Shown: piece after piece, positions 1 through 64,000 of the stretch
How positions within the stretch are numbered: position 1 is the stretch's first letter
Layout: each line of letters starts with the position of its first letter
Origin: Candidatus Yanofskybacteria bacterium
GTDB taxonomy: Bacteria; Patescibacteriota; Minisyncoccia; 2-02-FULL-40-12; GWA2-44-9
Length of the DNA: 64,000 bases
Direction: 5' to 3'
Assembly: GCA_020847715.1 (NCBI GenBank)
Contig: JADLBM010000016.1
Coordinates: 6,919 to 70,918 of the forward strand
Notes under the pieces: model-generated
What the model was told of the DNA's origin: nothing
Seen by the model: only the letters and a program-made list of their open reading frames with translations
Databases searched by the model: none
Translations under genes and position numbers: made by a program

Positions 1-576
1 CGCACACGCGAGCACCTCGACATCAAATCCCCAGCCGAAGACGGTAAGTCGTGTAAAGATCTCCTGCGCCGCTTTGGCGGTAAATGCCTTGAATCCCCGC
101 TGGGTATCCCAGATACCGGGAACAGCCCACGCCTGAATCCACAGGTTTCCCATCTTGCCCATGATGACACGCCACAATGGCTCTGCTCCGCCCTGCACAA
201 CCCGCGCCCCCTTCACGGCGAGAGAGCCAATGACGATATCCGTTCCCGCATCGAACAACGGCTTCATGTTCTCGAAGTGGTCGATGGTCGTGCTATTGTC
301 AGCATCCATAAAGAGGCGCACCTCCCCCGTCCCGAACAGCATGCCAGCGGTAACCGCATACCCTTTCCCCGGCCGCTTCTCTTGGATGAGACGAATAGCG
401 TGATACTGCTGCATGACCGCGCGAACGGCATCAGCAGTTCCGTCCGACGAGCGATTATCCACAACAATGACTTCCCAGTCATACGACTGGCGGGAAAGCC
501 ACCCACACACGGCCTGCAATGTGGAGCCGATACGCTTCGCTTCGTTGTAAGCCGGAATGATGACGGAGAGATACAT
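1..576 (-). CDS. Family-2 glycosyltransferase (dolichyl-phosphate mannose synthase-like), partial; C-terminus lies off the window start
   Basis: Reverse-strand frame starting at ATG (revcomp of 574-576) reads MYLSVIIPAYNEAKRIGSTLQAV...VVDNRSSDGT...LFMDADNST..., a typical GT2 N-terminus. The ORF track misses it because it runs off the window edge. Confidence 0.75.
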   Translation of the reverse strand, partial: MYLSVIIPAYNEAKRIGSTLQAVCGWLSRQSYDWEVIVVDNRSSDGTADAVRAVMQQYHAIRLIQEKRPGKGYAVTAGMLFGTGEVRLFMDADNSTTIDHFENMKPLFDAGTDIVIGSLAVKGARVVQGGAEPLWRVIMGKMGNLWIQAWAVPGIWDTQRGFKAFTAKAAQEIFTRLTVFGWGFDVEVLACA

Positions 577-653
577 TGCCCCACTATCATAGCCGAGTCG
601 GGACCAAAAGCAAAAAGAGAGGGATTTGACAGAAACGGCACGAGTCACTACCA

Positions 654-1532
654 TTGGCCCCCGTGGCGGACATCCTGACATTATCTATAGAAGACAGCCG
701 GTATCCCACGCTCCTGAAGCGTATTGCCGACCCGCCACCCCACCTGCACTGCCGCGGCAACATGGCGCTCCTTGATTCGTTCTGCATCGGAGTCGTCGGC
801 GCTCGCCTCGCGAGCGATTACGGCCGCCGCGCCGCGACCGACCTCGCCGGACAGCTTGCGTCCAACGGCATCACCGTCGTGAGCGGGCTTGCGCTGGGCA
901 TTGATGCCGCTGCCCATCAGGCGGCACTCGACGCACACGGAGCAACGATTGCCGTTCTCGGCACCGGCATCGAGAACCTCTGGCCGAAGGAGAACGAACG
1001 GCTCGGGGAACGCATCATCGCGGAAGGCGGTCTCGTAGTGTCCGAGTACCCGGGAACAAAGCCCGGCGGGAAGCACACATTCCCCGAGCGAAACCGTATC
1101 ATCTCCGGTCTCTCGCGCGGCATCGTTGTCGTCGAAGCCGACCGAAAATCCGGCTCACTCATCACTGCGCGATGCGCACTCGAACAGGACCGTGATGTGT
1201 TCGCCGTTCCCGGCAGTATCTACTGGCCGCGTTCAATCGGTACGAACCTCCTCATTCAGCAAGGTGCTCGCCCAGTCCTCACCGCATCCGACATTCTTGC
1301 GTCATATGCCGTGCGGCAGATTCCGCTCCCCGTTGAGCCTCTATCCACACGTGATCCGGTTCAGCAGAGTATACTGGCTCTATTGCGTACACAGGGGCCG
1401 ACGCATCTCGATGCGATTGTCGCAACGATAGGAGAAGATGCGTCCCGCAGCATCGCGGCAGTCGCGCTCCTCGAACTGCAAGACGCCATCCGTCACTCAG
1501 GAGGCGGCATCTACCAGATCTCAGCGAACTAA
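654..1532 (+). CDS. dprA: DNA processing protein DprA (Smf), Rossmann-like DNA-binding domain
   Basis: 292-aa ORF with DprA motifs (GxALGID, AHxAAL, VVEA...GSLITA). The exact start is uncertain. Confidence 0.85.
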   Translation: MAPVADILTLSIEDSRYPTLLKRIADPPPHLHCRGNMALLDSFCIGVVGARLASDYGRRAATDLAGQLASNGITVVSGLALGIDAAAHQAALDAHGATIAVLGTGIENLWPKENERLGERIIAEGGLVVSEYPGTKPGGKHTFPERNRIISGLSRGIVVVEADRKSGSLITARCALEQDRDVFAVPGSIYWPRSIGTNLLIQQGARPVLTASDILASYAVRQIPLPVEPLSTRDPVQQSILALLRTQGPTHLDAIVATIGEDASRSIAAVALLELQDAIRHSGGGIYQISAN

Positions 1533-1550
1533 CAACACCATCCTCAACCC

Positions 1551-3557
1551 GTGAAACTCGTCATCGTCGAATCCCCAACCAAAGCAAAGACTATTTCCCA
1601 ATACTTGGGCGATGATGTTGTCGTGCGCTCCAGCTACGGCCATGTGCGCGACCTTCCGAAATCTGAACTTGGTATCGACACCGAGAAGGACTTCGCGCCC
1701 TCCTACATCGTCCCGACAAAAGCGAAGAAGAACCTGTCGGAACTGAAGAAGGAGGCCGCCAAGGCAGATACCATCGTGCTCGCAACTGATGAAGACCGCG
1801 AAGGAGAGGCTATCGCGTGGCACCTGTCGCAGGCGCTCGATTTGGCAAAACTGCAAAAGAAAAAGAAGGACCTCAAAGTCCAGCGCATCGTGTTTCACGA
1901 GATTACCAAGTCCGCCATTCAGCACGCCATCGAGCACCCACGCGAGCTCGACCGGAATCTGGTAGATGCCCAGCAGGCACGCCGCATTCTTGATCGCCTC
2001 GTCGGCTACAAACTCTCCCCTGTTCTCTGGAAACGCTACTACCGAGGACTGTCTGCCGGCCGCGTACAGTCAGTCGCAACACGGCTCATCGTCGAGCGCG
2101 AGCGCGAGATTGAAGCATTCAAACCCGAGGAGTACTGGACGATACAGGCATCGCTCACGACGCCCGATTTCCCCACCCCCATCGCCGCCCAATTGGTCAG
2201 CGCCCACGGAAAGCCGCTCGACAAGTTCGGCATTCCGAACAAAGAGCGCGCTGATGCCATCCTCGCCGATCTTGATGGTGCCACCTACACCGTAACGAGC
2301 GTCGAACGCACGCAATCCTCCCGCATGCCGCATGCACCGTTCACAACCTCCACGATGCAGCAGGAAGCGAACCGCCGCCTCCGCTACTCCAGCAAACAAA
2401 CCATGATGTTCGCTCAAGGCCTGTATGAGGCCGGATACATCACCTACATGCGCACCGACTCGGTGAACTTATCAGAACAGTCCCTCCTCCAAGCGAAGGA
2501 GCACATCGAATCGCAGTATGGCCCGACATACCACTTCCGCCGGAAATACAAAACAAAATCCAAGAGCGCGCAGGAAGCGCACGAGGCCATCCGCCCCACC
2601 GACCCCGCTCGCACACCGGAGTCCATGGCAGGCACGCTCACGCCCCAGCAGCTGAAGCTCTACGACCTCATCTGGCGCCGGTTCACCGCATCGCAGATGG
2701 CTGACGCGCGGTTCGATGCGACTGCAATCGATATTTCGGCGAAAACCTACGGGTTCCGCGCGACCGGCTCAATCCTCACCTTCGACGGATGGCTCAAGGT
2801 CTTGCCCTCGAAGTTCGAAGACAACGAGCTGCCGACCGTCCGCGATGGAGACGCACTCACCCTCAGCGAGCTCACCCCCGAGCAACACTTCACAAAACCA
2901 CCCGCCCGCTTCAACGAGGCGTCGCTCATCAAGACGCTCGAAAAGGAAGGTATCGGCCGCCCGAGCACCTACGCCGCCATCATCAGCACCATCCTGCTCC
3001 GCAAATATGTCGAGAAGGACCGCAGCCGGTACTTCCACCCCACTGAGATTGGCATGCAAGTCAACGACTTCCTCGTCGCGCAGTTTCCTCGCATCGTCGA
3101 TGTGAAGTTCACCTCCGGCATGGAAGACGAGCTCGACGATGTCGCCGCCGGCAAGCGCTCGTGGGTGCCGACCATCCGCGCCTTCTACGCACCGCTCGCA
3201 CTCGACATCAAGGAGAAGATGAAGGAAGCGCAGGAGGCGAAGGAGGCTGAAATCGAACAGACCGACAAGATTTGCGACAAGTGCGGAAGCACGATGGTCG
3301 TGAAGCGCGGCCGGTTCGGGAAGTTTATCGCCTGCTCGAACTTCCCCGAATGTAAAAATATCTTGAAGGAAAAGAAGGACTCCGCTCCCCCGGAGAAAGT
3401 CGGCCGCGTATGCCCCGACGATGGCGGCGAGCTCATCTACCGCATCGGCCGGTTCGGGAAGTTCATCGCCTGCTCGAACTTCCCGAAGTGCAAACACACG
3501 GAGAAGATAAAGAAGACGGAAACCGAAGAGACGCCTCCGGAACCCGACGCTGCATAG
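1551..3557 (+). CDS. topA: DNA topoisomerase I, short form with two C-terminal C4 zinc ribbons
   Basis: GTG start. N-terminus MKLVIVESPTKAKTI is the TOPRIM domain. Two CxxC...CxxC repeats sit at the C-terminus. 668 aa. Confidence 0.95.
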   Translation: MKLVIVESPTKAKTISQYLGDDVVVRSSYGHVRDLPKSELGIDTEKDFAPSYIVPTKAKKNLSELKKEAAKADTIVLATDEDREGEAIAWHLSQALDLAKLQKKKKDLKVQRIVFHEITKSAIQHAIEHPRELDRNLVDAQQARRILDRLVGYKLSPVLWKRYYRGLSAGRVQSVATRLIVEREREIEAFKPEEYWTIQASLTTPDFPTPIAAQLVSAHGKPLDKFGIPNKERADAILADLDGATYTVTSVERTQSSRMPHAPFTTSTMQQEANRRLRYSSKQTMMFAQGLYEAGYITYMRTDSVNLSEQSLLQAKEHIESQYGPTYHFRRKYKTKSKSAQEAHEAIRPTDPARTPESMAGTLTPQQLKLYDLIWRRFTASQMADARFDATAIDISAKTYGFRATGSILTFDGWLKVLPSKFEDNELPTVRDGDALTLSELTPEQHFTKPPARFNEASLIKTLEKEGIGRPSTYAAIISTILLRKYVEKDRSRYFHPTEIGMQVNDFLVAQFPRIVDVKFTSGMEDELDDVAAGKRSWVPTIRAFYAPLALDIKEKMKEAQEAKEAEIEQTDKICDKCGSTMVVKRGRFGKFIACSNFPECKNILKEKKDSAPPEKVGRVCPDDGGELIYRIGRFGKFIACSNFPKCKHTEKIKKTETEETPPEPDAA

Positions 3558-3614
3558 ACGCCCGCCCTATTTCGTGGTAAATCAGCGACCAGCACACTCA
3601 AAGGGAGGTTCGGC

Positions 3615-4181
3615 GTGGAATACCAAGAGACCCACATTCCCGGAGCCGTTCTCATCAAGCCCGTACGGCGCCTCGACCAGCGCGGCTCGTTCCGCGAGGT
3701 GTTCAACGAAGATCGCCTCCGAGATATCGGGCTTCCGCCGGTTGCGTTCCGGCAGATGAACGTCTCGGAGAGTCGGAAGGGCGTTCTGCGCGGGCTTCAC
3801 TTCCAGAAGTTGCGCCCGCAAGCGAAGCTGGTCACCGTTCTCCGCGGCGTCGCTGTCGACGTCGTTGCCGACATTCGACGCGACTCCCAGGCGTTTGGTA
3901 GGTACGCGAAGGCCACCCTCTCCGCCGAGAACGGACATGCGCTGTTCATTCCTGCCGGTTGCGCACACGGCTTCGTGAGCCTGACCGACGACCTGCTCTT
4001 CTGCTACCTCTGCGACGACACCTACTCGGGACCGGATGACCAAGGTGGCATCCGCTGGGACGACCCGTTCTTCTCGATTTACTGGCCCTTCACGAACCCG
4101 CTTGTATCAGAAAAGGACGCACTCCTCCCCTGGACCGCCAACCTGCGACCCGAGGATTACCCGTTCACCGCCTCGCGCTAA
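3615..4181 (+). CDS. rfbC: dTDP-4-dehydrorhamnose 3,5-epimerase (RmlC cupin)
   Basis: GTG start preceded by AGGGAGG. RmlC-like sequence (RGLHFQ...). Confidence 0.85.
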   Translation: MEYQETHIPGAVLIKPVRRLDQRGSFREVFNEDRLRDIGLPPVAFRQMNVSESRKGVLRGLHFQKLRPQAKLVTVLRGVAVDVVADIRRDSQAFGRYAKATLSAENGHALFIPAGCAHGFVSLTDDLLFCYLCDDTYSGPDDQGGIRWDDPFFSIYWPFTNPLVSEKDALLPWTANLRPEDYPFTASR

Positions 4182-4197
4182 GCGCGAGGCGTTTTTC
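4170..4197 (+). terminator. Intrinsic terminator overlapping the rfbC stop codon
   Basis: CCTCGCGC-TAA-GCGCGAGG stem followed by CGTTTTT. Confidence 0.7.
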
Positions 4198-4240
4198 ATG
4201 CACCGTTGAAAAACCAGAAAATAGGAATACACTATCGTCA

Positions 4241-6130
4241 ATGGATGCGCGCGCCCTCCTACTCTCGAAATACCACGGAGAGGACCACGCCCTCATCGAG
4301 CGGGCGTTTCATGTCGCGGACACAAATCACGCCGGCCAACTCCGCGCCTCAGGAGAGCCCTACATCACCCACCCGCTCCACGTCGCCCTATTCCTCGCCG
4401 ATCTTGGATTCGACGCCCGCACCGCCGCGGCGGCGCTCCTCCATGACGTACTCGAAGACACGGCGGTCACGAAGAAAGAAATCGAAGAACAGTTCGGACA
4501 CGAAGTCGCCTTTCTTGTGGATGGCGTCACCAAGCTGTCTGCTATCAGTAGCCGCGCCCGCTCACGGGCAACCACAACTGACCTGCAGACGCAGTCGCTG
4601 AAGAAAATGTTCTTCGCTATGGCTGAGGACCTGCGCGTTATCATCATCAAACTCGCCGACCGTTTCCACAACATCTCGACGCTCAAGTACAAAGATCCCG
4701 AATCGCGCATTCGCATCGCCCGCCAAACGATGGACCTCTATGCACCCATCGCCGACCGTCTGGGCATGGGAAAACTGAAAGGAGACATGGAAGATATTGC
4801 GTTCCCGTGGGCTTACCCGACCGAATACGGATGGCTGAAGAAGGCCGTCCGCGGGAAATACACCGATCGGCTCCGGTACATCGAGCGCACCGCCCCCATC
4901 GTGAAGAAGCACCTGACCGACTCCGGCGTGCCGGTCCTCGATATCCACGCCCGCGCCAAGCGCATGTGGTCGCTCTACCAAAAGCTCAAGCGCTACGATA
5001 TGGACCCCGATAAGGTTATGGACCTCGTTGCGCTTCGCATCATCGTTCCCGATGTAAAGAGTTGCTACGAAGCGCTTGGGATTATTCACGCGCACTACCG
5101 CCCAATGCCGGGGCGCATTAAGGATTACATCGCGCTCCCGAAGCCGAACGGCTACCGCTCGCTCCACACAACCGTCTTCTGCGAGAAGGGTCGCATCGCC
5201 GAGATCCAGATTCGCACGCCCGACATGCATAGTCACGCCGAGAATGGTATTGCGGCCCACTGGAGCTACGCGGAAGCGGGCAAACGCGCGGTGTCGGCAA
5301 AGCAGAAGGAGCTCGCGTGGATCAACCAGCTCAAATCCTTCCTTCGCGATATCAAGACGAGTCAGGGCATGGCCGAACTCAAGATCGACTTCTTCAAGAA
5401 TCGGATCTTCGCGCTCACGCCAGAGGGTGACATCAAAGACCTCCCCGAGGGCGCGAACGCAATCGACTTCGCATATGCCGTACACTCCGAGCTCGGCCAT
5501 CGGACAACTGGCGCACTTGCGAATGGTCGCATCATTCCGCTGGACGCTCCCTTACAATCCGGCGATGTTGTTGAGATTATCCGCGGAAAAGAAGCCCGTC
5601 CAAGCAAGGACTGGCTCCACATGGTGACCACTAGCCAAGCTGCAAAACACATCAAGGGGTGGCTCAAGAAAAACGATCCGGGCATGGCGGTTGCTGATGG
5701 TCGCGTCCTTCTCAACCGCGAGCTCGGTAAGTCGGGATTATCGCTCGACAAACTCAATCGACGCCACATCGACACGCTCGTGAAGGCAGCGTCATCGAAA
5801 ACGCTCGATGACCTTCTCCTCCACATTAGCATGGGCGACTTCGACGCGGCCGTCGTCGCGCGGACGCTCGGCATAAAGACACCGGACACGCGCCAGCACA
5901 GGAGCGCTGTCAGCCGAAGCGCTCCTGTGACGGGCGCACTCGCCTCCGTACTCATCGCGGGAGAACCCGGCCTCCACTATAAGATCGGGAAGTGCTGTGC
6001 GCCTCGCGTCGGCACACCGATCACCGGATACCTCACGGTCGCCCGCGGCGTCACCATTCACGCGCACACCTGCGCGAATGTCACAGCAGCCGACCATCGT
6101 CGGCTGCTCAAAGCGGAGTGGTCGGCTTAA
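4241..6130 (+). CDS. relA: Bifunctional (p)ppGpp synthetase/hydrolase Rel/SpoT (HD + synthetase + TGS/ACT)
   Basis: HD motif HDVLEDT, synthetase motifs, 629 aa. Confidence 0.9.
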   Translation: MDARALLLSKYHGEDHALIERAFHVADTNHAGQLRASGEPYITHPLHVALFLADLGFDARTAAAALLHDVLEDTAVTKKEIEEQFGHEVAFLVDGVTKLSAISSRARSRATTTDLQTQSLKKMFFAMAEDLRVIIIKLADRFHNISTLKYKDPESRIRIARQTMDLYAPIADRLGMGKLKGDMEDIAFPWAYPTEYGWLKKAVRGKYTDRLRYIERTAPIVKKHLTDSGVPVLDIHARAKRMWSLYQKLKRYDMDPDKVMDLVALRIIVPDVKSCYEALGIIHAHYRPMPGRIKDYIALPKPNGYRSLHTTVFCEKGRIAEIQIRTPDMHSHAENGIAAHWSYAEAGKRAVSAKQKELAWINQLKSFLRDIKTSQGMAELKIDFFKNRIFALTPEGDIKDLPEGANAIDFAYAVHSELGHRTTGALANGRIIPLDAPLQSGDVVEIIRGKEARPSKDWLHMVTTSQAAKHIKGWLKKNDPGMAVADGRVLLNRELGKSGLSLDKLNRRHIDTLVKAASSKTLDDLLLHISMGDFDAAVVARTLGIKTPDTRQHRSAVSRSAPVTGALASVLIAGEPGLHYKIGKCCAPRVGTPITGYLTVARGVTIHAHTCANVTAADHRRLLKAEWSA

Positions 6131-6139
6131 CTCTCCGAG

Positions 6140-6475
6140 TTACAGCCCTCGCATCTGATCGATGATAGCCTGCAAACGGTGCGCGGCTTCGTCCTCCTCT
6201 TTCGGATACGCATCGCGAACCGCCTCAAGGGTGGCAATCGCGTAGCTCTCTCCAGTATCCTCGTCGATTACCCCAGAGTCGAACTGGAGCTTTGCGTAGC
6301 GAATTTGAAAATCAAGACGAGCCTGCTGGCTTGGGCTCGCATCAGCGAGCACCTCGTTTCGCGCATACCACTCGCGAACAACCTCGAAATCTCCACTCCT
6401 CATTGCCTCAACACATCGCTCATCCGAAATTGACTCCCTCTCATGTGTACCGTTCATTTCGGGAGGTTTCTCCAT
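6140..6475 (-). CDS. Hypothetical acidic protein (111 aa) immediately downstream of parB
   Basis: Internal ATG at 6475 lies 1 nt after the parB stop. The longer 250-aa ORF is an out-of-frame overlap with parB and is rejected. Confidence 0.4.
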   Translation of the reverse strand: MEKPPEMNGTHERESISDERCVEAMRSGDFEVVREWYARNEVLADASPSQQARLDFQIRYAKLQFDSGVIDEDTGESYAIATLEAVRDAYPKEEDEAAHRLQAIIDQMRGL

Positions 6476-6476
6476 A

Positions 6477-7382
6477 TCAGTCGATGATTCGTTTGACGAC
6501 GCCGTTGAGGTGCTCGAGATCCGTGAAACGGATAACGATCTGGCCCGCTTTCGCGGAACCAGTCGCTGTGCGAATAAGCACGGGCGCCTGAAGATGCTCC
6601 GCCAAGTTTGCGCGCAAATCTTCGAAGCGTGCGCTGTGCGACGCCTTCCGGCGACCGACCGCCGCCTTCGCGGACGATGCGGCGTACTCAACATCCTTCG
6701 TGCTAAACCCTCCGGCAGTAAGCTGTTCGTAGGCCTGCCGCTGGGCCGCCTCGTCTTGGAATGAAAGGAGTGCCCGGGCCGCAGTTCCCGAAATACGTCC
6801 TGCACGCGTTGCGTCCTTGATGTACTTCGGAAGATTGATGAGGCGCATGATGTTGGCAACCGCCTCACGGCTCTTCCCCACCTTCTCCGCAATCTCCTGT
6901 TGCTTCAAACCGAACTCATTCGCGAGACGCGCATACGCCTCGGCCTGCTCGATAGCATTGAGATCTTCGCGTTGAAGGTTCTCGATAAGCGCAACCTCGA
7001 GGCGCTGCGAGGGCTGCGATGCGCCTGCGGGAGCAAGGTCGTCGCGGATGATAACCGGCACCTGTGGGAGCCCCGCCATCTGTGACGCCCGCCACCGGCG
7101 CTCGCCCGCGATGAGCTGATAGCGAACGGCGCGGCCCCGCGGAAGATCTTCTTCGATCTTGCTCACCAAGAGTGGCTGAAGCACCCCAAACTTTCTGATA
7201 CTCCGCGCAAGATCACCCAACGCCTCTTGATCGAAATCGGTGCGTGGCTGTTCAGGATTCGGCTGGATCTTGCTGACCTCGACATAAAAGACATTCTCAC
7301 GCTTCTGATTCACTCCATCGGCGACTTCGTCGGGGATGAGCGAGCTGAGTCCTTTGCCGAGTCCGAACAATTTCTTCGACAT
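6477..7382 (-). CDS. parB: Chromosome partitioning protein ParB/Spo0J
   Basis: GERRWRAS motif and HTH. 301 aa. Confidence 0.95.
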   Translation of the reverse strand: MSKKLFGLGKGLSSLIPDEVADGVNQKRENVFYVEVSKIQPNPEQPRTDFDQEALGDLARSIRKFGVLQPLLVSKIEEDLPRGRAVRYQLIAGERRWRASQMAGLPQVPVIIRDDLAPAGASQPSQRLEVALIENLQREDLNAIEQAEAYARLANEFGLKQQEIAEKVGKSREAVANIMRLINLPKYIKDATRAGRISGTAARALLSFQDEAAQRQAYEQLTAGGFSTKDVEYAASSAKAAVGRRKASHSARFEDLRANLAEHLQAPVLIRTATGSAKAGQIVIRFTDLEHLNGVVKRIID

Positions 7383-7386
7383 GGTT

Positions 7387-8148
7387 CTAGTTTAGCCGAA
7401 TTATCTCCTGTGCCAAGCGGTCGTACGCAAGCGCCGCCTTGCTTCCAGGATCGTGCTGCAAGATGGTCTTCCCAAAGCTCGGCGACTCGGCAACCGACAC
7501 ACCGCGTGGCACAACCGACTCGAACACGCGGCCCGGGAAATTGTGCATCACCTCATTGACCACCTGCCGCGAAAGCTGGTTGCGCTTGTCGTACATCGTG
7601 AGCACCACTCCCATCACCCCAAGGTCGGGGTTGAGCCCACCGCGCACGAGATCGATGGTGCGCATGAGCTGACCAAGCCCTTCGAGCGCGTAGTACTCGC
7701 ACTGCACCGGAATGATAACGCGGTCCGCCGCAGCGAGCGCGTTGATAGTAAGAAGTCCCAGCGACGGCGGACAGTCGATGAGGATATAGTCGTAGTTCGT
7801 CCGTAACTGGTTGAGGGCGCGGCGAAGACGATACTCGCGCTCCTGCATACTGACCAACTCAACAGTCGCTCCCGCCAGCGACTGTGCGGCCGGAAGAATG
7901 TCGTAGCCGTAGATAGGAGTCTTCCGGACGATTGAGATAGGGTTCGTGTCGCTCACCAGTGAGTGGTACACATTTTGGGCGGTTGGGTGTGTTTCGAGCC
8001 CAAGTCCCAGTGTGGCGTTCGCTTGAGAATCAAGGTCGACGAGAAGCACATACTTGCCGCGTGCGGCAAGATACGCGCCAAGGTTGACCGACGTCGTGGT
8101 CTTTCCTACTCCCCCTTTCTGATTACAGACTGCGATGACCCGTGCCAT
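7387..8148 (-). CDS. parA: Chromosome partitioning ATPase ParA/Soj
   Basis: MARVIAVCNQKGGVGKTTT is the deviant Walker A. The start is set at the internal ATG 8148; the longer ORF would run through the tRNA-Leu gene. Confidence 0.95.
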   Translation of the reverse strand: MARVIAVCNQKGGVGKTTTSVNLGAYLAARGKYVLLVDLDSQANATLGLGLETHPTAQNVYHSLVSDTNPISIVRKTPIYGYDILPAAQSLAGATVELVSMQEREYRLRRALNQLRTNYDYILIDCPPSLGLLTINALAAADRVIIPVQCEYYALEGLGQLMRTIDLVRGGLNPDLGVMGVVLTMYDKRNQLSRQVVNEVMHNFPGRVFESVVPRGVSVAESPSFGKTILQHDPGSKAALAYDRLAQEIIRLN

Positions 8149-8267
8149 AGATATTTCTCTTCTCCATTCTATTGTTTCGTCCTCTACAATGCAATTCAGC
8201 CAACTCTCGCATACGACGGAAGACCCTTGAGAAAACACTGAAAATACGGTATGATACGTGTCGCAAT

Positions 8268-8349
8268 GCCCGAGTGGTGGAATTGGCATACACGCACGAC
8301 TCAAAATCGTGTGCCGCAAGGCTTGTGGGTTCAACTCCCACCTCGGGCA
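8268..8349 (+). tRNA. tRNA-Leu (anticodon CAA), class II with a long variable arm
   Basis: Acceptor stem GCCCGAG/CTCGGGC, anticodon loop CTCAAAA, T-arm GTGGGTTCAACTCCCAC, discriminator A. CCA is not encoded. Confidence 0.8.
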
Positions 8350-8354
8350 CAGAA

Positions 8355-8388
8355 ACACATGCGACACCCCTACGGGTGTCGCATGTGT
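8355..8388 (+). terminator. Perfect 15-bp stem-loop right after tRNA-Leu (terminator or processing hairpin)
   Basis: ACACATGCGACACCC-CTAC-GGGTGTCGCATGTGT followed by TCGCTTATTT. Confidence 0.6.
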
Positions 8389-8509
8389 TCGCTTATTTAA
8401 CTCCACTCGAAACTATTTCCAAGGGAAGCGAGGGGTGGCACAGCGGGAATCGGTGGTTACACCTTATCGCCTTCTTCTGGGTGCTCGCGGGTCGGCGGCT
8501 CCGCAAAAT

Positions 8510-9322
8510 TTACTGAGCCTTTTCCAATTCCTCTAAATCCTTAAGAACATATGCCCTAAAAATGCTATCGCGTTCAATCCCATACGGAGTACTCATAATC
8601 CATTTACCCAATCGAGTGCCATTATGATCCCCGGGTCTTCCGTCGGGGAATACAGACCGCACTTTTTCTGGAGCATTACCAACCCATTTTTCAATAGCCT
8701 CGCGATACTCCTGCTGCGCTCTATCCAGCCTCTCATTCCATTCTTTTTGTGCTAGCTCATTTTTCTTGCGCACCTCTCGACAATCAGCTTTGTACTTTTC
8801 GACAGCTTGGCTATAACAACATTCGGGTGGAGGGGTGACACCTCTTGCTCGTGTCGGATTTTCCCCAGGCAAAGGAGTATCCCACCCGACAGGAGCAGGG
8901 TGCTCCACGCTGGCATGGATATATCCAGAATCTTCGCCGTCCTCATCCCGCACAGTTTTACTTTCGTTGGCTATCGTTTTTGCTCCACACGACTGACATA
9001 CCCACCACTTGTGGACTGCGCCCTCTTTCCATTCCTCAGTTGGCGCCTCGCCTTGCTCTTGCTTGTATTCTGGAACGGCGGGGAATGAAGGGAATTGCAG
9101 TTTTTCGCGTTCATCCGGAGCTCTCCACTCTGGTAGAGGGTTTGCTTCGAGATATGCTTTTATCTCTCTAATAGTTGCCGAATTTTCAAGTGCGCTTAAA
9201 ATTCGCTCTGTCTCTGCGTTATATTCAGCTTGCGCTCTTTCTTGCTCTGCCTTCCTTTTCCTAGCTCCTTCCTCATTTTGTTTGAGCTCTTCCGGCGAAA
9301 GCTCCCGTAAACGCCTTCTCAT
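8510..9322 (-). CDS. Hypothetical protein (270 aa); coiled-coil N-terminus, Cys-containing middle; within the low-GC island
   Basis: Long ORF. Local GC ~48% versus ~60% for the window. CATAAT sits 5 nt upstream of the ATG. Confidence 0.55.
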   Translation of the reverse strand: MRRRLRELSPEELKQNEEGARKRKAEQERAQAEYNAETERILSALENSATIREIKAYLEANPLPEWRAPDEREKLQFPSFPAVPEYKQEQGEAPTEEWKEGAVHKWWVCQSCGAKTIANESKTVRDEDGEDSGYIHASVEHPAPVGWDTPLPGENPTRARGVTPPPECCYSQAVEKYKADCREVRKKNELAQKEWNERLDRAQQEYREAIEKWVGNAPEKVRSVFPDGRPGDHNGTRLGKWIMSTPYGIERDSIFRAYVLKDLEELEKAQ

Positions 9323-9350
9323 GCTAGATTATGTAGATTAATTAGTAGCA

Positions 9351-10298
9351 CTACTTATCTCGAGCGATGGTCTCCGCAACAATCGCCGCAACCTCGTCGG
9401 GGCTCAGGCGCGAACTCGAACCGTCTTGATTCCGCGGAGATCCGCCGATGGAAGATCCACCGCCCCACCCGGGCTCCCTGTCATTCAGTGCGTGGAGAAT
9501 CGTTCCTTCTTTGCTTGCCGGTCCGACAGGAAAGTCTCCAACTATTTCGCTTTTCTTTCCCACCGTATATCTAAATGATCCGTCGGATAGTTCTTGGTAG
9601 GCGATTGCCCGAGTGTGGCCTGCGGCATAGAGTAAATCAAATACAAAATCATCGCTTTTTGCCATGATCCAACCCGTGCCCGTGTAAGTGATTTCAAATG
9701 TTCGCTCTTTTTCTTCTCGCGTAGCTAGGCCTTCGCCACGTCTCATTTTTTCAATAAGTTCGAGGGTGCCAGCGCTGCACTCTTCAAGAAGCTGCGTAAG
9801 GTCAGTTTCGCTGTATTTTTTCGAGCGGTGCAGATCGGAAACTCTTTTTAGTGGTCCTAAATAGAAAGCATCGGCTAGTTTCGGGTTCCTTGTTGGGTAT
9901 GCTGGTCCGTGTGCATCTACTTTGCCAACCACCTCGACAAGCTCCTGCACGACAGGGTCTCTGGCGAGTTCAGGATGCTTAAGTAAGACATAGGCCATAA
10001 CCGTATCTCCATCAATGTCGTTTATATAAACATTGCAACCGTCGGTTTCGAGTCCAAGTAAAAGCGCGTCTTTCACCTGCTCGCAGGTTGCGCTTGTGAC
10101 AAGACGAACACACTTGTCGTGGTGATCAAATGAAAATCGTTGGTTTCCTGCGTCGACTTCTGGACCCTCCACGGCTCCGTCAAGCGCAATACTCTTCGAT
10201 GGCAACTCTTCAAATTTCCAGACTTTGCCCCGTTCTATGTGCAATATTAAGCGCGGTCCTTTTTCGGCTTGATTATTAAATTGTTCTGATGTGTTCAT
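9351..10298 (-). CDS. Hypothetical protein (315 aa from ATG 10298; alternative start 10448) carrying FDHHD, NDIDGD and GWGGGS motifs
   Basis: Long ORF in the low-GC island. TAAAGT sits 7 nt upstream of ATG 10298. The motifs resemble DHH-phosphoesterase or nucleotidyltransferase signatures, but the assignment is unproven. Confidence 0.5.
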   Translation of the reverse strand: MNTSEQFNNQAEKGPRLILHIERGKVWKFEELPSKSIALDGAVEGPEVDAGNQRFSFDHHDKCVRLVTSATCEQVKDALLLGLETDGCNVYINDIDGDTVMAYVLLKHPELARDPVVQELVEVVGKVDAHGPAYPTRNPKLADAFYLGPLKRVSDLHRSKKYSETDLTQLLEECSAGTLELIEKMRRGEGLATREEKERTFEITYTGTGWIMAKSDDFVFDLLYAAGHTRAIAYQELSDGSFRYTVGKKSEIVGDFPVGPASKEGTILHALNDREPGWGGGSSIGGSPRNQDGSSSRLSPDEVAAIVAETIARDK

Positions 10299-10483
10299 GG
10301 AGCATACTTTACCCTCTCCTGCAAAAACCACAAGGCGGCTAAGCGGCCAATTATCCCGCCAGCAGCTTGTTCTCCACGCCGAACATGAGAGTTGACAAAT
10401 CCATAATTTGGTGTAAGTTGAATCCATCGCATCTCTGCAAGAGCCCACCGAGATTGAGCGGATAGCCCCTCATCGGCGAGCTC

Positions 10484-10672
10484 TTGGGGGACACGATGTA
10501 CTCTGACAGCGAGATCGCAGCAGTGCTCCGCGAAGAGACGCCCATCGTCACCAGCGTCGCGGAGCTCGCAGAACAGCCCGACATCCATTTCGAGGAGGTC
10601 AACGACTGCGCCCCAGGGTGCGTGCTCCATCCGGAGCGCAGCACCGCCGATCACGCCGTGCACGCTGAGTAG
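10484..10672 (+). CDS. Small acidic hypothetical protein (about 58-62 aa; TTG start at 10484 or ATG at 10496)
   Basis: ORF followed by two tandem intrinsic terminator hairpins. Confidence 0.3.
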   Translation: MGDTMYSDSEIAAVLREETPIVTSVAELAEQPDIHFEEVNDCAPGCVLHPERSTADHAVHAE

Positions 10673-10677
10673 TACCG

Positions 10678-10729
10678 CCTGTCGTCACAACGACAGGAAG
10701 GCGCCGATACCCATCGGCGCCTCTTTTAT
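10678..10729 (+). terminator. Tandem hairpins; the second is a canonical intrinsic terminator
   Basis: CCTGTCGT-CACA-ACGACAGG, then GGCGCCGAT-ACCC-ATCGGCGCC followed by TCTTTTAT. Confidence 0.65.
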
Positions 10730-10797
10730 ACACACCCTCAGGCATTGCACGCGCATGCGAAGTGCTATCATGCGCGTATCACACACCGCACGGAGGG

Positions 10798-11031
10798 ATG
10801 AAGCAACTCGAGAAACAAAAATCGCATTCGCATCCGGCACCGCTGCCGGAGTCATACCTCCTCTGCCACGAATGCGATGGCACGTGGGTTGATGGTCGCG
10901 CCGGAACATGTGCGCACTGCCCGCTCGATACCGCAAGTCAGGACTTTCATCTCTGTCTCCCGTGCGCGCTGAATGAAAAGCGCTGCCAGCATTGCGGGCA
11001 GGAGATGCCCGTGCGCATTTCGGTCTGCTAA
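10798..11031 (+). CDS. Small Cys-rich protein with four CxxC motifs (double zinc ribbon), 77 aa
   Basis: CHEC, CAHC, CLPC and CQHC motifs. GGAGGG directly upstream. The 9-bp inverted repeat ACGCGCATG...CATGCGCGT lies in its promoter region. Confidence 0.45.
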   Translation: MKQLEKQKSHSHPAPLPESYLLCHECDGTWVDGRAGTCAHCPLDTASQDFHLCLPCALNEKRCQHCGQEMPVRISVC

Positions 11032-11870
11032 CCTGCGCTCGCAGGACGCGTTGCAAGCGTCAGCACATTCTCGAGCACCGCCGCAACAACGAGCGGCCCC
11101 ATACCACCCGGGACAGGCGTGAGCGCCCCAGCGATCTTCGCAACCGAAGCAGCGTCAACATCACCCACATACGCGTTGCCCCGCTTTGCATACCCGAAAT
11201 CAAGCACGAGCGCCCCCTCCTTCACCCACGCGTCGGTAACAAGCCCCGGCACCCCCGCACCGGAAATAATAATGTCCGCTCCCCGTGCGAGAAGTTCCGG
11301 CTGCGGGGTGTCGACATCGATATCAATCACCTCCGCTCCCTGCTGACGGAACCACCGCGCGACCGGAATGCCGATCAATGCGCCCTGCCCCACCACGGCA
11401 ACGCGCGCACCCCGCACATCACGTCCGAGCGCCTGAAGAAGAGTCCGAACCGCCAACGCCGCGGGAGGAAGGATTGGCGAAACGCCATCGGCACATCTCT
11501 GCTCGCTTCGAGACGAAAGGAGATCAACATCTTTCTCTGAAGGAATGAGCGCACAAAATCCGGCGCGATCCCACCCCGTAGGCAGTGGAAGCTCAACGAA
11601 GATGCCGTGCACCTGCTCATCGGCGGCGAGATAGGCCAGCGTCTGCCGCGCACCGGCTTCGTCATCTGCGTCGAACACATATGTCGAGAACTGGATGCCG
11701 GCGGTATGTGCAGCTTTTTGCTTTAGCCGGACGAACGCACGAAGTCCAGGATCATCTCCAGCGACGATAGCCGCGAGATGGAGCGGTGCGCCTAATGCTT
11801 CGACCTGCTCTCGCAGGTCGCTCAGCAGTGCCTCTGCAATGGTCTTCCCCTGGATGATGGTCGCGCTCAT
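11028..11870 (-). CDS. folD: Methylenetetrahydrofolate dehydrogenase / methenyl-THF cyclohydrolase
   Basis: 280 aa with FolD motifs (YAKRGNAYVGDVD; PVPGGMGP). Confidence 0.9.
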   Translation of the reverse strand: MSATIIQGKTIAEALLSDLREQVEALGAPLHLAAIVAGDDPGLRAFVRLKQKAAHTAGIQFSTYVFDADDEAGARQTLAYLAADEQVHGIFVELPLPTGWDRAGFCALIPSEKDVDLLSSRSEQRCADGVSPILPPAALAVRTLLQALGRDVRGARVAVVGQGALIGIPVARWFRQQGAEVIDIDVDTPQPELLARGADIIISGAGVPGLVTDAWVKEGALVLDFGYAKRGNAYVGDVDAASVAKIAGALTPVPGGMGPLVVAAVLENVLTLATRPASAG

Positions 11871-11884
11871 GGCGAAAGTATTGG

Positions 11885-12517
11885 TTAGAGATATGCGAGA
11901 ATTTTATCGGCACGGACGGCTCCCTGCCGCAGAATACGCGGGACCCGACCGGACAAGTCTACCACGGTCGATGGGAGAGAATCAGGCAACACCCCCGCAT
12001 CAAGGATCATGTCCGGTTGCGGCGCTGCCCGCTCGAAGGCCGCGCGAATCGCGGGCGCATCATTCGTGGGCTCGGTTCCCGCTGCATTCGCGGATGTACC
12101 AGCGAGTGGGTAGCCGAGGTGACGCAAGAGCATCTGCACGAATGCGTGCTCCGGCGCTCGGATACCGACGGTCTGTCCTCCCCCGCTCATAATAGCCGGA
12201 ACGATAGGCCGGCGCGGAAGAACGAAGGTAACCTTCCCAGGCCAGAACCGCGCGATGAGCGACTCCTGCTCCGGCGTAATATATGCGAGCTCCCGAGCCC
12301 ACGAAATGTCCCGCACAAGCATCGGGAGCGCCTTCACATAGCTTCGATGCTTGATATCGAACACTCGCCCCACCGCCGCGGCATCAAGCGCGTTACATCC
12401 CAGCCCATAGAGCGTGTCGGTCGGATACACTGCCGTCCCGCCACGACGCAACACCGAGACTGCGCGCTCGACGGCGGGCATCATATCTCCGGCAAGATCG
12501 AGTGAGAGTGTTTGCAT
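11885..12517 (-). CDS. tsaC: L-threonylcarbamoyladenylate synthase (YrdC/Sua5 family)
   Basis: YPTDTLYGLGCNA and related YrdC motifs. 210 aa. Confidence 0.85.
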   Translation of the reverse strand: MQTLSLDLAGDMMPAVERAVSVLRRGGTAVYPTDTLYGLGCNALDAAAVGRVFDIKHRSYVKALPMLVRDISWARELAYITPEQESLIARFWPGKVTFVLPRRPIVPAIMSGGGQTVGIRAPEHAFVQMLLRHLGYPLAGTSANAAGTEPTNDAPAIRAAFERAAPQPDMILDAGVLPDSLPSTVVDLSGRVPRILRQGAVRADKILAYL

Positions 12518-12568
12518 GCAGCCCGATGAAGCGCAAGGAGCCCTTGCGGGCTCCTTGGGTCGTTCTCG

Positions 12569-12856
12569 CTATTTCGACTCTTCCTTTTTCTTCTTCGGCT
12601 TCCAGCTTTCCATTTTCGGACGGTCCCACACCTTGTGGTTGACCATCAGGTTGTTGACGGTCGGACTCACCTGCGCCCCCTTAGACATCCAGTATTCGAT
12701 CCGCTCGCGATCGGCCTTGAACGCCTTGGCATGCGGGTCGTAGGTGCCCAAGAGCTCCAGGTACTGGCCCTGGGGTTTCTTGGTGTGCTCCATGACCGCG
12801 ATGCGGAAATGGGCCTGCTTTTTCTTACCGATACGCTGCAGACGAATCTTCAACAT
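12569..12856 (-). CDS. rpsP: 30S ribosomal protein S16
   Basis: MLKIRLQRIGKKKQAHFRIAV... TTGCAA-N17-TAGGAT sits 8 nt upstream of the ATG. Confidence 0.9.
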   Translation of the reverse strand: MLKIRLQRIGKKKQAHFRIAVMEHTKKPQGQYLELLGTYDPHAKAFKADRERIEYWMSKGAQVSPTVNNLMVNHKVWDRPKMESWKPKKKKEESK

Positions 12857-12897
12857 AGTGCATTATCCTACCAGATATGCGCATTTCTTGCAAGTAT

Positions 12898-12925
12898 TTG
12901 ACATTCCTGCATTTAAAAGTATAAT
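12898..12925 (+). promoter_or_regulatory. Near-consensus sigma70-type promoter (TTGACA-N16-TATAAT) driving the small ORF at 12945
   Basis: TTGACA at 12898-12903, TATAAT at 12920-12925. SD GGAGGTG at 12932-12938 lies 6 nt before the ATG. Confidence 0.6.
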
Positions 12926-12944
12926 AAATACGGAGGTGCGAGCA

Positions 12945-13268
12945 ATGTTCGTGTTCAAGCCGGTCGTCCCAGACCTCTCAACGCTCGCCAAGACCATCGG
13001 TGGGCGCATCGAGGTCACCAAGACGCGCACGGGATCGGGCAAGGATCGCTGGATTGCCCGGGTTGTTGGACCAGACGACTGTCATGTCGGCTTCCGATTC
13101 GACGGGAGAAACGCGCAGCTCGGCGTGTTCTCTCCATCGGTAACTGCTCCCACGGCACCGCTCGCGCGGCTCCGCCTTGCGCGACTCCTGTCGCGTCGCA
13201 CATTCGTGATCCGAGAACCTCAGGCCGGGAGAGAGCACTACCTTCCACTGGGGTGCATCCGCCCCTAG
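12945..13268 (+). CDS. Hypothetical protein (107 aa) with strong promoter, SD and terminator
   Basis: MFVFKPVVPDLSTLAKTIGGRIEV... The expression signals are unusually canonical for this window. Confidence 0.55.
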   Translation: MFVFKPVVPDLSTLAKTIGGRIEVTKTRTGSGKDRWIARVVGPDDCHVGFRFDGRNAQLGVFSPSVTAPTAPLARLRLARLLSRRTFVIREPQAGREHYLPLGCIRP

Positions 13269-13282
13269 TCATCCCGCCTTAT

Positions 13283-13310
13283 CGCCGCCCCTCGGGCGGC
13301 GTTCTTTTTA
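13283..13310 (+). terminator. Bidirectional intrinsic terminator between the small ORF and rnc
   Basis: CGCCGCCC-CTC-GGGCGGCG followed by TTCTTTTTA. Confidence 0.7.
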
Positions 13311-14012
13311 TCTTCCTCCCCACTTCTTGTTCTGCAGAGCATCCTCGGCGGCCGCCTGCTGCGCATCCTGCTTGCTCTGCCCCTGCCCCTCTCCGGCGAG
13401 TTCCTTGCCAAGATACACGCCAATCTTGAACTGACGGGCATGGTCAGGCCCCCACTCTTCCATCACATGATAGGTCGGAGTCACGCTGATGCGCTCTTGT
13501 GCCTCCTCCTGCAGGAGCGACTTCGGGTCGCGGTACAATTTCTTGCTGATAATGTCCGGCAAATGCGTGAGCACAAAGCGGCCGATGAACTCCTTGCACG
13601 CCGAGTACCCGCCATCCAAATACATAGCCCCGATAAGTGCCTCAATAGCATTTGCGAGGATGTATTGCCGAGCACGGCCCGTATCCCGCGCCTCACCACG
13701 CGAAAGCAACATGTGGGCATTCAGATCGAAGTCGTTCGTGATACCCGAAAGCATCGTGGCATTCACGAGCGCGGCGCGCCAATTCGTCATTTCCCCCTCC
13801 GGTGTCGAAGGATAGTGCTCGTAGAGATATTCCGTGACAACCAGCTCGAGCACGGCGTCGCCGAGGAATTCAAGACGCTCATTGTGCCCGACCGGCCAAT
13901 CAGGATGCTCGTTGAGGTACGACCGATGCGTCACCGCATGCCGCAGGAGCGACTGATCCTTGAATGTATATCCGATGCGCTCCTGAAGGAGCGCGAGATC
14001 CTGACTCGACAT
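13308..14012 (-). CDS. rnc: Ribonuclease III
   Basis: ERLEFLGDAVLEL signature. Start taken at MSSQDLALLQ. Confidence 0.9.
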   Translation of the reverse strand: MSSQDLALLQERIGYTFKDQSLLRHAVTHRSYLNEHPDWPVGHNERLEFLGDAVLELVVTEYLYEHYPSTPEGEMTNWRAALVNATMLSGITNDFDLNAHMLLSRGEARDTGRARQYILANAIEALIGAMYLDGGYSACKEFIGRFVLTHLPDIISKKLYRDPKSLLQEEAQERISVTPTYHVMEEWGPDHARQFKIGVYLGKELAGEGQGQSKQDAQQAAAEDALQNKKWGGR

Positions 14013-14086
14013 CCCGCGATGCCCAGCCACACATCACGCACGGCGGCAGCGCCACCATGCTTGGTCTATGGCCAAGGTAGTTATGA

Positions 14087-14569
14087 TTACTCACCCTTCA
14101 CTTCCTCCTCGATTCCCTCTCTATGGGCAGGGGCATCGTCCTTGCCCGGCTCACCCATCTCTTTATAAATGGTCCCCAGCACGCCATTGATGAAACGACC
14201 ACTCGACTCACCCCCGAACGATTTCGCAAGCTCGATCGCTTCGTTGATGGCGACCTTCGGAGGCACCGCCGCACGATCGCCCCACATCAGCTCGTACAGC
14301 CCGAGGCGAAGAACATTGCGGTCCACCATCGCAATTTGGTCGATGGGCCACTGCGGTGCGGCGCGCTCGATGATGCGGTCGATCTCGTCGATGTGCTCGA
14401 GCGTGCCTTTCACCAGCTGGACGATGAACTCAGGCTCCTCGAGACCGCTCCCGAACTCGGCAATCGTGTGCTGCAAGATGTCTGGCAACAGCTCATCCTT
14501 CCGCCCTTTGAAGTCCCACTCGTAGAGGGACTGCATGGCGACTGAACGTGCGAGATGTCGTGAGGCCAA
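14087..14569 (-). CDS. nusB: Transcription antitermination factor NusB
   Basis: 160 aa NusB fold sequence. Confidence 0.85.
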
Positions 14570-14599
14570 GGAACGAGAGCTTATTCCCTACTCCTGCAA

Positions 14600-14821
14600 C
14601 TATTTCTGCTGCTGCTTCTTCTTTTCCGCCTTCTTCATGGTACGAGCAAGCACATTGACCACCTCGCGGCCCTTGTAGTATCCGCAGTGCTTGCACACGG
14701 TGTGCGGCTTGATCATCTTCTTACACTGACCGCAGGCAACGAACGCCTGCTTCTTCAGCGCCAAGTGGCTGCGCCGACGCAGCTGCTTCCCTTTGGCCAT
14801 GTGGTGTCGTGGAACGCCCAT
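14600..14821 (-). CDS. rpmF: 50S ribosomal protein L32
   Basis: RRRSHLALKK...CGQC...CKHCGYYKG zinc ribbon. The longer upstream extension is rejected. Confidence 0.75.
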   Translation of the reverse strand: MGVPRHHMAKGKQLRRRSHLALKKQAFVACGQCKKMIKPHTVCKHCGYYKGREVVNVLARTMKKAEKKKQQQK

Positions 14822-15058
14822 AGTGGATAATAGATAAGGTGAACGCCGAATACGCGGCTTTCGTAGAGGCAAGAATATCACAAAAGACACCGAGGCGCAA
14901 GCGCTTGCAAAAAGCCCGAAAAATGGCACAAAAATATCAACATTGAGGACTGCGAGGCATAAGACTACAATGCCCCCATGGACCGCCGCCCCTGCCATCT
15001 TCATGCGCCTCCCCAAAGGGCGCTTTTAATTCCCGAAACCCGATAAACTGCCCCCGCT

Positions 15059-18000
15059 ATGCGCTTCGTCCACCTCCACACCCATTCACACTACTCGCTC
15101 CTCGACGGCCTCTCGAAGGTCGATGCGTTGGTGCGCCGAGCAAAAGAGCACGGTATGGACGCCATGGCGATTACCGACCACGGGGTCCTGTATGGTGCAA
15201 TCGAATTCTATAAGAAGGCGACGAAGGCCGGCGTTAAACCGATCATCGGATGCGAAATGTACATCACCGACGGGTCACGCCACGACAAGCGCCCCGGCAT
15301 CGACGCGGATAAACGCTGGCACCTCATCCTCCTCGCCGAAAACGAAACTGGGTACCGCAATCTCGTGAAACTTGTTACTGCAGCACACCTCGAAGGGTTC
15401 TACTACAAGCCACGCATCGACAAAGAGCTTCTCCGTGCGAACCACGATGGCCTCATCGCACTGTCGTCATGCCTTGGCGGAGAGGTCTCGCAAGCACTCC
15501 TGTCGGGCAACGTTGAAAAAGCGAAACAGATTGCCACTGAGTACCGAGCGATTATGGGTGCAGGAAACTATTTTATCGAGCTCCAGCAACACACCAACAT
15601 GCCAGAGCAGAACGAGATGACCCCAAAACTCGTCGCGCTTGCGCGAGAGCTTGGCATCCCGCTCGTCGCAACCCAAGACTCCCACTACTGCACCGCGGAA
15701 GACGCACGAGCGCACGACATCCTCCTCGCCGTTCAGACCGGAAATACCATCCACGACGAGAAACGGTTCACGATGAACCAAGATGATTTCTCATTCTGCT
15801 CCGGCGAGTCGATGCATGAAAAATTCGCTCCCCTTCCGGCCGATGTCGTCGAAGAGGCGTTCGCGAATACCGGAGCCATCGCGGATCGCTGCAATCTGAC
15901 GCTCGAACTGGGAAAGCTCCAGCTCCCCCACTTTCCCCTTCCCGAGGGGCACGAGGATCCGTTCGAATACCTGCGCACACTTGCCTATCAGGGGCTCGAA
16001 CGGCGATTCGGTGCAACACCGGACCCCTCGGTACGCGAGCGGCTCGAGTACGAGCTTGGCGTTATTCGCGAGACAGGATTCTCGGGGTACTTTCTCATCG
16101 TGCAGGATTTCGTGAACTGGGCAAAAGGCCAGGGCATCTTTGTAGGCCCCGGACGCGGCTCCGCTGCCGGATCGCTCCTCTCCTACCTCCTGAATATAAC
16201 GAATGTCGACCCACTGAAGTACAACCTTCTGTTCGAGCGATTCCTCAATCCGGCCCGTATCAGTATGCCGGATATCGACCTCGACTTTGCCGATGCGCGT
16301 CGTGGTGAGGTGCTGAAATATGTTGCCGACAAATACGGCCATGACCACGTTGCTCAGATCATCACATTCGGCACCATGGCGGCTCGCGGCAGCATCCGCG
16401 ACGCAGGACGCGCGCTCGGATACACCTACGAGTTCTGCGATCGCGTCGCGAAGGCTATTCCCGGTGGTCCGGTCCCCGACTATCCCGGCAAACGCGACGG
16501 AAAGTCGTTCTTGGAGCACTGCGCGGAAACCATCGATGAGGTGAAGAGCATGTACCAGAGCGATCCGCAGGTAAAAGCACTCATCGATGCCGCCAGCAAA
16601 CTGGAAGGCGTTGCCCGACACGCATCCACCCATGCCTGCGCGGTCGTGATCACGCCAAAACCCCTCACAGAATACGTGCCGCTCCAGCAGGGCACCCACG
16701 AGAACGACATCATCACCCAGTACGAGATGCATGCGGTCGAGGACCTCGGCCTTCTGAAAATGGACTTCCTCGGCCTTGCAAACCTGACCATCATCGAGGA
16801 CACCCTCACCATGGTCAAGGAAAACCACGGCATCGACATCAATATCGACGCCATCCCCCTCGACGACGCAAAAACCTTCAAGCTCCTGCAGACTGCGCAA
16901 ACGACCGGCGTGTTCCAGCTGGAATCGTCGGGCATGAAGCGCTACCTCAAAGAGCTGAAACCGACCGACGTGGAAGATATTATCGCCATGGTCGCGCTGT
17001 ACCGTCCGGGTCCGATGGACCTTATCCCTGATTATGTCGAACGCAAGCATGGGCGAGCGCGTGTGGAATACCTCCACCCCGCACTGGAACCCATCATGAA
17101 AACGACCTATGGCGTCATGGTCTACCAAGAGCAGCTCATGGCGGCGGTGCGCGCACTGGCAGGATTCTCTCTTGCCGAAGCGGATGTGATGAGAAAAGCG
17201 GTCGGAAAGAAAATCAAATCACTGCTCGACGAGCAGGAAGGAAAGTTCAAAGACGGTTGCGCAAAGAGCGGCACGCCGAAAGTGGTCGCGGACAAGTTCT
17301 GGGAACTGGTCGAACCATTCAACCGATACGCCTTCAACCGCAGTCACGCCGCGTGCTACGCCATGGTGGCCTACCAGACCGCTTACCTGAAGGCGAACTA
17401 TCCCAGCGAGTTCATGGCTGCGTTCATGAACTCGGAAACTGGCGACATCGAACGCATCGCATTCCTTGTCGATGAAGCACGGCAGATGGGCATCCAAGTC
17501 CTCCCGCCGGACGTGAACGAAAGCTTCGAGCGGTTCACCGTCGTCACCGCGTCGCAGGAAGGAGCGCCTCCCGCTCCGGCGCTCCGGTTCGGACTCACCG
17601 CGGTCAAGAATGTCGGACTCGCCATCGTCACCGCCATCATCAACGAGCGCCGCGCGAACGGGCCGTTCGCATCCATCGAGGATCTCATCGCCCGCGTACA
17701 GCACAAGGATATGACCCGCAAGGCGCTCGAGACGCTGGCAAAGTGCGGCGCATGCGACCACTTCGGAGAGCGCAACACCCTCATCGCAAACATCGACACC
17801 CTCATCGTTCATGCGCGGGAGAAACAGAAGCACTCCACGATGGGCCAAGTCTCGCTCTTCGGAGAAGCACTCGAAGCCGAGCTCCCACCGGTGAAGCTTA
17901 CTCCCGCATCCGAGCCGGCGAGCAAGGCGGACCGGCTCCGCTGGGAAAAGGAGCTCATCGGACTCTATGTGAGCGAGCATCCGCTGAGCGACTACCAAGC

Positions 18001-18310
18001 CCGCCTTACGCTTGAGCGCACCACCCCCATCAAAGACCTCCGCCCCATCCCCGGCCAGCAAGCAAAGATTGCGGGACTCGTCGTGAGCAACCACAAGATC
18101 ATCACGAAGACCGGCAAGCAGATGCTCTTTTCGACTATCGAGGACCTCACTGCAAAAATCGAGGTTGTCGTGTTTCCGTCGGTGCTCGAGAAGACCCCCA
18201 ACGCATGGGCGGCAAATACCGTGGTTGTGCTCCAAGGAAAACTCGACAACCGCGACGGCAACCTCAAGCTCCTCTGCGATACCGCAAAGCCAATCGCCAT
18301 CGTTGCATAA
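15059..18310 (+). CDS. dnaE: DNA polymerase III alpha subunit (PHP + polymerase core + OB), 1083 aa
   Basis: MRFVHLHTHSHYSLLDG is the PHP N-terminus. Full-length ORF. Confidence 0.95.
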   Translation: MRFVHLHTHSHYSLLDGLSKVDALVRRAKEHGMDAMAITDHGVLYGAIEFYKKATKAGVKPIIGCEMYITDGSRHDKRPGIDADKRWHLILLAENETGYRNLVKLVTAAHLEGFYYKPRIDKELLRANHDGLIALSSCLGGEVSQALLSGNVEKAKQIATEYRAIMGAGNYFIELQQHTNMPEQNEMTPKLVALARELGIPLVATQDSHYCTAEDARAHDILLAVQTGNTIHDEKRFTMNQDDFSFCSGESMHEKFAPLPADVVEEAFANTGAIADRCNLTLELGKLQLPHFPLPEGHEDPFEYLRTLAYQGLERRFGATPDPSVRERLEYELGVIRETGFSGYFLIVQDFVNWAKGQGIFVGPGRGSAAGSLLSYLLNITNVDPLKYNLLFERFLNPARISMPDIDLDFADARRGEVLKYVADKYGHDHVAQIITFGTMAARGSIRDAGRALGYTYEFCDRVAKAIPGGPVPDYPGKRDGKSFLEHCAETIDEVKSMYQSDPQVKALIDAASKLEGVARHASTHACAVVITPKPLTEYVPLQQGTHENDIITQYEMHAVEDLGLLKMDFLGLANLTIIEDTLTMVKENHGIDINIDAIPLDDAKTFKLLQTAQTTGVFQLESSGMKRYLKELKPTDVEDIIAMVALYRPGPMDLIPDYVERKHGRARVEYLHPALEPIMKTTYGVMVYQEQLMAAVRALAGFSLAEADVMRKAVGKKIKSLLDEQEGKFKDGCAKSGTPKVVADKFWELVEPFNRYAFNRSHAACYAMVAYQTAYLKANYPSEFMAAFMNSETGDIERIAFLVDEARQMGIQVLPPDVNESFERFTVVTASQEGAPPAPALRFGLTAVKNVGLAIVTAIINERRANGPFASIEDLIARVQHKDMTRKALETLAKCGACDHFGERNTLIANIDTLIVHAREKQKHSTMGQVSLFGEALEAELPPVKLTPASEPASKADRLRWEKELIGLYVSEHPLSDYQARLTLERTTPIKDLRPIPGQQAKIAGLVVSNHKIITKTGKQMLFSTIEDLTAKIEVVVFPSVLEKTPNAWAANTVVVLQGKLDNRDGNLKLLCDTAKPIAIVA

Positions 18311-18334
18311 AAACCCCCGGAGTGTTCCGGGGGT
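18309..18334. terminator. Bidirectional terminator hairpin between dnaE and the convergent small gene
   Basis: AAAAA-CCCCCGGA-GTGT-TCCGGGGG. Confidence 0.65.
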
Positions 18335-18337
18335 AAC

Positions 18338-18607
18338 CTAGTTGCCCAACGCCCTCCGAACGGTCTTGAACGCCAGATCAAGGACGAGGTACGCGAACCG
18401 CACCTCGTCGGCCGCATCGGGGTCCTGCTCCGCAGCGACACGCATCGCCTCAGACAGGTTCCCGTGAAGTCGCTCGAGCGCCTCCCGATCCGAGAGGCCC
18501 GCGTTTTCACTCGTCATCCCCGCGACCGCCTTCCGGACATTCCCGACGGTCTCTCCAATGATAGCAAGCACCGCCGCGTCGACCTCAGGATCGCTTTCTT
18601 CGGCCAT
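18338..18607 (-). CDS. Hypothetical protein (~89 aa)
   Basis: ORF with its own terminator. Divergent from thrS. Confidence 0.35.
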   Translation of the reverse strand: MAEESDPEVDAAVLAIIGETVGNVRKAVAGMTSENAGLSDREALERLHGNLSEAMRVAAEQDPDAADEVRFAYLVLDLAFKTVRRALGN

Positions 18608-18676
18608 AGACACCTCCGCGTGACTCCAGTGAATAGCATCTTCATTTTCTTGTCCAGTTCTGGTATCGTTGCGCGT

Positions 18677-20413
18677 ATGGCACAGAACCTCGAACATATC
18701 CGCCACTCACTCGCCCACCTGTTGGCCGCAGCGGTACTCCGGCTCTTTCCAGATGCTCAGCGGACCATCGGTCCGGCAATCGATACTGGCTTTTACTACG
18801 ACTTCGAGTTCCCGACCGCTGTCACCGCCGACGACCTCCCCCGCATCGAGAAAGAGATGAAAAAGCTCCTCCCCTCGTGGACAGCATTCACGCACCGCGA
18901 GGTGACCCCCGCAGAAGCTCGCGAATTCTTCCGCGACAATCCCTACAAACTCGAGCTCATCGATGAAATCGAAGCAAAGGGAGAAAAACTCACCCTCTAT
19001 ACGAGTGGAGACTTTACCGACCTCTGCCGCGGCGGCCACGTCGAGAACCCCTCCTCCATCGATCCCGAATCGTTCAAGCTCGACAAACTCGCCGGCGCCT
19101 ACTGGCGCGGCGACGAAACCAAGCCAATGCTGACCCGCATCTACGGGTTCGCGTTCTCGACCCCAGAAGAGCTGTCCGCGCACCTAACAATGCTCGAAGA
19201 AGCGAAGAAGCGCGACCACAAGGTCCTCGGCCCGGCCCTCGATCTGTTCACCTTCTCCGACCTTGTCGGCCCCGGCCTTCCGCTGTGGACTCCGCGGGGC
19301 ACACTGGTTCGCAACCTTCTCGACGACTTCGTTTGGTCGCTACGCGCGAAGCACGGCTATCAGAAAGTGGAAATTCCCCACATCACCAAGAAAGCGCTCT
19401 ACGAGACCTCCGGTCATTGGGAGAAATACCAAAACGACCTCTTCCGCATCACAACGCGCGAAGGGCACGAGTTCGCGATGAAACCAATGAACTGTCCGCA
19501 CCACACCCAGATCTATGCGCGGCGTCAGCACAGCTACCGCGAGCTCCCTCAGCGCTACGCCAACACCACCACCTGCTATCGCGACGAGCAAACCGGCGAA
19601 CTCTCGGGCCTCTCTCGCGTCCGCGCGTTCGCACAGGACGACGCGCATGTGTTCTGCCGTATGTCGCAGGCAAAGGATGAGTTCCTCAAGGTGTGGGACA
19701 TCATCCACGAATTCTACCCCCCGTTCGGTTTTGCGCTCAAGGTGCGGCTCTCCCGCCACGACCCCGCGCATCCGGAGAAGTACCTCGGCGACCCTGCGCG
19801 ATGGCAAACCGCGGAAGGCATTCTCGAGGGCATCGTCAAAGAGAAAGGCGTCGAGTACATCGACGGCCTCGGGGAGGCGGCATTCTATGGACCAAAGCTC
19901 GACTTCCTTGCGCATGATTCCCTCGGACGCGAGTGGCAGGTTGCCACAATTCAGCTCGACATGAACATGCCGGAACGGTTCGATCTTACCTGTGTGAATG
20001 AAGAGGGAAAGAAAGAGCGCGTGGTCATGATCCATGCGGCTATCATGGGCTCCATTGAGCGATTCCTCTCTATCCTCATCGAGCACACCGCTGGCGCATT
20101 CCCGCTCTGGCTCTCCCCCACGCAGGTGCGCGTACTCCCCATCGCGGATCGCCACATTGAAAAGGCGCAGGAGATCGCGACGGCGCTTCGTGCCGCGGGA
20201 CTCCGCGTTGAGGTCGACGAATCCTCGGAGAGCGTCGGCAAGAAGATTCGCGCATCGGAAACCATGAAGACCCCGTATGCCGTCGTACTTGGCGACAAAG
20301 ACATCGAGGCGGGCGTAGTCTCGGTCCGTAAGCACGGAGGCGAAGACCTCGGCCAGCTGAAGCTCGACGACCTCATTGAGCGCCTCGCTACAGAAGTCAC
20401 CGCAAAAGCGTAA
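18677..20413 (+). CDS. thrS: Threonine--tRNA ligase lacking the N-terminal TGS domain (starts in the editing domain)
   Basis: MAQNLEHIRHSLAHLLA... aligns to E. coli ThrS around residue 70. Class II core and anticodon-binding domain follow. TATCGT sits 7 nt upstream of the ATG. Confidence 0.9.
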   Translation: MAQNLEHIRHSLAHLLAAAVLRLFPDAQRTIGPAIDTGFYYDFEFPTAVTADDLPRIEKEMKKLLPSWTAFTHREVTPAEAREFFRDNPYKLELIDEIEAKGEKLTLYTSGDFTDLCRGGHVENPSSIDPESFKLDKLAGAYWRGDETKPMLTRIYGFAFSTPEELSAHLTMLEEAKKRDHKVLGPALDLFTFSDLVGPGLPLWTPRGTLVRNLLDDFVWSLRAKHGYQKVEIPHITKKALYETSGHWEKYQNDLFRITTREGHEFAMKPMNCPHHTQIYARRQHSYRELPQRYANTTTCYRDEQTGELSGLSRVRAFAQDDAHVFCRMSQAKDEFLKVWDIIHEFYPPFGFALKVRLSRHDPAHPEKYLGDPARWQTAEGILEGIVKEKGVEYIDGLGEAAFYGPKLDFLAHDSLGREWQVATIQLDMNMPERFDLTCVNEEGKKERVVMIHAAIMGSIERFLSILIEHTAGAFPLWLSPTQVRVLPIADRHIEKAQEIATALRAAGLRVEVDESSESVGKKIRASETMKTPYAVVLGDKDIEAGVVSVRKHGGEDLGQLKLDDLIERLATEVTAKA

Positions 20414-20417
20414 AAAA

Positions 20418-20437
20418 GCCCCCTCACTCGAGGGGGC
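20418..20437. terminator. Hairpin between convergent thrS and the membrane protein gene
   Basis: GCCCCCTC-ACTC-GAGGGGGC. Confidence 0.6.
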
Positions 20438-20439
20438 TG

Positions 20440-20988
20440 TCAGTGGAATACCGTCCAGACCGACAGGATGCCTGCCATGAGGTACGCGGTCCGAACCGCA
20501 TTCCCTGCGACAAGGGCATAGAAGCCCTCCCGGAACTTCGTGACCCCGACCACGACAAGAAAGGGCGCTCGGGAACCCCACGCCGGGTATGCTCCGGCAC
20601 CGAGGAGAAATCCGCACCCTGCCCACTTGGTCATCGTAAGAAGGCGGCGCCCTTGGCGATGCGCCTGATCCCGCCGGACACGAAGCTCCTCAAAGATCCG
20701 GTCGATGTACCCTTCTTGGCGGATGAGGCTCGCAGCCTGCTTCGCGACCGCGACGAGACGCTGGATGCGGTCTGTGTCTGCGATGAGGTCGCAGAGCCAC
20801 CCCCAGAACCAGTATGTCCACGCCATCTTCCCAGTCGTTATGAGGATGACAAGGACGATCGCGGGCACAATGCCGATCCCCAGCCATGACCGCCATGTCT
20901 CCGCCGAGAGAATGAGCAGGTCGCCCTGAATCGGAATCGTCAGCACCGCAACACCGAGCGGCCAGAAATCCGCTACATGTCGGTGCAT
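20440..20988 (-). CDS. Integral membrane protein (YqaA/DedA-like?)
   Basis: 182 aa with multiple hydrophobic segments. Confidence 0.55.
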   Translation of the reverse strand: MHRHVADFWPLGVAVLTIPIQGDLLILSAETWRSWLGIGIVPAIVLVILITTGKMAWTYWFWGWLCDLIADTDRIQRLVAVAKQAASLIRQEGYIDRIFEELRVRRDQAHRQGRRLLTMTKWAGCGFLLGAGAYPAWGSRAPFLVVVGVTKFREGFYALVAGNAVRTAYLMAGILSVWTVFH

Positions 20989-21031
20989 CTTTCCTCCTTG
21001 CAGTAAAAGGAACGGTTCGGTATGTTATACC

Positions 21032-21937
21032 ATGCTTTCTATGAAAGACAACCGCCCCCTCCTTATTGTCATCGCAGGTCCAACCGCATCAGGCAAATCC
21101 GACCTTGCCATCCGACTCGCCAAAAAGCTCCGTGGCGAAATCATTTCTGCCGATTCCCGGCAGGTTTACCGTGGGATGGATATCGGAACGGGCAAAGTCA
21201 CCAAACGCGAGCAGAAACTTGTCCGCCATTGGCTCCTGGACGTTGCCTCCCCCACCCGCCAATACTCAGTGGCGCAGTTCAAGCGCGATGCAGAGAAGGC
21301 AATTCGCCACATCTCTAAACGCGGAAAACTTCCTATCATCTGCGGCGGAACAGGATTCTGGATTGATGCGCTCGTCTACGGCCAAACGCTCCCCGAGGTA
21401 AAACCCGATGCGAAGCTCCGCGCACAACTTCGAAAGTTGACCCCGGCTCAGATGTTCGCCAGACTCAACAAGCTTGACCCCGTTCGTGCTGCCGTTATCG
21501 ACCGCCGCAACCCTGTCCGTCTTATTCGCGCGCTCGAAATCGTCATGACGACAGGCATGCCCGTTCCGCCCGCACGTCGTTCTTCTCCGTATCGGGTGCT
21601 CTACCTCGGTGTATCGCGCCCGATGGACGAACTGCAGCGTCGCATCGAAAAGCGCCTCGATGCCCGCCTGAAAGCCGGCATGATTGCCGAGGTCCGCCGC
21701 CTACACGCCAATGGAGTCGGCTGGAAGCGTCTTGAATCCTTCGGCCTTGAATACCGCTGGGTCGCCCGCTTCCTGCAGGGCAACATAACGCGCCACGAAA
21801 TGCGCGACGCGCTGCTGAAAGACATCGTCGCATACGCCAAGCGCCAGCTCACCTGGTGGCGAAAAAATAAAGACATCTTTTGGGTCATCGACCTCCAAGA
21901 GGCCACAGGGCTCACCCTCCGATTTCTCCGAAGTTAA
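21032..21937 (+). CDS. miaA: tRNA dimethylallyltransferase
   Basis: P-loop GPTASGKS and MiaA motifs. Confidence 0.9.
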   Translation: MLSMKDNRPLLIVIAGPTASGKSDLAIRLAKKLRGEIISADSRQVYRGMDIGTGKVTKREQKLVRHWLLDVASPTRQYSVAQFKRDAEKAIRHISKRGKLPIICGGTGFWIDALVYGQTLPEVKPDAKLRAQLRKLTPAQMFARLNKLDPVRAAVIDRRNPVRLIRALEIVMTTGMPVPPARRSSPYRVLYLGVSRPMDELQRRIEKRLDARLKAGMIAEVRRLHANGVGWKRLESFGLEYRWVARFLQGNITRHEMRDALLKDIVAYAKRQLTWWRKNKDIFWVIDLQEATGLTLRFLRS

Positions 21938-21964
21938 ATCTCAATAGAAACAAAACGAGCCACG

Positions 21965-22092
21965 GATGTGGTTCGCTCTGTGGGACCCGGAAGCTATACA
22001 GTCCTATTACATACTGGCGGCTTTCCCTTACGAGTCACCTTCACTCTTCCGGATCCCATCCTAAGGGTAGACCCACCCCACAGAGGGTCAAT
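21965..22092. other. Long nested inverted-repeat structure (candidate structured RNA) in the convergent intergenic region
   Basis: CTCTGTGGG...CCCACAGAG outer 9-bp stem; GACCCGGAAG...CTTCCGGATC inner stem; further small hairpins. Confidence 0.3.
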
Positions 22093-22106
22093 ACGAGTTA
22101 TGCACC
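22085..22106. repeat. 22-bp direct repeat copy 1 (GGGTCAATACGAGTTATGCACC)
   Basis: Exact match to 22665-22686. Confidence 0.8.
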
Positions 22107-22160
22107 CGAGGTTGCATGGCATGCGAAACAAAAACGAGGACAGGGCCTCGTTGAGAATGC

Positions 22161-22556
22161 TTAGCTCCAAGAATCGAGCGCATCCTGTGCGGCTTGTTTC
22201 CGCCACTCGATAAGCTGCGGGAAGAAACGGCGCTCCAACTCGGATGTGAATGTTCGGATTTGCTCCGCCTCCCGGATTCTCTCGACCACACTTTGCAAAG
22301 CACCAGTATCGGAGGCCCGCAAAATACTCGGAGGATCAACCCTTGGCAGTAACTGGCGGTAGTACGCCATCAGCATCCGATGCGCACCCTGCACCTCTTG
22401 AGATGAATCGCCCAGTCTGCGAAGCTCGTCCCAATCGGGAAAGCGCTCAAGGATGGCATCAAAGACATTCTTTCGTAGCTCGCTAGAGCATCCGTCCGGC
22501 CAGTCCGACAAGGGAGCCGCCCATGAATCGGTCCAGCTAGGATACACCCTCCCCAT
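22161..22556 (-). CDS. Hypothetical protein (131 aa) flanked by the 22-bp direct repeats
   Basis: GAGGAGG RBS 5 nt before the ATG. Intrinsic terminator (AACGAGG...CCTCGTT + TTTGTTT) downstream. Confidence 0.5.
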   Translation of the reverse strand: MGRVYPSWTDSWAAPLSDWPDGCSSELRKNVFDAILERFPDWDELRRLGDSSQEVQGAHRMLMAYYRQLLPRVDPPSILRASDTGALQSVVERIREAEQIRTFTSELERRFFPQLIEWRKQAAQDALDSWS

Positions 22557-22664
22557 TTCGCCTCCTCACAATGTGCTGCGAAGATTATTGCACGAATTTC
22601 CTAGTAAAGAAACGGTTGCGTTCTCAAGGCAATCATACGATAGCACGCAAGTCGTCGAAAAGAG

Positions 22665-22686
22665 GGGTCAATACGAGTTATGCACC
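22665..22686. repeat. 22-bp direct repeat copy 2, abutting the stop codon of the MazG-like gene
   Basis: Exact match to 22085-22106. Confidence 0.8.
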
Positions 22687-22988
22687 TACGACTCGTCGAG
22701 AATGATGTGCTCCTTGAACGCCCCGCGTTCCACCGCTTTTGCCTCTCGCAACCGCTCGATATCTTCACGTGACACGCCAGCGGCGTCTCCCAGTGCATAG
22801 ACCACTTCCAGAATGTCCGCCAGCTCCTCGGGAGAACCGGACTCGAGGTATTCGTCGACCTCTTCCCGAAGCTTCATGCGGAGTTTCTCGCGATACTCCT
22901 CCTCAGTTGCAATATGAACGACCGGCTCAACTCCTTTTGAACGGATAATCTCGGGAATGCGGTCGCGTACCAGTTTCTCGTATTTCAT
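22686..22988 (-). CDS. MazG-like nucleoside triphosphate pyrophosphohydrolase (small all-alpha NTP-PPase)
   Basis: 100 aa with an EEVxE...E pattern typical of MazG/HisE-like NTP pyrophosphatases. Confidence 0.7.
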   Translation of the reverse strand: MKYEKLVRDRIPEIIRSKGVEPVVHIATEEEYREKLRMKLREEVDEYLESGSPEELADILEVVYALGDAAGVSREDIERLREAKAVERGAFKEHIILDES

Positions 22989-24458
22989 TTAGCGCAACTT
23001 TTCTCGTAGCATCTGCTCAGCCACCTGTGGGTGCGCCTTACCCTTTGAGAGCGCCATGACCTTGCCGACGAGCGCCTTCATCGCCGGTTCCTTGCCTGCC
23101 TTAAAATCAGCAACGACCTTCGCGCTCTGAGCGATCGCTTCTTCGACAAAAAGATTCATAGATGCGGCGTCAGTCACCTGGCCGAGGTCGTGTGCGGCGA
23201 TAATATCTTCGGGGTCTTCACCCGTTTCCCACATGGTCTGTAGGACGGTTTGCGCAGCGGTGCTTCCGATCTGGCCCGCCGCGACACGCACCACGAAGTC
23301 GGCAAACAGTGCGGGGGTAATTTTGGTGTCATGCGGGTTCGCCTGTGCCGCAAATAGCTTCGGCTGAAGCTGGGTGATGAGCCAATTCGCAGCAACCTTT
23401 GCAAGCTTCGTGTAGTCGGCCGCTTCACCGCTGATAGGATTATCCTCTGACTTCAATTCGGATACGACCTCCTCGAAATAGTCGCCCAACTCCTTGAACA
23501 CCGTCAGAATCTCGATATCTCCGGCTGGAAGCCCGTATTCGGTCGCGAACCGCTCGCGCCGAGCCGCCGGGAGCTCCGGAAGAGATGCGCGAAGTGCGTC
23601 GATCTCCGCTTCGGTCAGAACGATTGGCGGCAGATCGGGCTCGGGGAAATAGCGGTAGTCGGCGCTCCCCTCCTTCACGCGCTGACTGACGGTTTTCTGG
23701 TGCACATCATCCCAGCCGCGAGTCTCCTGCACGAGCTTTTCGCCAGCATCGAGCGCCGCGGACTGCCGCTCGATTTCGTATGCCGCGGCGCGAGTCGCCG
23801 CGGAGATGGAGTTGATATTTTTCACCTCCACTTTCGTGCCATACTCCTGTTGGCCGTTGGGCCGCACGGAAAGGTTCACCTCAACGCGCATCTGCCCTTT
23901 TTCCATGTCCGCATCGGATGCTTCGAGGTAGCGAAGGACCAGCTGAAGCTCAGTTGCAAAGGCACGAACATCCTCTGGATCATCGAGGTCAGGGTGAGTC
24001 ACGAGCTCCATCAGCGGGACGCCCGCGCGATTGTAGTCGGCGAGGGTTGCGTCGTCCGGTGCGTGCTGGAGCTTCCCCGCATCCTCTTCCAAGTGGATGC
24101 GCTCGATGCGCACCTTCTTCCGATGAGGCCCAACCTCGAGGACGCCGTTCCGACAGAACGGCACCTGGAATTGCGAGATCTGATATCCCTTGGGAAGGTC
24201 AGGGTAGAAGTAATTCTTCCGCTCGAAGAATGAGTGACGCTCGATACTGCATCCCAGCGCCAGCCCCGCACGCACCAGCTTCATCACCGCCTCACGATTG
24301 ATGACCGGAAGCGTGCCGGGATGACCCATGCACACAGGACACACATTTGTGTTCGGAGTTTTCTCGAGCGGGTCGTTTGCGCAATCGCAAAACATCTTCG
24401 TCGCCGTGTTCAGTTCTGCATGAACCTCGAGTCCGATTGTGGGGATGTATTCCGCCAT
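22989..24458 (-). CDS. gatB: Asp-tRNA(Asn)/Glu-tRNA(Gln) amidotransferase subunit B
   Basis: 489 aa GatB sequence. Confidence 0.95.
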   Translation of the reverse strand: MAEYIPTIGLEVHAELNTATKMFCDCANDPLEKTPNTNVCPVCMGHPGTLPVINREAVMKLVRAGLALGCSIERHSFFERKNYFYPDLPKGYQISQFQVPFCRNGVLEVGPHRKKVRIERIHLEEDAGKLQHAPDDATLADYNRAGVPLMELVTHPDLDDPEDVRAFATELQLVLRYLEASDADMEKGQMRVEVNLSVRPNGQQEYGTKVEVKNINSISAATRAAAYEIERQSAALDAGEKLVQETRGWDDVHQKTVSQRVKEGSADYRYFPEPDLPPIVLTEAEIDALRASLPELPAARRERFATEYGLPAGDIEILTVFKELGDYFEEVVSELKSEDNPISGEAADYTKLAKVAANWLITQLQPKLFAAQANPHDTKITPALFADFVVRVAAGQIGSTAAQTVLQTMWETGEDPEDIIAAHDLGQVTDAASMNLFVEEAIAQSAKVVADFKAGKEPAMKALVGKVMALSKGKAHPQVAEQMLREKLR

Positions 24459-24490
24459 ATGATAGCCAACTCTAACACGGTTTTCCGCGC

Positions 24491-24517
24491 AAAAAAAGAC
24501 CGACCTCGCGGTCGGTC
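24491..24517 (-). terminator. Intrinsic terminator downstream of tmk
   Basis: On the minus strand: GACCGACC-GCGA-GGTCGGTC followed by TTTTTTT. Confidence 0.7.
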
Positions 24518-24520
24518 GTA

Positions 24521-25204
24521 CTACTGAATAATCCCGTGCTCGGCCCTGATACGCACCCGAACCTGCTCGATCAGGCCGTCGCGCACCAGTCGGTTGTAGA
24601 TTCGATCAAGCACCTGAGCCCCCGACAGATTGTCGGTATCGATGGTGCACACCGACCACGGCGCAGTCGCTTGGTGCGCCAACAGGTCCGCGAACTGCTC
24701 GTATCCGCGGGAGACACGGTGATGGAACTCGTCCCCCGCCGATTCGATGCGGTCGGGCGATTTCTGTCGCATGCGCGCCTTCGCCACCCACGGCGACACA
24801 GTCAGCAGGAATGTGATGTCCGGAACCAGTCCGCAGGTTGCCAGATAGGCAGCCGGAAGCGCCAGCTGTATCGGCAGCCCACGCCCTGCGATCTGATACG
24901 CAAGCGTGGAGAGTGTCGAACGGTCGAGTACGACGATCTTCCCTTCGGCAAGCGCCGGAACGACACAGTGCCGCATCACCTGCGCCCGAGAGGCGAGGAA
25001 AAGGAACAGCTCGGCCTCCGAGCACAGCGGCTCCTTGGTGTTGAGCAGAATGTCGCGAAGCGGCTGCCCAAGCGATCCACTCCCCGGCTCGCGGAACGAT
25101 GCCACCGAAACATCCGGAGAAAACTCCTGCGAAAGCCGTTCGACCAGCTGTCGAGCGGCGGTCGACTTTCCAGAGCCTTCGGGCCCTTCCAACAGAATGA
25201 ACAC
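24521..25204 (-). CDS. tmk: Thymidylate kinase (GTG start)
   Basis: VFILLEGPEGSGKST P-loop. GAGGGAGG sits 5 nt upstream of GTG at 25204. The longer ATG ORF would overlap the rplK terminator. Confidence 0.8.
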   Translation of the reverse strand: MFILLEGPEGSGKSTAARQLVERLSQEFSPDVSVASFREPGSGSLGQPLRDILLNTKEPLCSEAELFLFLASRAQVMRHCVVPALAEGKIVVLDRSTLSTLAYQIAGRGLPIQLALPAAYLATCGLVPDITFLLTVSPWVAKARMRQKSPDRIESAGDEFHHRVSRGYEQFADLLAHQATAPWSVCTIDTDNLSGAQVLDRIYNRLVRDGLIEQVRVRIRAEHGIIQ

Positions 25205-25246
25205 GGAAACCTCCCTCAAAGAACTGGGAGCCAATCGTACCAAAGC

Positions 25247-25272
25247 AAAACCCGCCGGCAAGGGCGGGTTTT
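25247..25272 (-). terminator. Intrinsic terminator after rplK
   Basis: AAAACCCGCC-GGCAA-GGGCGGGTTTT, flanked by T/A runs on both sides. Confidence 0.75.
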
Positions 25273-25290
25273 GCACACAAGCATGCGGTG

Positions 25291-25713
25291 CTATTTGATC
25301 TCGATGCCCATGGAACGGGCGGTGCCGCCGATAATCTCCATTGCGGCTTCGACGTCATTGGCGTTCAGGTCGCCCATCTTCTGCTCAGAAATCTGTTTGA
25401 GCTGAGCTTTGGTCACGGTACCGACCTTCTTCTTGTTCGGCTCCCCGCTTCCCTTCTCCAGACCGGCTGCAACACGCAGGAGGTATGCCGCGGGCGGAGT
25501 CTTCAGCTTGAACTCGAATGTACGGTCTTCGTAGATGGTGATTTCCACCGGAGTCACCTGTCCGACCTTGTCCTTTGTGGCCTCATTGAACTGCAGTACG
25601 AACTGCTGAAGATTGATGCCGTGGGGTCCAAGCGCTGTGCCGACCGGAGGCGCAGGCGTTGCACGCCCTCCTTCGACCTGCAGTTTTACGATTGTCTTTA
25701 CTTTCTTTGCCAT
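25291..25713 (-). CDS. rplK: 50S ribosomal protein L11
   Basis: [25 protein letters not shown]... Confidence 0.95.
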
Positions 25714-25764
25714 ATCATGTGAATCGCCGCCGGGAGAAGCTGCCCGACCGCGGTCCGATTACAA

Positions 25765-26310
25765 TTACAGTTTCTTCATCTGCAAAAAGTCCAGCTCGAC
25801 AGGGGTCTCGCGACCAAAGATCGTAACCAGCACCTTGATACGCCCCTTTTCCATATCGACTTCCGACACCTTCCCATCGAAATCCTTGAACGGGCCGTCG
25901 CTAATCTTCACCCGATCGCCAACCTGAACATCCACCTTATACTTCGGCTCCTCGACGCCCATGCGGGCGAGCAGTCCATCCACCTCAGCGCGAGCGAGCG
26001 GCGTTGGCGTGGTGCCTGCGCCGATAAAACCGGTGACATTCGGCGTGTTGCGAACCACGTACCATGAGTCGTCCGAGACGATCATCTCCACCAGCACATA
26101 GCCGGGATAGATCTTCTCCTCGACGACCTCACGCTTCCCGCCCTTCACGCGGATCTTCTTCTCCTTCGGAACAAGCACGCTAAAAATCTTGTCCTCAAAA
26201 CCAAGCGACTCGATGCGCTGGCGAAGGTTGCGGGCAACATTGTCCTCGTAGCCTGAGTAGGTATGGATGGCATACCACTCACGCTGACCGGTGCTGACTT
26301 GCTTCGGCAT
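25765..26310 (-). CDS. nusG: Transcription termination/antitermination factor NusG
   Basis: NGN + KOW sequence. 181 aa. Confidence 0.95.
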   Translation of the reverse strand: MPKQVSTGQREWYAIHTYSGYEDNVARNLRQRIESLGFEDKIFSVLVPKEKKIRVKGGKREVVEEKIYPGYVLVEMIVSDDSWYVVRNTPNVTGFIGAGTTPTPLARAEVDGLLARMGVEEPKYKVDVQVGDRVKISDGPFKDFDGKVSEVDMEKGRIKVLVTIFGRETPVELDFLQMKKL

Positions 26311-26330
26311 AGTATGGAAAAATGAACGAT

Positions 26331-26513
26331 TTACCCGATCACCAGACTAAGGACCCAAGCGAGGAGCATGTCCAAACCGCCAAGGTAGATAGCGAAAAAC
26401 AAGCTAATTCCCAGCACGACGCCGGTATAGGCAAACAGCTGAGAGCGGGTCGGCCAGCTGACCTTCCCGAGCTCGACGCGCACTTCGCGCAAGAATGTAA
26501 GAATGCGTTCCAT
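26331..26513 (-). CDS. secE: Preprotein translocase subunit SecE
   Basis: 60 aa with a single TM helix. Canonical position before nusG. Confidence 0.8.
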   Translation of the reverse strand: MERILTFLREVRVELGKVSWPTRSQLFAYTGVVLGISLFFAIYLGGLDMLLAWVLSLVIG

Positions 26514-26559
26514 GATGTAAGTCCGAATCGCCTAAGCACTTCGTGCTGCGATTCTGCCT

Positions 26560-26589
26560 GATACCAATTGGCCTCTGCTAATTGGTATC
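26560..26589. promoter_or_regulatory. 10-bp perfect inverted repeat (GATACCAATT-N10-AATTGGTATC) between the gyrB stop and the secE start
   Basis: Read directly from the sequence. Could be an operator or a hairpin. Confidence 0.4.
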
Positions 26590-26647
26590 AAAACCGCCCG
26601 AAGGCGTGTCTGAATACTACCAGAACACGCGGAAACAGTCAACTTTG

Positions 26648-28780
<2,133 letters not shown>

Positions 28781-28867
28781 TCAGCAGATGAAATCAACCC
28801 CCAAAACACGTCATAAAGTGGCGTAAACACTGACTTAATTGGGGCTGTGTAACACTCAGCAGAACAT

Positions 28868-28896
28868 TTGACAATGCATCTATTAACTGGTATGAT
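28868..28896 (+). promoter_or_regulatory. Consensus-like promoter TTGACA-N17-TATGAT for the ORF at 28918
   Basis: TTGACA 28868-73, TATGAT 28891-96, SD AAGGAG 28904-09, ATG 28918. Confidence 0.6.
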
Positions 28897-28917
28897 TAAT
28901 ACCAAGGAGCGTTACAC

Positions 28918-29289
28918 ATGAGCGAACCGGAGTTCCTGTACGCGACCATCGCCATGCCTCACAACGGCGGGCACGGCGCATGGCCTGCAGTCATCCTGCT
29001 GACGCCGAATCCCGTCGCAGCGGTCTTGGCTGCGCGAGGGGTCGAGTCGTTGGGGTTCGAGCTCAACTGGCACGACCACATCGTGCGCGTCGACCGCCTC
29101 CCGGTCGGAATGCCGCTGAGCCGGGCAGTCTTCAAGGAGAACCCGAATCTGACCGTCTTCTCCCGGTATCAGACGCGGACGCACGTCGACCGCGAACTGG
29201 AAATCGTCGAGGACGTCACCGACGCCGACCTCGCCCACACACTCGGCGTCACCGTCTGTGACGGCATCCGGCACTCAGTACGGTTGTAG
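28918..29289 (+). CDS. Hypothetical protein (123 aa), divergent from gyrB
   Basis: Promoter, SD, ORF and terminator are all present. Confidence 0.55.
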   Translation: MSEPEFLYATIAMPHNGGHGAWPAVILLTPNPVAAVLAARGVESLGFELNWHDHIVRVDRLPVGMPLSRAVFKENPNLTVFSRYQTRTHVDRELEIVEDVTDADLAHTLGVTVCDGIRHSVRL

Positions 29290-29310
29290 CTACGGCGAGT
29301 GCAGTGCCAG

Positions 29311-29339
29311 AGCCGGGCCCGCGTGGGTCCGGCTTTTTC
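29311..29339 (+). terminator. Intrinsic terminator after the 123-aa ORF
   Basis: AGCCGGGCCC-GCGT-GGGTCCGGCT followed by TTTTT. Confidence 0.65.
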
Positions 29340-29364
29340 GTATGCACGAGCCGCCAAGTTTCTT

Positions 29365-29958
29365 CTACATGCGCTGCTTGAGCTCGTCTCGGAGCGCCTG
29401 CGCTGTCGCCAGAACCGCCTTGGGAAGGCGCTTGAACCTGGGGTCGATGAGTGCGAGTGAAAGGATACCGACCGCGTCTCTCGCCTTTCCAGTATCGGCG
29501 GCGCGGCGCGCCTCTTCCATTTTTGTAGCCAGGATGTCAGCTGGCCGCTCCTTGCGTTCCGGCGGGAGCGCCGCCTCAAGCACATCAATCGCATTGCCAA
29601 TAGCGTCTGCCACACCGACGACTCCCTCCTGTTGTGCATCCGCAAACTCGTCTCGCAACTTCTCAAGCGCAGCATCCACGAACGGCTTCCCTGTATAGCC
29701 CGCGTCCAGAAAAACGCGCGTCGCACGAATGATATCAACGGCCTTCTCGGGCGTGGCAATTCCACGCATATGCAAGCCCCGTTCGTGGTACCACTGCTCA
29801 AAGAGCTCCAGCCCCCGGAGCACTCGCTCGTCCTCGTCATCAAACGGATCCGAAACACCGTTCGCTCTCATCGCGCGCACAGCATCCAGGGCCCGCTCAT
29901 ACGATGCGGGTTCCTGCTCTCCTGATACTGCCGATGGTTGCGGAGGATGTTCGCTCAT
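29365..29958 (-). CDS. Hypothetical protein (197 aa) downstream of pheT
   Basis: ORF translationally coupled to pheT; the gap is 3 nt. Confidence 0.45.
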   Translation of the reverse strand: MSEHPPQPSAVSGEQEPASYERALDAVRAMRANGVSDPFDDEDERVLRGLELFEQWYHERGLHMRGIATPEKAVDIIRATRVFLDAGYTGKPFVDAALEKLRDEFADAQQEGVVGVADAIGNAIDVLEAALPPERKERPADILATKMEEARRAADTGKARDAVGILSLALIDPRFKRLPKAVLATAQALRDELKQRM

Positions 29959-29961
29959 ATG

Positions 29962-32037
29962 TTACCGGACTCGCGCCCCTACGTTTTCCTGCAATGCCTG
30001 CTTGATGGCCGCCTCGGCGGTGTCCACCTCCTTGTCAGTCAGAGTGCGTTCATTTGAGCGGAAGATGAGATGAAATGCCACGCTCTTTCCGTACTCGGGT
30101 GTATCGCCATCGGCTTTCAGCTTCTCATCCCCTGTCGGAAGGAAGATGTCGAACACGTCCACGTCTTCGACGAGACCGGCGCGGTCCGCGTCGTGTACGG
30201 CCTGGACGATGTCGTCGATTTTCACGCCTTGCTCCACAAACAGTGCGATGTCGCGCACGACGCTTGGATACTTCGGAAGGGGCGCAAATTCACGCTCTTC
30301 TTGTGCAAAGCGCACCAGCGCGCGCAGGTCGAGCTCGGCGACTGCTGCGCCTCCTTTGAGCTTCAGCGCAGCAGCAACCCGCGGATGGACCGCACCCATG
30401 AATCCGATAACCGTATCATCGTCGGCCCGTATGAGTGCTTGCCGCCCAGCGAGTGTGGCATTCACGGCGCCAGCATCCCACGTGAATGGCGCCGCATCGT
30501 CGTAGTATGCGCCAGCAATGCCACAACGCTGAAGCAGAAGATCAACGGCACCTTTTAGCTCATAGAACAGCGCTGAATCATTCTCCCGAGTCGCGATGAC
30601 AATGCCGAGTCGTGCGTCTTCCTTCCCTTCTCCGATACGCACGAATGTGTGTCCCGTCTCAAACAATCGAACCTGCTCGGTGAACCGAAGGTTGTCGCGC
30701 GCATTGATAAGAAGACGAGGAACCAGCGACGGCCGGAGCCAGCGGTATTCACCTGATTGAGGCTGGGCGAGCTCGCGAAGGCCTTCGAGCTTCAGGAGGC
30801 TCTTGAGTTCGTCGGAAATGAATACGTAGTTATAGACCTCCGCATACCCGGCGCCCGCGAGCAGGCGCCCGATGGCGGAACGTTCGCGAATGAACCCGTA
30901 CTCATCCCACGCGACGGCAACATCCTCGCGCACCCATGAATGAGTATCAAAGATAGGCAGCACCGGAGCGGCCGCTGGGATGGCATCGTATCCATAAACA
31001 CGACCAATCTCTTCGATGAGGTCCTCCGCACCGACAACATCCGAGCGACGCGACGGAACGGTCACCTTCATCCGACCCTCATGGTCAGAAACATCGAAGC
31101 TCAGCGACTGGAGAATGCTTCGAATCTGGGCATCGCCGATGGAAACACCGAGGAGGCCTCGCGCATGCTGTGTATCGAGCATAATATCCCGATCCGTAAC
31201 AGGATGAGGGTATACATCGATGATACCGCTCTCGGGGGTGCCTCCAGCAACTTTTGCGAGCAACTCACCGGCCCGCACCAGCGCAGGAGCTGTTAGGTTC
31301 GGATCGACCCCATAGCTGAACCGAATGGAGGCGTCCGTTCGGAGACCGAGCTTTCGACTCGCCGCCCGCACCACCTCGGGATTGAATGTCGCCGCCTCAA
31401 GAATGACCTCGGTCGTTGCATCACTGATACCCGTTCCCGCTCCTCCTTTGATACCTGCAATTGCCAGCGCCTGCTTCGAGTCGGCAATGACGAGCATAGA
31501 TTCATCGAGCGTGTATTCGGTGCGGGCACCATCCAGCGCCTGAATCCTCTCCCCCGCCTCGGCGCGCCGCACGACGATACGGTCCACAAGTGCGCGGTCA
31601 AACGCGTGCATCGGTTGCCCGAGCTCAAGCATGACATAATTCGTCACATCCACGACATTGTTGATGCTCTGCACGCCGCACGCCTCGAGCCGCTCACGAA
31701 GCCACGCCGGCGACGGGCCAATAGTCAGCCCGCGCACGATGAGTGCGCTATACCGCGGGCATGCATCCGCATCGCGCACTTCTACTGAAACGCCCGGCCG
31801 CTCGCTCACTGTGTATTCATAGACCGGAGCCGCAAACCGCTGCCCACTCAGCGCGCACACCTCTCGCGCCACACCGAGATGCGATAACGCGTCAGGACGG
31901 TTCGGGAGGATATCGATATCAAGCACGGGACCGGCTTCCTTCACCTCGAACGCCTTCGCGGTCAATAACGCCGCCGCCTCGTCTGCGGAAAGCGACACTC
32001 CCGCGAACTCTTTGATCCACTCGTACGAGAATTTCAT
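29962..32037 (-). CDS. pheT: Phenylalanine--tRNA ligase beta subunit (short form, 691 aa)
   Basis: B3/B4 and catalytic-like core sequence. It lacks the long N-terminal extension of the ~800-aa forms. Confidence 0.9.
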   Translation of the reverse strand: MKFSYEWIKEFAGVSLSADEAAALLTAKAFEVKEAGPVLDIDILPNRPDALSHLGVAREVCALSGQRFAAPVYEYTVSERPGVSVEVRDADACPRYSALIVRGLTIGPSPAWLRERLEACGVQSINNVVDVTNYVMLELGQPMHAFDRALVDRIVVRRAEAGERIQALDGARTEYTLDESMLVIADSKQALAIAGIKGGAGTGISDATTEVILEAATFNPEVVRAASRKLGLRTDASIRFSYGVDPNLTAPALVRAGELLAKVAGGTPESGIIDVYPHPVTDRDIMLDTQHARGLLGVSIGDAQIRSILQSLSFDVSDHEGRMKVTVPSRRSDVVGAEDLIEEIGRVYGYDAIPAAAPVLPIFDTHSWVREDVAVAWDEYGFIRERSAIGRLLAGAGYAEVYNYVFISDELKSLLKLEGLRELAQPQSGEYRWLRPSLVPRLLINARDNLRFTEQVRLFETGHTFVRIGEGKEDARLGIVIATRENDSALFYELKGAVDLLLQRCGIAGAYYDDAAPFTWDAGAVNATLAGRQALIRADDDTVIGFMGAVHPRVAAALKLKGGAAVAELDLRALVRFAQEEREFAPLPKYPSVVRDIALFVEQGVKIDDIVQAVHDADRAGLVEDVDVFDIFLPTGDEKLKADGDTPEYGKSVAFHLIFRSNERTLTDKEVDTAEAAIKQALQENVGARVR

Positions 32038-32039
32038 GG

Positions 32040-33047
32040 TCAGAATTGGCGCAAGAACCGCAGATCGCCGCCGTTGAATAGTCGAATGTCGTCAATCTTA
32101 TACTTGAGCATCACAATACGCTCGAGCGCCATACCGAATGCGAAGCCCTGCATTTCTCCCCGCACATAGCCGACACGCTCGAATACATTCTGATGCACCA
32201 TGCCCGCACCAGCGACCTCGAGCCATTTCCCGGCAAGCTTTCCCGACGAACCCTTGATGTACACCTCGACACCCGGCTCAACGAACGGGAAATACGACGC
32301 ATTGAAGCGCACTTCAATGTTCGGATCACGGAAGAACCGCTGATAAAAATGCTCCATCACTCCCTTGAGATTTGCCATGGACGGCGCCCCCTCCCCCGCC
32401 CGCGCAACCATAAGTCCTTCGATCTGATGGAACTGGAATTCGTGGGTTGCATCGGTCGCTTCGTTCCGGTACACCCGCCCCGGCACAATGATCCGAAATG
32501 GCGGCTGGTGCGCCTGCATAAAACGGACCTGCATCGGACTTGTGTGAGTCCGCATCAGGTGCTCCATTCCCTGCAGCCAGAACGTATCTTGCATCCCTCG
32601 CGCCGGATGGTCCGGAGGAGTATTCAACGCATCGAAGTTGGCCCACTCGGTCTCCACCTCGGGACCTTCGAGAATGCGAAATCCCATGGATGCAAAAATT
32701 GCGTTTGCATCGTCCTGCGCCTGCGCTAATGGATGGATATGCCCGCGTCGTGAGCGAAGCGCGGGAGCGGTCACATCGAGCTTCTCGAGGGCTGCGTAGG
32801 CAACATCCTCGAGCTTCTCTTTGGCACCATCGAACTGTCGCTCCAGCTCTCCACGGAGGCGGTTCGCCAGCTCGCCGAGCTCACGACGCTCTCCCTCGGC
32901 TCGCTCCTTCAGAGAACGGAGGAACTGGGACAGCTCCGAGCTTCGCCCAAGCGCACGAACGCGCGCGGCCTCAAGCTCTGCGAGCGAGCGCAGATTTTCA
33001 AGATCCTTCAATGCAACCTCCCTAATGTGATCGAGTTGGCTCTTCAT
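32040..33047 (-). CDS. pheS: Phenylalanine--tRNA ligase alpha subunit
   Basis: Class II motifs. Start taken at MKSQLDHIRE (ATG 33047). Confidence 0.9.
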   Translation of the reverse strand: MKSQLDHIREVALKDLENLRSLAELEAARVRALGRSSELSQFLRSLKERAEGERRELGELANRLRGELERQFDGAKEKLEDVAYAALEKLDVTAPALRSRRGHIHPLAQAQDDANAIFASMGFRILEGPEVETEWANFDALNTPPDHPARGMQDTFWLQGMEHLMRTHTSPMQVRFMQAHQPPFRIIVPGRVYRNEATDATHEFQFHQIEGLMVARAGEGAPSMANLKGVMEHFYQRFFRDPNIEVRFNASYFPFVEPGVEVYIKGSSGKLAGKWLEVAGAGMVHQNVFERVGYVRGEMQGFAFGMALERIVMLKYKIDDIRLFNGGDLRFLRQF

Positions 33048-33399
33048 GAACGGGTCCGCGCCGCAGACGCCACCAGATAGCAACGGATATGCACAGTGTA
33101 GCCAAAAGTGCCCCTCCCAGCAATCGCGCATCGGTTATACCTCGCTGGCGCGCGATGAGCGCGGCAACCACTCCACAGACGCCCACAAAAGACGCCCATA
33201 CTGCTTGCGCGATGCTCTGGCGGGCCACGATAAGCACTGTCGCAAGGAGGCCCCAGCACATCAACGAGAAGGCGACCCAAAAAAGGACGAGGAGCGCCGG
33301 TGGGGCGCTGGCGGGATCAGCGGTGAATATCACGACAGCAACGGCGGCCGACGCCACGATGGTCGCCGCGCCCGTCATAACCCATGGTCGGATACGCAT
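33022..33399 (-). CDS. Hypothetical membrane protein (125 aa, 4 TM segments)
   Basis: Hydrophobic ORF overlapping the pheS start by 26 nt. Confidence 0.4.
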   Translation of the reverse strand: MRIRPWVMTGAATIVASAAVAVVIFTADPASAPPALLVLFWVAFSLMCWGLLATVLIVARQSIAQAVWASFVGVCGVVAALIARQRGITDARLLGGALLATLCISVAIWWRLRRGPVHEEPTRSH

Positions 33400-33412
33400 G
33401 CCTCAGTATACC

Positions 33413-33459
33413 AAAGAACGGCCCACATGGGCCGCTCTTTTTATTGCGCGGTGGACCGG
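33413..33459. repeat. 47-bp direct repeat copy (3' end of tRNA-Asp plus terminator hairpin), distal copy
   Basis: Identical to 33581-33627. Confidence 0.85.
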
Positions 33460-33580
33460 TTCGGCTTCGCCTCTCCGCCTGACCGCCGTCAGGCTTCGGG
33501 CTAGCCACCTCCTCGCGGCGCCGTCTGCTGCCGGCGCATCGCTCCGGCGTTCGAATCCGGTCCTCCTATTCTTCAGATAA

Positions 33581-33627
33581 AAAGAACGGCCCACATGGGC
33601 CGCTCTTTTTATTGCGCGGTGGACCGG
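33581..33627. repeat. 47-bp direct repeat copy overlapping the 3' end of tRNA-Asp and its terminator
   Basis: Identical to 33413-33459. Confidence 0.85.
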
Positions 33628-33688
33628 ATTCGAACCGGCGACCTCTTCCGTGACAGGGAAGCGCTCTAACCAGCTGAGCTACCACCGC
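33615..33688 (-). tRNA. tRNA-Asp (anticodon GTC)
   Basis: Reverse complement reads GCGGTGGTAGCTCAGCTGGTTAGAGCGCTTCCCTGTCACGGAAGAGGTCGCCGGTTCGAATCCGGTCCACCGC. Discriminator G. CCA is not encoded. Confidence 0.85.
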
Positions 33689-33736
33689 ATACCCGAAAAG
33701 CGTTGCTATAGTACTGTATTTTCCGGTTTCGCGCAA

Positions 33737-34216
33737 CTACTTCCCGTCCAACACGGAGTGCCACCAAATGCGCACAATGTTTCGGGTACCGTCGTAGGTC
33801 GCAGAGTGCTCTTCCGGCATCAGTGTCGTATTGGAGCCGTTGCTGACCGCCCGCTCGTTGCCAAGATAGAACCCAATGTGCCCGTGGTCCTCGCCCATAC
33901 CGGGAACAAAGCTCCCCTTTTTCGGCTCCCATGTGATAACCGCTCCCTCCCGAAGGTCTGGTATCTGGTGCCACCCGCTTGCGGCAAGATCGCGCTCCAG
34001 CCCCGGCACTCCGGCGTGCATATCACCAATAAGCTTATTAATGTAAAGTACCGCCGACGCGAAGAATGCACAGGAAAGCGCACCATTGTTGAGGATGTCG
34101 GACTCGACGCCGTCTACCGAGGCGATAAGACTGCGAAACATGTGGTTCTCCCCCTTTGCCGCGTTCCGGACCATGGCAAGATAGCTCTTCGCTCGGTCAA
34201 TGATGACAATTGGCAT
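33737..34216 (-). CDS. NlpC/P60- or CHAP-like cysteine peptidase/amidase (Cys...His order), 159 aa
   Basis: SCAFFASAV then HGHIGFYLG. TGCTAGGAT sits 6 nt upstream of the ATG. Confidence 0.55.
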   Translation of the reverse strand: MPIVIIDRAKSYLAMVRNAAKGENHMFRSLIASVDGVESDILNNGALSCAFFASAVLYINKLIGDMHAGVPGLERDLAASGWHQIPDLREGAVITWEPKKGSFVPGMGEDHGHIGFYLGNERAVSNGSNTTLMPEEHSATYDGTRNIVRIWWHSVLDGK

Positions 34217-34251
34217 AGGAGTATCCTAGCATGAAATAGGAAATCCTTCGC

Positions 34252-34293
34252 AAAAATAAAAGCCACCCCGACCGAGCTGAGCTCGGGGTGGCT
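34252..34293 (-). terminator. Intrinsic terminator after the metalloprotease gene
   Basis: On the minus strand: AGCCACCCCGAGCTCAGCTCGGTCGGGGTGGCT followed by TTTATTTTT. Confidence 0.7.
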
Positions 34294-34300
34294 GAACGGA

Positions 34301-35299
34301 CTACCTGACCTTGGTCGCGCAGACGAGACGGGTCTGCGTCGTCCCGAAGGCCGCAGGCTTGGAAGCCTCGGCCTTCGTGCTGTCGTCGACGGGCACGGTG
34401 CCCGCCGGACGCGCGGTCAGGTAACGGAGCAGGTCGTACTCCTCCGGACTGAACTCCAGAGGAGCTCCACCGCGGGCGGAGCCGCCCATGATACCCTCGG
34501 GATCCTCGTCCCGCAGGTGTCCCACACCGATGGCGTGGGTGAACTCATGGATGACCGCCCTCTTGAGGTGATCTCCAAAGAAGACGTCCCCCAAGTACTG
34601 AAAGACGACGGTGGCGCTCACCTGCAGATGACCACGATACTCGACGAAGGTCAGGGCGCCGGCGTTTTCGTAGCCAGGCTTCCTGAACCACTCGTTCGAG
34701 GGGTCGAACTTCAGGATGAGCTTGAACTCCGCCGGCTCGGCGTCGTTCGCCGCGATGCTCCATGTGGGCAGCATCGAGGTTCCGGGGCGCGGAACCGTCG
34801 CGAGCGTGTCGCGGGTCGCGTTGAGCTTCCCCACCGCCCACTCGAGGTCGCGCCACGCATCGCGGTCGTTCCGGAATGTGGCATCCGGAAAGACGGTGAC
34901 ATGACTCGTGACGGTACGGTAGAGCGCTCCGTTGCCGTACAGCGTATACAACAACGACGCGTACGGCATCTGCGCATCGTCAGGATGGAGGTACTCCACT
35001 CCCCCAAGCGCGCACCTCGCGACTCGGGAATGCAGGTACCCCTCCGCGTCGATGACGCAGACGGCGTCCGACGAGATGGCCGTCAGCGTGACGGTGCCGT
35101 CGGTCGTCGTGATGAACGGCTGTCCGTTCACCATCACGGTCGCTCCGGGGATGGGCTGGCCGGTCCGGTTCGACCGGACGGTCAGGACACCCGAAACGAG
35201 CGCGGGAGCGGAACTGGCCGCCATGGGCGACTGCCCGTGGCATGTCGTAGACAGGAACGAGAGCGCCGCGCAGAAGGCGGCACGCAGAAGGGTGCGCAT
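34301..35299 (-). CDS. Secreted zinc metalloprotease (HExxHxxGxxH metzincin motif) with signal peptide
   Basis: HEFTHAIGVGH. GGAGGTGAT RBS before ATG 35299. N-terminus MRTLLRAAFCAALSFLSTTCHG is a signal peptide. Confidence 0.7.
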   Translation of the reverse strand: MRTLLRAAFCAALSFLSTTCHGQSPMAASSAPALVSGVLTVRSNRTGQPIPGATVMVNGQPFITTTDGTVTLTAISSDAVCVIDAEGYLHSRVARCALGGVEYLHPDDAQMPYASLLYTLYGNGALYRTVTSHVTVFPDATFRNDRDAWRDLEWAVGKLNATRDTLATVPRPGTSMLPTWSIAANDAEPAEFKLILKFDPSNEWFRKPGYENAGALTFVEYRGHLQVSATVVFQYLGDVFFGDHLKRAVIHEFTHAIGVGHLRDEDPEGIMGGSARGGAPLEFSPEEYDLLRYLTARPAGTVPVDDSTKAEASKPAAFGTTQTRLVCATKVR

Positions 35300-35471
35300 A
35301 ATCACCTCCTGACACGGCATCGCCGCGTCTGAAATGGATTGGTTGGAAAAGACCGGCTGACAGCACTATTATAGCATAATATATAGTAGATTGTCAATAT
35401 ACCCGCGAAAACCGCGGGTTTTGCGCTTTTCCCGCTGCATGCTACCGTACTGCCAGCTCTGGAGGTGTTCC

Positions 35472-35729
35472 ATGGACATTCCCGCCGCTCTCCGTGCAGA
35501 GTGGGCCCCGAAGCTGGAGAAACTGCTTGAGAACGCCATGCGGAAGTTCGGCATGAGCCGCGACGCCGCGTGCGACGAAATGGAGTTCGCGTTCCTCATC
35601 TCCTCAGAAGAAGCAAAGGAGCGGTGCACGCAGGAAGGGGCGCCGGAAGAGGAAGTGCGCTCCCATGAGTCAACCGCGCAGGTACTCCTCCAACTCGTCG
35701 CCGAGCTCCGCGACAGAGAGGACACCTAA
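35472..35729 (+). CDS. Small hypothetical protein (85 aa)
   Basis: GGAGGTG sits 6 nt before the ATG. Terminator hairpin directly after the stop. Confidence 0.4.
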   Translation: MDIPAALRAEWAPKLEKLLENAMRKFGMSRDAACDEMEFAFLISSEEAKERCTQEGAPEEEVRSHESTAQVLLQLVAELRDREDT

Positions 35730-35758
35730 ACACCCGCCAAGTGGTGGGTGTTTTTCTC
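35730..35758. terminator. Bidirectional terminator between the small ORF and glyQS
   Basis: ACACCCGCC-AAGT-GGTGGGTGT followed by TTTTCT. Confidence 0.65.
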
Positions 35759-35763
35759 GTTCA

Positions 35764-37098
35764 CTATCGGGTCATGATCTCGCCAAGGATACGCGGAAGA
35801 TCGGCAACAGCGACGCGCTGCTGCTCTTTGGTGTCGCGGTCGCGAACGGTGACCGTATCATCTTCGAGTGTCTGGAAGTCCACGGTGATGCATGCCGGAG
35901 TCCCGATTTCATCCTGTGCGAGGTAGCGCTTCCCGATGTTGCCGCGGTCATCCCACGCAATCGGCAGCAAACGCGGATCCCCGTCCATCAGCTGGGAGCG
36001 AACCGCCTTTGCTTTCGCAACGAGTTCCGGCTTGTTCTTCAACAACGGGAACACCGCCGCCTTGAACGGCGCGAGCGTCGGCTTGAGCTTCAGCACGACG
36101 CGCTTCTCGTCTCCCTCCCCCTCTTCGGTGTAGGCCGACAACAGCACGGCCAAGAGCGTGCGGTCGACGCCCCATGTCGGCTCGATGCAGTGCGGAATGA
36201 AGCGCTCGTTCGTCTCAGAATCAAGATAGGTAAGATCCTGTCCGCTCTGCTCCATATGATTCTTCAAATCGAAATCCGTGCGATAGGCTAACCCATAGAG
36301 CTCTTTGACTCCGAATGGGAAATTGAACATGAAATCGATAGTGCGCTTCGAATAGTGCGCGCGCTCGTCTTCGGGCACCTCGAACTCGCTCACGCGAGCG
36401 GTGTCGATGCCGACATCGCGCATCCATGCATGCATCTCTGCGCGCCACTGCTCGAACACGCCCTGCCACTCCTCATCATTCGCGGGCGGCTTGATGAAGT
36501 ACTCGATTTCCATCTGCTCGAACTCACGCGTGCGGAAAATGAAGTTGCCTGGGGTAATCTCGTTGCGGAACGCCTTTCCGATCTGCGCGATGCCGAACGG
36601 CATCTTCACGCGATTGGAATCCAGTACATTCTTCACATTCACGAACATCCCTTGCGCAGTCTCCGGACGGAAGTATGCGACATTCGCCGCCTCTTCCGCA
36701 GGGCCGATGAATGTCTTGAACATCAAATTGAACTGCCGCGCCTCGCTAAACTCTTTGCCGCCACAGCTGGGGCATACTCCCTCGAGCTGATCTGCCCGAT
36801 AGCGGGAATGGCATTTCTTACACTCCACGAGCGGGTCGGAAAATGTCGCCAGGTGCCCGCTCGCCTGCCACACCTTCGGGTTCATAATGAGCGCCGTCTC
36901 GATGCCAACGACATCGTCGCGCTTCTGCACAAAGCGCCGCCACCATGCCTCTTTGATGTTGCGCCGAAGCTCGGCACCAAGCGGGCCGTAGTCCCACGAG
37001 TTTGCCAGCCCTCCATAAATCTCGCTTCCCGGGTATACAAACCCACGCCGCTTGGCGAGGGAAATAATAGAGTCCATACGGTCCTGTTCGTGCGCCAT
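35764..37098 (-). CDS. glyQS: Glycine--tRNA ligase, dimeric (alpha2) type
   Basis: MAHEQDRMDSIISLAKRRGFVYPGSEIYGG... Class II motifs. Confidence 0.9.
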   Translation of the reverse strand: MAHEQDRMDSIISLAKRRGFVYPGSEIYGGLANSWDYGPLGAELRRNIKEAWWRRFVQKRDDVVGIETALIMNPKVWQASGHLATFSDPLVECKKCHSRYRADQLEGVCPSCGGKEFSEARQFNLMFKTFIGPAEEAANVAYFRPETAQGMFVNVKNVLDSNRVKMPFGIAQIGKAFRNEITPGNFIFRTREFEQMEIEYFIKPPANDEEWQGVFEQWRAEMHAWMRDVGIDTARVSEFEVPEDERAHYSKRTIDFMFNFPFGVKELYGLAYRTDFDLKNHMEQSGQDLTYLDSETNERFIPHCIEPTWGVDRTLLAVLLSAYTEEGEGDEKRVVLKLKPTLAPFKAAVFPLLKNKPELVAKAKAVRSQLMDGDPRLLPIAWDDRGNIGKRYLAQDEIGTPACITVDFQTLEDDTVTVRDRDTKEQQRVAVADLPRILGEIMTR

Positions 37099-37213
37099 AG
37101 ATATCGTCCATGGTAGCCGAAACGAGCGCCAATTTCCAGCACTCTCGGTGAGTTGCCTTGCTACATATATTGTGGTATAGTATTTCCCGCTCATTACCAA
37201 TGGAGAATACACT

Positions 37214-39025
37214 ATGGGTTCACGCCTCCGTGCCTGCCGGGACACCTTGTCCGGGGCGTGCAACGGCGCCCGACAGTTCATTGCAACGGCCATCCCCATC
37301 TTCCGGCCACTCTGGCCGGCACTCCGGATCGTCGGGCTCCTTCTCGCCGCAAGCGTCCTCGTTGAAAGCCTCTACCCGCTCGTCTACTGGAAACTGACAG
37401 ATGCGCTCGTTGACCAGCACGCGCGCATGGCAATCCTCATGCTCTGCGTCCTGCTTACACAGAGCGGACTCCGTCTCTTCATCGACTACGCGCGCGAGCG
37501 CTATGAAATCGAGCACATCGACTGGGAGCTAAACCTCCGCATCATGAATGCCTCGCTCGAGCGCATCGCGGGGTTCTCGATGGCCCAGTGCAGTGGATCG
37601 CATACCGGAAAGACCCGCGACATCGTTCGCAACGGCCGGGGGTCGATGCGAGAGCTCGTCTTCATGGCCATCTACCGTGTTGGCCCAGTGCTCCTCCGCC
37701 TCCTCATGGCGCTCGGAGCGCTCCTTCTGGTCAGCCCTCCCATCGGAGCCACGGCAGTCGCTGGCGCGCTCGTCTACTTTGGATTCTCAATCTGGCTGTT
37801 CATGCGAAGCCGCGAACCGCTCAAAGCGCTTGAGGACCGCGGGAATGAGAACGGGAAACTGTTCTCCGATATCCTCACCAACATGGGCGTCGTGATGGCC
37901 TACGCTCGGCAGCAGCGCACCGTCCAAGATTTCAACGGAGATGGGCAAGAACTGAAACGACAGGGGCAAGTGTTCTGGCGCGACGCGCTCGGGTGGTACT
38001 ACGCCCGTAACGGTATCGCGATCATCACCCGGACCGCCATCATGGCGGTCACCGCCTACCTGCTCTTTACGGAGCAGTTCTCGTACGGCGCATTCGTTTC
38101 AATCACCCAGTGGGGCATGCAAATCATCGGGGCAACCCAGGACCTCGGACAGATGCAGAAAGAGGTTTCTCGTCACTGGGCGCACATGGAGCTCTACCTC
38201 CAGTTCATCAACCAGGAGCCAGAAATCGTTGTCACGGAGGGCGCGGTACCCGTCGAGAAGGTCGAGGGACGCATCACATTCCACGACGTCACCTTCACCT
38301 ACCGACCGCGTGCCACCGATGACCCCGACCACCCCATGAAGCCCGTCATCGCGCTCGACAGGATTTCGTTCGAGATTATGCCTGGCCAAAAGGTAGCCAT
38401 CATCGGAAAATCTGGGGCCGGTAAGTCTACCGTCGCACAGGCAATCATGCGCTCGCACGACCCCGCACACGGGCACATCGCAGTCGACGGCGTCGACCTG
38501 CGCGCCATGGACCTCAATGGGCTTCGCCGCCGCATCGGGTATGTTCCCCAGCATCCGGGACTCTTCGACCGAACACTCCGGTACAACCTCGTGTTCGGCA
38601 TAGAAGACACTTCGACGCTCGATGACGAGTGCCTCAGAGAGGCGCTCCGCCTCGTGAAGCTCGAACACCTTGCCGCTACCGGTGGCCTCGACAGCAAGCT
38701 CGGCGAAGGAGGGCATACACTGTCTGGCGGAGAGCGGCAGCGCCTCTGTATTGCACGAGCGCTCATCAAGAAGCCGGACCTGCTCGTGTTTGACGAAGCA
38801 ACAAGTTCGCTCGACCCAGTCAACGAGCGAGAGGTACAGGACAGAATCGACGCAATCGAGGGGCGGACCTGCGTCATCATCGCCCACCGATACAGCACAA
38901 TCAAAGACGTCGACCGCATCTTGGTGTTCGATGCCGGACGCCTCATCGGTGACGGCACTCACGCGTCACTGATTCGGGACTGCGCATACTACCAGGAACT
39001 GCTCCGCCAGCAGGGGCTGGTGTAG
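37214..39025 (+). CDS. ABC transporter, fused permease/ATP-binding exporter (MsbA-like)
   Basis: Six predicted TM segments, then Walker A GKSGAGKST, the LSGGERQR signature and Walker B. Promoter TTGCCT-N17-TATAGT lies upstream. Confidence 0.85.
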   Translation: MGSRLRACRDTLSGACNGARQFIATAIPIFRPLWPALRIVGLLLAASVLVESLYPLVYWKLTDALVDQHARMAILMLCVLLTQSGLRLFIDYARERYEIEHIDWELNLRIMNASLERIAGFSMAQCSGSHTGKTRDIVRNGRGSMRELVFMAIYRVGPVLLRLLMALGALLLVSPPIGATAVAGALVYFGFSIWLFMRSREPLKALEDRGNENGKLFSDILTNMGVVMAYARQQRTVQDFNGDGQELKRQGQVFWRDALGWYYARNGIAIITRTAIMAVTAYLLFTEQFSYGAFVSITQWGMQIIGATQDLGQMQKEVSRHWAHMELYLQFINQEPEIVVTEGAVPVEKVEGRITFHDVTFTYRPRATDDPDHPMKPVIALDRISFEIMPGQKVAIIGKSGAGKSTVAQAIMRSHDPAHGHIAVDGVDLRAMDLNGLRRRIGYVPQHPGLFDRTLRYNLVFGIEDTSTLDDECLREALRLVKLEHLAATGGLDSKLGEGGHTLSGGERQRLCIARALIKKPDLLVFDEATSSLDPVNEREVQDRIDAIEGRTCVIIAHRYSTIKDVDRILVFDAGRLIGDGTHASLIRDCAYYQELLRQQGLV

Positions 39026-39028
39026 CAT

Positions 39029-39058
39029 GAGGGGAGCCATCCGGCTCCCCTCTTTTTC
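39029..39058. terminator. Bidirectional intrinsic terminator between convergent genes
   Basis: GAGGGGAGCC-ATCC-GGCTCCCCTC followed by TTTTTCTT. Confidence 0.75.
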
Positions 39059-40909
39059 TTACTGTACCCGACCGTCGTTAGGATGGCCTTCGATATCGTC
39101 GCTCGTGAGGTTCCGCAATATGGACTCGACGAGTTGGCCCGTGAACACATCGGTACCGGTCAGGGTCGCCCTATTCATAAGCGGAACGCTCTGTCCGCGC
39201 TGACTCTCTGACGGTTTGAAGGAAAGCTTGAATGTCGCCTCATATCGCGGCGTCCCGTTGCCAGTTCCGAACGGAAGTGTGCCGATAGTCCATGTCACAG
39301 TGTTGCGGGTGCGATCGTACACCGGCGGGGTTCCGTTACTTGCTGTCGGGGTGCCAGCAAAGATGACACCCGTTGGGAGCGATGCAACAACCTTGGCATC
39401 GCGCACATCGTTCCCCGGATTCGCCAACTGCCACCGCACCATCACCGTAGTGTCTTGCCCTGCGACCGGCGGCAGCGGACCGGAACCCGCTCCTCCGTCA
39501 TATACGAGTGCTTGTGTAAGCGTCGGCTGAGAACCAATCTTGGTCGTCACACTATCGAGCGCAAACACCTCGTTCCCATCGATACCGGTCGGAACCTGCG
39601 ATGTCGCAAGCCGCGCCGTGGCTTTCACGAAGAAACTCTTTGCCCCATCGAGTTGCCCTCCCGAGAGACCGGCCTTCAATGGGACCGTGAATGTCAGCCG
39701 CCCCGTGGTCCCAGGCGTGAGAGCCGAAAAATCAGGAACACCGGCGGCATCGAATACGATTGTTCTCGAGGCATCATCAAAGAACCCCTGAGATACTTGC
39801 ACGCGAGCAGTGTCATACATATCCCCCTCCAGCTTCACCCCGAGCAGGAGCCCGAGCAGGGTGAATCGGGAGTCGTTCCGGTAGGTCACCGTATATCGCA
39901 GTGTATCGCCTGGGAACGCAACATAATCGCGTCCACCGGCAGGAGCGAGCGAGACCGAGAGTAGCGGGCTCGAAATCATCGTGAACGCTTCGGTCCGCAC
40001 ATAGTCTACGTACTGCCCATTGAGATTTCGCTGGACGACCGCCGTCACGATCTTCGTCTCTCCCTGTGCGCCGGGGAGCGTGCCGGTCACCCGAATGCGC
40101 TTCCCTTGGCCGTCCGCGAGCGCGTCGAGATTCCAGACCGTATTCCCCGTCGAAGGATTCGGGTTCATGCTCTGAACCACGAATCCATCCGGATAAGCAA
40201 GCGTCACTTTCAGATCCGAGAGATCAGCTCCGGAATCGTTCCGCATATCCAGCAGGTACTCGACCGGCTGACCAGCAACGACGGTCGGCGGCGCGACAAG
40301 CGTAAGCGTAACCGGAAGAGCGGTGATCGTAGTGGTCACCGTCGCCTCTTTTTCAAAATTGGAGCGCAACGTACCGGCGCGGAAGATGGTCTTCACTCGC
40401 GCCGTCTGCATGGCACCCTTATCCCCCACGAGAACTGCCTTAATCTCCCGCGTTCCCGATTGTCCCGGATCCAGTTTGTCGACGGTGAATCCTTCGCTCT
40501 CCGGCATCGTTGCCGCGCCATCCTTCATAACAATAGTTCCCTCCGGATAAAACAACCGGAAGCTCATATCGGTCAGCGAAACCTTTGTGTCATTTCGATA
40601 GGAAATGGTGTACGTGATTTCGTCACCGGATGTCGCGCGATCGGGAGCGTCGAGCGTTATCGAAACGCCCTTGTCAGAAAACGAGCTTCCGCCCCACCAG
40701 AGCGACCCGATGGTCAGCACAAAGAGCCCGGCGGCCGCGAGCATGAGCCACTTCAATAGTTGATTGGAGCGTTTTCGCATGGGGGGAATGCCGGCCTCAC
40801 TCTGCCGGAATGGCGGCTCATGGGGCGCCTGCATCACCGGTGGGACCGACTCGACTGGCCGCTCTGGAACAGGCGTAATGAGCGGCGAAATCTCAAAATC
40901 TGCGGGCAT
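39059..40909 (-). CDS. Membrane-anchored surface protein with repeated DUF11 / conserved-repeat (CARDB-like) domains; alternative start at 40780
   Basis: N-terminal TM helix, then about four repeats of the YTxxYRNDS...L...YPxG pattern. Confidence 0.65.
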   Translation of the reverse strand: MPADFEISPLITPVPERPVESVPPVMQAPHEPPFRQSEAGIPPMRKRSNQLLKWLMLAAAGLFVLTIGSLWWGGSSFSDKGVSITLDAPDRATSGDEITYTISYRNDTKVSLTDMSFRLFYPEGTIVMKDGAATMPESEGFTVDKLDPGQSGTREIKAVLVGDKGAMQTARVKTIFRAGTLRSNFEKEATVTTTITALPVTLTLVAPPTVVAGQPVEYLLDMRNDSGADLSDLKVTLAYPDGFVVQSMNPNPSTGNTVWNLDALADGQGKRIRVTGTLPGAQGETKIVTAVVQRNLNGQYVDYVRTEAFTMISSPLLSVSLAPAGGRDYVAFPGDTLRYTVTYRNDSRFTLLGLLLGVKLEGDMYDTARVQVSQGFFDDASRTIVFDAAGVPDFSALTPGTTGRLTFTVPLKAGLSGGQLDGAKSFFVKATARLATSQVPTGIDGNEVFALDSVTTKIGSQPTLTQALVYDGGAGSGPLPPVAGQDTTVMVRWQLANPGNDVRDAKVVASLPTGVIFAGTPTASNGTPPVYDRTRNTVTWTIGTLPFGTGNGTPRYEATFKLSFKPSESQRGQSVPLMNRATLTGTDVFTGQLVESILRNLTSDDIEGHPNDGRVQ

Positions 40910-40921
40910 ATCGCCATGCTA

Positions 40922-41497
40922 TCACGAAAGTGACGCCAAACGAAGCGCGTCATAGAAGAGATCAAGCGAGGAGAATGATCGCTGCGCAATCTGCTCAAAG
41001 CGGTCGTCAAGTGACGACCTCCCAGCGTGGGCACTCTGGAGCGTGTGCTCGCCGGAGGCTCCGTACCCAAGCACCTCAAGCACCGCTGCCTGCTGGCGGC
41101 GAAATGCCCCGAGAAGCTCCGCCCGCGGCGTCGTATCCATTTCATGAAGCGCATCACAGATGCAGGCCCAGAGATGCGCATCCGGTTGCTCGTCGTAAAC
41201 GGCCGCGCTTACTACCTGAAGAAAGAACTGCGCCGCGGCCCACCCCGCAACCGTCCCCTTCGCACTGGAAAACGCCCGCACCACTTGGGCGCCGGTCATA
41301 ATCGGCCCACTCCGTCCAGCGACCAATTCACAGCGAATAACATTCCCCTCGTCGATCGCGAGCGCTTGCGTACTATGCGCTCGCATCGAACCTTTCGCAA
41401 TCGCGGTGAGCTTCCCCATCTCCTTGGTGTAGAGCACGACCATCTGGTCGTGCTCTCGAACGGGTATTTTCCGAATGACCACAGCTTCAATATGCAT
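40922..41497 (-). CDS. recO: DNA repair protein RecO (short form, 191 aa)
   Basis: N-terminal OB-fold pattern (VLYTKEMGKLTAIAKGSMRAHS). Confidence 0.65.
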   Translation of the reverse strand: MHIEAVVIRKIPVREHDQMVVLYTKEMGKLTAIAKGSMRAHSTQALAIDEGNVIRCELVAGRSGPIMTGAQVVRAFSSAKGTVAGWAAAQFFLQVVSAAVYDEQPDAHLWACICDALHEMDTTPRAELLGAFRRQQAAVLEVLGYGASGEHTLQSAHAGRSSLDDRFEQIAQRSFSSLDLFYDALRLASLS

Positions 41498-41503
41498 ACG
41501 ACA

Positions 41504-41980
41504 TCAACGGAAAAAGACCGTTATCTCACGGGCATCATCGAATTGCGGAAGCCCTGACGGATTATCTTTCTTCAAGATGAGCGCCCCGCGGGAACTATAT
41601 GCCGGCTTCTCGAATACAACCGTTGCCTCAAAGGGGACCCATTCGGTAGTCATCCATTCTCCCATCGCCTGTGCGGGAACCGTCGCGATGATGAGCCCGT
41701 CCCAATCGGTTAGAATGACCGGAAAGCTTCCCTCAAAGAACCAACTCCCCCGCGCCTTCCCGCTCACCCGCAATGGAGAGCTGACGCTCGCCATCGGAAG
41801 CGGCTGGTCAATGATAATGAGGTCGTCGGCGTCGGTTGTCGCGAGGGGCGTGGGCGACGCCATAGGAGTACCAGTCGGAACCGGCTCCCGACGAAGCGCG
41901 GGACCAAGCCACCACGCGCCCAGCGCCACCGCGCCAAGCAACACCACCGCCACAACGGTTATTCGTGCTACAGGATTCAT
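41504..41980 (-). CDS. Gmad2-like immunoglobulin-like domain protein with signal anchor
   Basis: ATGA start/stop overlap with the upstream rhodanese gene. Beta-rich secreted domain. Confidence 0.45.
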   Translation of the reverse strand: MNPVARITVVAVVLLGAVALGAWWLGPALRREPVPTGTPMASPTPLATTDADDLIIIDQPLPMASVSSPLRVSGKARGSWFFEGSFPVILTDWDGLIIATVPAQAMGEWMTTEWVPFEATVVFEKPAYSSRGALILKKDNPSGLPQFDDAREITVFFR

Positions 41981-42300
41981 TCTGTTGAGAGCGCTCCGCC
42001 TGCCTCCTCCCAATCCTTGAGCCCACCAATGTTCACGACATGCTCCCAGCCGTTCGCGGTGAGAATTTCCGCCGCTTTGCCGGCGCGTCCGCCCGCCGCA
42101 CAGTGCGTATACACCGTCACATCATGCGGAATATCGGGGAATTCTCCGCGCTCAAGCCGGGCAAGCTCCCAGTGGAGTGCGCCTGCGGCGTGCCCCGCCG
42201 CCCACTCCTCATCTCGTCGCACATCGAGCAAAACCGACGTTCCTGCCGCTTGATCGACAACCGCTTGTGCTGCGTTGGTATTCATGCCGCAAGTATACAC
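41977..42300 (-). CDS. Single-domain rhodanese (sulfurtransferase)
   Basis: Active-site loop YTHCAAGGRAG. Confidence 0.75.
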   Translation of the reverse strand: MYTCGMNTNAAQAVVDQAAGTSVLLDVRRDEEWAAGHAAGALHWELARLERGEFPDIPHDVTVYTHCAAGGRAGKAAEILTANGWEHVVNIGGLKDWEEAGGALSTE

Positions 42301-42301
42301 C

Positions 42302-42991
42302 CTACCTTCGCGTCCCGACTACAACGAAGTGGACGGTGAACAAGTCGTCGATTACCTTGTCGCCAAGATTCTTGAAGAAATTACCCGACGCATAGGTCAA
42401 CCCCCACTGCGTACGATCGAGAGTCGCCGTCGCTTCCATGGTCAGTGCGTTTCCCGCCCCAGTAAGAGTCGCCAAAAATTGGACGGGCTTCGTGACACCC
42501 TTGATGGCAAGCGTCCCGCTCACGGTGAGCTGGCCGGACACTGATGCGGGAGTCAGCTTCTCAAATGTGAATGCTGCGGTCGGATACTTCTCGACATCGA
42601 AGAAGTCCGCCGACTTAAGGTGCTTCTGCATCATCGTCTCGCCGCTCCCCCGCCCCGTGCTCGTCGTCGTAATGGTTGTCAGATCCACCACGACAGACCC
42701 CTTGGTCACTGCGCCGCCCTCTACCACTGCAGAGCCGCTTGCGATCGCCACGGTGCCACGGTCAATGTAGTTCGCAATAAGCGTCTTCGAGCCAGACCAC
42801 TCCATACGGGACGCCGAAGCGGTCAGCTGGTAGACACCATCGGAGAATACCAGCGGCGTTGCCGTCGCCTCGACTGGAGTCGCCGACAACACGGGGTCGC
42901 CAATGGGTCCGCGCTGATCACCCGATACAACATAGAGCACCCCGCCGACAACCGCGGCAACGATGACGAGAAATAGAATGAGTTTCATCAT
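42302..42991 (-). CDS. YceI-like periplasmic/lipid-binding protein
   Basis: Signal anchor plus the YceI pattern. Confidence 0.75.
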   Translation of the reverse strand: MMKLILFLVIVAAVVGGVLYVVSGDQRGPIGDPVLSATPVEATATPLVFSDGVYQLTASASRMEWSGSKTLIANYIDRGTVAIASGSAVVEGGAVTKGSVVVDLTTITTTSTGRGSGETMMQKHLKSADFFDVEKYPTAAFTFEKLTPASVSGQLTVSGTLAIKGVTKPVQFLATLTGAGNALTMEATATLDRTQWGLTYASGNFFKNLGDKVIDDLFTVHFVVVGTRR

Positions 42992-43075
42992 GCGTTCTAT
43001 AGTAGCGGACCTTCAGTCCGAAGCAACCCCTGTGCAGTCGTCAAAAAATCATGTACAACCACCTTGGAGGTGCGT

Positions 43076-43540
43076 ATGGCGATCGATGTCGTTTTTGCGT
43101 TCGTCGGAACACCCAGGGGAGACCCCGACACAATGCTCGTGTGTCTCCGGGAGAAGACATCGCGGCGCGGCGTCATCTTCACTATCGGTGATACGGATGC
43201 CGAAGCGATCCTGAGCGTTGCCCCCGGAGTCGTGCGTCACGGATATGAAGTCCATGAAATCTGGGCGGCAGCGATGACCACGATGGGAGTCACCCTCGAG
43301 CAGGTCATCCTCACGGGACTCAACGAGGAGCAAGCAGTACAGGGAGAGCTTCACTTCCGGCTCGGAGACCGTGCGTGGAGCGTCCCATGCCATCGACCTC
43401 CTATTGGCATCGCGCTTGCGCTGGCCATGAACGCTCCCATCCGCATCGCGAATGAGCTGTTCGCGGCAATGCAGCCGACCGACATCCCGGAACGCTTCCT
43501 CGGGGCATCTTCTCCGAAGGATGCGACCTCGACGGACTGA
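43076..43540 (+). CDS. Bifunctional nuclease (BFN/DUF151) domain protein
   Basis: GGAGGTG RBS. BFN-like core sequence. Confidence 0.65.
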   Translation: MAIDVVFAFVGTPRGDPDTMLVCLREKTSRRGVIFTIGDTDAEAILSVAPGVVRHGYEVHEIWAAAMTTMGVTLEQVILTGLNEEQAVQGELHFRLGDRAWSVPCHRPPIGIALALAMNAPIRIANELFAAMQPTDIPERFLGASSPKDATSTD

Positions 43541-43584
43541 GGAGATTTCTTCAACACCCACGGCGGCGACATCCCCGAAGCCTG

Positions 43585-43611
43585 ACCCCCGCATCTGCGG
43601 GGGTTGTTTTT
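43585..43611. terminator. Bidirectional terminator between the BFN gene and ileS
   Basis: ACCCCCGCA-TCT-GCGGGGGTT followed by GTTTTTGT. Confidence 0.75.
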
Positions 43612-43614
43612 GTA

Positions 43615-46600
43615 TTAAACACGAATCCCGATCCACAGGGATTTCCCTGGCGCAAGATCCGCACTCTTTTCAAGCTTCAGCGCGACTCCATCCCGCTGAT
43701 TCGTGAAGATCGACAAGCCCGTCTCCTCGGCAATCATGTCGGCGTAGGCCAGCAACGCGCGGGATATTTCAGCATCTTCGCTCGTCCAGAAACACTGTAC
43801 GCGGTCCCCGACACGGCATCCGGCCTCTTTGCGCATGTCTTGAATGGCGCGCATCACCTCGCGCGCAAAACCCTCCGCTCGTAGCTCGGTCCCGATGGTA
43901 GTATCCAACGACACCGGAGCGCCCGGCATGTAGTTGACCTCTTTTACATTGAGCTCGTCCCGAATGAGCGCCTCGAGGTCGCTCGGGAGCTGTGTTCCAG
44001 GAATGGTGACCGCTCGCAGCGGCTGACGCACCTTGATCTGCTGGTCTTTCCGAATGGCAAGCCCAGCGCTGATGTGAGTGCGCACCTGCTCCATCTGTTG
44101 ATGTAGCGTTTCATTGACGAGCGCGATATTCGCCTGCTCCCAGTCAGCGAGGTGAACCGACTCCGCATCGCCCGGCCGTTTGAGCTTTTGCCATAGGTCC
44201 TCGGCGGTGAACGGAATGAACGGCGCTATCAGAAGGGCGAGCGAGCGGAGCACTGAACGCAACACCGGGAGCGCGCCGCTCCGCTTTCGGCTACGCCGCA
44301 GCCACCACTGACTGAAGTCGTCGACGACAAATCGTTCAAGTTCACGGGCGGCAACTGTCGTGTCGTAGTGATCCAGCCGCTCCGTGACCGTGCGCGTCAC
44401 CTCATGCAACCGCGAAAGGATCCACTCGTCCAACAAGTTTGTTGCCGCCCCCTCATCCGTGGCGTGCTCGGTCTGGTAGAGCTCGTAGAACCGCAAGCAA
44501 TTCCCGAGCGTCCCGAGAAAGCCCGTCAGTCGCTCGCGCACTTCTCGTACGCTGAAATTCTTCGTGTCCCCCGGAGCGTTCACGGTATAGAAGTACCACC
44601 GCGTTGCGTCGACGCCGACCGCGTCGAACACATCGTTCGGGAGCACGACATTCCCACGCGACTTGGACATCTTCTGCCCCTTCTCATCGAGTACATGCCC
44701 CAGCGAGACGACATTCTTGAACGGGGTCCCGCGCCCGAGTGCCGTCGCAACTGCGAGCAGCGTGTAAAACCAGCCACGCGTCTGGTCAACCGCCTCGGAA
44801 ATGAAGTCCGCCGGAAACTGCTGATTGAAGAGCTCCTCGTGCTCGAATGGCCAATGCCACTGCGCGTACGGCATGGAGCCGGAATCGAACCAGACGTCGC
44901 AAATCTCGGGCACGCGACGCAGCGTTTTCCCTCCCCGCTTCAGAACAATTTCATCAATGTATGGCCGATGCAGATCCACCGCGCCGCTCGCATCGCGAGG
45001 AATATTTCGCATGACAACCCGTTCCGGACTTGCATACGCAACGAAGTCGCTCCCGCGGCGCTCTTTTTCGGCAATGGATTCCTTCATGGTCCACCCGTTG
45101 GCCGCATCTACCAACATCCAGATGGGATACTCGTGACTCACGATGAGCACGTGCTTCCCCGCGTAGGCATCGTTCAGTTCTTTCATGACGCCCCACATGC
45201 GAGCGCGAAGATCGGCAAGCGACTCACCCCCCGGCGGCTGCTGAATGAACTTACTCTCGTAGGTCGGATACTGCTGATGGTACGCCGCATCGTGGCAACC
45301 CTTCAGGGTCGGCCCGAGATTAATCTCCCGCAGGCGCTCATCGGAGATAACCTTTGTGATGCCCAACTCGTTCGCAAATACCTCTGCGGTCTCGGCCGTT
45401 CGCTGGATAGGCGAAGTAATGATGGCGGCGAGCTTCACCCGCTTTTTCCCAAGCTCACGCTTCAGCATGCGCGCCGCTTCAAGTGCCTGCGCACGGCCGG
45501 CATCGGTGAGCGGAGAGTCCCCTTCTCCTTGGTCGATGACATGCTTAACATTCTTCACCGACTCCCCATGACGAACCACCCAGAACGTTGCCGGCGTGTC
45601 GCCGCGATAGGTATCGAGGTCCTCAAGCGATGAGACGACGAGCGGCTCACCGACAATCTGCCCCTGTCGATCGCGAGCGACCCAGATGGGAAGTGGCGTC
45701 CCCCAGTAGCGCTCACGAGAAAAGTTCCAATCCTTGCTCTCACGGAGCCACTGGCCGAAGCGGCCCTCTTTCAGGTGGCCTGGAACCCAATTGATGTCGG
45801 CATTGTTCGCGAGAAGCTCCTTGTTTAACGAGCTCATCCGCACGAACCAGCTATCCTTGGCATAGTACAACAGCGGCGTATCGCACCGCCAGCAGAACGG
45901 GTACTCGTGCTCATACGGAACCTTCGCCAAGAGCAACGAACGCGCGGCGAGCTGCTCCAGAATGAGCGCCTCGGTCTCCGCGGCCTTTACATACCGCCCA
46001 TCGAGCTCGGCGGATACGCCCACAAACTTTCCGCGCTCATCGACGGTGTGCACCTTCGGAAGTCCGACCGCTACGCCAAGTCGGTAGTCGTCTTCGCCAT
46101 ACATGACCGCCGTATGTACAATGCCGGTGCCGTCGGTCGTCGTAACGAAATCCGCATCATACACCTTGTACGATGTTGGCTTCTTCAGCGCTCGCACTGA
46201 AAAAAGCGGTTCGTAGCTGGTGGCGACAAGCTCGCCCCCATTGAACTCAGCGAGTATCTCCAATGGCGCGCCGAGCACTTTTTGCGCGAGGTCTGCCGCG
46301 AGAATGAAGTATTCGTCCCCCCGCTTCGCAAGCACATACTGCACCGAGGACCCGACTGCCAATGCAACATTCCCCGGCAGCGTCCACGGGGTCGTCGTCC
46401 ACGCAAGCAGAAACGTGTTCTTCGGAAGCGCCTTCCCATCAAGCTTCAGCTTCGAGCTCTTCACCTTGAACTTGAGGTATACCGATGTATCGGTAACGGT
46501 CTTATACCCCTGCGCAACCTCGTGGCTCGAGAGCGGCGTTCCGCACCGCGTGCAGTACGGCACAACCCGATGCGCCTGATACAGAAGTTTCCGCTCCCAG

Positions 46601-47076
46601 AACCGTCCGATGATATTCCAGAGCGATTCGATGTAGGGGTTCTCGTAGGTGATGTACGGATCCTGCAAGTCCACCCAGTAGCCGATGCGGCGCGTGAACC
46701 GGTCCCACTCACTCTTGAACTTCCACACCGACTCGCGGCACTTTGCGTTGTATGGCGCGATACCGTACGCCTCGATGTCCTTCTTGCTCTTGAACCCAAG
46801 CTCTTTCTCTACCTGAATCTCTACCGGAAGGCCGTGCGTATCCCATCCCCCTTTGCGCAGCACATAGCGCCCGCGCATGGTCTGGTAGCGGTTGAAGATG
46901 TCTTTGAAGATGCGCGCGATGACATGGTGAATCCCCGGATTGCCGTTCGCGGTCGGCGGTCCTTCGTAGAACACGAACGGCGTGCCGCCTTCCCGCTGCC
47001 GCATGCTTTTCCGGAAGACATCGTTGTCTTCCCAGAATTTCTGTATGCGTTCTTCGAGCTCTTTGAATTCGGCCAT
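43615..47076 (-). CDS. ileS: Isoleucine--tRNA ligase (type 2) with an in-frame inserted histidine-phosphatase (phosphoglycerate-mutase family) domain
   Basis: HIGH-region, CP1 editing (WTTTPWTLPGN), WFDSGS and KMSKS motifs are all present. Residues ~497-690 read VVRHGES...PLTDAG...ITSPIQRTAETA...VLIVSHEYP, a complete histidine-phosphatase domain (nt ~45000-45590). Promoter TTGAAA-N17-TACCAT sits 8 nt before the ATG. Confidence 0.95.
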   Translation of the reverse strand: MAEFKELEERIQKFWEDNDVFRKSMRQREGGTPFVFYEGPPTANGNPGIHHVIARIFKDIFNRYQTMRGRYVLRKGGWDTHGLPVEIQVEKELGFKSKKDIEAYGIAPYNAKCRESVWKFKSEWDRFTRRIGYWVDLQDPYITYENPYIESLWNIIGRFWERKLLYQAHRVVPYCTRCGTPLSSHEVAQGYKTVTDTSVYLKFKVKSSKLKLDGKALPKNTFLLAWTTTPWTLPGNVALAVGSSVQYVLAKRGDEYFILAADLAQKVLGAPLEILAEFNGGELVATSYEPLFSVRALKKPTSYKVYDADFVTTTDGTGIVHTAVMYGEDDYRLGVAVGLPKVHTVDERGKFVGVSAELDGRYVKAAETEALILEQLAARSLLLAKVPYEHEYPFCWRCDTPLLYYAKDSWFVRMSSLNKELLANNADINWVPGHLKEGRFGQWLRESKDWNFSRERYWGTPLPIWVARDRQGQIVGEPLVVSSLEDLDTYRGDTPATFWVVRHGESVKNVKHVIDQGEGDSPLTDAGRAQALEAARMLKRELGKKRVKLAAIITSPIQRTAETAEVFANELGITKVISDERLREINLGPTLKGCHDAAYHQQYPTYESKFIQQPPGGESLADLRARMWGVMKELNDAYAGKHVLIVSHEYPIWMLVDAANGWTMKESIAEKERRGSDFVAYASPERVVMRNIPRDASGAVDLHRPYIDEIVLKRGGKTLRRVPEICDVWFDSGSMPYAQWHWPFEHEELFNQQFPADFISEAVDQTRGWFYTLLAVATALGRGTPFKNVVSLGHVLDEKGQKMSKSRGNVVLPNDVFDAVGVDATRWYFYTVNAPGDTKNFSVREVRERLTGFLGTLGNCLRFYELYQTEHATDEGAATNLLDEWILSRLHEVTRTVTERLDHYDTTVAARELERFVVDDFSQWWLRRSRKRSGALPVLRSVLRSLALLIAPFIPFTAEDLWQKLKRPGDAESVHLADWEQANIALVNETLHQQMEQVRTHISAGLAIRKDQQIKVRQPLRAVTIPGTQLPSDLEALIRDELNVKEVNYMPGAPVSLDTTIGTELRAEGFAREVMRAIQDMRKEAGCRVGDRVQCFWTSEDAEISRALLAYADMIAEETGLSIFTNQRDGVALKLEKSADLAPGKSLWIGIRV

Positions 47077-47156
47077 ATCCGCTCATGGTACGCAACTTTG
47101 CCCGCTTTTTCAAGATAAATAAGCGGCCCACCAGGTGGGCCGCTTCGTCCGAGATG

Positions 47157-47366
47157 CTACCACTGCATGGAATTCTGCTCGACAGCCTCGCGCACTCCAG
47201 AGATGCCCTCGAACAAGCGGGCCCCAACTACGACACTTGGCCGCGCACACCCCGCGAACTGACCCGCGAACTGCTCAGTCGCGCGCTCAAAGCGAATTCC
47301 TCGAAGCCGCAGAAATCGCTCGGCGGCCTTACTCGTTGAGCTGTCGTCGGAAATCAACACAAACAT
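47157..47366 (-). CDS. Glutaredoxin/NrdH-like small protein with the CxxC motif replaced by SSTS
   Basis: MFVLISDDSSTSKAAERFL...RPSVVVGARLFEGISGVRE has a Grx-like topology without active-site cysteines. A terminator hairpin (GCGGCCCACC-A-GGTGGGCCGC + T-rich) lies downstream. Confidence 0.4.
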   Translation of the reverse strand: MFVLISDDSSTSKAAERFLRLRGIRFERATEQFAGQFAGCARPSVVVGARLFEGISGVREAVEQNSMQW

Positions 47367-47429
47367 CTGCCCCCTCCTCGAAAAGAGATGCGGCGAGTCT
47401 ATGGCAAAATTACCGAGAAATCAATCTCT

Positions 47430-49250
47430 CTACTCCTGCGCCGCAGAGAGAGGCTCGGGTGAAGCCGAAAGCTGAGCAACGCCTTTCAAGTACTTCGCCG
47501 GCCACTTCCGGTACCAACTCTTGAACTCCTGCACCTCTTTCCGACCATCCGGATAGGTCACCACATATGTCGCGATAGCCGAACCGCCGGGGTGCGGCGT
47601 CTCAACCTGCTTGATGACCCCCGGCGCAAGGTCAGTCGTTTCAATGTAGACCGGCTCGCCGGGCGGTGTTTCAGTGAGCGTACGAGGACCGATGACCTGA
47701 CTCGTGCGCCCATCGCTTGTTCCGTAGAGATCAAACGTCACCTTGTCGCCGATAACATACCCGATGATGAGAAGCGGATATGCGGTATCGTTTTTGAATT
47801 TGAAATCCACATTCGGCTCGTAAATGGTCGCGTCGAGGCCCGGGCCTATCTTCCGTCCCGCGCCATCCTTTTCGTAGTATGTCACGCGATAGCTGTGGTT
47901 CCGGCGCGCAGTCACCGGTAAACCGGCATCCAGCACCGCACGGAAGAGTGTCGTAGATACCTGACATAGTCCGCCGCCAAACTCGGGAAGCGTGCGGTCT
48001 CCTTTGATGACGAGCTCGGGAAGATACCCGCTCGTGTTGTCGATGGTGCCCAATGTCTGAAGTGTCGAAAACTCCTCCCCTGCCTTGACGACGGTACCCG
48101 TGAGAAACTTCACGCCATTTTTAATGTTGCTGATGCGATTCTTCGGACTGCCGGTAAATGGCGTCGTCGCCTTTCCGATGAGCTCACGAATCCCCGATGA
48201 TGCGTCGAGCCCCTCGAGCGCCATACTGGTCGCCTTCAGTGGGACCACGAGCACATCGCCGCCCTTCGCGTTCGTCGCACGACCCGTGACGGAGTCGGCA
48301 ATCATCTGCACCAGTGCGTCCTCCTTCACGGCTCGCCCGACCTTCGGAGGTACAAAACCGGTCACGCGCCCGCCGTCGGTGGTAATCTGCGGCGGCTGAG
48401 GATCGACATTGAGCGCCTTGGCAACCGTCGTAACATACGTGCCGATAGCGGTGCGGTCGACATCCGCGCGCAGACGATTTCCGTCTGCGCGGGAAACGAC
48501 CCACGAGCCAAGCTTCTCGCGACTAATCGTGAAAAAGAGATCCTCGTACTGGAGCGTGAGCGGTCGCGCAATCATGCGGCGCGCGGCGGCCGCCGCGTCT
48601 TCAGCGGTCGTGGCATCGATACGAGGAGGATCGTCACGCAACTGCAACGCGATCGTCGCGCCACCGAGCGAGCGGAGCGAATCAAGGGTCGCGGAAAACG
48701 CTTCCTGCTGGTCGATCGCCCGCCCCGGTTTTGTGTCGGTGCGCACCACTACGGTCGTCCCCTCGATTTCGAGACGCACATCACGGCGTTCGACATCGGT
48801 CGCACCGGCAACCTCCGCGACTTGCGCCTGCAATGCCTGCTCATCAACACGGACGGGTGCGGCGATATGCTCTTGGTGCCAGAGTGCGGAAACGCGAGCC
48901 CACTGCCGCGAAAAGAGCGGCCCCTCATGACCTCGCCTGAATGCATCATCCACGGCCTGTCCGATGTTCAAATCGAACCCGATGTTCCCAAGGTCCACCG
49001 CCTGCGGAGCACCTTCGACAACCAACGGGATGCCCTCCGATCCGAGACGATCAAGCGCCGCCTGCAACGCGAGGCCCGCTTGGTCACGCGTTAGGCCGCC
49101 AACCTCCACCGACCCAATCCATGTGTGCGGCACAATACGGTCGCCAACATACCACCCGTACGCCACAGCTCCGGATACCACGACACCAATAACGGCGACG
49201 ACGCCGATGAGAACGCGAGTCCGTAGAGATGAGAGGGATAGGAGTGCCAC
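47430..49250 (-). CDS. VanW family protein (YoaR-like), membrane-anchored
   Basis: N-terminal TM helix. C-terminal VanW core (GGGLCQVSTTLFRAVLDAGLPV). Confidence 0.7.
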   Translation of the reverse strand: MALLSLSSLRTRVLIGVVAVIGVVVSGAVAYGWYVGDRIVPHTWIGSVEVGGLTRDQAGLALQAALDRLGSEGIPLVVEGAPQAVDLGNIGFDLNIGQAVDDAFRRGHEGPLFSRQWARVSALWHQEHIAAPVRVDEQALQAQVAEVAGATDVERRDVRLEIEGTTVVVRTDTKPGRAIDQQEAFSATLDSLRSLGGATIALQLRDDPPRIDATTAEDAAAAARRMIARPLTLQYEDLFFTISREKLGSWVVSRADGNRLRADVDRTAIGTYVTTVAKALNVDPQPPQITTDGGRVTGFVPPKVGRAVKEDALVQMIADSVTGRATNAKGGDVLVVPLKATSMALEGLDASSGIRELIGKATTPFTGSPKNRISNIKNGVKFLTGTVVKAGEEFSTLQTLGTIDNTSGYLPELVIKGDRTLPEFGGGLCQVSTTLFRAVLDAGLPVTARRNHSYRVTYYEKDGAGRKIGPGLDATIYEPNVDFKFKNDTAYPLLIIGYVIGDKVTFDLYGTSDGRTSQVIGPRTLTETPPGEPVYIETTDLAPGVIKQVETPHPGGSAIATYVVTYPDGRKEVQEFKSWYRKWPAKYLKGVAQLSASPEPLSAAQE

Positions 49251-49255
49251 GATGA

Positions 49256-49861
49256 TCAGAGAAGATTTAATTCGACGAGCGCTGTTTCAAAGTACCCAAG
49301 CACCTGCTTCGCCTCAGTATACCTGAGAAAGTAGTCAATCTCATGCGCCACCCGATTCCTTACTTTGTGTGCCCACCAAATACCATCGAGAGAGCGGAGT
49401 GTTCCGGGTTGAATATTGGTGAGGCGGTCGCCGAATGAATCTCCGGGGAATCCTGCGCGCGCGAGCGCATCCTCGACAAGCTTATCCGCCTCGAGCACGG
49501 CAAGCTTCCAGTCCCCTTCTCGGGTCGACTCGAGGTGCTGAACAATAGCAGACCACCGCGCAGCCAGCATACCCGCTTGTCCCTCGGGAGCGGTCGAAGT
49601 CTCCGGAACCGCCACAGGAGTTGCTACGCCCTGCTTCGCCCGGACAATGCTCTTCTGTCGCGCCACAAATGCGATGAATGCTGCGAGCGCGACACAGACC
49701 ACGAGCGCAATCTGCGAGAGGAGGGTGGTCACGCTTCCGGCGGTCGGGTTCGTACGAACAAAGTCGCCAACGCGCGCCGGAAGCGATGCGTCCCATGCGG
49801 GCCCCTCCCGTAGGAGTGTCGCGAACAACTCAGTGAGTATCTGCCGTAGATGTTCGTAGAG
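49256..49861 (-). CDS. Hypothetical membrane protein
   Basis: ORF with one TM helix. The start is uncertain (49861 or 49906). Confidence 0.45.
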
Positions 49862-51260
49862 CATCTTCAAGGTGTTTTGCGACACGGAGCACCATCCCCT
49901 CTTCAAACATGTTTCCGATAATCTGGAATCCTACGGGCATACCCGACGCAGCGCCGAGACCGCACGGGACCGAGATTGCGGGGACTCCGGCGAGGTTCAC
50001 GGGGACGGTGTAGATATCGGAAAGGTACATCGCAAGCGGGTCGTCGCTCTTTTCTCCTATCTTGAATGCGGTGGTCGGCGATGTCGGTCCGACGATGACA
50101 TCAACCTGCTCAAATGCGCGGTCGAAATCCTGCCGGATGAGCGCGCGAACTTTTTGTGCTTTCAGATAGTACGCATCGAAGTACCCGGCAGAGAGCGCGT
50201 AGGTTCCCAGCATGATGCGGCGAAGCGGCTCGGGACCAAATCCCTGCGCACGACTCTTGGTGTACACCTCAAGCAGCTGCTCCGCATCGGGTGATGCGTA
50301 GCCGTATCGAATGCCATCGTACCGCGAGAGGTTCGCCGACACCTCACACGGCTGCACGATGTAGTACACGGCAAGGGCGTATGCACTATGCGGCAAAGAA
50401 ATCTCTTTCACCTCAGCCCCCGCCGCCCGAAGCAGCTGAATCCCCTCCTCCACCCGCGCGCGAACCTCATCGCTCAACCCTTCGCCAAAGTATTCCTTCG
50501 GCACACCGACGCGTACACCGGTCATATCGCGCTTCATCTCTGCGATATACTCGGGCACATCGCGCACAACGGTCGTTGAATCGAGCGGGTCCGGCCCTGC
50601 AATAGCGCCGAGCACGAGCGCAGCATCTTCGACGGTCTTCGTGAATGGTCCTATTTGATCCAACGATGACGCCATCGCCATGAGGCCATGACGGCTCACG
50701 CGACCGTAGGTCGGCTTTAGTCCAACCACACCGCACAGCGCAGCCGGTTGTCGAATCGAGCCACCGGTATCGGAACCGAGCGAAAACACACAGAGATCCG
50801 CCGCAACCGCCGCGGCAGACCCCGCAGAGCTGCCGCCCGGCACGCGGTCGGTGTCCCATGGATTTCGCACCACTCCATAGGCGCTGTTCTCCCCCGACGA
50901 CCCCATAGCGAATTCGTCCATGTTCGTCTTTCCCAACAGCTGGGCGCCTCCGGCGCGAAGCTTCGCGTACGCAGTCGCATCATATGCGGACACATAGCGC
51001 TCTAGTATCTTTGAGCCGCCGGTCGCGATGGTTCCCGCAACCAACATGTTGTCCTTCAGCGCATACGGAATACCGGCGAGCACCGATGCGTCCTTCCCGA
51101 GATCGGCGTATGAAAAATCAGCAGTCCGAAACGCATTCAGAAGACCGTTCTGTTCGGCAATACGGCGCTGGTAGTGCTCGAACAACCGCTCGGGCGTCAA
51201 CGCACCCGCCAGAAATGCCGCTCGGGCCGATGCGATGGTGTATCCAATATCTTTACTCAT
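49830..51260 (-). CDS. gatA: Glutamyl-tRNA(Gln)/Asp-tRNA(Asn) amidotransferase subunit A
   Basis: Amidase signature [13 protein letters not shown]. Confidence 0.9.
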
Positions 51261-51559
51261 GTGCGTTTCACGGCTTTCACTTTCACGAATCGCCCTTCAT
51301 GCTCCGGCGCCTGCTCGACGAGGCGGCTGAAGAGCGCAGTATCCATCGGAAAATCGCCGCGATGCTCGTCGGGTCTCGTTCGATTCTGGAGACCGGTCAC
51401 CTGATAGAGTGGCTCGACACCGGTCGTGTCTGCTTTCTCGAGCACCGCAATATAATCGAGAACGCTCGAAAGGTCTTTCTTCATGCGCTCACGCAACGCA
51501 TCGGTGAGTTCGATGCGGGCAAGCTTTGCGATGTGACTCACTTCCTGGTCGGTCAGCAT
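51257..51559 (-). CDS. gatC: Amidotransferase subunit C
   Basis: 100 aa GatC sequence. TGCTAGGAT sits 6 nt upstream of the ATG. Confidence 0.85.
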
Positions 51560-51652
51560 AGCGGCATCCTAGCATGGAAATTGGCTGAAATAAATAGGTT
51601 CTTTATGGTAACTCAGAATCGCTCAAGCGGCACAGCCGCTGCGATTCTGCCC

Positions 51653-51683
51653 GTTTTGATAATGCTGTATGCATTATCAAAAC
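51653..51683. promoter_or_regulatory. 13-bp perfect inverted repeat GTTTTGATAATGC-N5-GCATTATCAAAAC (operator-like; Fur-family-like TGATAAT half-sites)
   Basis: Read directly from the sequence. It lies between a terminator hairpin (51688-51710) and a second hairpin (51614-51649), upstream of gatC. Confidence 0.45.
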
Positions 51684-51858
51684 GAAAGCCCCGGGCGATG
51701 TGCACGGGGCAGATGAGGATGGAGGCGACGGATGGGAGTTTCAGCCCACCGAGTACAGGGTTTGCAGGCCCTGCGCGTTGTTCTTCGCCACGCCGCCGAT
51801 TTGATTCTAGCAGCTTCGCTGCTCGCGAAAAAGTGCTGGCGTCGGGCGACCGGGAAGC

Positions 51859-52302
51859 CTACTTCTTGCGAACGCTCAAAACTCCCTGCACAGCGACAAA
51901 GTACGAGCGCTCGCCGACCCCAACCCTGCCCGCACTCACGGGACGAGCGAAGGGCAAGCGGAACATGTTCTTCCCCTGCGTTACCGTGATATGGGCATCA
52001 ACCGGAGCCCACACGAAGTAGTAGGAGGAGCACAGCTTTGCGCTATCTACCGCGACCACAAGCCAAAGTGTTATGACCGCCGTCCCCGTGCCGCACTCAT
52101 CAACATCGAGTCGCCGGAAACCGAACGTCAAGCGCATCGTGCACCGACGGACCCCGTCTTTGTTGGTCTCGCGCACCTTCGTGAAGCGCCTGACATGAGT
52201 CACCGACACCGGAGAGACGGCAGCGACGGCAAGCGCACCATTCAGAGCGCTCAGCGCTGCCAATTCTCGCTCGGACAGCTCTTTCCCTTTCGCCATTGTC
52301 AA
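51859..52302 (-). CDS. Hypothetical protein (147 aa)
   Basis: ORF with a downstream intrinsic terminator (GCCCCG...CGGGGC + TTTCGTTTT). Confidence 0.4.
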   Translation of the reverse strand: MTMAKGKELSERELAALSALNGALAVAAVSPVSVTHVRRFTKVRETNKDGVRRCTMRLTFGFRRLDVDECGTGTAVITLWLVVAVDSAKLCSSYYFVWAPVDAHITVTQGKNMFRLPFARPVSAGRVGVGERSYFVAVQGVLSVRKK

Positions 52303-52382
52303 ACCCTCCCCTCACGGGAGTACGCGGCGGCATGCCGCATAGCACCGTCACGGTGCGTCGCTATTATGCCACACACTATGCA

Positions 52383-54401
52383 CTACTTCAAGAGTGCGAG
52401 GAATTCTTCTTCCGAGAGCTGCTCGATACCGTGTTTCTCCGCGGCAGCAATTTTCGCCGCGCCCGGCTCTGCGCCTACAACAATATAGCTGGTCGCCTTA
52501 CTCACCGAGCTGGTTGCCTTGCCACCCAACGAGCGGACTTTTTCTTCGGCTTCCTCGCGACTCAGCGTATCCAGCGTTCCAGTCACCACGAATGTTTTTC
52601 CGGACAGCTTTCCTTTTGACGCGGCCTTCTCGGAAAGCACGCGTACACCTGCCGCCTCGAACTTGTTGAGCAGCTGCTTGGCGTATGACCGCGCGAACCA
52701 CTCAGCAATACTGTGCGCCACCACTGGGCCGACATCGGGAACCGCCGTGAGCTCCTCCTCGGATGCGTTCGCCAGCGCGGCAAGCGTATGAAAATGCTGG
52801 GCGAGTGCCCGTGCAGTCTCCTCCCCCACATGTTCGATTCCTAGTGCATAAACGAATCGCGCGAGCGGAACCTCCGTCCGCGACCGGATGGACTCCACCA
52901 GCTTCGCACTCGAAACATCCGCGAATCCCTCAAGGTTCATAAGATCTTCCGGCGTGAGCGTGAAGAGATCTGCCGCATCGGTGATGAGTCCCGCATCGAG
53001 AAGTTGGTCGAGCGTTTGCGGCCCGAGTCCTTCGATGTTCAGCGCGTTGCGACTGACAAAGTGATAGATGCCCCGCCGCTGCTGTGCTGGACACTCCCGA
53101 TTCGGGCACGCAAATGCGACCTGCCCTTGCGCGCGTGTAACGGCCGTACCACACACAGGGCACTTCTTCGGCATCTGGAACTCTCTCGCTCCTGCGGGTC
53201 GAAGCTCGGGAAGCACCTTGAGGATATCCGGAATCACATCCCCCGCCCGCCCGACAATGACCGTATCGCCGATGCGCACATCGAGGCGTCGCACTTCATC
53301 TATATTATGGAGCGTCGCCCGACTCACTGTGATGCCGCCAATATGCACTGGCCGCAGATGCGCAACCGGCGTGAGCACACCCGTTCGCCCCACCTGCACC
53401 TGAATATCCTCCACGACGGTCTCCGCCTGCCTCGGTGCAAACTTGAATGCGATAGCGCCGCGGGGCGACTTCCCCACGATGCCGGCGCGACGGTAGACCG
53501 CGTTGTCGTTCACGGAAATCACCGTGCCGTCGAACTCGTAATCCAGCGCATCGCGTTTCGTCTCCCATGCTACGTAGAACGCGAGCACATCGGATATGTC
53601 GGCGGCGACAACGCCATGCGGGTTTACGGGAATGCCCCACGCCCGCAATGCGTCATATTCATCACTGTGCGTCGCGAAGTCGCCACCGTAGGAGCCGTCG
53701 GTCCCCACGATGCTGTATCCATAGAATGAAAGCTTCCTCCCCGCGGTCACCGAAGGGTCAAGCTGGCGGATGGTCCCCGCCGCGAGGTTGCGCGGGTTGG
53801 CGTAGACCTTCTCCTCGCCATGCGCGAGCTCGGCATTGATGCGCGCAAATTCACTCTTAAGCAGAAACACCTCCCCACGCACCAGGAGTACATCCGGCAC
53901 CGCGCGGTCGGCGTCTCTCAAGCGCAACGGCACCGCCTCCACGGTACGAATATTCTGTGTCACATCCTCCCCCACCATGCCATCGCCTCGTGTCGACGCC
54001 TGCACCAACACGCCGCGCTCGTACCGCAGCTCGATAGCAAGTCCGTCCATTTTCAGGTCGCAATAGAACCCGCCACGGTACGGCGCGCCCAAAAAATTCT
54101 CCAGCCGTTCGAGCCATGCTCGGAAATCGGCCTCCGAGAACGCATCATTGAGCGATATCATGCGCCCGGGGTGTGGCACCTTGGTGAACCCCTCCAGCGG
54201 CGTGCCGGCAACCCGCTGGGTCGGCGAATCGGGCGTAATCAGCTCAGGGTATTGCTGCTCAAGGTCGAACAGCTCCTTCTTCAGGGAATCCAACGCATCC
54301 TCGGATATCGAAAGCCGGTCGAGCACGTGGTACTCGTACCGGTACTGGTCAATGAGCGTGCGCAGCTTTGCGATACGCTCCGTGGCGGCGGCCTTATCCA
54401 T
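52383..54401 (-). CDS. ligA: NAD-dependent DNA ligase
   Basis: KxDG adenylation motif (KMDGLAIEL), OB, Zn-finger, HhH and BRCT domains. TGCTATGAT sits 6 nt upstream of ATG 54401. The longer N-terminal extension is rejected. Confidence 0.95.
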   Translation of the reverse strand: MDKAAATERIAKLRTLIDQYRYEYHVLDRLSISEDALDSLKKELFDLEQQYPELITPDSPTQRVAGTPLEGFTKVPHPGRMISLNDAFSEADFRAWLERLENFLGAPYRGGFYCDLKMDGLAIELRYERGVLVQASTRGDGMVGEDVTQNIRTVEAVPLRLRDADRAVPDVLLVRGEVFLLKSEFARINAELAHGEEKVYANPRNLAAGTIRQLDPSVTAGRKLSFYGYSIVGTDGSYGGDFATHSDEYDALRAWGIPVNPHGVVAADISDVLAFYVAWETKRDALDYEFDGTVISVNDNAVYRRAGIVGKSPRGAIAFKFAPRQAETVVEDIQVQVGRTGVLTPVAHLRPVHIGGITVSRATLHNIDEVRRLDVRIGDTVIVGRAGDVIPDILKVLPELRPAGAREFQMPKKCPVCGTAVTRAQGQVAFACPNRECPAQQRRGIYHFVSRNALNIEGLGPQTLDQLLDAGLITDAADLFTLTPEDLMNLEGFADVSSAKLVESIRSRTEVPLARFVYALGIEHVGEETARALAQHFHTLAALANASEEELTAVPDVGPVVAHSIAEWFARSYAKQLLNKFEAAGVRVLSEKAASKGKLSGKTFVVTGTLDTLSREEAEEKVRSLGGKATSSVSKATSYIVVGAEPGAAKIAAAEKHGIEQLSEEEFLALLK

Positions 54402-54448
54402 GGCCGTATCATAGCAAAAATACAGAAGCCTCCCACCCTCCAGAGCGC

Positions 54449-54823
54449 CTACTGCGAGATCTCCAGCGCGCGGGAGGTGCCTCGATACTTCCCAATTGCT
54501 CGGAACTGGAACGACGCACTTCCCAGCGCTGCACAGTTTCCTGTGATATCTCCGCCTCCGCCGACATTTATCAACTGATAGGTCGCATCCAGCGAAAAAG
54601 AGAGTGGGCTCTGATCTATTGTCGAGCGCGCCTCGTAGAGGCACAGCTCGGCGGCACTATCCGCCGCGTAGAGCGCAACGACCGAGTCTCGCGCGGCGGC
54701 CGCGGATTTGAGTTTCCCGATGAAGAGCGAGCTGAGCGTGAGGCCGATAGCCAGCATCACCGACATGGTCAACATGGCATAGATGATGACACTCCCCCGC
54801 TGTGAGAAGGTTTGGGCGGTCAT
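54449..54823 (-). CDS. Pseudopilin / minor pilin-like protein
   Basis: N-terminal hydrophobic helix. 4-nt overlap with the upstream pilin gene. Confidence 0.55.
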   Translation of the reverse strand: MTAQTFSQRGSVIIYAMLTMSVMLAIGLTLSSLFIGKLKSAAAARDSVVALYAADSAAELCLYEARSTIDQSPLSFSLDATYQLINVGGGGDITGNCAALGSASFQFRAIGKYRGTSRALEISQ

Positions 54824-55362
54824 GGTGCAAGATCTTGAGAAAGGTCGCGAGATGCGATGGTCGTCTGGAGCGATACGGTGACTTGCGCGCCCGCGCGGCC
54901 GGCAGTCGAGCGAAGTGTCATAGGAATCGTCACCCGCGCCTGCCGCCCTCCAGGACCGGAGCCGCTCACGCAGAACGCGAACGCGGAAATGTCGACATCG
55001 CTTGAGGTAATCTGCTCGGGGCCGCTGCCGGCATCCCTCGTCACCACACCAACGCCGGATGTTTTCGTGTAGGTGTACGTAATCGGCCCGCTCACGGGGT
55101 GCTCGATGGTAAGCGTATGCGTCGTGCTCGGGTCGGGAGGCGTGCACACCGTGTCGGCGCTCGTCACGCGGCTCACGCGAACCTCGCGCGCGATGGACTC
55201 CAACAGGTACTGTGCGTTCTCCTCTATCTTTTGGATGCCCGTCGCTCGACGCTGAAGGTCCAGCGCCTGCATGAACAGTCCCGTTACGCCGGCAACAACA
55301 AATGTGAAGATCGTCGCGGCGACCAAGAGCTCAACGAGAGAAAAGCCGTGCTGGTATTTCAT
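54820..55362 (-). CDS. Type IV pilin-like pseudopilin (prepilin N-terminus GFSLVELLVA)
   Basis: Prepilin cleavage/methylation motif. Confidence 0.7.
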   Translation of the reverse strand: MKYQHGFSLVELLVAATIFTFVVAGVTGLFMQALDLQRRATGIQKIEENAQYLLESIAREVRVSRVTSADTVCTPPDPSTTHTLTIEHPVSGPITYTYTKTSGVGVVTRDAGSGPEQITSSDVDISAFAFCVSGSGPGGRQARVTIPMTLRSTAGRAGAQVTVSLQTTIASRDLSQDLAP

Positions 55363-55841
55363 GGGAGCCAATTGAACAGGTGAGACTCGACAACAAAACG
55401 CTTGTCCGTCTTCCGCTCGCGCCATGTAACTTCGCTCAGAACCGAAAGCTCGACGGGAGATACCTGCGTAATTGTGATCTTTCGCTGGAACGGCGAATTC
55501 ACTCCGGACCCGTACTGATACATCCCCGTCGCGGCGTCGAACTTCAGCGGAATATTCTTCCCGATATCCTGAGGAACATCGGAGCTCCACTCCACCCGAC
55601 ATCCGCCGGTACACGCGTCGAGTCCTGCGTTGAACGCCCGCCCCGCAAACCAGTTGTCATCCCTCATCGAACGAACCACTTCTATCCCCTCTTGGGCGAC
55701 ATTCGCCGCAATGAGCGCATTCCGAATGGTCGTCGAGAGCGTGAGGGCATTCGAAGCCTGAATGAACGCTGGCACCAGACCGACGCTCAGGAGCGTCAGC
55801 GCGACCAGCACTTCGACAAGTGTGAATCCTTTCTGCGTCAT
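55359..55841 (-). CDS. Type IV pilin-like pseudopilin (GFTLVEVLVA)
   Basis: Prepilin motif. Confidence 0.7.
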   Translation of the reverse strand: MTQKGFTLVEVLVALTLLSVGLVPAFIQASNALTLSTTIRNALIAANVAQEGIEVVRSMRDDNWFAGRAFNAGLDACTGGCRVEWSSDVPQDIGKNIPLKFDAATGMYQYGSGVNSPFQRKITITQVSPVELSVLSEVTWRERKTDKRFVVESHLFNWLP

Positions 55842-56383
55842 TGTAATTGGATGCGTCCGGATGACGAAACGGAAACGGTCCGACAGTCGGGCGAGGGACA
55901 GTGCGCTCCTTTTCGGCGCACAACAACCGTCGTGCTCGCTCCCGGGTTCGAGACACCGTTCAGGTAGGTCGTCGGATTCGGAGGCTCGAAGTAGATATCG
56001 GGCAGCGGAGGAACGATTTCGAGCACATTACTTGCGAGGACCACCTGCCGAAGTACGGTACTCGCCGCCGCGTCGAATACCCGCGGCGCGCCCGTACAAT
56101 CAACGGCCGCAGACTCTGGCCCCGCGTAGAGGGTATACCCCGTCGCAGCAAAATGGATTCCGTACCCGCACCGGTAGGTGCCCCGCACCAGCGAGCCGGC
56201 CAGTGCCTGTGCCTGCGCCTCGCGAATCGCATCCTGTATCGTGAGAACGGTCTGATTCAGATCGACGCGCGTGCGGGAAAAGTTTATGACCAACAACCCC
56301 GTGATGAACACGGTGATACTTGCGACAACGAGTACCTCGATCAGCGTGAACCCTTGTTGTGGATGATGACTGGTGTTGAGCAT
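55838..56383 (-). CDS. Type IV pilin-like pseudopilin (GFTLIEVLVV)
   Basis: Prepilin motif. Confidence 0.7.
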   Translation of the reverse strand: MLNTSHHPQQGFTLIEVLVVASITVFITGLLVINFSRTRVDLNQTVLTIQDAIREAQAQALAGSLVRGTYRCGYGIHFAATGYTLYAGPESAAVDCTGAPRVFDAAASTVLRQVVLASNVLEIVPPLPDIYFEPPNPTTYLNGVSNPGASTTVVVRRKGAHCPSPDCRTVSVSSSGRIQLQ

Positions 56384-57141
56384 TAGAACGCGGGAGTGAG
56401 CAGCCCTGAAAGGTACGCAATCCAGCTTGGAGCGAGAAGGGTTGCGATTGCTGCGGCAGTCCAGAACGACCCGAACGGAAGGGCCGTCTGCATAGTCGCT
56501 CTTCGGAATACCATCAGACCGACTCCGGCGAGGGCGCCTCCCCAGATGGCGGCCAGCGTTACGCCAACTGCCATCGGATACCCGAACAGCGCTCCGATCA
56601 CGAATGCAAGCTTCACATCCCCGAACCCGAGCCACCGGCCGCGCGAGTAGAAGAAGAGCAGGGCGAGCAGCGAGGAAAGGAGCACTCCGGTCGCGAGCGC
56701 ATTCACGAGTTGATCCGGACGATAGTATGCGATGCGCGCGACAACGAGAAGCGCCAAAGGATAGACAATGGCATCCGGAAGCATGTGGTGAACGAGATCA
56801 AAGAAGAACAGCCCGACCAATCCAAAGAGCACCACAAGGCCGAGGAGGCTCCACATGGTCGCAACGCCGGACACAATAACGGCGGTGGCGAGAACAGCTG
56901 CGGTCGTCAGCTCGAGCACCGGATAGAGCGTCGAGATGGGCCCGCCACAGTAGCGACATTTTCCGCGGAGCCACACCCAACTAGCAAGCGGAACGAGGTC
57001 GTACCACGCCAGCACGTGCATACAGTTCGGGCAATGCGATCGCCCCGCAGCGGCCCCGCGCCAATGCGGCCATCTACCGATGAGCACGCTCAGGAAACTC
57101 CCGAGCATCAACCCAATACCCGCAGCAAGTATCGCCTCCAT
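56383..57141 (-). CDS. pilD: Prepilin peptidase (A24 family)
   Basis: N-terminal CPNC...CRYC zinc site and multiple TM segments. TATACT sits 7 nt upstream of the ATG. Confidence 0.9.
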   Translation of the reverse strand: MEAILAAGIGLMLGSFLSVLIGRWPHWRGAAAGRSHCPNCMHVLAWYDLVPLASWVWLRGKCRYCGGPISTLYPVLELTTAAVLATAVIVSGVATMWSLLGLVVLFGLVGLFFFDLVHHMLPDAIVYPLALLVVARIAYYRPDQLVNALATGVLLSSLLALLFFYSRGRWLGFGDVKLAFVIGALFGYPMAVGVTLAAIWGGALAGVGLMVFRRATMQTALPFGSFWTAAAIATLLAPSWIAYLSGLLTPAF

Positions 57142-57154
57142 ATTCCCCAGTATA

Positions 57155-57186
57155 CCATTCCGCCCTCCTTTTGGAGGGCGGAATGG
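57155..57186. terminator. Perfect 14-bp hairpin between pilA and pilD (attenuator/terminator; no U-tract)
   Basis: CCATTCCGCCCTCC-TTTT-GGAGGGCGGAATGG. Confidence 0.55.
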
Positions 57187-57221
57187 TATCTCGTGCTACT
57201 CACCTCTTCTGCGCTTCAGTG

Positions 57222-57710
57222 CTATTGAATCCCTTGGTCGTAGACGCAGCTGGTCTTTGTCTTTGCACAATCGGAATCGCCCGCTCCCACGCTGTTCGTG
57301 TCGCCGGACCACCCGCTGCTATCGATATCGGCATCGCTGGTCAGCGCCGCGGCGGTCTGCTCGAGCGTCGCCCAAATCTGGAACTGCGAAGGTGCGGCAG
57401 CGGGATTGTAGGCGTACCCGTACGGCTGAGAGGTCAGCGGATCGACCGGAACACGCGTAAGGTAGCGACCGATTTCCGCCGCCGTGATAGCCGTCGGATA
57501 GACGCCGCCATTGTCTTCGAAGTATTGCTCGACGGCGGTGCGAATCTGGTTCACATCCGTGATGCGCTTCGTATCGCGGGCGCGGGCGCGGGCGGTACCG
57601 AGCTGCAACAGTACCAGCGTCGCAAGGACACCGATGATAGCGATAACGACCAACAGCTCCACAAGAGTGAAGCCCTTCTCACGCCGGAGGAACTTGGTGG
57701 GTGTGAACAT
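57222..57710 (-). CDS. pilA: Major type IV pilin
   Basis: KGFTLVELLVVIAIIGVLA prepilin N-terminus. 162 aa. Confidence 0.85.
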   Translation of the reverse strand: MFTPTKFLRREKGFTLVELLVVIAIIGVLATLVLLQLGTARARARDTKRITDVNQIRTAVEQYFEDNGGVYPTAITAAEIGRYLTRVPVDPLTSQPYGYAYNPAAAPSQFQIWATLEQTAAALTSDADIDSSGWSGDTNSVGAGDSDCAKTKTSCVYDQGIQ

Positions 57711-57786
57711 AAAACGAGTAACGTAAATACGCTTCTATTGTATATCCCTCGAACCACAAGCGACAGCTCGTTATCAACAGAACCCA

Positions 57787-59001
57787 CTAGCTCACCCCAA
57801 CCAACGAGTAGAGCGGCAGCAGTACTGATGCGACGAGAACCGCGACACCCAGACCGAGCACGACAACCAGTACTGGCTCGATGAGCGCAGAAATGTTGTC
57901 GATGCGGCTCTCGGACTCCGTGCGGTAGAACGTGCTCACATGGCCGAGCATGTAGTCGAGCTTCCCCGTGCGCTCCCCAATCGCAATCATCGACGCCATC
58001 AGCGACGGAACCTGTGCGCGATACTGGCGGAATACCTCGGAGACACTCCCTCCCCCGCGCACCTGCTCTTCGGCATGAAGAAGGATGTCGCGATACACCA
58101 CATTGTCGACGATGTCGCCCGTCACGCGAAGCGCATCGAGAATGGCGATGTCGCTCTTGATGAGCGTCGCCATGTTCTCTGCGATGCGCGCGAGGTAAAG
58201 CGACTTCAGGATAACCCCGAACAGCGGCATCCGAATCTTGAAAGCGTCCCACCACTGTCGCCCGTCCGGTGTCCGCACCCACTGCAATGAGCCAACGACC
58301 GTGATGACGAGCAGCGCGAGAATAAGCACGATGTAGCTGTTCGCAAAATCGGTCACCGCCATAAGCGCGCGCGTTGTAATCGGCAGATCGGTGACACCGG
58401 ACTCCTTGAAAATCACGAGAAGCTGGGGAAGCACATAGACCACCATGATGAGCGCCACGGCGACCATCGCGAAGATGACGAAAATCGGATACGCGAGCGC
58501 ATTGCGCACCTTTCCGACAATTGCCTGATTCCGCTCAAGGTAGTCGGCGAGGTACTGCAGCGACTGCTGAAGCCGTCCGGAAATCTCACCAGATCTGACC
58601 AGCTTCACATAGAACTGCGAGAAAAGCTTCGGATGGGCCGCGAACGCCGTCGAGAGCGATGTTCCACCCTCAAGTTTATCGCTCACATCCGCAATGATGT
58701 GCGCGAACGCGGGATTCTCGGTCTGCCCCGCAAGTGTCCGCATGCTTTCGGCGAGCGGCACATCGGCTTCAATGAGCGTCGAGAGTTGTCGGGTGAACAC
58801 GACAACATCTTTCGTCTTCGGGCGGTTGAAGAGCTGGTTCAGGTCGCCACCCGAAAAGATTCCCTTCTTGGCGGGGGCCAGCGCAAGCACAACGAACCCG
58901 CGCCCATGGAGCTCTGCAACGGCGGCGCTCTCATCGGGGGCCTCAATGAGCCCGCTCTGGAGTTTCCCGTCTTGGCTTTTGATCTGGTATGAAAATTGCA
59001 T
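57787..59001 (-). CDS. pilC: Type IV pilus assembly platform protein PilC (GspF family)
   Basis: Two GspF repeats and 3 TM segments. Start taken at MQFSYQIKS. Confidence 0.9.
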   Translation of the reverse strand: MQFSYQIKSQDGKLQSGLIEAPDESAAVAELHGRGFVVLALAPAKKGIFSGGDLNQLFNRPKTKDVVVFTRQLSTLIEADVPLAESMRTLAGQTENPAFAHIIADVSDKLEGGTSLSTAFAAHPKLFSQFYVKLVRSGEISGRLQQSLQYLADYLERNQAIVGKVRNALAYPIFVIFAMVAVALIMVVYVLPQLLVIFKESGVTDLPITTRALMAVTDFANSYIVLILALLVITVVGSLQWVRTPDGRQWWDAFKIRMPLFGVILKSLYLARIAENMATLIKSDIAILDALRVTGDIVDNVVYRDILLHAEEQVRGGGSVSEVFRQYRAQVPSLMASMIAIGERTGKLDYMLGHVSTFYRTESESRIDNISALIEPVLVVVLGLGVAVLVASVLLPLYSLVGVS

Positions 59002-59005
59002 CGTA

Positions 59006-60781
59006 TTACGCCTTCTTCGGACCACCCTCCTCCTGCTCGCTCGCCTGCGCGACCTCCAAGAGCTCTTGGAGTGAGCAGGTGCCGTCAAGCACCTTCAGGA
59101 TGCCGTCCTCGAACATACTCACCATCCCCTGTCGGTCGGCCTCCTCGCGCAGCGCAGACTCGGACAAATTACCCAAGATGATACCCTCAAGCTCGTCGGT
59201 CATGTGGAGCATCTCGAATATCGCGATGCGCCCTTTGAACGCTTTCCCGCCACACTCCTTGCACGGCGACTTCGTGTTGGGTCGATAGAGTTCGAACTGC
59301 GATTTCCGGTAGGGCGCGGCGAGATCAGCGGGCATCGTGTCGAGCGCGTCGGTGATAATCTTCGCCTCCGCCTCGTTGGCAACATCCTTCACCTTGCAAG
59401 TCGGACACAGCCGACGAAGGAGTCGCTGCGCGACCGCAAGGTTTAGCACCGGCGGCAAGAGGTACTTCTCGACCCCCATATCCACGAGACGCGGAATAAC
59501 GCCAAGCGCGTCGTTCGTGTGGAGCGTGGAGAGCACGATGTGTCCGGTCAGCGCAGCCTGCACCGCTAGTCCGGCCGTTTCACGGTCGCGAATCTCTCCG
59601 ACCATAATGACATCGGGGTCCTGACGAAGAATGGACCGCAACCCGTTCGCGAAGGTGTAGCCAATCTCCTCGTGCGTTTGCGACTGGTTGACCCCGTCGA
59701 TGTAGTACTCAATCGGGTCTTCGAGGGTCACGATATTAATCTCCTCGGTATTCATCTGCTTCAGAAGCGCCGCAATGGTCGTTGATTTTCCGGAACCTGT
59801 CGGACCGGTGATGAGAATGATGCCGTACGGCTTGTCGATGGCTTCCTGAAGGAGCGTCGCGCTCCGTCCGGTGACACCCAACCCGGGGAGATCGATGCGA
59901 CTGGAGAGCGGGTCAAGGATACGCATCACCACCTTCTCCCCTGCTTTCGTCGGGAATGTGCTCACGCGAAAATCGATCTTCGTCTTCCCTTGGTAGATGC
60001 TGAAACGACCGTCCTGTGGAACACGCGTCTCGTCGATTTTCAGGTTCGAGAGGATTTTGATACGCGTCACCACGGAAGCGTGCAGATTCTTCGGAAGAGT
60101 CAGCACCGCCTGAAGCACGCCATCAATACGGAACCGGATGCGCGTGTCGGTATCGAACGGCTCCACATGAATATCCGATGCACGACTGTCGATGGCATGT
60201 ACGAGCACCGCCGAGACAACCTTCGTCACCGGACTCTCCGCGGTAATCTGGTCCAGCGACAGCTCGGGCTCCCCACCGCTCACCGCCTGCCCTGCTTCTT
60301 CCGCAATCGACTGAAGCGCCTTGCCGACCTCGCCGCTCAACGACTTGAACCGCTTCAACGCCGCGGCGAAATCTCGGTAGGTGAGCACATACTTCTCCAG
60401 CTTCAGCCCTTTATCTGCGGCGATGAACTTGAGCGCCTCGAGCGCGTTGATGTCTTCGGGGTCGACAAGGCCAACCTTCAGGACGCCATCCGCCATTCCG
60501 AACGGAATGACTCGATAGAATCCCGCAACATCTTCACTAATCTCACCCATTGCCGCGGGGTCCGGTTCGGTCTGCGAAAGGTCAACCTGCGGCAAGCGAT
60601 ACAAGTCGCTCTTGAACTTCGCGAGATCGACATCGTTGAGGATGCCCGCCTCGATGAGCGCGGCGCCTACATCTTTATTCTCGCGCAGCGCAGTGGCGAC
60701 CACGGTATCAGCATCCGCCTTCGTGAGGCGGCCAGTGCGGACAAGCTCGTTGATGAGTGTCTGTGGAACTTTATCGGGCAT
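59006..60781 (-). CDS. pilB: Type IV pilus assembly ATPase PilB (GspE family)
   Basis: Walker A GPTGSGKST, Asp box, His box and tetracysteine motif. Confidence 0.95.
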   Translation of the reverse strand: MPDKVPQTLINELVRTGRLTKADADTVVATALRENKDVGAALIEAGILNDVDLAKFKSDLYRLPQVDLSQTEPDPAAMGEISEDVAGFYRVIPFGMADGVLKVGLVDPEDINALEALKFIAADKGLKLEKYVLTYRDFAAALKRFKSLSGEVGKALQSIAEEAGQAVSGGEPELSLDQITAESPVTKVVSAVLVHAIDSRASDIHVEPFDTDTRIRFRIDGVLQAVLTLPKNLHASVVTRIKILSNLKIDETRVPQDGRFSIYQGKTKIDFRVSTFPTKAGEKVVMRILDPLSSRIDLPGLGVTGRSATLLQEAIDKPYGIILITGPTGSGKSTTIAALLKQMNTEEINIVTLEDPIEYYIDGVNQSQTHEEIGYTFANGLRSILRQDPDVIMVGEIRDRETAGLAVQAALTGHIVLSTLHTNDALGVIPRLVDMGVEKYLLPPVLNLAVAQRLLRRLCPTCKVKDVANEAEAKIITDALDTMPADLAAPYRKSQFELYRPNTKSPCKECGGKAFKGRIAIFEMLHMTDELEGIILGNLSESALREEADRQGMVSMFEDGILKVLDGTCSLQELLEVAQASEQEEGGPKKA

Positions 60782-60791
60782 GGCAGAGCGA

Positions 60792-61058
60792 TTACCGGAA
60801 CGGGTCCGCCTTCCCATTCCCGACCGGCTGTACCGGCAACGAACCGAAGACGCGCAGCTCTTTGAACTGCTCCGACGACAAGAGCGATGAGTCGATGCGG
60901 GCGCTCTCAAGGCCGCGCAGAGATGCCATCTGATGCCGTGGGTCGATGGGCGGAACACTTGCGGTAGGATCGACGCGGCTGTTGTAGAGAAATCCCAACA
61001 CGAATCCCAGCAACATGATGAGGTAGAGGAGCGATGATTGTTGCTTTGTGGTTCCCAT
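60792..61058 (-). CDS. Small membrane protein (PilP-like?)
   Basis: 88 aa with an N-terminal TM helix, in pilus operon context. Confidence 0.4.
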   Translation of the reverse strand: MGTTKQQSSLLYLIMLLGFVLGFLYNSRVDPTASVPPIDPRHQMASLRGLESARIDSSLLSSEQFKELRVFGSLPVQPVGNGKADPFR

Positions 61059-61063
61059 AGCGC

Positions 61064-61597
61064 TTACTTGATGAAATATGCATCAGCTCGGATGCCAAAC
61101 CTCAGCATCCCGGGCGAACGGATGTCGGCGCTTACCTCGATACTGTCGACACTGAGCACGCGAACATACTGCTCAAGACCGGAAAGGAACGAGCGAAGCG
61201 CGCTGTAGGAGCCGGACATTTCAATGGTCAGTGTGAGGGTCTGATACTGGTCGGTCGCCTTCCCACGCGTGTCAGCGGTCCGAACCTCACCAATCTGCGC
61301 ACCGGCATCGGCGGCAATAGCTTGAATGGCTGAGATGAGCTCCGCGGTATCTTTCTTCGCCGGAACCATCGAAAAGAACGCGCGGCCTCCCTCCCCTGCG
61401 AGAACTGCCTGATATGCTGCATACTGTTCGTTCGCCTTCGCAAGGAGTGCGCTCCGATCTTTCACCAGCTGGTCTCGTTCATTCCGAGCCGCACGAAGCG
61501 CCTGCATCTCCTGCCATGAACCGACAACGGTCGGCCAGAAGAAGAACGCCGCGATGGCGATTGAGAACGCTCCGAAAATTGCCTTGCCGCTCGTCAT
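61064..61597 (-). CDS. pilO: PilO-like pilus assembly protein
   Basis: TM helix plus coiled coil. Operon position. Confidence 0.55.
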   Translation of the reverse strand: MTSGKAIFGAFSIAIAAFFFWPTVVGSWQEMQALRAARNERDQLVKDRSALLAKANEQYAAYQAVLAGEGGRAFFSMVPAKKDTAELISAIQAIAADAGAQIGEVRTADTRGKATDQYQTLTLTIEMSGSYSALRSFLSGLEQYVRVLSVDSIEVSADIRSPGMLRFGIRADAYFIK

Positions 61598-62169
61598 GGT
61601 GTTGGGGTTGGTTGTTTTCCAATCAGTGCCCTCGCATCAATGGAAAGCTCACCATCAAACTCTACGACGCCCTGCGGATTCGTTTTGACGGTACGGAGCG
61701 ACACATCTTTCACGCCGGTCGCGGCGACGAATGCCGCGAGCTGCCGCGCAACTGCCGCATATCCATCGGCAGTCGCACGAAATGTGATGGTCCCCTTCGT
61801 TGCGGATGCTCCGAGCTGCGTGAGCGTCACGGATGCCTGTGTCATCTGCTCCATACGCTCGAGCGCCTGTGACCAGTACCACTTCCCTGCGAGCAGTTGC
61901 CGCATGATGCGAGACTGCTTGGATGCGGCGATGAGCTCCTGCTCGTGCGCCTTGTCGCGCTGCTGCTCGCTCGCGTCAAGCTGAGCATCGAGACGGCCGA
62001 TCTGCTGACGAAGACTCGCCTTGTACCCTCCAAGCGTCGCGCTGATGATAAGCATCGAAACAGCAAGTCCGACTGCGGTATAGAAATATGAATTGCCGCT
62101 CGTATACGACGCCAGCGTCGGGCGGCGTTCGGTTTCCGGCAATAGTTGTACCCCTCCTTTGTATGGCAC
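61594..62169 (-). CDS. pilN: PilN-like pilus assembly protein
   Basis: TM helix plus coiled coil. Operon position. Confidence 0.6.
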   Translation of the reverse strand: MPYKGGVQLLPETERRPTLASYTSGNSYFYTAVGLAVSMLIISATLGGYKASLRQQIGRLDAQLDASEQQRDKAHEQELIAASKQSRIMRQLLAGKWYWSQALERMEQMTQASVTLTQLGASATKGTITFRATADGYAAVARQLAAFVAATGVKDVSLRTVKTNPQGVVEFDGELSIDARALIGKQPTPTP

Positions 62170-62206
62170 TACATCAAAATAACGGATAACTCCTCACTCA
62201 AGTATA

Positions 62207-63301
62207 TCATGTCTCTCGCATAGCGCAGCCGACCGCGATGGCGAGCGTGTTGCTCAGCGTCTGCACCAGCGGGGCAAGCTCCTCCGGATGCACGAGCCGC
62301 GCGAACACATTCCCGATGAGCACATCGCGAGGAATGCGCTGCTTCACGTACTGCGCCAGACCTGGCATGTTCGCCAGTCCTCCGATGAGCACAACGCGAC
62401 TGATGCGAGACTTCCGCGCCTGCTCGAACGCCTCGATCGTTTTGTTCGTCTCAAACACCATCATATCAATGAGCGGCATCATCGCGGCTCGCGCTTTGTT
62501 CTCGGGGCTATCAATAACCCCGTACTTCCGCTTCAAGCCCTCGGCTTGCTCGAGGCTCACGGAAAGCGCGCTCGCAATCGCTTTCGTAATCTCGTATCCC
62601 CCAATCTCGTAGTTGTGGCTCAATCGCTCGTACCCCTTGCTGACAATAAGAATGGAGGTGCTGCGCCCGCCAACGTTCAGAATGGCAGTCGGAGAGAGGT
62701 CGTTGCCTAAGAGCGCTCGGACGAGACTCGAGTTCTCCAATTCGAGCGCAACAAGGTTCACGCCCGCGGCACGCATGATGCGCTGGTAGCGCGCGGTTTC
62801 ATCTTTTGGTACCGCCGCGAGAAACACCTCCACGGTAACGCTCGTCCCAGGCGCCACCGGACCGGAAGGCAACTCCCCTGTTCCCCCTGTGCCGTCAACA
62901 ACCCCAATGATGGACCAGTCCAGCACGACCTGATCCAACGGAATGGGAACATACTTGCGCGCTTCGAACGGAATAGTCTTCGCGAGATCCTCTTCGCTCA
63001 CGTACGGCATTTCGATGACCGTCGCAAATGTAGAAAACGCTGACACGGAAGCAACGGCCTCGCGGCTTTTCATGCCGGCGGTCGCGATGGTCTCTTTGAT
63101 GGCCTGCGCGATTTCGTCGTCGGACAGATCCATGACGGTCTTTGCGGTATCCGCATGCCCGTCTGCGCTATGCAACTCGTACATCGCGTAGTTCTCCAGC
63201 TTCCAGCGACCGTTCTCTTGGGAGAGCTCGACAACCTTAATGCTCGATGTGCCGATATCGATGCCCAGCTTGCTTTTCGCCTTGAAGAGATTGAATGCCA
63301 T
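62207..63301 (-). CDS. pilM: Type IV pilus assembly protein PilM (actin-like ATPase fold)
   Basis: GIDIGTSSIKVVEL is the actin-fold N-terminus. Confidence 0.85.
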   Translation of the reverse strand: MAFNLFKAKSKLGIDIGTSSIKVVELSQENGRWKLENYAMYELHSADGHADTAKTVMDLSDDEIAQAIKETIATAGMKSREAVASVSAFSTFATVIEMPYVSEEDLAKTIPFEARKYVPIPLDQVVLDWSIIGVVDGTGGTGELPSGPVAPGTSVTVEVFLAAVPKDETARYQRIMRAAGVNLVALELENSSLVRALLGNDLSPTAILNVGGRSTSILIVSKGYERLSHNYEIGGYEITKAIASALSVSLEQAEGLKRKYGVIDSPENKARAAMMPLIDMMVFETNKTIEAFEQARKSRISRVVLIGGLANMPGLAQYVKQRIPRDVLIGNVFARLVHPEELAPLVQTLSNTLAIAVGCAMRET

Positions 63302-63359
63302 CGTCGTATCTAGTATACCCCACCCAAGGCGTCCTGCGGGCCGCACTTGTGTGGATTAT

Positions 63360-64000
63360 ATGAATGGCCTCTTCCGATGGCTTCGGGATACGCTCTGGCC
63401 TGCACGCTGTGTGGGGTGTTCGCTCGTCAGCACAGATCTCTGCGCCGCCTGCCGCCACACCCTCCCCGACGCTCCGGCCATCCGTATACTCCCCGACGGG
63501 ACTCGCGTCATATCAGGCGGGCCCATCGCTCACCCGCTTCTTGCACAGGCCATTTGGCGCATGAAGTATCGAAGCATCCGGTCGCTCGCGGCTCCCCTCG
63601 CCTGTTGGCTTGCGGACACTATTCTCCGCACCCCTGAAGCGGCGCGCGCCATTCGCACAACGATACTTCTCGTTCCGGTGCCCCTCCACCACGCGCGGAT
63701 GCGCGAACGCGGATACAACCAAGCGCACCTCCTCGCACATGCGCTTGCCGGTATCGCCGCCATGCCCTGCGCCGCAGAGGCACTCATTCGTGTGCGCCAC
63801 ACCGCCAGCCAAGTGGAGACCGCTGACCGAAACGGACGCATCGAGAACATGCGCGAGGCATTTGACTGCCCAGACCCATCAGTCGTGAGAGGTCTTGCCA
63901 TCCTCCTCATTGACGATGTCTGCACCACCGGCGCCACACTGCAGGATTGCGCCCGCACCCTCCGCGCAGCCGGTGCTCGCTCGGTCACCGCCCTCACGCT
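63360..64000 (+). CDS. comF: Competence protein ComF (N-terminal double CxxC zinc finger + phosphoribosyltransferase domain), partial at the window end
   Basis: Frame reads MNGLFRWLRDTLWPARCVGCSLVSTDLCAACRH...LLIDDVCTTGATL... The ORF track misses it because the 3' end lies off the window. Confidence 0.75.
   Translation, partial: MNGLFRWLRDTLWPARCVGCSLVSTDLCAACRHTLPDAPAIRILPDGTRVISGGPIAHPLLAQAIWRMKYRSIRSLAAPLACWLADTILRTPEAARAIRTTILLVPVPLHHARMRERGYNQAHLLAHALAGIAAMPCAAEALIRVRHTASQVETADRNGRIENMREAFDCPDPSVVRGLAILLIDDVCTTGATLQDCARTLRAAGARSVTALT

Follow-up and report, generated by a model that had tools for sequence, protein, structure and literature searches.

A tRNA-Leu-adjacent islet of a parcubacterium carries a member of a large, undescribed protein family with a predicted DHH-like fold that recurs in type III CRISPR-Cas loci

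Enzymes that remove the nucleotide signals of type III CRISPR immunity set its duration and toxicity, and their viral copies act as anti-CRISPRs. The recognized set comprises Crn1-4, Csx15/16/20, NrN, DEDD nucleases, SAM-AMP lyases and MAD, and does not include the family described here, designated family A after the protein ORF A of the present locus. NrN is a type III-B CRISPR-associated phosphodiesterase of the DHH family that degrades SAM-AMP (PDB 9lq9; PMC10600005). It is a recognizable member of that family and the partner of a CorA effector, whereas family A gives no Pfam DHH or DHHA1 signal, has a different motif order, carries GGG-S in place of GGGH and, where cas genes are present, is found with CARF effectors. 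MAD is presented in PMC8284326, which cites Zhao et al. [quoted passage not shown] It sets a precedent for a DHH-DHHA1 enzyme removing a type III second messenger, but is membrane-associated and canonical in its DHH-DHHA1 organization, whereas no membrane segment is present in the family A model. To our knowledge, MAD is not encoded in cas operons. The ring nucleases Crn1-4 and Csx15/16/20, together with viral AcrIII-1/Crn2 (PMC12409355, PMC12830947), resemble family A in their proposed role of signal removal and in their distribution, which takes in type III loci, solo genes and viruses. However, their folds are unrelated (CARF-like, DUF1874 or, for Crn4, a novel fold), all are much smaller than family A, and they are metal-independent except for the metal-dependent Crn3, while family A is predicted to require a metal. 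Crn4, a small dimer of some 130 residues whose fold is novel, was considered as a possible member of the same family and rejected. The remaining comparators are the stand-alone DHH/DHHA1 enzymes NrnA, Pde2/DhhP, TM1595, the GdpP catalytic domain, PggH and archaeal PAP phosphatase, which are core enzymes, whereas family A is patchy, horizontally transferred and CRISPR-linked.

The locus was analyzed within a 64-kb stretch of DNA (the window) from a Patescibacteria (Parcubacteria) chromosome whose MAG record is labelled Yanofskybacteria. It is anchored by a conserved tRNA-Leu(CAA) gene (8268..8350, plus strand; detected by ARAGORN and by the Rfam tRNA model at 56.2 bits), which lies beside ParA in 10/10 related loci. 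Directly 3' of the tRNA is a perfect hairpin (8354..8389, plus strand) with a 4-nt loop and a weak T-rich tail; both elements had been seen in an earlier note on this DNA, which gave the stem 15 bp instead of the 16 bp found here (8354-8369 paired with 8374-8389). This hairpin is probably the terminator of the tRNA and possibly also serves as a bidirectional stop for ORF B. Two co-directional genes of the minus strand follow, ORF B (8510..9322, 270 aa) and ORF A (9351..10298, 315 aa), with the coordinates that the note had given and with the AT-rich gap of 28 nt that it had described (9323..9350, minus strand; 8/28 G+C, 29% GC). The short gap and the common strand suggest that they are co-transcribed. 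Gene callers lengthen ORF A to 358 aa, but the homolog alignment favours the ATG at 10298; the upstream GTG start is disfavoured because the homologs align only from about residue 17-21 of the 315-aa protein onward. A possible Shine-Dalgarno-like element, AGGAGAGGG (10312..10320, minus strand), can be read 14-22 nt upstream of this ATG, a rather long spacing that makes it a weak candidate. No promoter was found in a scan of the minus strand upstream of ORF A, and an Rfam scan of 7900-11200 returned nothing besides the tRNA.

The low GC content to which the note had drawn attention is real and far beyond chance. The segment 8501-10500 has a GC of 0.491 compared with a window mean of 0.585 (z = -5.0) and is the tetranucleotide-distance extreme of the 64-kb window (z = +6.2). 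GC3 is 0.413 in ORF B and 0.464 in ORF A, whereas 49 ORFs average 0.672; at the first and second codon positions (GC1, GC2) both genes are normal. Alignment by blastn to the closest relative (L012) showed that homology stops at 8351, exactly at the 3' end of the tRNA, and returns at 10791 (window 11255..10791 corresponding to L012 8801..9247). The variable block therefore spans 8352 to ~10790 and extends past 10450, where the note had ended the island, to take in a 62-codon ORF (10484..10672, plus strand; GC 0.60, normal) and the terminator-like hairpin that follows it (10699-10722). This small ORF lies both within the block that is non-homologous to L012 and within the tract that is near-identical between strains (see below), and does not resemble the 68-aa ORF that occupies the equivalent position in L012. 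The distal side of the islet is marked by a native, small Cys-rich ORF of 89 aa (10762..11031, plus strand), where homology resumes with an 85-aa ORF of L012 (9010..9267). L012 also has a hairpin at the equivalent position after the tRNA, but of different sequence.

The gene order S16-YrdC-(FolD)-tRNA-Leu-ParA-ParB-RelA is kept in ten related genomes, and both ORF A and ORF B are absent from 10/10 of these syntenic loci, the comparison that the note had proposed as a check; in L016 and L015 other cargo sits at the same spot. A sister strain (contigs L001/L002) has both genes, which travel together in the two strains, and differs from the window by a single substitution (at 10040) across 8072-10949, compared with 2.5-5.2% in the flanking genes. 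Dense substitutions flank this tract of ~2.9 kb on either side, and we interpret it as a recent recombination or transfer tract in which the islet was brought in on short flanking stretches of core sequence. The atypical composition, the absence from ten relatives and the near-identical strain tract together indicate that the islet was exchanged recently and lies at a variable hotspot. They bear out the horizontal acquisition beside the tRNA 3' end put forward in the note, and we regard it as highly probable that the region is an acquired islet of ~2.4 kb. As the note had also observed, no distal att repeat was found: within the window, no second copy of the tRNA 3' end delimits the cargo. Nor does it contain an integrase or other mobility gene, and ORF A, ORF B and the 62-codon ORF gave no recombinase match. 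The sister strain has two copies of the hairpin 3' of the tRNA. It also carries a partial second copy of the tRNA 3' end, in the form of a 39-nt direct repeat that takes in the hairpin arm; what this repeat encloses is a 172-bp segment lying between tRNA and cargo, and not the cargo itself. An older tRNA-targeted integration at the site probably left this scar. The islet is devoid of mobility genes and occupies a hotspot of variability that lies between tRNA-Leu(CAA) and the FolD/YrdC side. Between strains it most likely spreads by homologous recombination in the conserved flanks, to which the strain comparison points in place of the integrase loss put forward in the note. It shares with other tRNA-adjacent islets and variable hotspots the atypical composition, the site at a tRNA 3' end, the absence from relatives and the varying cargo, but differs in having neither an integrase nor att repeats flanking the cargo. 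In itself it is an ordinary case of gene flux at a tRNA-flanked hotspot; comparing the two strains documents, for an uncultivated lineage, transfer by homologous recombination in the flanks.

ORF B is a rare orphan, a coiled-coil protein with conserved cysteines, in line with the earlier description of a coiled-coil, Cys-containing protein of no recognizable family. It is made up of two long helices (10-47 and 169-216) around a small beta-sheet, and its conserved cysteines lie in the motifs WWVCxSCGxKTIA and PPxxCCY. The note had read the two genes as an operon forming one system, and a novel two-gene defence or toxin-antitoxin module would agree with their shared direction, 28-nt gap, common atypical composition and joint travel in both strains. 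The distribution of the two proteins has already largely refuted such a module, which we consider highly unlikely: only three ORF B homologs were found among 1.84e9 representatives, the sole one with readable context (P0123) has no family A gene nearby, neighbour clustering revealed an ORF B-like neighbour in 0/97 family A loci, and PADLOC, to which the note had pointed for a check, matched neither protein to a defence model (nothing for ORF A, and for ORF B only noise at E = 0.026). A conserved pairing of ORF A and ORF B was thus rejected, and the two genes are very probably independent cargo.

ORF A, by contrast with its rare neighbour, is intact and belongs to a large, undescribed family of at least 701 clusters that has often been transferred. 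Its structural model (pLDDT 92.7) has a two-domain DHH plus DHHA1 architecture with a linker helix. Its best Foldseek matches, with E about 4e-4 and probability 0.95-0.98, are DhhP, TM1595 and a PAP phosphatase; Cdc45 and C-Ala domains are also among the structural matches. The protein has no signal peptide and is similar in size to stand-alone NrnA-type enzymes. The hallmarks of the superfamily are a DHH motif in the N-terminal domain and GGGH in the DHHA1 domain (PMC4081065). The first is present, D58-H59-H60 being invariant in 63/63 family members, whereas the second is replaced by G-W-G-G-(G/S/A)-(S/T), without histidine, with the invariant G279 and G280 followed by an invariant G285-G286-x-P-R289. 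Residues invariant or nearly so (62-63/63 sequences) are D40, D58-H59-H60, R65, Q74, N93-D94-x-D96-x-D98, D128, G279-G280, G285-G286 and R289. The acidic motifs are D40, N93-D94-x-D96-x-D98 and D128, and their order departs from the canonical I-II-III(DHH)-IV, as the DxDxD comes after DHH and not before it. Circular permutation of the N-terminal domain is unsupported rather than disproved as the cause: 12 combinations of cut points gave hhalign probabilities of <1%, with a thin canonical alignment. At the sequence level the family stands apart from the stand-alone DHH/DHHA1 enzymes, with 10-15% identity in structural alignments and a profile-profile (hhalign) probability of 0.15% against canonical GdpP/NrnA-like proteins from the loci analyzed. 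ORF A had no match in Pfam, NCBIfam, PADLOC or PHROGs (none to Pfam DHH, PF01368, or DHHA1, PF02272, at E up to 1), a Pfam scan of 31 family A members at E up to 10 gave no DHH/DHHA1 match, and a search of PDB sequences with the family profile found none. The motifs listed in the note (FDHHD, NDIDGD and GWGGGS) are all present, the first within FSFDHHD, and the likeness to DHH/DHHA1 proteins that it drew from them holds for the predicted fold and the DHH residues but not for the sequence profiles, the motif order or GGGH. Overall, ORF A is probably a DHH-like metal-dependent phosphoesterase. The invariant Asp/His/Asn cluster would bind a divalent metal, the C-terminal domain would hold the nucleotide phosphate in its invariant GWGG...GG-PR loop, as in NrnA-, GdpP- and NrN-type enzymes, and the protein would act as a phosphodiesterase on nucleotides or short oligonucleotides.

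Inspection of the family A loci revealed a recurrent association with type III CRISPR-Cas systems. In a III-D locus (L120) the order is array-Cas1-Cas6-RT-...-family A-Csx1-Cas10-Cas7/Cas5-Cas7; elsewhere Cas6 abuts family A next to a 12-repeat array (L126), Cas10b and Cas6 adjoin it (L124), an NE0113-like protein and Cmr1 follow it (L116), RT-Cas1, NE0113 and Card1 are near it (L008), or Cas6, Cas1 and RT are near it (L138). At least 6 type III loci, representing different subtypes, have the family A reading frame overlapping or abutting those of its neighbours, and type III models dominated a bulk profile scan of 144 family A neighbours. Type III context was found in 0/80 control loci, so that family A lies in such loci more often than this imperfect background (one-sided Fisher p = 0.047 for arrays and 0.025 for cas genes); these statistics are modest, the sample is small, replication origins lie near the anchors of the control set, and family A loci supplied some of the Cas queries. 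No CorA was noticed near family A, and the cas-linked members accompany Csx1, Card1 and NE0113-like CARF effectors. The copy in the window is solo and outside any type III locus within the 64 kb, among whose 49 ORFs of at least 150 aa there is no cas or CARF gene, and which holds no CRISPR array. The recurrent embedding in type III loci makes a defence-related role plausible for family A, so that the defence function suggested in the note may apply to the family of ORF A, though not to a two-gene module.

The placement of family A in type III-B and III-D loci beside cOA-sensing effectors (Csx1, Card1 and other CARF proteins) suggests that it may cleave the signalling nucleotides of type III systems or the linear products of their breakdown. 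These neighbourhoods, together with a sister clade of family A in huge phages (131-409-kb contigs, where the gene adjoins a PPP-type metallophosphatase), make such molecules the likeliest substrates, an assignment that we consider possible though short of probable for ORF A. Family A might then serve as an off-switch in hosts and perhaps as an anti-CRISPR in phages. However, other features would be explained if ORF A were an ordinary enzyme of housekeeping or salvage, for example a pAp phosphatase or an NrnA-like nanoRNase, that converts short oligonucleotides to mononucleotides, with the CRISPR neighbourhoods being incidental. Salvage would be useful to CPR bacteria, which as a rule do not make nucleotides de novo, and also to large phages that scavenge nucleotides. 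The top Foldseek matches, the absence of a signal peptide and the NrnA-like size fit this explanation, as do the solo position amid housekeeping genes of most family A loci, including all the closest homologs of ORF A (57-64% identity), and the host-like GC of the gene in several Parcubacteria. Against it are the patchy distribution, with the gene missing from 10 close relatives, a gene GC often at odds with that of the host, and the embedding in type III loci of several subtypes compared with none of the controls, and we find it doubtful.

A RecJ-like ssDNA/RNA exonuclease acting in repair or replication could be imagined from a family A gene that starts 16 bp past uvrC in a uvrB-uvrA-uvrC cluster (L005/L006) and from phage-clade members near HU-like and FtsK-like genes, but this is improbable, as the UvrC adjacency is confined to one lineage, clustering gave no recurrent repair neighbour, and ORF A is half the size of RecJ with no OB-fold or DNA-binding extension seen. 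The missing GGGH histidine, the lack of sequence-level homology to DHH/DHHA1 and the structural matches to Cdc45 (a scaffold) and AlaRS C-Ala might instead mean that the likeness is convergent or non-catalytic and that family A binds nucleic acids or nucleotides without hydrolysis. Yet 63 sequences, with identities as low as 34%, retain five Asp, two His, one Asn and two Arg without exception or nearly so. This pattern is that of an active site and not of a scaffold, and leaves a non-catalytic role with very little probability. Taken as a whole, the reading of an acquired islet with two independent genes, one of them encoding a signal-degrading enzyme, seems to us evenly poised between right and wrong. 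More tentative, and rather unlikely to hold in full, is the wider proposal that family A is an unrecognized, metal-dependent, DHH/DHHA1-like class that degrades type III signals, acting as an off-switch in hosts, as an anti-CRISPR alongside the PPP-type metallophosphatase in phages, and, in CPR bacteria, being carried as a mobile solo gene that perhaps quenches cOA signalling in their own cells or in the host cells to which they attach.

Because no public profile matches family A, surveys based on HMM panels would miss it. With its clusters distributed among type III operons, huge-phage contigs and mobile solo genes of CPR bacteria, it represents a concrete, testable candidate for addition to the signal-removing enzymes, and for annotation it points to a DHH/DHHA1-like fold with rearranged motif order that exists outside Pfam. 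The frequent transfer of the family is indicated by the disagreement between gene GC and host GC in many loci. Plasmid collections contained no family A match, and collections of sequenced phages gave one weak match, in an unannotated 485-kb uncultured phage. An apparent 598-aa fusion (L140) was rejected, since it arises where a decayed C-terminal fragment reads on into a gene for an aminotransferase, and other long family A members are N-terminal over-calls in high-GC DNA.

Directly after tRNA-Leu(CAA) (8268-8350, + strand; ARAGORN and Rfam) stands a hairpin with a perfect 16-bp stem and a 4-nt loop (8354-8389), followed by two minus-strand genes, ORF B (8510-9322, 270 aa) and ORF A (9351-10298, 315 aa), separated by a 28-nt spacer of 29% GC. 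The co-directional gene pair, its AT-rich gap and the motifs quoted in the earlier note are all present as claimed, as is the perfect hairpin, except that its stem had been given as 15 bp. Homolog alignment places the start of ORF A at the ATG at 10298 and does not support the upstream GTG chosen by automatic gene callers (358-365 aa). The low GC content also holds: a scan of the full 64 kb in 2-kb sliding windows puts both the GC minimum (0.491 vs. 0.585, z = -5.0) and the largest tetranucleotide distance from the average of the window (z = +6.2) at 8501-10500. ORF B and ORF A have GC3 values of 0.413 and 0.464, whereas 49 long ORFs average 0.672; GC1 and GC2 of both genes are ordinary, as expected if they are genuine genes whose codon usage is foreign. 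The window has one further tRNA, tRNA-Asp(GTC) (33614-33688, - strand), whose surroundings deviate only mildly in tetranucleotide composition (z about 1.8).

Related genomes were fetched by anchoring on the adjacent ParA, and the ten closest have a ParA 59-87% identical to that of the window. All ten carry tRNA-Leu(CAA) beside ParA-ParB, with RelA and YrdC (and S16 or FolD in several) flanking as in the window wherever the contigs reach, and none of the ten encodes ORF A or ORF B; the proposed island interpretation is supported. The distance from FolD/YrdC to the tRNA is 2.7 kb in the window and 10-50 bp (n = 3), about 0.8-1 kb (n = 2) or 4.2 kb (n = 1) in relatives. Comparison with the closest relative, L012, refined the boundaries: DNA homology breaks exactly at the tRNA 3' end (8351) and restarts at 10791, within a conserved small Cys-rich ORF. 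This ORF (85-89 aa, several CxxC pairs; window 10762-11031, + strand; L012 9010-9267, - strand) lies just downstream of folD and has no family match, the best being to PHROGs at E = 0.02. In L016 (5441-9637) this spot is occupied by four unrelated ORFs, including a 553-aa HExxH-motif protein and a 298-aa hydrolase-like protein, and in L015 (2583-3530) by a 315-aa membrane protein, all named by eye without family search; this differing cargo marks the site as a variable hotspot.

Contigs L001 and L002, assembled from two other samples, show the same arrangement, but in a diverged strain. RelA, ParB, ParA, FolD and YrdC differ from the window by 2.5-5.2% at the DNA level; 8072-10949 differs by one substitution, and no longer stretch so poor in substitutions occurs within the 12 kb compared. 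Because this near-identical tract reaches slightly into the conserved genes on either side, the islet would have been transferred recently between strains via homologous recombination in its flanks. The only structural difference between the strains is a 172-bp indel at window position 8353 (L001 10934-11163). The sister-strain segment contains an inverted 14-nt T-arm fragment and a second partial copy of the tRNA-Leu 3' end and hairpin arm, this copy being a 39-nt direct repeat, 92% identical. The segment, absent from the window's strain, looks like an att-like scar of an older tRNA-targeted integration, and the window's single copy resembles what recombination between the two repeats would leave; the sister-strain repeats bracket just the 172 bp, with the cargo outside. 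The window contains neither an integrase nor a cargo-flanking repeat, in agreement with the earlier note, which had found no clear distal att repeat.

As an islet the region is unremarkable. What makes it interesting is the family of ORF A, a DHH/DHHA1-like enzyme that escapes profile searches and is unexpectedly linked to type III CRISPR-Cas and huge phages. At E up to 1e-3, family A (ORF A and its homologs) comprises 701 clusters. The top non-self matches are 60-64% identical and annotated as hypothetical, and matches come from Parcubacteria-type MAGs as well as Chlorobiales, Chloroherpetonaceae and Dehalococcoidia MAGs. Curated profiles gave no match to ORF A, nor with 31 members at E up to 10. 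The AlphaFold2 model of ORF A, built from 31 sequences, is confident and has two domains (pLDDT 92.7, pTM 0.86). Among 63 non-redundant members, the most distant at 34% identity, the invariant or near-invariant residues are D40, D58-H59-H60, R65, Q74, N93-D94-x-D96-x-D98 and D128 in the N-terminal part and G279-G280, G285-G286 and R289 in the C-terminal part, a pattern suggestive of a metal-dependent active site and a phosphate-binding loop. The resemblance to DHH/DHHA1 phosphoesterases noticed earlier is borne out by the two-domain model and the residue chemistry, but not by profile matches or motif order: DxDxD comes after the DHH motif rather than before it, and GGG-S/T stands in place of GGGH. 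When canonical GdpP/NrnA-like proteins were compared with the family profile to profile, the probability was 0.15%, and permutation did not restore similarity to them. ORF A is thus predicted to be DHH/DHHA1-like by fold and residue chemistry, and is not classed as a member of the Pfam DHH/DHHA1 families because it departs from their sequence definition. The copy in the window is probably functional, since it retains every conserved residue.

Genomic context was analyzed by clustering all neighboring ORFs at 97 family-A loci (80 from metagenomes, 9 from identical-protein look-up and 8 on viral contigs). Type III CRISPR-Cas models (Cas10, Cmr4, Csm3, Cas6, Csx1, Csx3 and CARF families) dominate the PADLOC matches among 144 neighbors at 34 non-redundant loci. 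L120 has a 7-repeat array, Cas1, Cas6, RT, three unknown genes, family A, Csx1, Cas10, a Cas7-Cas5 III-D fusion and Cas7; L126 has a 12-repeat array, and its Cas6 abuts the family-A stop codon. Cas10b and Cas6 adjoin family A in L124, with RT-Cas1 close by, L116 shows family A, next an overlapping NE0113-like protein and then Cmr1, L138 shows Cas6, family A, Cas1 and RT, and L008 has an array, RT-Cas1, NE0113 and Card1. Csx3 or Csx3-AAA-like genes lie near family A in three or four more lineages. With the same detectors, neither an array nor a cas gene was found at any of 80 control loci anchored on ParA (1.25 Mb), giving one-sided Fisher p values of 0.047 (arrays) and 0.025 (cas genes); with Csx3-AAA loci included, roughly 10 of about 90 non-redundant family loci are positive (p = 0.0013). 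A crude NJ tree places the CRISPR-linked members at scattered positions close to the base of the cellular clade, to which ORF A also belongs, and keeps the phage clade separate.

This distant clade (33-41% identity) occurs in phage contigs of 131-409 kb and in similar metagenome contigs (L092-L097, L137, L146, L150, L151, L157, L164, L167, L169, L175, L177 and L178). A PPP-type calcineurin-like phosphoesterase (PF00149, roughly 250 aa) lies directly upstream in many of 16 loci, and HU-like, ClpP, FtsK-like and DUF192 genes are found nearby; the pair may form a two-enzyme nucleotide-degrading or anti-defense module. Family-A genes often disagree with their hosts in GC, in either direction (0.49 vs. 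0.36, 0.66 vs. 0.42, 0.58 vs. 0.26), which points to frequent transfer. The L140 contig carries two copies (7974-8909 and 11306-13102). One is intact, its GC of 0.67 standing out from a background of 0.47; of the other a decayed C-terminal piece (GWKGS, PM for PR) is left, which reads through into a class-V aminotransferase-like gene.

Our best reading is that ORF A is a predicted nucleotide or oligonucleotide phosphodiesterase of a family tied to type III signaling; that family A degrades the signal nucleotides themselves is a more tentative proposal, with the balance tilted against it. [quoted passage not shown] The main rival is a housekeeping nanoRNase or pAp-phosphatase with a salvage role. 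The copy in the window is solo, with no CRISPR array in the 64 kb and no cas/CARF model match to any of the 49 ORFs that reach 150 aa; the two nearest homologs on long contigs are likewise solo amid housekeeping genes, and the subfamily nearest ORF A has no recurrent partner among the clustered neighbors. A RecJ-like role, a non-catalytic role and a joint system with ORF B trail behind. Family A corresponds to none of the ring-nuclease families in recent surveys (Crn1-3, Csx15/16/20; PMC12409355), nor to the small Crn4, whose roughly 130 residues adopt a novel fold (PMC12830947). A systematic accessory-gene survey (PMC6546367) has no terms for a family of this kind, and neither, beyond NrN and DEDD, has a 2024 effector survey; within the literature searched, family A appears undescribed.

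ORF B, described earlier as lacking a recognizable family, indeed has no match in Pfam, NCBIfam, PADLOC or PHROGs. A word-indexed search returned itself alone, from a MAG labeled Candidatus Yanofskybacteria, and HMMER, run exhaustively against 1.84 billion representatives, returned three relatives (35-48% identity) that share WWVCxSCGxKTIA, PPxxCCY and a C-terminal helix with it; the gene is real but very rare. P0123, the only relative with readable context (L182 2304-3179), comes from another CPR genome of groundwater origin. Its neighbors there are iPGM and, on the upstream side, a 166-aa protein whose STIV_B116-like match is weak. P0123 too sits in a low-GC patch (0.475-0.48 vs. about 0.60), which suggests that ORF B is itself mobile single-gene cargo. 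No family-A gene lies near P0123. The two-gene system proposed earlier is rejected, and ORF B is treated as cargo independent of ORF A.

Elsewhere in the window, a 292-aa ORF (654-1529, + strand) matches the PADLOC ShosA/PsyrA models (E = 2e-64), which we take to contain a DprA-like domain; it is probably a housekeeping DprA rather than a Shosta defense system. Unannotated genes between family A and cas genes in L120 (4278-7890; 323, 376 and 492 aa) and L008 (3742-5987; 430 and 306 aa) are possible further accessory proteins, as is a 252-432-aa protein whose reading frame opens 8 bp past family A at four loci of Parcubacteria (including L005 6948-8246, L104 and L134). In high-GC genomes, long spurious antisense ORFs (cluster c2, 13 loci; e.g., L120 8052-9086, - strand) overlap family-A genes and can hide the real gene in naive ORF calling.

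Follow-up and report, generated by a model that had tools for sequence, protein, structure and literature searches.

The tRNA-Asp repeat

The tRNA-Asp locus of this Candidatus Yanofskybacteria genome raises the question of what is recorded by a second, partial copy of a tRNA 3' end lying close to an intact tRNA gene, and of what the short DNA between the two copies represents. The original prediction, made on the window (the whole stretch of 64,000 nucleotides analysed here), read the copies as att-site scars, the DNA between them as a remnant of integration and excision, and two adjacent genes as possible cargo. The analysis below instead delineates a structured element, named AspX, between the copies.

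The main features of the repeat and of the tRNA are the following:

33614-33688, minus strand: intact tRNA-Asp(GTC) found by ARAGORN (33615-33688 with Rfam RF00005, 71.8 bits), its last 13-14 nt within copy B
33581-33627, no strand assigned: repeat copy B, 47 nt, tRNA 3' end and 33-nt trailer with terminator (repeat search, 100% identity)
33413-33459, no strand assigned: repeat copy A, 47 nt, partial tRNA 3' end and terminator (repeat search; comparison with L005, L006 and L009)
33577-33612, no strand assigned: palindromic terminator-like hairpin between the tRNA and AspX (inverted repeat 17+17 nt, 94%; terminator scan 33587-33602)
33419-33434, no strand assigned: the same hairpin core within copy A (terminator scan)

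The repeat search gave one family of two copies with a spacing of 168 (33413-33459 and 33581-33627), identical at 47 of 47 nt as first described. An exact repeat of this length in 64 kb is beyond chance, and the repeat is thus real. The tRNA gene was confirmed as intact by both ARAGORN and RF00005, and the 121-bp spacer (33460-33580) has its predicted length. The repeat does cover the tRNA 3' end and terminator, but the overlap with the tRNA amounts to 13-14 nt rather than 12. The tRNA part consists of the 3' strand of the T-stem, the 3' strand of the acceptor stem and the discriminator. The remaining 33 nt form a trailer, in which a G+C hairpin is followed by a T-run (33419-33434 and 33587-33602 in the terminator scan); from its palindromic sequence, the larger hairpin at 33577-33612 is a putative terminator that can act in both directions. 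The left limit of the repeat identity coincides with the T-loop/T-stem junction, and past the 47 nt an imperfect similarity reaches only to the T-loop. The insert amounts to 168 bp, made of one repeat copy, a short spacer and the ~120-nt AspX.

The inverted T-arm fragment that had also been noticed is indeed present, 33549-33566 being complementary to 33618-33635 at 17 of 18 positions. In a scan of the whole window with the tRNA tail, it tops every chance match (score 16, against at most 14), and it matches its own tRNA at 16/19 positions versus 14/19 for other tRNAs. Another tRNA-end-like fragment, at 33716-33730, was rejected: its score of 8.5 lacks significance, hundreds of chance matches reaching the same value.

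Flanking genes and the empty site

The boundaries of the locus were defined with three markers:

33405-33413, minus strand: TGGTATACT, extended -10-like box, preceding the start codon (ATG) of the TM ORF by 5 nt (same motif at the same place in L003-L008; direct sequence reading)
33022-33399, minus strand: membrane ORF of 125 aa upstream of pheS, flanking core gene used as boundary marker (tblastn homologues at the same place in L003-L010)
33737-34216, minus strand: hydrolase-like protein of 159 aa, flanking core gene used as boundary marker, adjoining tRNA-Asp in all close relatives

The resemblance of the 159-aa protein to NlpC/P60 or CHAP hydrolases is weak. The gene order glyQS, metzincin-like gene, hydrolase, tRNA-Asp, TM ORF, pheS, pheT is kept in relatives with and without AspX. 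Since this core synteny does not depend on the element, the hydrolase and metzincin-like genes are not its cargo, contrary to what had been suggested. A search for further contigs of the assembly by exact protein identity to the TM ORF, pheS and pheT products gave no recorded match.

The comparison of related tRNA-Asp loci, proposed as a check from the outset, revealed precise empty sites in L005, L006 and L009, and other inserts elsewhere. In these three AspX-less loci, the tRNA and its terminator directly abut TGGTATACT and the ATG, so that TGGTATACT marks the ancestral right-hand flank of the tRNA terminator. Copy A occupies exactly this empty-site position of the tRNA end and terminator in the window, beside TGGTATACT.

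A conserved folded element between the repeats

The AspX element is organized as follows:

33446-33569, plus strand (antisense to the tRNA; strand as listed, either strand may be the active one): AspX, ~120-nt non-coding structured element with a three-way junction (nhmmer, covariance model R1, covariation)
33453-33462, plus strand: 5' strand of the closing helix P1 (A-arm), reverse complement of the tRNA's own 3' end, within copy A (consensus structure, pair counts)
33463-33506, plus strand: P2, long hairpin with a conserved CTCTC internal loop (helices 2-4)
33509-33549, plus strand: P3 hairpin, then the conserved CATCGNTCCGGCGTTCGA (helices 5-6)
33545-33566, plus strand: inverted T-arm fragment (M-arm), matching the T-loop and the T-stem 3' strand of the local tRNA
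33553-33563, plus strand: 3' strand of P1, part of the M-arm (consensus structure, pair counts)
33567-33580, no strand assigned: short spacer from AspX to the terminator, holding an invariant CAG (alignment)

Homologues were detected by nhmmer in L007, L008, L092 and L093, with E-values from 1e-31 to 1e-13. Model R1 scores 111 bits in the window, 111-128 bits across the window and these four loci, and 77 bits on an end-truncated copy in L134, against a background of at most 17 bits in ~1.7 Mb. AspX recurs at this spot in three other Patescibacteria lineages with its orientation unchanged: it directly follows the 3' side of tRNA-Asp and its terminator, and runs antisense to the tRNA.

The fold is maintained despite extensive sequence change. 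Covariation, computed on only four distinct AspX sequences, gave compensatory (both-side) changes at 15 of 37 pairs, versus 6.3 ± 1.9 in shuffled alignments, none of the 500 shuffles reaching the observed value. Pairing cells amount to 91%, and this proportion drops to 30-46% when the partners are slid by 1-3 columns. The stem of P3 is wholly different in sequence between genomes, yet always pairs (both-side changes in 8/14 pairs). The closing helix pairs the direct and inverted copies of the local tRNA's own 3' end. In L007, both arms share a change away from the tRNA sequence (ATGA/TCAT) with pairing kept, which indicates that the closing helix is itself under selection. The inverted T-arm piece is thus the 3' strand of this helix rather than a separate scar, and the 121 bp, far from being an excision remnant, belong to a covarying element that recurs at this position in other lineages. 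The 284 nt covering promoter, tRNA, terminator and AspX show two differences between two strains, and the flanking coding sequences differ by 4.6-4.8%; the AspX core carries no substitution at a flank divergence of ~4.7%.

No credible ORF was found in the 121 bp, the ORFs running across the spacer being of the frame-artefact kind, and the indels between AspX homologues are not multiples of three. Rfam 15 provided no family for AspX (gathering thresholds on the window and six loci; E<=10 on 33300-33800), the only families found being tRNAs; the sub-threshold matches to SpF41, STnc370, Atu_C8 and MicX fall on the tRNA or the terminator. A tRNA pseudogene or tRNA-like gene was rejected as well, both ARAGORN and RF00005 being silent on AspX and the T-stem 5' strand appearing unpaired on reading the sequence. 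The similarity of the core to tRNA-Asp is not significant in either orientation (z<=3.2). Terminators flank AspX according to the terminator scan. No sigma-70-type promoter was found for it by the window promoter scan, and neither strand has a conserved promoter. The strand signals diverge, G-U counts (13:2) pointing to the plus strand and folding energies to the minus strand (window and L092).

Distribution and turnover at the tRNA-Asp site

AspX is carried by four distinct lineages among ~55 clade loci, with one copy per locus (and one in the window), always beside tRNA-Asp; none was found in the hydrolase relatives L127-L131. The context of L092 is deeply divergent, its hydrolase being only 50% identical to that of the window. 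The L092 repeat (GAGTCCCGTCGTCCCCGC) begins at T-loop nt 57 and covers 18 nt. An encoded CCA is retained in its distal copy, as in the tRNA genes of L096 and L086, and the working tRNA end has none. This asymmetry identifies the distal copy as the displaced original tRNA end. L092 and L096 have identical tRNAs and flanks 70-80% identical, with different elements at the site.

Several other inserts were observed at tRNA-Asp in relatives. L088 has a GIY-YIG ORF bounded by a repeat of the tRNA end, L121 a gene for a large serine recombinase, and L008 an ANT(2'')-like gene beside AspX; structured inserts of a second family are present in L096 and L117. This related element is placed after the ancestral terminator, and its tRNA-like end is intrinsic to it. 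No homologue of the L008 nucleotidyltransferase was found beyond its own cluster, in which all contexts are identical. A repeat start at T-loop nt 57 is also seen at tRNA-Leu (L082) and at tRNA-Glu and tRNA-Ser (L027), and the tRNA-Ser repeat of L027 includes the downstream hairpin, as in the window. From these sequence comparisons, the tRNA-Asp locus is an insertion hotspot in these relatives. The L007 segment that does not align with L008 has the initial A-arm base as its first position and stops within AspX; the idea of a clean cassette swap between the two is weakened by the divergent tract, which extends over ~2.8 kb at ~82% identity and includes neighbouring genes.

Recombinase searches and comparison with known systems

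No integrase or recombinase was found in or next to AspX, both flanks being conserved core genes, and tblastn detected no serine recombinase or GIY-YIG homologue in the 64-kb window. Neither the 47-mer nor either of two AspX motifs had any match in the viral contigs scanned, and blastn against phage and plasmid sequences matched only the tRNA itself. The suggested correspondence of the 47-mer with phage or ICE att sites was not borne out in the phage, plasmid or viral collections, in which no free, circular or attP form of AspX was found either. No distal repeat was found within 3.4 kb in L121, and a link between its serine recombinase and AspX was rejected: the viral relatives share the gene only, with no tRNA-Asp fragment nearby and no common flank.

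A T-loop sublocation class of integration sites was reportedly distinguished by Williams in 2002. Partial tRNA copies are general marks of integration, and PYG1, which is integrated at a tRNA, has 44-bp repeats (PMC9897764). The attB site of Ms6 lies in the T-loop of a tRNA-Ala (PMC1762012). The serine-recombinase islands of Dehalococcoides are inserted in the middle of the ssrA T-loop with a 20-bp repeat, and include integrase-less, so-called "cis-mobilizable" members (PMC3146451).

The window resembles tRNA/tmRNA islands and prophages bounded by attL/attR in the direct arrangement of one complete and one partial tRNA end, in the identity block running from the T-loop/T-stem to the 3' end, in the intact tRNA and in the empty sites of relatives. 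In contrast to such islands, it has only 121 bp between the repeats, with no integrase or other ORF; its repeat continues for 33 nt after the tRNA end, taking in the terminator; and its content is a conserved covarying element with an inverted tRNA-end copy. The att-site reading is thus retained for the insertion geometry at the tRNA 3' end and for the empty sites, but not for the remnant, the integrase or the cargo. The T-loop insertion point (nt 57 in L092, L082 and L027), the 18-20-nt repeats of the 3' end, the integrase-less units between att-like repeats and the large serine recombinase beside tRNA-Asp in L121 are reminiscent of the Dehalococcoides islands. These are, however, kilobases long and protein-coding, and no link between AspX and a recombinase was found.

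Two other systems were considered and rejected. AspX is similar to MITEs in its ~120-nt size, its terminal inverted repeats of 10-16 nt, its non-coding nature and its strong folding; the target-site duplication usual for MITEs is absent, the single copy is always at tRNA-Asp, and the inverted ends vary by genome and match the local tRNA. It shares with the attC sites of integron cassettes a folded, strand-asymmetric site in which structure is kept and sequence is variable, and the ANT(2'')-like neighbour in L008 is a classic cassette cargo. The R''/R' consensus (RYYYAAC / GTTRRRY) is nevertheless absent from the AspX ends (GATTCG ... CGTTCGAAT), the fold is a three-way junction instead of a single bulged hairpin, and there is no IntI gene and no cassette array.

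A proposed small cassette at the tRNA 3' end

The reading favoured here, with a probability of roughly one half, is that a small non-coding cassette devoid of an integrase was inserted at the 3' part of the tRNA-Asp gene, the 47-bp repeats being its junctions. Such a cassette would have brought along a copy of the tRNA 3' end and used it to recombine at the boundary between the T-loop and the 3' strand of the T-stem. With this carried copy the tRNA would have been made whole again, and its original 3' end would have been displaced with the terminator to the far side, beside the downstream promoter. The recombinase would have been supplied in trans, the nearest precedent being a large serine recombinase with mid-T-loop integration and a ~20-bp repeat. 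Precise loss would then be possible through the direct repeats and would account for the patchy distribution. The functional module of the cassette would be its conserved fold, acting as a small RNA or as a folded, strand-specific DNA site. Flanked by att-like repeats and devoid of recombination genes, AspX would qualify as cis-mobilizable by its structure.

Several points argue against a cassette. The restriction of AspX to single copies beside tRNA-Asp also fits a resident gene. The divergent L008 allele, within its ~2.8-kb tract, may come from ordinary homologous import rather than from cassette mobility. The arrangement of L096 and L117 is at odds with a simple T-loop insertion. AspX has no recombinase within it or beside it, no free, circular or attP form was found in the collections searched, and the viral relatives of L121 have no tRNA-Asp fragment. 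Att sites do not usually reach as far past a tRNA as this repeat does (33 nt), and gene conversion could be the source of the extension.

A more specific proposal, which is rather doubtful at present, is that AspX is the first described member of a group of non-coding mini-cassettes homing to T-loops in CPR/Patescibacteria. These would use direct and inverted copies of the 3' end of their target tRNA as the strands of their closing helix, would regenerate the tRNA on insertion, and would be sister to the GIY-YIG-only cassettes at like sites. The fold would be their active part, as a folded DNA recombination site or as an RNA pairing with or mimicking the tRNA end, and no passive remnant.

Alternative explanations

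The rival that survives best, possible though not likely, is that AspX is a resident structured small RNA gene, vertically inherited and often lost, either convergent with tRNA-Asp and sharing a bidirectional terminator with it, or co-transcribed behind it. Its closing helix would be borrowed from the tRNA and kept alike by gene conversion, and the 47-nt repeat would be a recent conversion tract into the terminator rather than an att site. AspX looks indeed like the orphan structured RNA motifs of the Rfam type, with its ~120 nt, multi-stem junction, covarying helices, conserved junction nucleotides and adjacent intrinsic terminator. Covariation and conserved loop or junction nucleotides (CTCTC, CAC, CATCG) are typical of functional RNAs; AspX keeps its placement and direction with respect to the tRNA at a divergence as deep as that of L092; and the unsubstituted core, the flanking terminators, the co-changed arms of L007 and the intrinsic tRNA-like end in L096 and L117 point the same way. 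Sequence reading also suggests that, on the tRNA-sense strand, AspX is closely preceded by -10-like boxes, TATAAT in L092 and CATACT in L007/L008. AspX differs from orphan RNA motifs, however, in having no clear promoter, in a closing helix made from copies of the neighbouring tRNA 3' end, and in tracking the sequence of that tRNA. The promoter conserved on neither strand, the ambiguous strand signals, the absence of an Rfam family match, the patchy presence and the different elements held by close relatives at the same site all argue against a resident gene, and the CCA asymmetry of L092 points to a distal arm that is a displaced tRNA end.

Classical att scars appear improbable. A phage or ICE with its integrase would once have lain between the repeats and been nearly all deleted, leaving 121 bp of non-functional leftovers. 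This follows a general pattern described previously (PMC9897764), and one relative does have a serine recombinase beside tRNA-Asp. The 121 bp are, however, homologous to elements in three other lineages, and the compensatory changes largely refute decaying leftovers. The lack of substitutions in the core at ~4.7% flank divergence and the nil result in phage, plasmid and viral sequences also speak against scars, and no relative has a large AspX-containing element between such repeats.

An origin as debris of local rearrangements is similarly improbable. The tRNA-Asp gene would have flipped repeatedly in this clade, the palindromes of the terminators and of the T-loop DNA (TTCGAA) favouring template switching or inversion, and the repeats and the inverted fragment would be tRNA-end copies left behind in both orientations. 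The orientation of the tRNA varies among close relatives in otherwise conserved synteny: compared with L003, only an 84-nt tRNA segment is inverted, and in L004 the tRNA is flipped with half of the old terminator still beside the TM promoter. The weak third tRNA-end-like fragment, beside the hydrolase stop codon, would fit this origin too. Nevertheless, AspX is found with both tRNA orientations, flipped AspX-less loci have no such debris, the AspX core is dissimilar to the tRNA in both orientations, and covariation and conservation across genera are not expected of debris.

An assembly artefact, in which a mis-join creates a short exact repeat, is next to inconceivable here, since the window, L001 and L134 are three independent samples in agreement, the latter two being separate assemblies of the same species, and the same architecture recurs in independent assemblies of other genera (L092/L093, L007/L133, and L008 with L135-L139). 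The Logan unitig L001, from another sample, is 97.4% identical over 10.6 kb and ends at window position 33598, 30 nt inside copy B, the very point at which a k=31 de Bruijn graph has to fork for a repeat boundary at 33627/33628. L134, from a third sample, is continuous through the hydrolase, tRNA, copy B, spacer and element, and ends 7 nt into copy A.

Implications for CPR genomes

Duplicated tRNA ends are usually read as the footprints of large elements, and the DNA between close repeats as debris. Here, this DNA holds a conserved folded element under selection. The same T-loop duplication surrounds very small inserts in several unrelated CPR genomes, some being non-coding and some coding for a GIY-YIG nuclease only. 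If these inserts are mobile, as in the cassette reading of AspX, they would rank with the smallest known units of site-specific insertion and be a source of plasticity in bacteria with genomes of ~1 Mb; if AspX is an RNA gene, it would represent a new class of structured RNA tied to tRNA-Asp. For annotation, partial tRNA copies in CPR genomes need not imply prophages. Either way, AspX provides a concrete candidate, with a covariance model, for searches of CPR genomes and transcriptomes.

The repeat at the end of tRNA-Asp

A repeat search of positions 32500-34500 returned a single direct-repeat family, with two copies of 47 nt that are 100% identical, confirming the exact duplicate that had been noticed at the end of tRNA-Asp. 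The main features of the locus are the following:

33413-33459, copy A of the repeat, distal, beside the promoter of a membrane ORF
33581-33627, copy B of the repeat, overlapping the end of the working tRNA-Asp
33614/5-33688, minus strand, tRNA-Asp(GTC) (ARAGORN and Rfam)
33446-33569, plus-strand coordinates, antisense to tRNA-Asp, the structured non-coding element AspX (alignment, nhmmer and covariance model)

The repeat comprises the final 13-14 nt of tRNA-Asp (T-stem 3' strand, acceptor 3' strand and discriminator), slightly more than the 12 nt of the original prediction, and a 33-nt trailer with a palindromic, terminator-like hairpin, CGGCCCACATGGGCCG, between A/T-rich shoulders. The inverted T-arm fragment described in the 121-nt spacer is also present: 33549-33566 is complementary to 33618-33635 at 17/18 positions, is a plus-strand copy of the T-loop/T-stem/acceptor segment, and outscores all chance matches in a scan of the whole window. 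The same kind of scan gave no statistical significance to TCCGGTTTCGCGCAA at 33716-33730, next to the hydrolase stop codon, which resembles the tRNA 3' end TCCGGTCCACCGCGCAA and lies where that end is found in relatives with a flipped tRNA.

A conserved structured element

Relatives of the locus (about 55 clade loci, with L numbers) were fetched by protein similarity from genome and metagenome collections. The spacer could be aligned with sequence at the equivalent place in L007 and L008, and an nhmmer profile also detected it in L092 and L093, where identity to the window's hydrolase is down to 50%. The spacer is therefore a conserved element and not leftover sequence in a remnant. It always lies directly 3' of tRNA-Asp and its hairpin terminator, antisense to the tRNA, and this fixed position is established. 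With a covariance model built from four sequences, full-length copies score 111-128 bits and the copy of L134, cut by the contig end, 77 bits; across the roughly 1.7 Mb fetched, no other score is above 17 bits. Only four distinct lineages in the set of roughly 55 loci carry AspX. Between the window and L134, the coding flanks differ by 4.6-4.8%, and the 284 nt of promoter, tRNA, terminator and AspX by two positions, both in the M-arm (the 3' strand of the closing helix), and one 20-nt insertion.

In the RNAalifold prediction, AspX is a three-way junction in which helix P1 closes the element and hairpins P2 and P3 are the other two arms. In the consensus of the four distinct sequences, 91% of cells pair and both-sided changes are seen in 15/37 pairs, with column shuffles giving 6.3 +/- 1.9; on no measure was the observed value reached in 500 shuffles, and pairing falls to 30-46% when partners are slid by 1-3 columns. 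The P3 stem is wholly different between genomes, yet always paired (GCGCCG/CGGCGC, GCAACGCC/GGGTGTTGC, GTTCCG/CGGAAC, TGCACT/AGTGCA), and CTCTC, CAC and CATCGNTCCGGCGTTCGA are conserved unpaired positions. The covariation signal is strong despite only four distinct sequences, and AspX is established as a conserved covarying element. The plus strand has the better G-U versus A-C counts (13:2), the minus strand the better folding energies in the window and L092, and no promoter is conserved on either strand, as judged by a promoter scan of the window and a reading of the relatives' sequences.

In P1, the A-arm at the 5' end of the element pairs with the M-arm at its 3' end. The A-arm, within copy A, reads as the reverse complement of the 3' end of the local tRNA, and the inverted T-arm fragment itself forms the M-arm. 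The M-arm holds the T-stem 3' strand of the neighbouring tRNA in 4/4 genomes (CCGGT, CTCGT, CTCGT, CCCGT), and its best match is its own tRNA in three of them. In L007, an identical departure from the tRNA sequence (ATGA/TCAT) is found in both arms without loss of pairing, so the helix itself is maintained. The main rival explanation, possible but less likely, is that AspX is a small RNA gene resident at the locus, with gene conversion keeping its closing helix similar to the tRNA; the 47-nt identity would then be a conversion tract. A tRNA pseudogene was rejected: the core has no similarity to tRNA-Asp, tRNA detectors find nothing on AspX, and a plus-strand T-arm cannot form because its 5' strand (CGGCG) is unpaired.

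Insertion geometry and neighbourhood

Comparison of the tRNA-Asp locus in relatives, which had been suggested at the outset, established empty sites. In L005, L006 and L009, which lack AspX and have the same tRNA orientation, the TGGTATACT box and the ATG of the membrane ORF come immediately after the tRNA end and terminator. Copy A occupies exactly this place in the window, so 168 bp (copy B, the spacer, and AspX as far as the A-arm) seem to have been inserted at the boundary of the T-loop with the T-stem 3' strand. The L092 repeat is 18 nt long, starts at T-loop nt 57, and its two terminators differ. Its distal copy keeps an encoded CCA that is missing from the working end; L096 and L086, whose tRNA gene is identical, encode the CCA too. 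The distal copy is therefore the displaced original.

PheS relatives place the window in Patescibacteria/CPR (MAG labels Paceibacterota, Yanofskybacteria and "Saccharibacteria"). The order glyQS, metzincin-like protein, 159-aa hydrolase-like protein, tRNA-Asp, 125-aa membrane ORF, pheS, pheT is kept in close relatives whether AspX is present or absent. The hydrolase and metzincin-like genes, once proposed as cargo, thus belong to the core synteny. The hydrolase-like protein has no Pfam match, and hints of NlpC/P60 or CHAP among its relatives are no more than weak. At 33400-33413 and the equivalent positions in L003-L008, protein genes carry an extended -10-like box, TGGTATACT or TGCTATACT, only 5-8 nt before the ATG; their mRNAs should thus have no leader or almost none. 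The box ahead of tRNA-Asp is GCTATAGT / GTACTATAG.

In searches along the lines of another initial suggestion, blastn against phages and plasmids matched only the tRNA, and viral contigs matched neither the 47-mer nor the AspX motifs. The window holds no serine recombinase, GIY-YIG or NTase homologue. With a conserved element between the repeats, plain scars of a lost large element are an improbable explanation.

Turnover at tRNA-Asp

The site is an established hotspot. Other sequences found there are:

L096:8026-8270 and L117:8756-8990, second-family inserts, 3' of tRNA-Asp
L088:6745-7030, GIY-YIG ORF insert at tRNA-Asp
L121:8749-10083, large serine recombinase, directly 3' of tRNA-Asp
L008:8535-9251, minus strand, ANT(2'')-like gene between the hydrolase terminator and AspX

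L092 and L096 have an identical tRNA and flanks 70-80% identical, yet unrelated inserts of similar size. The L096/L117 family is structured, with its own covarying stems, and has in common with AspX only the motif CATCGC...GCGTTCGAGTC and the distal tRNA-end copy. Its members share the hairpin TTGGAATGAAGCAGTTCATTCCAA and the covarying stem GGAATTTT/AAAATTCC; they are placed beyond the ancestral terminator and beyond a GCCAGC...GCTGGC hairpin, with the tRNA-3'-end copy as their last part. The 87-aa GIY-YIG nuclease ORF of L088 lies within an inverted repeat, and a 10-11-nt tRNA-end repeat follows it. The L121 recombinase (Resolvase, Recombinase and Zn_ribbon_recom domains) has homologues 68-78% identical in IMG/VR contigs, which share the gene alone and carry no tRNA-Asp fragment. 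L007 and L008 are about 94% identical across most of the locus, as against 60% in their AspX cores; the divergent tract spans about 2.8 kb and takes in the adjoining genes (82% identity), so that ordinary homologous import may account for it. The ANT(2'')-like nucleotidyltransferase (PF10706, 27 bits; low GC, 41%) is confined to the L008 lineage, is the same in L135-L139, and has no homologues outside its own cluster in a search of 5.8 billion proteins. In L127:4466-4694, the hydrolase stop codon and the terminator of the flipped tRNA-Asp are separated by about 165 nt of non-coding DNA without a match; the covariance model does not recognise it as AspX, and it could be a further kind of insert.

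The tRNA itself flips between close relatives while the flanking genes stay fixed (L003-L010, L086, L089 and L127-L129 compared with window 33614-33688). It is on the pheS strand in the window, L005, L006, L009 and L129, and opposite in L003, L004, L007, L008, L010, L127 and L128. Between the window and L003 the inversion is limited to an 84-nt tRNA segment; in L004, half of the old terminator (AAAGAGCTC) persists next to the TM promoter, which suggests breakpoints inside the terminator palindromes. Debris from such inversions is an unlikely origin for the repeats. Two tRNA-Asp types, which differ in their T-stems and have either GCGGTGG or GCGGGCG as acceptor, show a scattered distribution over the PheS-based relationships (L003-L010, L084-L129), hinting that the tRNA-Asp module itself may have been exchanged or replaced.

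Other CPR tRNAs

Similar arrangements occur elsewhere:

L082:14174-14380, tRNA-Leu, 94-nt insert, 20-nt repeat
L027:5559-5840, tRNA-Glu, non-coding insert of about 178 nt, inverted T-loop piece
L027:19252-19760, tRNA-Ser, small GIY-YIG ORF only, repeat including 35 nt of downstream hairpin

All three repeats run from T-loop nt 57 to the tRNA 3' end; that of tRNA-Ser resembles the window repeat in including the downstream hairpin. Overall, 10/68 tRNAs (seven distinct loci) have a tRNA-end repeat within 400 nt, for a chance expectation of about 0.001 per tRNA. A 20-nt perfect mini-palindrome, CCTGCCTACCGGCAGGCAGG (0-1 mismatch), absent from the window, recurs in unrelated CPR genomes (L134:1185-1204; L027:19690-19709; L006/L084:8355-8374; L013:11955-11974; L014:2852-2871; L041:3098-3117). 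Its sites include AspX P2 of strain L134, the distal tRNA-Ser repeat of L027 and an in-frame position in pheT (adding ~LPTGRQA), and it looks like a tiny palindromic insertion element.

Origin of the repeats

An assembly artefact can practically be discarded, given the Logan assemblies from other samples that contain the hydrolase adjoining tRNA-Asp: L001 (97.4% identity over 10.6 kb) ends at window 33598, exactly 30 nt inside copy B, the branch point of a k=31 graph if the repeat boundary is 33627/33628, and L134, from a third sample (hydrolase 99% identical), spans the tRNA, copy B, the spacer and the entire element and ends 7 nt into copy A.

The best supported reading, to which we give about an even chance, takes the repeats as the two junctions of a structured mini-cassette, non-coding and integrase-less, that was inserted at the tRNA-Asp T-loop/3' end. 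Integration is generally marked by partial tRNA copies (PMC9897764), and tRNA-end duplications are already well known. A covarying element of 120 nt between such duplications and built around tRNA-end copies was found neither in Rfam, where no family matches AspX, nor in the literature searched. The closest precedent for a mini-cassette is provided by the Dehalococcoides ssrA islands (PMC3146451). On insertion, probably by a recombinase acting in trans, the cassette's own copy of the tRNA end would re-complete tRNA-Asp; the direct repeats would permit its precise loss, and the cassette may be mobile in present-day genomes.

What the first reader, a model, noticed from the sequence alone, without database searches (positions are those of the whole stretch)
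44980..45600. Isoleucyl-tRNA synthetase carrying an intact histidine-phosphatase (PGM-family) domain inserted in-frame
The 1153-aa ileS ORF is ~200 aa longer than typical type-2 IleS. Between the conserved WGTPLPIW segment and the DLHRPYID...DVWFDSGS segment, residues ~497-690 read FWVVRHGESVKNV...SPLTDAGRAQA...ITSPIQRTAETA...GESLADLRARM...VLIVSHEYP. These are the complete catalytic motifs of the histidine phosphatase superfamily (phosphoglycerate mutase / SixA / CobC-like RHG...H core). Both IleS halves are in the same frame, so this is a genuine domain insertion and not two genes. A catalytically competent phosphatase embedded in an aaRS catalytic-domain loop is unusual. It could regulate or moonlight (for example phosphohistidine or nucleotide phosphatase activity) and appears undescribed.
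Basis: seen in the sequence. Interest (0 to 1): 0.7.

Follow-up and report, generated by a model that had tools for sequence, protein, structure and literature searches.

The report
Phosphatase domain nested inside isoleucyl-tRNA synthetase
The enzyme that loads isoleucine onto tRNA in this tiny-genome bacterium carries a complete, apparently active phosphatase enzyme spliced into its catalytic core; hundreds of related species share this design, a sister enzyme (valyl-tRNA synthetase) has it too, and I found no paper that describes it.

Summary
Window 43615-47076 (-) is one uninterrupted 1153-aa type-2 IleRS (TIGR00392, 848 bits against a cutoff of 621). It carries a net ~205-aa insertion (aa 477-696, nt 44989-45648) that is a full His_Phos_1 domain (PF00300, E=5e-37).

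- **Site:** the tip of the CP3 zinc knuckle of the catalytic domain.
- **Not an artefact:** 80 of 80 inspected GTDB species genomes (378 matched) encode N-half, insert and C-half in one frame, across Paceibacteria/Parcubacteria.
- **Catalytic residues:** R502, H503, R559, E584 and H648 are invariant in 118/118 homologs, although the insert has drifted to ~42% identity. dN/dS is 0.14.
- **Closest relatives:** small-molecule phosphatases by sequence and predicted fold (PhoE, PspA, GpgP). No curated subfamily cutoff is met.
- **New here:** IleRS variants with two tandem copies or a second insertion site. ValRS of Gracilibacteria/Peregrinibacteria carries 1-4 copies at the homologous CP3 site, apparently acquired independently.

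The substrate is unknown. My best reading is a working IleRS plus an autonomous metabolite phosphatase that is now structurally integrated. A phosphatase coupled to aminoacylation is not excluded. Ten literature searches found no description. I rate it a new variant of a known kind, interest about 0.72.

The parts
43615..47076 (-). Complete ileS gene (1153 aa plus stop): a type-2 isoleucyl-tRNA synthetase with a nested phosphatase domain.
   Evidence: ORF. TIGR00392 848 bits against 621. Pfam tRNA-synt_1, Anticodon_1 and DUF5915. AF2 model pLDDT 90.7, pTM 0.83. IleRS2 fold: TM 0.81 to 8C8V and 0.91 to 1ILE.
45649..47076 (-). IleRS N-terminal part (aa 1-476): first half of the Rossmann fold, CP core, CP1 editing domain, CP2, and the start of CP3.
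   Evidence: Aligns to 8C8W residues 11-468. Invariant TTTPWT (aa 227-232), H321 and D330 of the editing site.
46924..46935 (-). Class I signature motif in its non-canonical G-X-H-H form (GIHH, aa 48-51).
   Evidence: Translation. It matches the GVHH mutant 8C8W better than wild-type HVGH 8C8U. The G/AXHH motif is described in PMC10485003.
45700..45738 (-). CP2-CP3 linker SKDWNFSRERYWG (aa 447-459), the homologue of the yeast IleRS segment that lines the tRNA A76 / reveromycin pocket.
   Evidence: for the sequence. PMC7955072 for the role of ARDWNVSRNRYWG in yeast IleRS.
45649..45684 (-). First half of the CP3 zinc knuckle, degenerate here (WVARDRQGQIVG, where relatives have W-x-C-x-x-C).
   Evidence: 66/118 homologs keep both CxxC pairs. 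36/118, including the window protein, have lost all four Cys.
44989..45648 (-). Whole insertion relative to solved IleRS2 (aa 477-696, ~205 aa net): N-linker, His_Phos_1 domain, C-linker.
   Evidence: query 476->697 against chain 468->483. Insert length is 210-222 aa in 118 homologs.
45082..45582 (-). Histidine phosphatase superfamily branch 1 domain core (aa 499-665).
   Evidence: PF00300 E=4.8e-37. PhoE 1EBB/1H2E E=7e-16. Domain model pLDDT 95.2. Foldseek neighbours 6S2Q, 1H2E, 4IJ6 and 4PZ9, TM ~0.75.
45565..45573 (-). RHG motif: R502, the predicted nucleophile H503, and G504.
   Evidence: R and H are 118/118 invariant. Aligned to the RHG of PhoE.
45400..45402 (-). R559, second phosphate-binding arginine (SPxxR motif).
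   Evidence: 118/118 invariant.
45325..45327 (-). E584, predicted proton donor (DERLREI, identical to PhoE).
   Evidence: 118/118 invariant. Alignment to PhoE.
45133..45135 (-). H648, second catalytic histidine (VSHE).
   Evidence: 118/118 invariant.
44911..44946 (-). Second half of the CP3 zinc knuckle, degenerate here (VLKRGGKTLRRV, where relatives have L-K-C-x-x-C).
43618..44988 (-). IleRS C-terminal part (aa 697-1153): end of CP3, second half of the Rossmann fold with KMSKS (aa 802-806, nt 44659-44673), anticodon-binding domain, and type-2 C-terminal domain.
   Evidence: Aligns to 8C8W residues 483-851 and 937-1000. PF08264 and PF19302. K802, S804 and K805 are invariant.

Best explanation
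The gene encodes one polypeptide with two independent enzymes.

**1. The host is an ordinary, functional type-2 IleRS.** It has a G-X-H-H signature, KMSKS, an intact CP1 editing site and an anticodon-binding domain, and it charges tRNA-Ile as usual.

**2. The guest is a complete branch-1 histidine phosphatase.** It is nested at the tip of the CP3 zinc knuckle, a solvent-exposed and structurally variable appendage of the catalytic domain. It should work by the family mechanism:
- R502, R559 and H648 hold a phosphomonoester.
- H503 attacks to form a phospho-histidine intermediate.
- E584 protonates the leaving group and then activates water.

**3. Its substrate is most likely a small phosphorylated metabolite or nucleotide.** This is PhoE/PspA/GpgP-like chemistry, not tRNA or protein.

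**4. How the fusion arose.** It was probably fixed because the CP3 tip tolerates insertions, and because riding on an essential, constitutively expressed gene guarantees expression in a minimal genome. Afterwards the domain became structurally integrated. In the window's sub-clade the four zinc-binding cysteines have decayed, so the insert can no longer be lost without damaging IleRS.

**Status of each step.**
- Shown: the architecture, the site, the conservation, the selection and the distribution.
- Inferred from family knowledge: catalytic competence and mechanism.
- Inferred, weakest step: substrate class and independence from aminoacylation.
For: **Architecture and site:**

**Not an artefact.** 120/120 best homologs carry PF00300. 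378 GTDB species genomes matched, and 80/80 inspected have all three parts in one frame.

**The host is functional.** It scores above the TIGR00392 cutoff. The signature, editing and KMSKS residues are invariant. dN/dS is 0.05-0.06. The predicted fold is IleRS2.

**The guest is under selection for catalysis.**
- R502/H503/R559/E584/H648 are 118/118 invariant, while the domain averages 42% identity.
- dN/dS is 0.14.
- Every copy in the tandem IleRS variants keeps RH[G/A].

**Small-molecule reading.**
- The nearest sequences and folds are PhoE, PspA, glucosyl-3-phosphoglycerate phosphatase, a riboflavin-pathway phosphatase and TIGAR. No protein- or RNA-directed members rank near the top.
- The insert is mildly acidic (median pI 6.2) while the tRNA-binding body is basic (8.3).
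- Copy number varies from 1 to 4, and secondary insertion sites exist. That argues against one fixed geometry relative to the synthetic site.

**Permissive-site reading.**
- CP3 topology differs among solved IleRSs, and only some bind zinc (PMC7191050).
- CP3 is an exposed docking surface in human IARS1 (PMC13439101).
- Other Pfam families also occur inside ValRS of these bacteria.

**Ratchet.** The knuckle cysteines are lost in 36/118 sequences, including the window protein.
Against: - No enzymatic data exist, and no curated phosphatase subfamily cutoff is met, so the substrate is unknown.
- The same domain family was captured at the homologous CP3 site in two paralogous synthetases in two lineages. 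Neutral hitch-hiking does not easily explain that, and it hints at a functional link to class Ia aminoacylation.
- The base of CP3 adjoins the segment lining the tRNA A76 pocket.
- The whole-protein pTM of 0.83 suggests a fixed rather than floppy orientation.
- I could not obtain model coordinates, so the distance and orientation of H503 relative to the synthetic site are unmeasured.
- About a quarter of the ValRS-embedded copies lack the Glu proton donor. In that host at least, the domain is not always a standard catalyst.
Confidence: 0.55

Rival explanations
1. **Aminoacylation-coupled phosphatase.** The nested domain would be a third catalytic site serving the synthetase reaction. One possibility is that it removes a 2'/3'-phosphate, cyclic phosphate or pyrophosphate from the tRNA CCA end so the tRNA can be charged. 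That would be repair after nuclease damage or after toxin pyrophosphorylation (own knowledge: toxic small alarmone synthetases pyrophosphorylate tRNA 3' ends). The other possibility is that it acts on a nucleotide product such as AMP at the active-site exit.
For: - The hosts found are IleRS and ValRS, both class Ia synthetases, with insertion at the homologous CP3 site and apparently independent capture.
- CP3 starts right after the linker that lines the A76 pocket.
- The confident whole-chain model (pTM 0.83) suggests a defined orientation.
- All catalytic residues are conserved in IleRS.
Against: - The insert is acidic, not basic.
- All near structural neighbours are metabolite phosphatases.
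- To my knowledge no His_Phos_1 member acts on RNA ends.
- One to four tandem copies, plus second sites far along the sequence (before the anticodon-binding domain, or on the CP2 side), are hard to reconcile with one precise geometry.
- There is no obvious reason why only Ile and Val tRNAs would need repair.
- The Glu proton donor is lost in ~25% of ValRS copies.
Confidence: 0.2
2. **Regulatory or sensor module, or a self-directed protein phosphatase.** Either the domain binds a phosphorylated ligand and tunes IleRS activity allosterically through CP3, or it dephosphorylates the synthetase itself (or a partner). The second option would, for example, undo inhibitory phosphorylation of the kind HipA-type kinase toxins place on other synthetases (own knowledge).
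For: - The phosphate-binding residues R, H and R are universal even where the proton donor is lost in ValRS copies. That fits binding without turnover.
- The domain sits rigidly on the catalytic domain.
- The histidine phosphatase superfamily does include protein phosphatases (SixA, PGAM5, Sts-1; own knowledge).
Against: - In IleRS the full catalytic pentad is invariant in 118/118. A pure binder would not need that.
- The SixA model scores far below its cutoff (24.5 against 74.5).
- Protein phosphatases of the family are not among the closest folds.
- No kinase gene is conserved nearby.
Confidence: 0.12
3. **Purely structural remnant (constructive neutral evolution).** The domain would have been inserted by chance, would now merely replace the CP3 zinc knuckle as a folding scaffold, and its chemistry would be irrelevant.
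For: - The zinc-knuckle cysteines have decayed in the window's sub-clade.
- CP3 tolerates very different structures.
- The insert evolves faster than the host.
Against: - Five catalytic residues are invariant across 118 sequences that have otherwise diverged to ~30-40% identity.
- dN/dS is 0.14.
- Copies were amplified rather than reduced, and the same family was captured in ValRS.
Confidence: 0.06
4. **Assembly or annotation artefact.** Two genes (ileS fragments and a phosphatase gene) would have been joined by misassembly or a sequencing error.
For: None found.
Against: - One uninterrupted ORF, with no compositional break.
- The same architecture in 120/120 best homologs from NCBI, JGI, ENA and Logan assemblies.
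- The same architecture, in one frame, in 80/80 GTDB species genomes, including a complete genome, AP024682.1.
Confidence: 0.01

Closest known systems
Type-2 bacterial IleRS (Priestia megaterium IleRS2, PDB 8C8U/8C8V/8C8W; Thermus thermophilus IleRS, 1ILE)
   Same: The whole synthetase body matches: Rossmann fold, CP core, CP1 editing domain, CP2, CP3, anticodon-binding and type-2 C-terminal domains (E=3e-255 by sequence; TM 0.81-0.91). The G-X-H-H signature equals the natural 'non-canonical' IleRS2 variant. Like Thermus IleRS, most members of the clade have a zinc motif in CP3.
   Different: About 15 residues at the CP3 tip are replaced by a ~220-aa segment containing a complete phosphatase. 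The window protein has lost the CP3 cysteines. Its C-terminal region is shorter (partial DUF5915 match).
PhoE (YhfR) broad-specificity phosphatase of Geobacillus stearothermophilus (1EBB/1H2E) and similar ~200-aa metabolite phosphatases (PspA 4IJ5, GpgP Rv2419c 4PZ9, riboflavin-pathway HFP 9MMH)
   Same: Same fold and the same catalytic residues. About 33% identity, including an identical DERLREI stretch around the proton donor.
   Different: Those are free-standing soluble enzymes with known substrates. Here the domain's N and C termini are both tied into a synthetase subdomain, and the substrate is unknown. No curated subfamily model reaches its cutoff.
Bifunctional RNase H / acid phosphatase (Rv2228c type, NCBIfam NF005567)
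   Same: It is the best-scoring NCBIfam model for the insert (99.8 bits). It is another case of a His_Phos_1 domain fused to an enzyme acting on nucleic acid.
   Different: That is an end-to-end fusion, not a nested insertion. The score is far below the cutoff (326), so the insert is not a member.
CP1 editing domain nested in the class Ia zinc finger (ZF)
   Same: The same construction principle applies. A whole globular catalytic domain is inserted between the two halves of a cysteine-rich knuckle of the class Ia catalytic domain (PMC10810186).
   Different: CP1 is ancient, universal in Ile/Val/LeuRS, and acts on the enzyme's own product. The phosphatase sits in the other knuckle (CP3), is lineage-restricted, and has no demonstrated link to aminoacylation.
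IleRS with an N-acetyltransferase domain (NCBIfam NF040702 'ileS_w_GNAT')
   Same: A curated precedent for an IleRS carrying an additional enzyme domain.
   Different: It is a different extra domain and a different IleRS lineage (289 bits against a cutoff of 1999). I could not determine where the GNAT domain lies.
ValRS with His_Phos_1 in Gracilibacteria/Peregrinibacteria
   Same: The same domain family sits at the homologous CP3 position (between WGxxIP and DTWFSS). The hosts are also Patescibacteria, and tandem copies also occur.
   Different: The host synthetase and lineage differ. The inserts are no closer to the IleRS inserts than to free-standing phosphatases. About a quarter of them lack the Glu proton donor.

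Membership tests
Isoleucine-tRNA ligase (TIGR00392), type 2 | Whole-protein score above the curated cutoff. | tested here: met
   848.1 bits against a cutoff of 621.4, matched in two stretches split by the insert.
Isoleucine-tRNA ligase (TIGR00392), type 2 | Class I signature motif (HXGH, or G/AXHH in IleRS2) and KMSKS. | tested here: met
   GIHH at aa 48-51 and KMSKS at aa 802-806. H51, K802, S804 and K805 are invariant. The G/AXHH form is documented for IleRS2.
Isoleucine-tRNA ligase (TIGR00392), type 2 | CP1 editing domain with a Thr-rich motif and a conserved Asp. | tested here: met
   TTTPWT at aa 227-232; H321 and D330 invariant. Matches isolated IleRS editing-domain structures 1WK8 and 1UE0.
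Isoleucine-tRNA ligase (TIGR00392), type 2 | Anticodon-binding domain and type-2 C-terminal domain. | tested here: met
   PF08264 at aa 883-1023. PF19302 at aa 1055-1119, a partial match. Fold superposes on 8C8V.
Isoleucine-tRNA ligase (TIGR00392), type 2 | Aminoacylation of tRNA-Ile. | not testable with these tools
   Needs enzyme assays. Inferred from the intact motifs and dN/dS of 0.05-0.06.
Histidine phosphatase superfamily, branch 1 (PF00300) | Profile score above the gathering threshold. | tested here: met
   128 bits against 21.7, E=4.8e-37. The insert alone gives 132 bits.
Histidine phosphatase superfamily, branch 1 (PF00300) | RHG nucleophile motif plus second Arg, Glu proton donor and second His. 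| tested here: met
   R502, H503, R559, E584 and H648 are present and invariant in 118/118 homologs. They align to the PhoE catalytic residues.
Histidine phosphatase superfamily, branch 1 (PF00300) | Alpha/beta/alpha sandwich fold. | tested here: met
   Domain model pLDDT 95.2. Foldseek probability 1.00 and TM ~0.75 to PhoE, PspA, GpgP and dPGMs.
Histidine phosphatase superfamily, branch 1 (PF00300) | Phosphomonoesterase or mutase activity through a phospho-His intermediate. | not testable with these tools
   Needs biochemistry.
Cofactor-dependent phosphoglycerate mutase (TIGR01258 pgm_1; NF038349 dPGM_arch; GpmB NF002901) | Score above the curated cutoff. | tested here: not met
   25.4 against 81.7; 89.2 against 225; 67.1 against 261. 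Not filed as a mutase. Mutase activity is not excluded experimentally.
Alpha-ribazole phosphatase CobC (TIGR03162) | Score above the curated cutoff. | tested here: not met
   74.7 against 162.9.
Phosphoserine phosphatase PspA (NF045917) | Score above the curated cutoff. | tested here: not met
   61.8 against 350.
Phosphohistidine phosphatase SixA (TIGR00249) | Score above the curated cutoff. | tested here: not met
   24.5 against 74.5.
IleRS with GNAT domain (NF040702) | Score above the curated cutoff. | tested here: not met
   288.9 against 1999.
Acquired mupirocin-resistant IleRS MupA/MupB (NF000257/NF000258) | Score above the curated cutoff. | tested here: not met
   757.6 and 745.4 against 1900.

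The most novel reading that the evidence does not exclude
The phosphatase would be a third catalytic centre functionally coupled to class Ia aminoacylation, alongside the synthetic and editing sites. It would have evolved convergently in IleRS (Paceibacteria) and ValRS (Gracilibacteria/Peregrinibacteria). It would process a phosphorylated species at the synthetase, for example by removing a blocking phosphate or pyrophosphate from the tRNA A76 ribose, or by acting on a nucleotide product. That would be a new kind of quality control or repair built into a tRNA synthetase.
Probability: 0.17. Interest if true: 0.92.

Novelty: new variant of a known kind. Interest (0 to 1): 0.72.

Why it matters
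Aminoacyl-tRNA synthetases are among the most conserved enzymes known. The only catalytic domain known to be nested inside the class Ia catalytic core is the ancient CP1 editing domain.

Here a second complete enzyme is nested in the other zinc knuckle (CP3). Four observations show it is not a neutral oddity:
- Its catalytic residues have been kept intact across hundreds of species of the candidate phyla radiation.
- It has been amplified to tandem copies.
- It also occupies a second site in some IleRS proteins.
- It was captured independently at the same position in ValRS.

If the two activities are independent, this is a clear natural example of how minimal genomes pack metabolism into essential genes, and of a dependency ratchet (loss of the zinc site). 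It also identifies a permissive site for engineering synthetases. If the activities are coupled, it would be a new activity in tRNA charging.

There are practical consequences too. NCBI names these proteins only 'class I tRNA ligase family protein'. The embedded domain is also likely to be scored as gpmB/COG0406 in automated metabolic reconstructions of these bacteria (my inference).

Tried and rejected
1. **Misassembly, frameshift or two genes.** Rejected: there is one ORF, no composition break, and 80/80 independent species loci are in one frame.

2. **Assignment to a specific phosphatase subfamily** (dPGM, GpmB, CobC, PspA, SixA, RNase H/acid phosphatase). All score below their curated cutoffs.

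3. **Operon or neighbourhood clue.** The neighbours (VanW/PG_binding_4, BFN nuclease, YceI, rhodanese, Gmad2) show no functional link. They are conserved only in the closest relatives (VanW 7/80, BFN 2/80).

4. **Single-origin test.** A neighbour-joining tree of 174 domains was unresolved at these divergences: the largest pure IleRS clade had 10 of 94 members. Best-hit score comparison was used instead. The 'free-standing' set may contain gene fragments and is biased towards relatives of the window insert.

5. **Taxon names for unusual variants** through the cluster look-up. None were returned.

6. **Second ileS or free-standing paralog.** None in the window. Whole genomes could not be scanned.

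7. **Geometry of the phosphatase pocket relative to the synthetic site.** The tools return no coordinates, so this was not measured.

8. **Literature.** Ten full-text searches found no description. The terms covered IleRS/ValRS with histidine phosphatase or phosphoglycerate mutase, CPR/Patescibacteria with aaRS domains, insertion modules, CP3 and GNAT. Subscription-only papers are not covered.
Full report
**Observation.** Window 43615-47076 on the minus strand is one uninterrupted ORF of 1153 aa. GC content shows no break across it.

Pfam finds tRNA-synt_1 in two stretches, with His_Phos_1 (PF00300, E=4.8e-37, aa 499-665) between them, followed by Anticodon_1 and DUF5915. NCBIfam TIGR00392 (ileS) scores 848 bits against a cutoff of 621, again in two stretches.

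**Where the insert sits.** The best solved relative is type-2 IleRS of Priestia megaterium (8C8W, E=3e-255). It bridges query residues 476 to 697 with chain residues 468 to 483. The net insertion is therefore about 205 aa (aa 477-696, nt 44989-45648).

- Query residue 474 aligns to residue 487 of Candida albicans IleRS (6LDK). That is inside the CP3 subdomain as defined for that enzyme (residues 473-534; PMC7191050).
- The same paper describes CP3 as peripheral and different in topology in each solved IleRS, with a zinc motif only in the Thermus enzyme.
- In the homolog alignment the insert lies exactly between two CxxC pairs. They are intact in 66 of 118 sequences and completely lost in 36, including the window protein (WVARDRQG... 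and LKRGGKT...).
- Douglas et al. list CP3 as a cysteine-rich zinc finger module of class Ia enzymes. They note that the editing domain is itself nested in the other zinc finger (PMC10810186).

So this is a second domain-in-a-knuckle construction. The segment just before CP3 (SKDWNFSRERYWG) is the homologue of the yeast linker that lines the tRNA A76 / reveromycin pocket (PMC7955072).

**Real, old and widespread.**
- All 120 best database homologs (49-100% identity, from NCBI, JGI, ENA and Logan assemblies) carry PF00300. They are named Candidatus Yanofskybacteria, Paceibacterota or Patescibacteria where named.
- A scan of GTDB species-representative genomes with an alignment of the insert alone matched 378 loci.
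- All 80 loci returned have the IleRS N-half, the insert and the C-half in a single reading frame. The only exceptions are six cut by contig ends.
- Their titles span Yanofsky-, Lipton-, Wolfe-, Sung-, Niyogi-, Jorgensen- and Campbellbacteria, Paceibacteria and Minisyncoccia. They include one complete genome (AP024682.1).
- In an exhaustive search of 1.84 billion 50%-identity representatives, 86 of the 150 best hits to the insert scored as synthetase-embedded against the IleS halves. One of them, P0125, later proved to be a ValRS.

Misassembly is excluded.

**Both enzymes look functional.**

The host keeps its functional motifs. The signature is GIHH, the natural G/AXHH variant of IleRS2 (PMC10485003). 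KMSKS, the editing-site TTTPWT, H321 and D330 are invariant. The host evolves at dN/dS 0.05-0.06 against its closest relative. The full-length AlphaFold model is confident (pLDDT 90.7, pTM 0.83; insert blocks 91-96), and the body superposes on IleRS2.

In the guest, R502, H503, R559, E584 and H648 are invariant in 118 of 118 sequences. Meanwhile the domain has drifted to a mean 42% identity (minimum 29%), against 56-67% for the host. Its dN/dS is 0.14.

**What kind of phosphatase.**
- By sequence the nearest solved protein is PhoE of Geobacillus (1EBB/1H2E, E=7e-16), with all motifs aligned.
- A domain-only model (pLDDT 95.2) finds a mycobacterial hydrolase, PhoE, phosphoserine phosphatase PspA, glucosyl-3-phosphoglycerate phosphatase, a riboflavin-pathway phosphatase and TIGAR as best folds. 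All are small-molecule phosphomonoesterases.
- No curated subfamily model (dPGM, GpmB, CobC, PspA, SixA, RNase H/acid phosphatase) reaches its cutoff.

The substrate cannot be named.

**Variants and a second host.**
- Some IleRS clusters carry two tandem domains at the CP3 site (P0138, P0164, P0212, P0135, P0168). First copies group with first copies and second with second, so the duplication is old. P0138 recurs on several contigs.
- P0205 and P0186 carry an extra copy between window residues 867 and 880, the flexible loop before the anticodon-binding domain.
- P0125, a hit to the insert, turned out to be a ValRS.
- Among its 120 best relatives, 71 carry one to four His_Phos_1 domains. The named ones are Candidatus Gracilibacteria or Peregrinibacteria, and insert-free relatives are 880-930 aa.
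- In ValRS, 73 domain instances lie between WGxxIP and DTWFSS, the position homologous to the IleRS site. Seven lie on the CP2 side.
- ValRS and IleRS inserts are no more similar to each other (about 73 bits) than to free-standing phosphatases. Within a host the scores are 155-196 bits. That favours independent capture.
- In ValRS, 19 of 69 proteins lack the Glu proton donor in all copies. In IleRS none do.

**Mechanism.**

Shown: one polypeptide, two complete catalytic modules, insertion at the CP3 knuckle tip, purifying selection on both, and clade-wide retention.

Inferred from the family mechanism: H503 forms a phospho-enzyme, E584 is the acid/base, and R502, R559 and H648 bind phosphate.

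My preferred reading (about 0.55) is an autonomous metabolite phosphatase riding on an ordinary IleRS. The evidence for it:
- The closest relatives are metabolite phosphatases.
- The insert is mildly acidic (median pI 6.2) while the body is basic (8.3).
- Copy number and secondary sites vary.
- Gene neighbourhood is not conserved.
- CP3 is a known tolerant, exposed surface.

The loss of the zinc cysteines in the window's sub-clade suggests the insert has become structurally indispensable.

The main rival (about 0.2) is a phosphatase coupled to aminoacylation. Three observations keep it alive:
- The same family was captured at the same site in two sister synthetases.
- CP3's base lies next to the A76 pocket.
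- The model shows a rigid orientation.

I could not measure distances because no coordinates are returned.

**Known or new.** The sequences are public and carry precomputed Pfam hits. NCBI calls them 'class I tRNA ligase family protein' and JGI calls them 'isoleucyl-tRNA synthetase'. Ten full-text searches found no description. Neither the 2023 and 2026 IleRS evolution papers nor the 2023 survey of synthetase insertion modules turned up anything on it when I searched them. I rate it a new variant of a known kind: a synthetase with an extra domain, but nested in the catalytic core, enzymatic, recurrent and amplified. Interest is 0.72.

Noticed in passing
window 46924-46935 (-), aa 48-51: The class I signature motif reads GIHH, the non-canonical G/AXHH form reported to give IleRS2 mupirocin hyper-resistance (PMC10485003). 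The clade consensus is PGIHH and H51 is invariant, so the whole Paceibacteria family has it.
   Followed up: partly
window 45649-45684 and 44911-44946 (-): Both CxxC halves of the CP3 zinc knuckle are lost in the window protein and in 36/118 relatives. 66/118 keep all four cysteines. The insert therefore predates the loss of the zinc site.
   Followed up: yes
window 45229-45327 (-), aa 584-616; homologs P0039-P0120: The phosphatase cap region differs between the two sub-clades. Knuckle-retaining members have a His/Cys-rich motif (E-I-x-H-G-x-x-C-E-G-K-x-H-x-x-C), which could bind a metal. The window sub-clade instead has LGPxLxGCHDxxYHxxYPTYxxKF. The motif partly co-varies with the zinc knuckle (32 sequences have both, 44 have neither, 42 are mixed).
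   Followed up: partly
P0138, P0272, P0164, P0212, P0135, P0168, P0173 (IleRS relatives): These IleRS variants have two tandem His_Phos_1 domains at the CP3 site (up to 1489 aa). Copy 1 groups with copy 1 and copy 2 with copy 2 across clusters, so the duplication is old and retained.
   Followed up: partly
P0205 and P0186 (IleRS relatives); equivalent to window aa 867-880, nt 44440-44475: A second His_Phos_1 domain is inserted in the flexible loop between the catalytic domain and the anticodon-binding domain, in addition to the CP3 copy.
   Followed up: partly
P0125, P0274-P0391 (ValRS of Candidatus Gracilibacteria / Peregrinibacteria): 71 of the 120 best ValRS relatives carry 1-4 His_Phos_1 domains, mostly at the homologous CP3 site. 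Seven domain instances lie at a second site between QWF and WCISRQ. 19 of 69 proteins lack the Glu proton donor.
   Followed up: partly
P0297, P0332 (PF04480), P0306 (PF00216), P0300 (PF16326): Some of these ValRS proteins carry other unexpected Pfam families: a DUF559 endonuclease-like domain, an HU-type DNA-binding domain, and an ABC_tran_CTD. Synthetases of these bacteria seem to accept foreign domains readily.
   Followed up: no
P0141, P0152, P0161, P0169, P0181, P0202 and others: Among the nearest non-synthetase relatives of the insert are free-standing proteins of ~380-450 aa made of two tandem His_Phos_1 domains. Their taxonomy and function are unknown.
   Followed up: no
window 43064-43540 (+): A bifunctional-nuclease (BFN) domain gene lies convergent to ileS, with its end 74 nt from the ileS stop codon. 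It is conserved next to ileS in only 2 of 80 related loci.
   Followed up: partly
window 47430-49250 (-), 42302-42991 (-), 41977-42300 (-), 41504-42013 (-): The neighbouring genes are VanW plus a peptidoglycan-binding domain, YceI-like, rhodanese, and a Gmad2 immunoglobulin-like domain protein. The last two ORFs overlap by 37 nt.
   Followed up: partly
L002-L004, L013-L016 and other loci (GTDB genome titles): Many genomes carrying this Paceibacteria-type IleRS are titled 'uncultured Candidatus Saccharibacteria bacterium'. The label is probably a generic submitter name rather than the true lineage.
   Followed up: no
P0001, P0002, P0021 and others (names): NCBI names these proteins only 'class I tRNA ligase family protein', although TIGR00392 is met. 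The embedded domain resembles what KEGG/COG call gpmB (a relative, P0157, is labelled COG0406 K15634). Automated metabolic reconstructions may therefore credit these genomes with a phosphoglycerate mutase.
   Followed up: no
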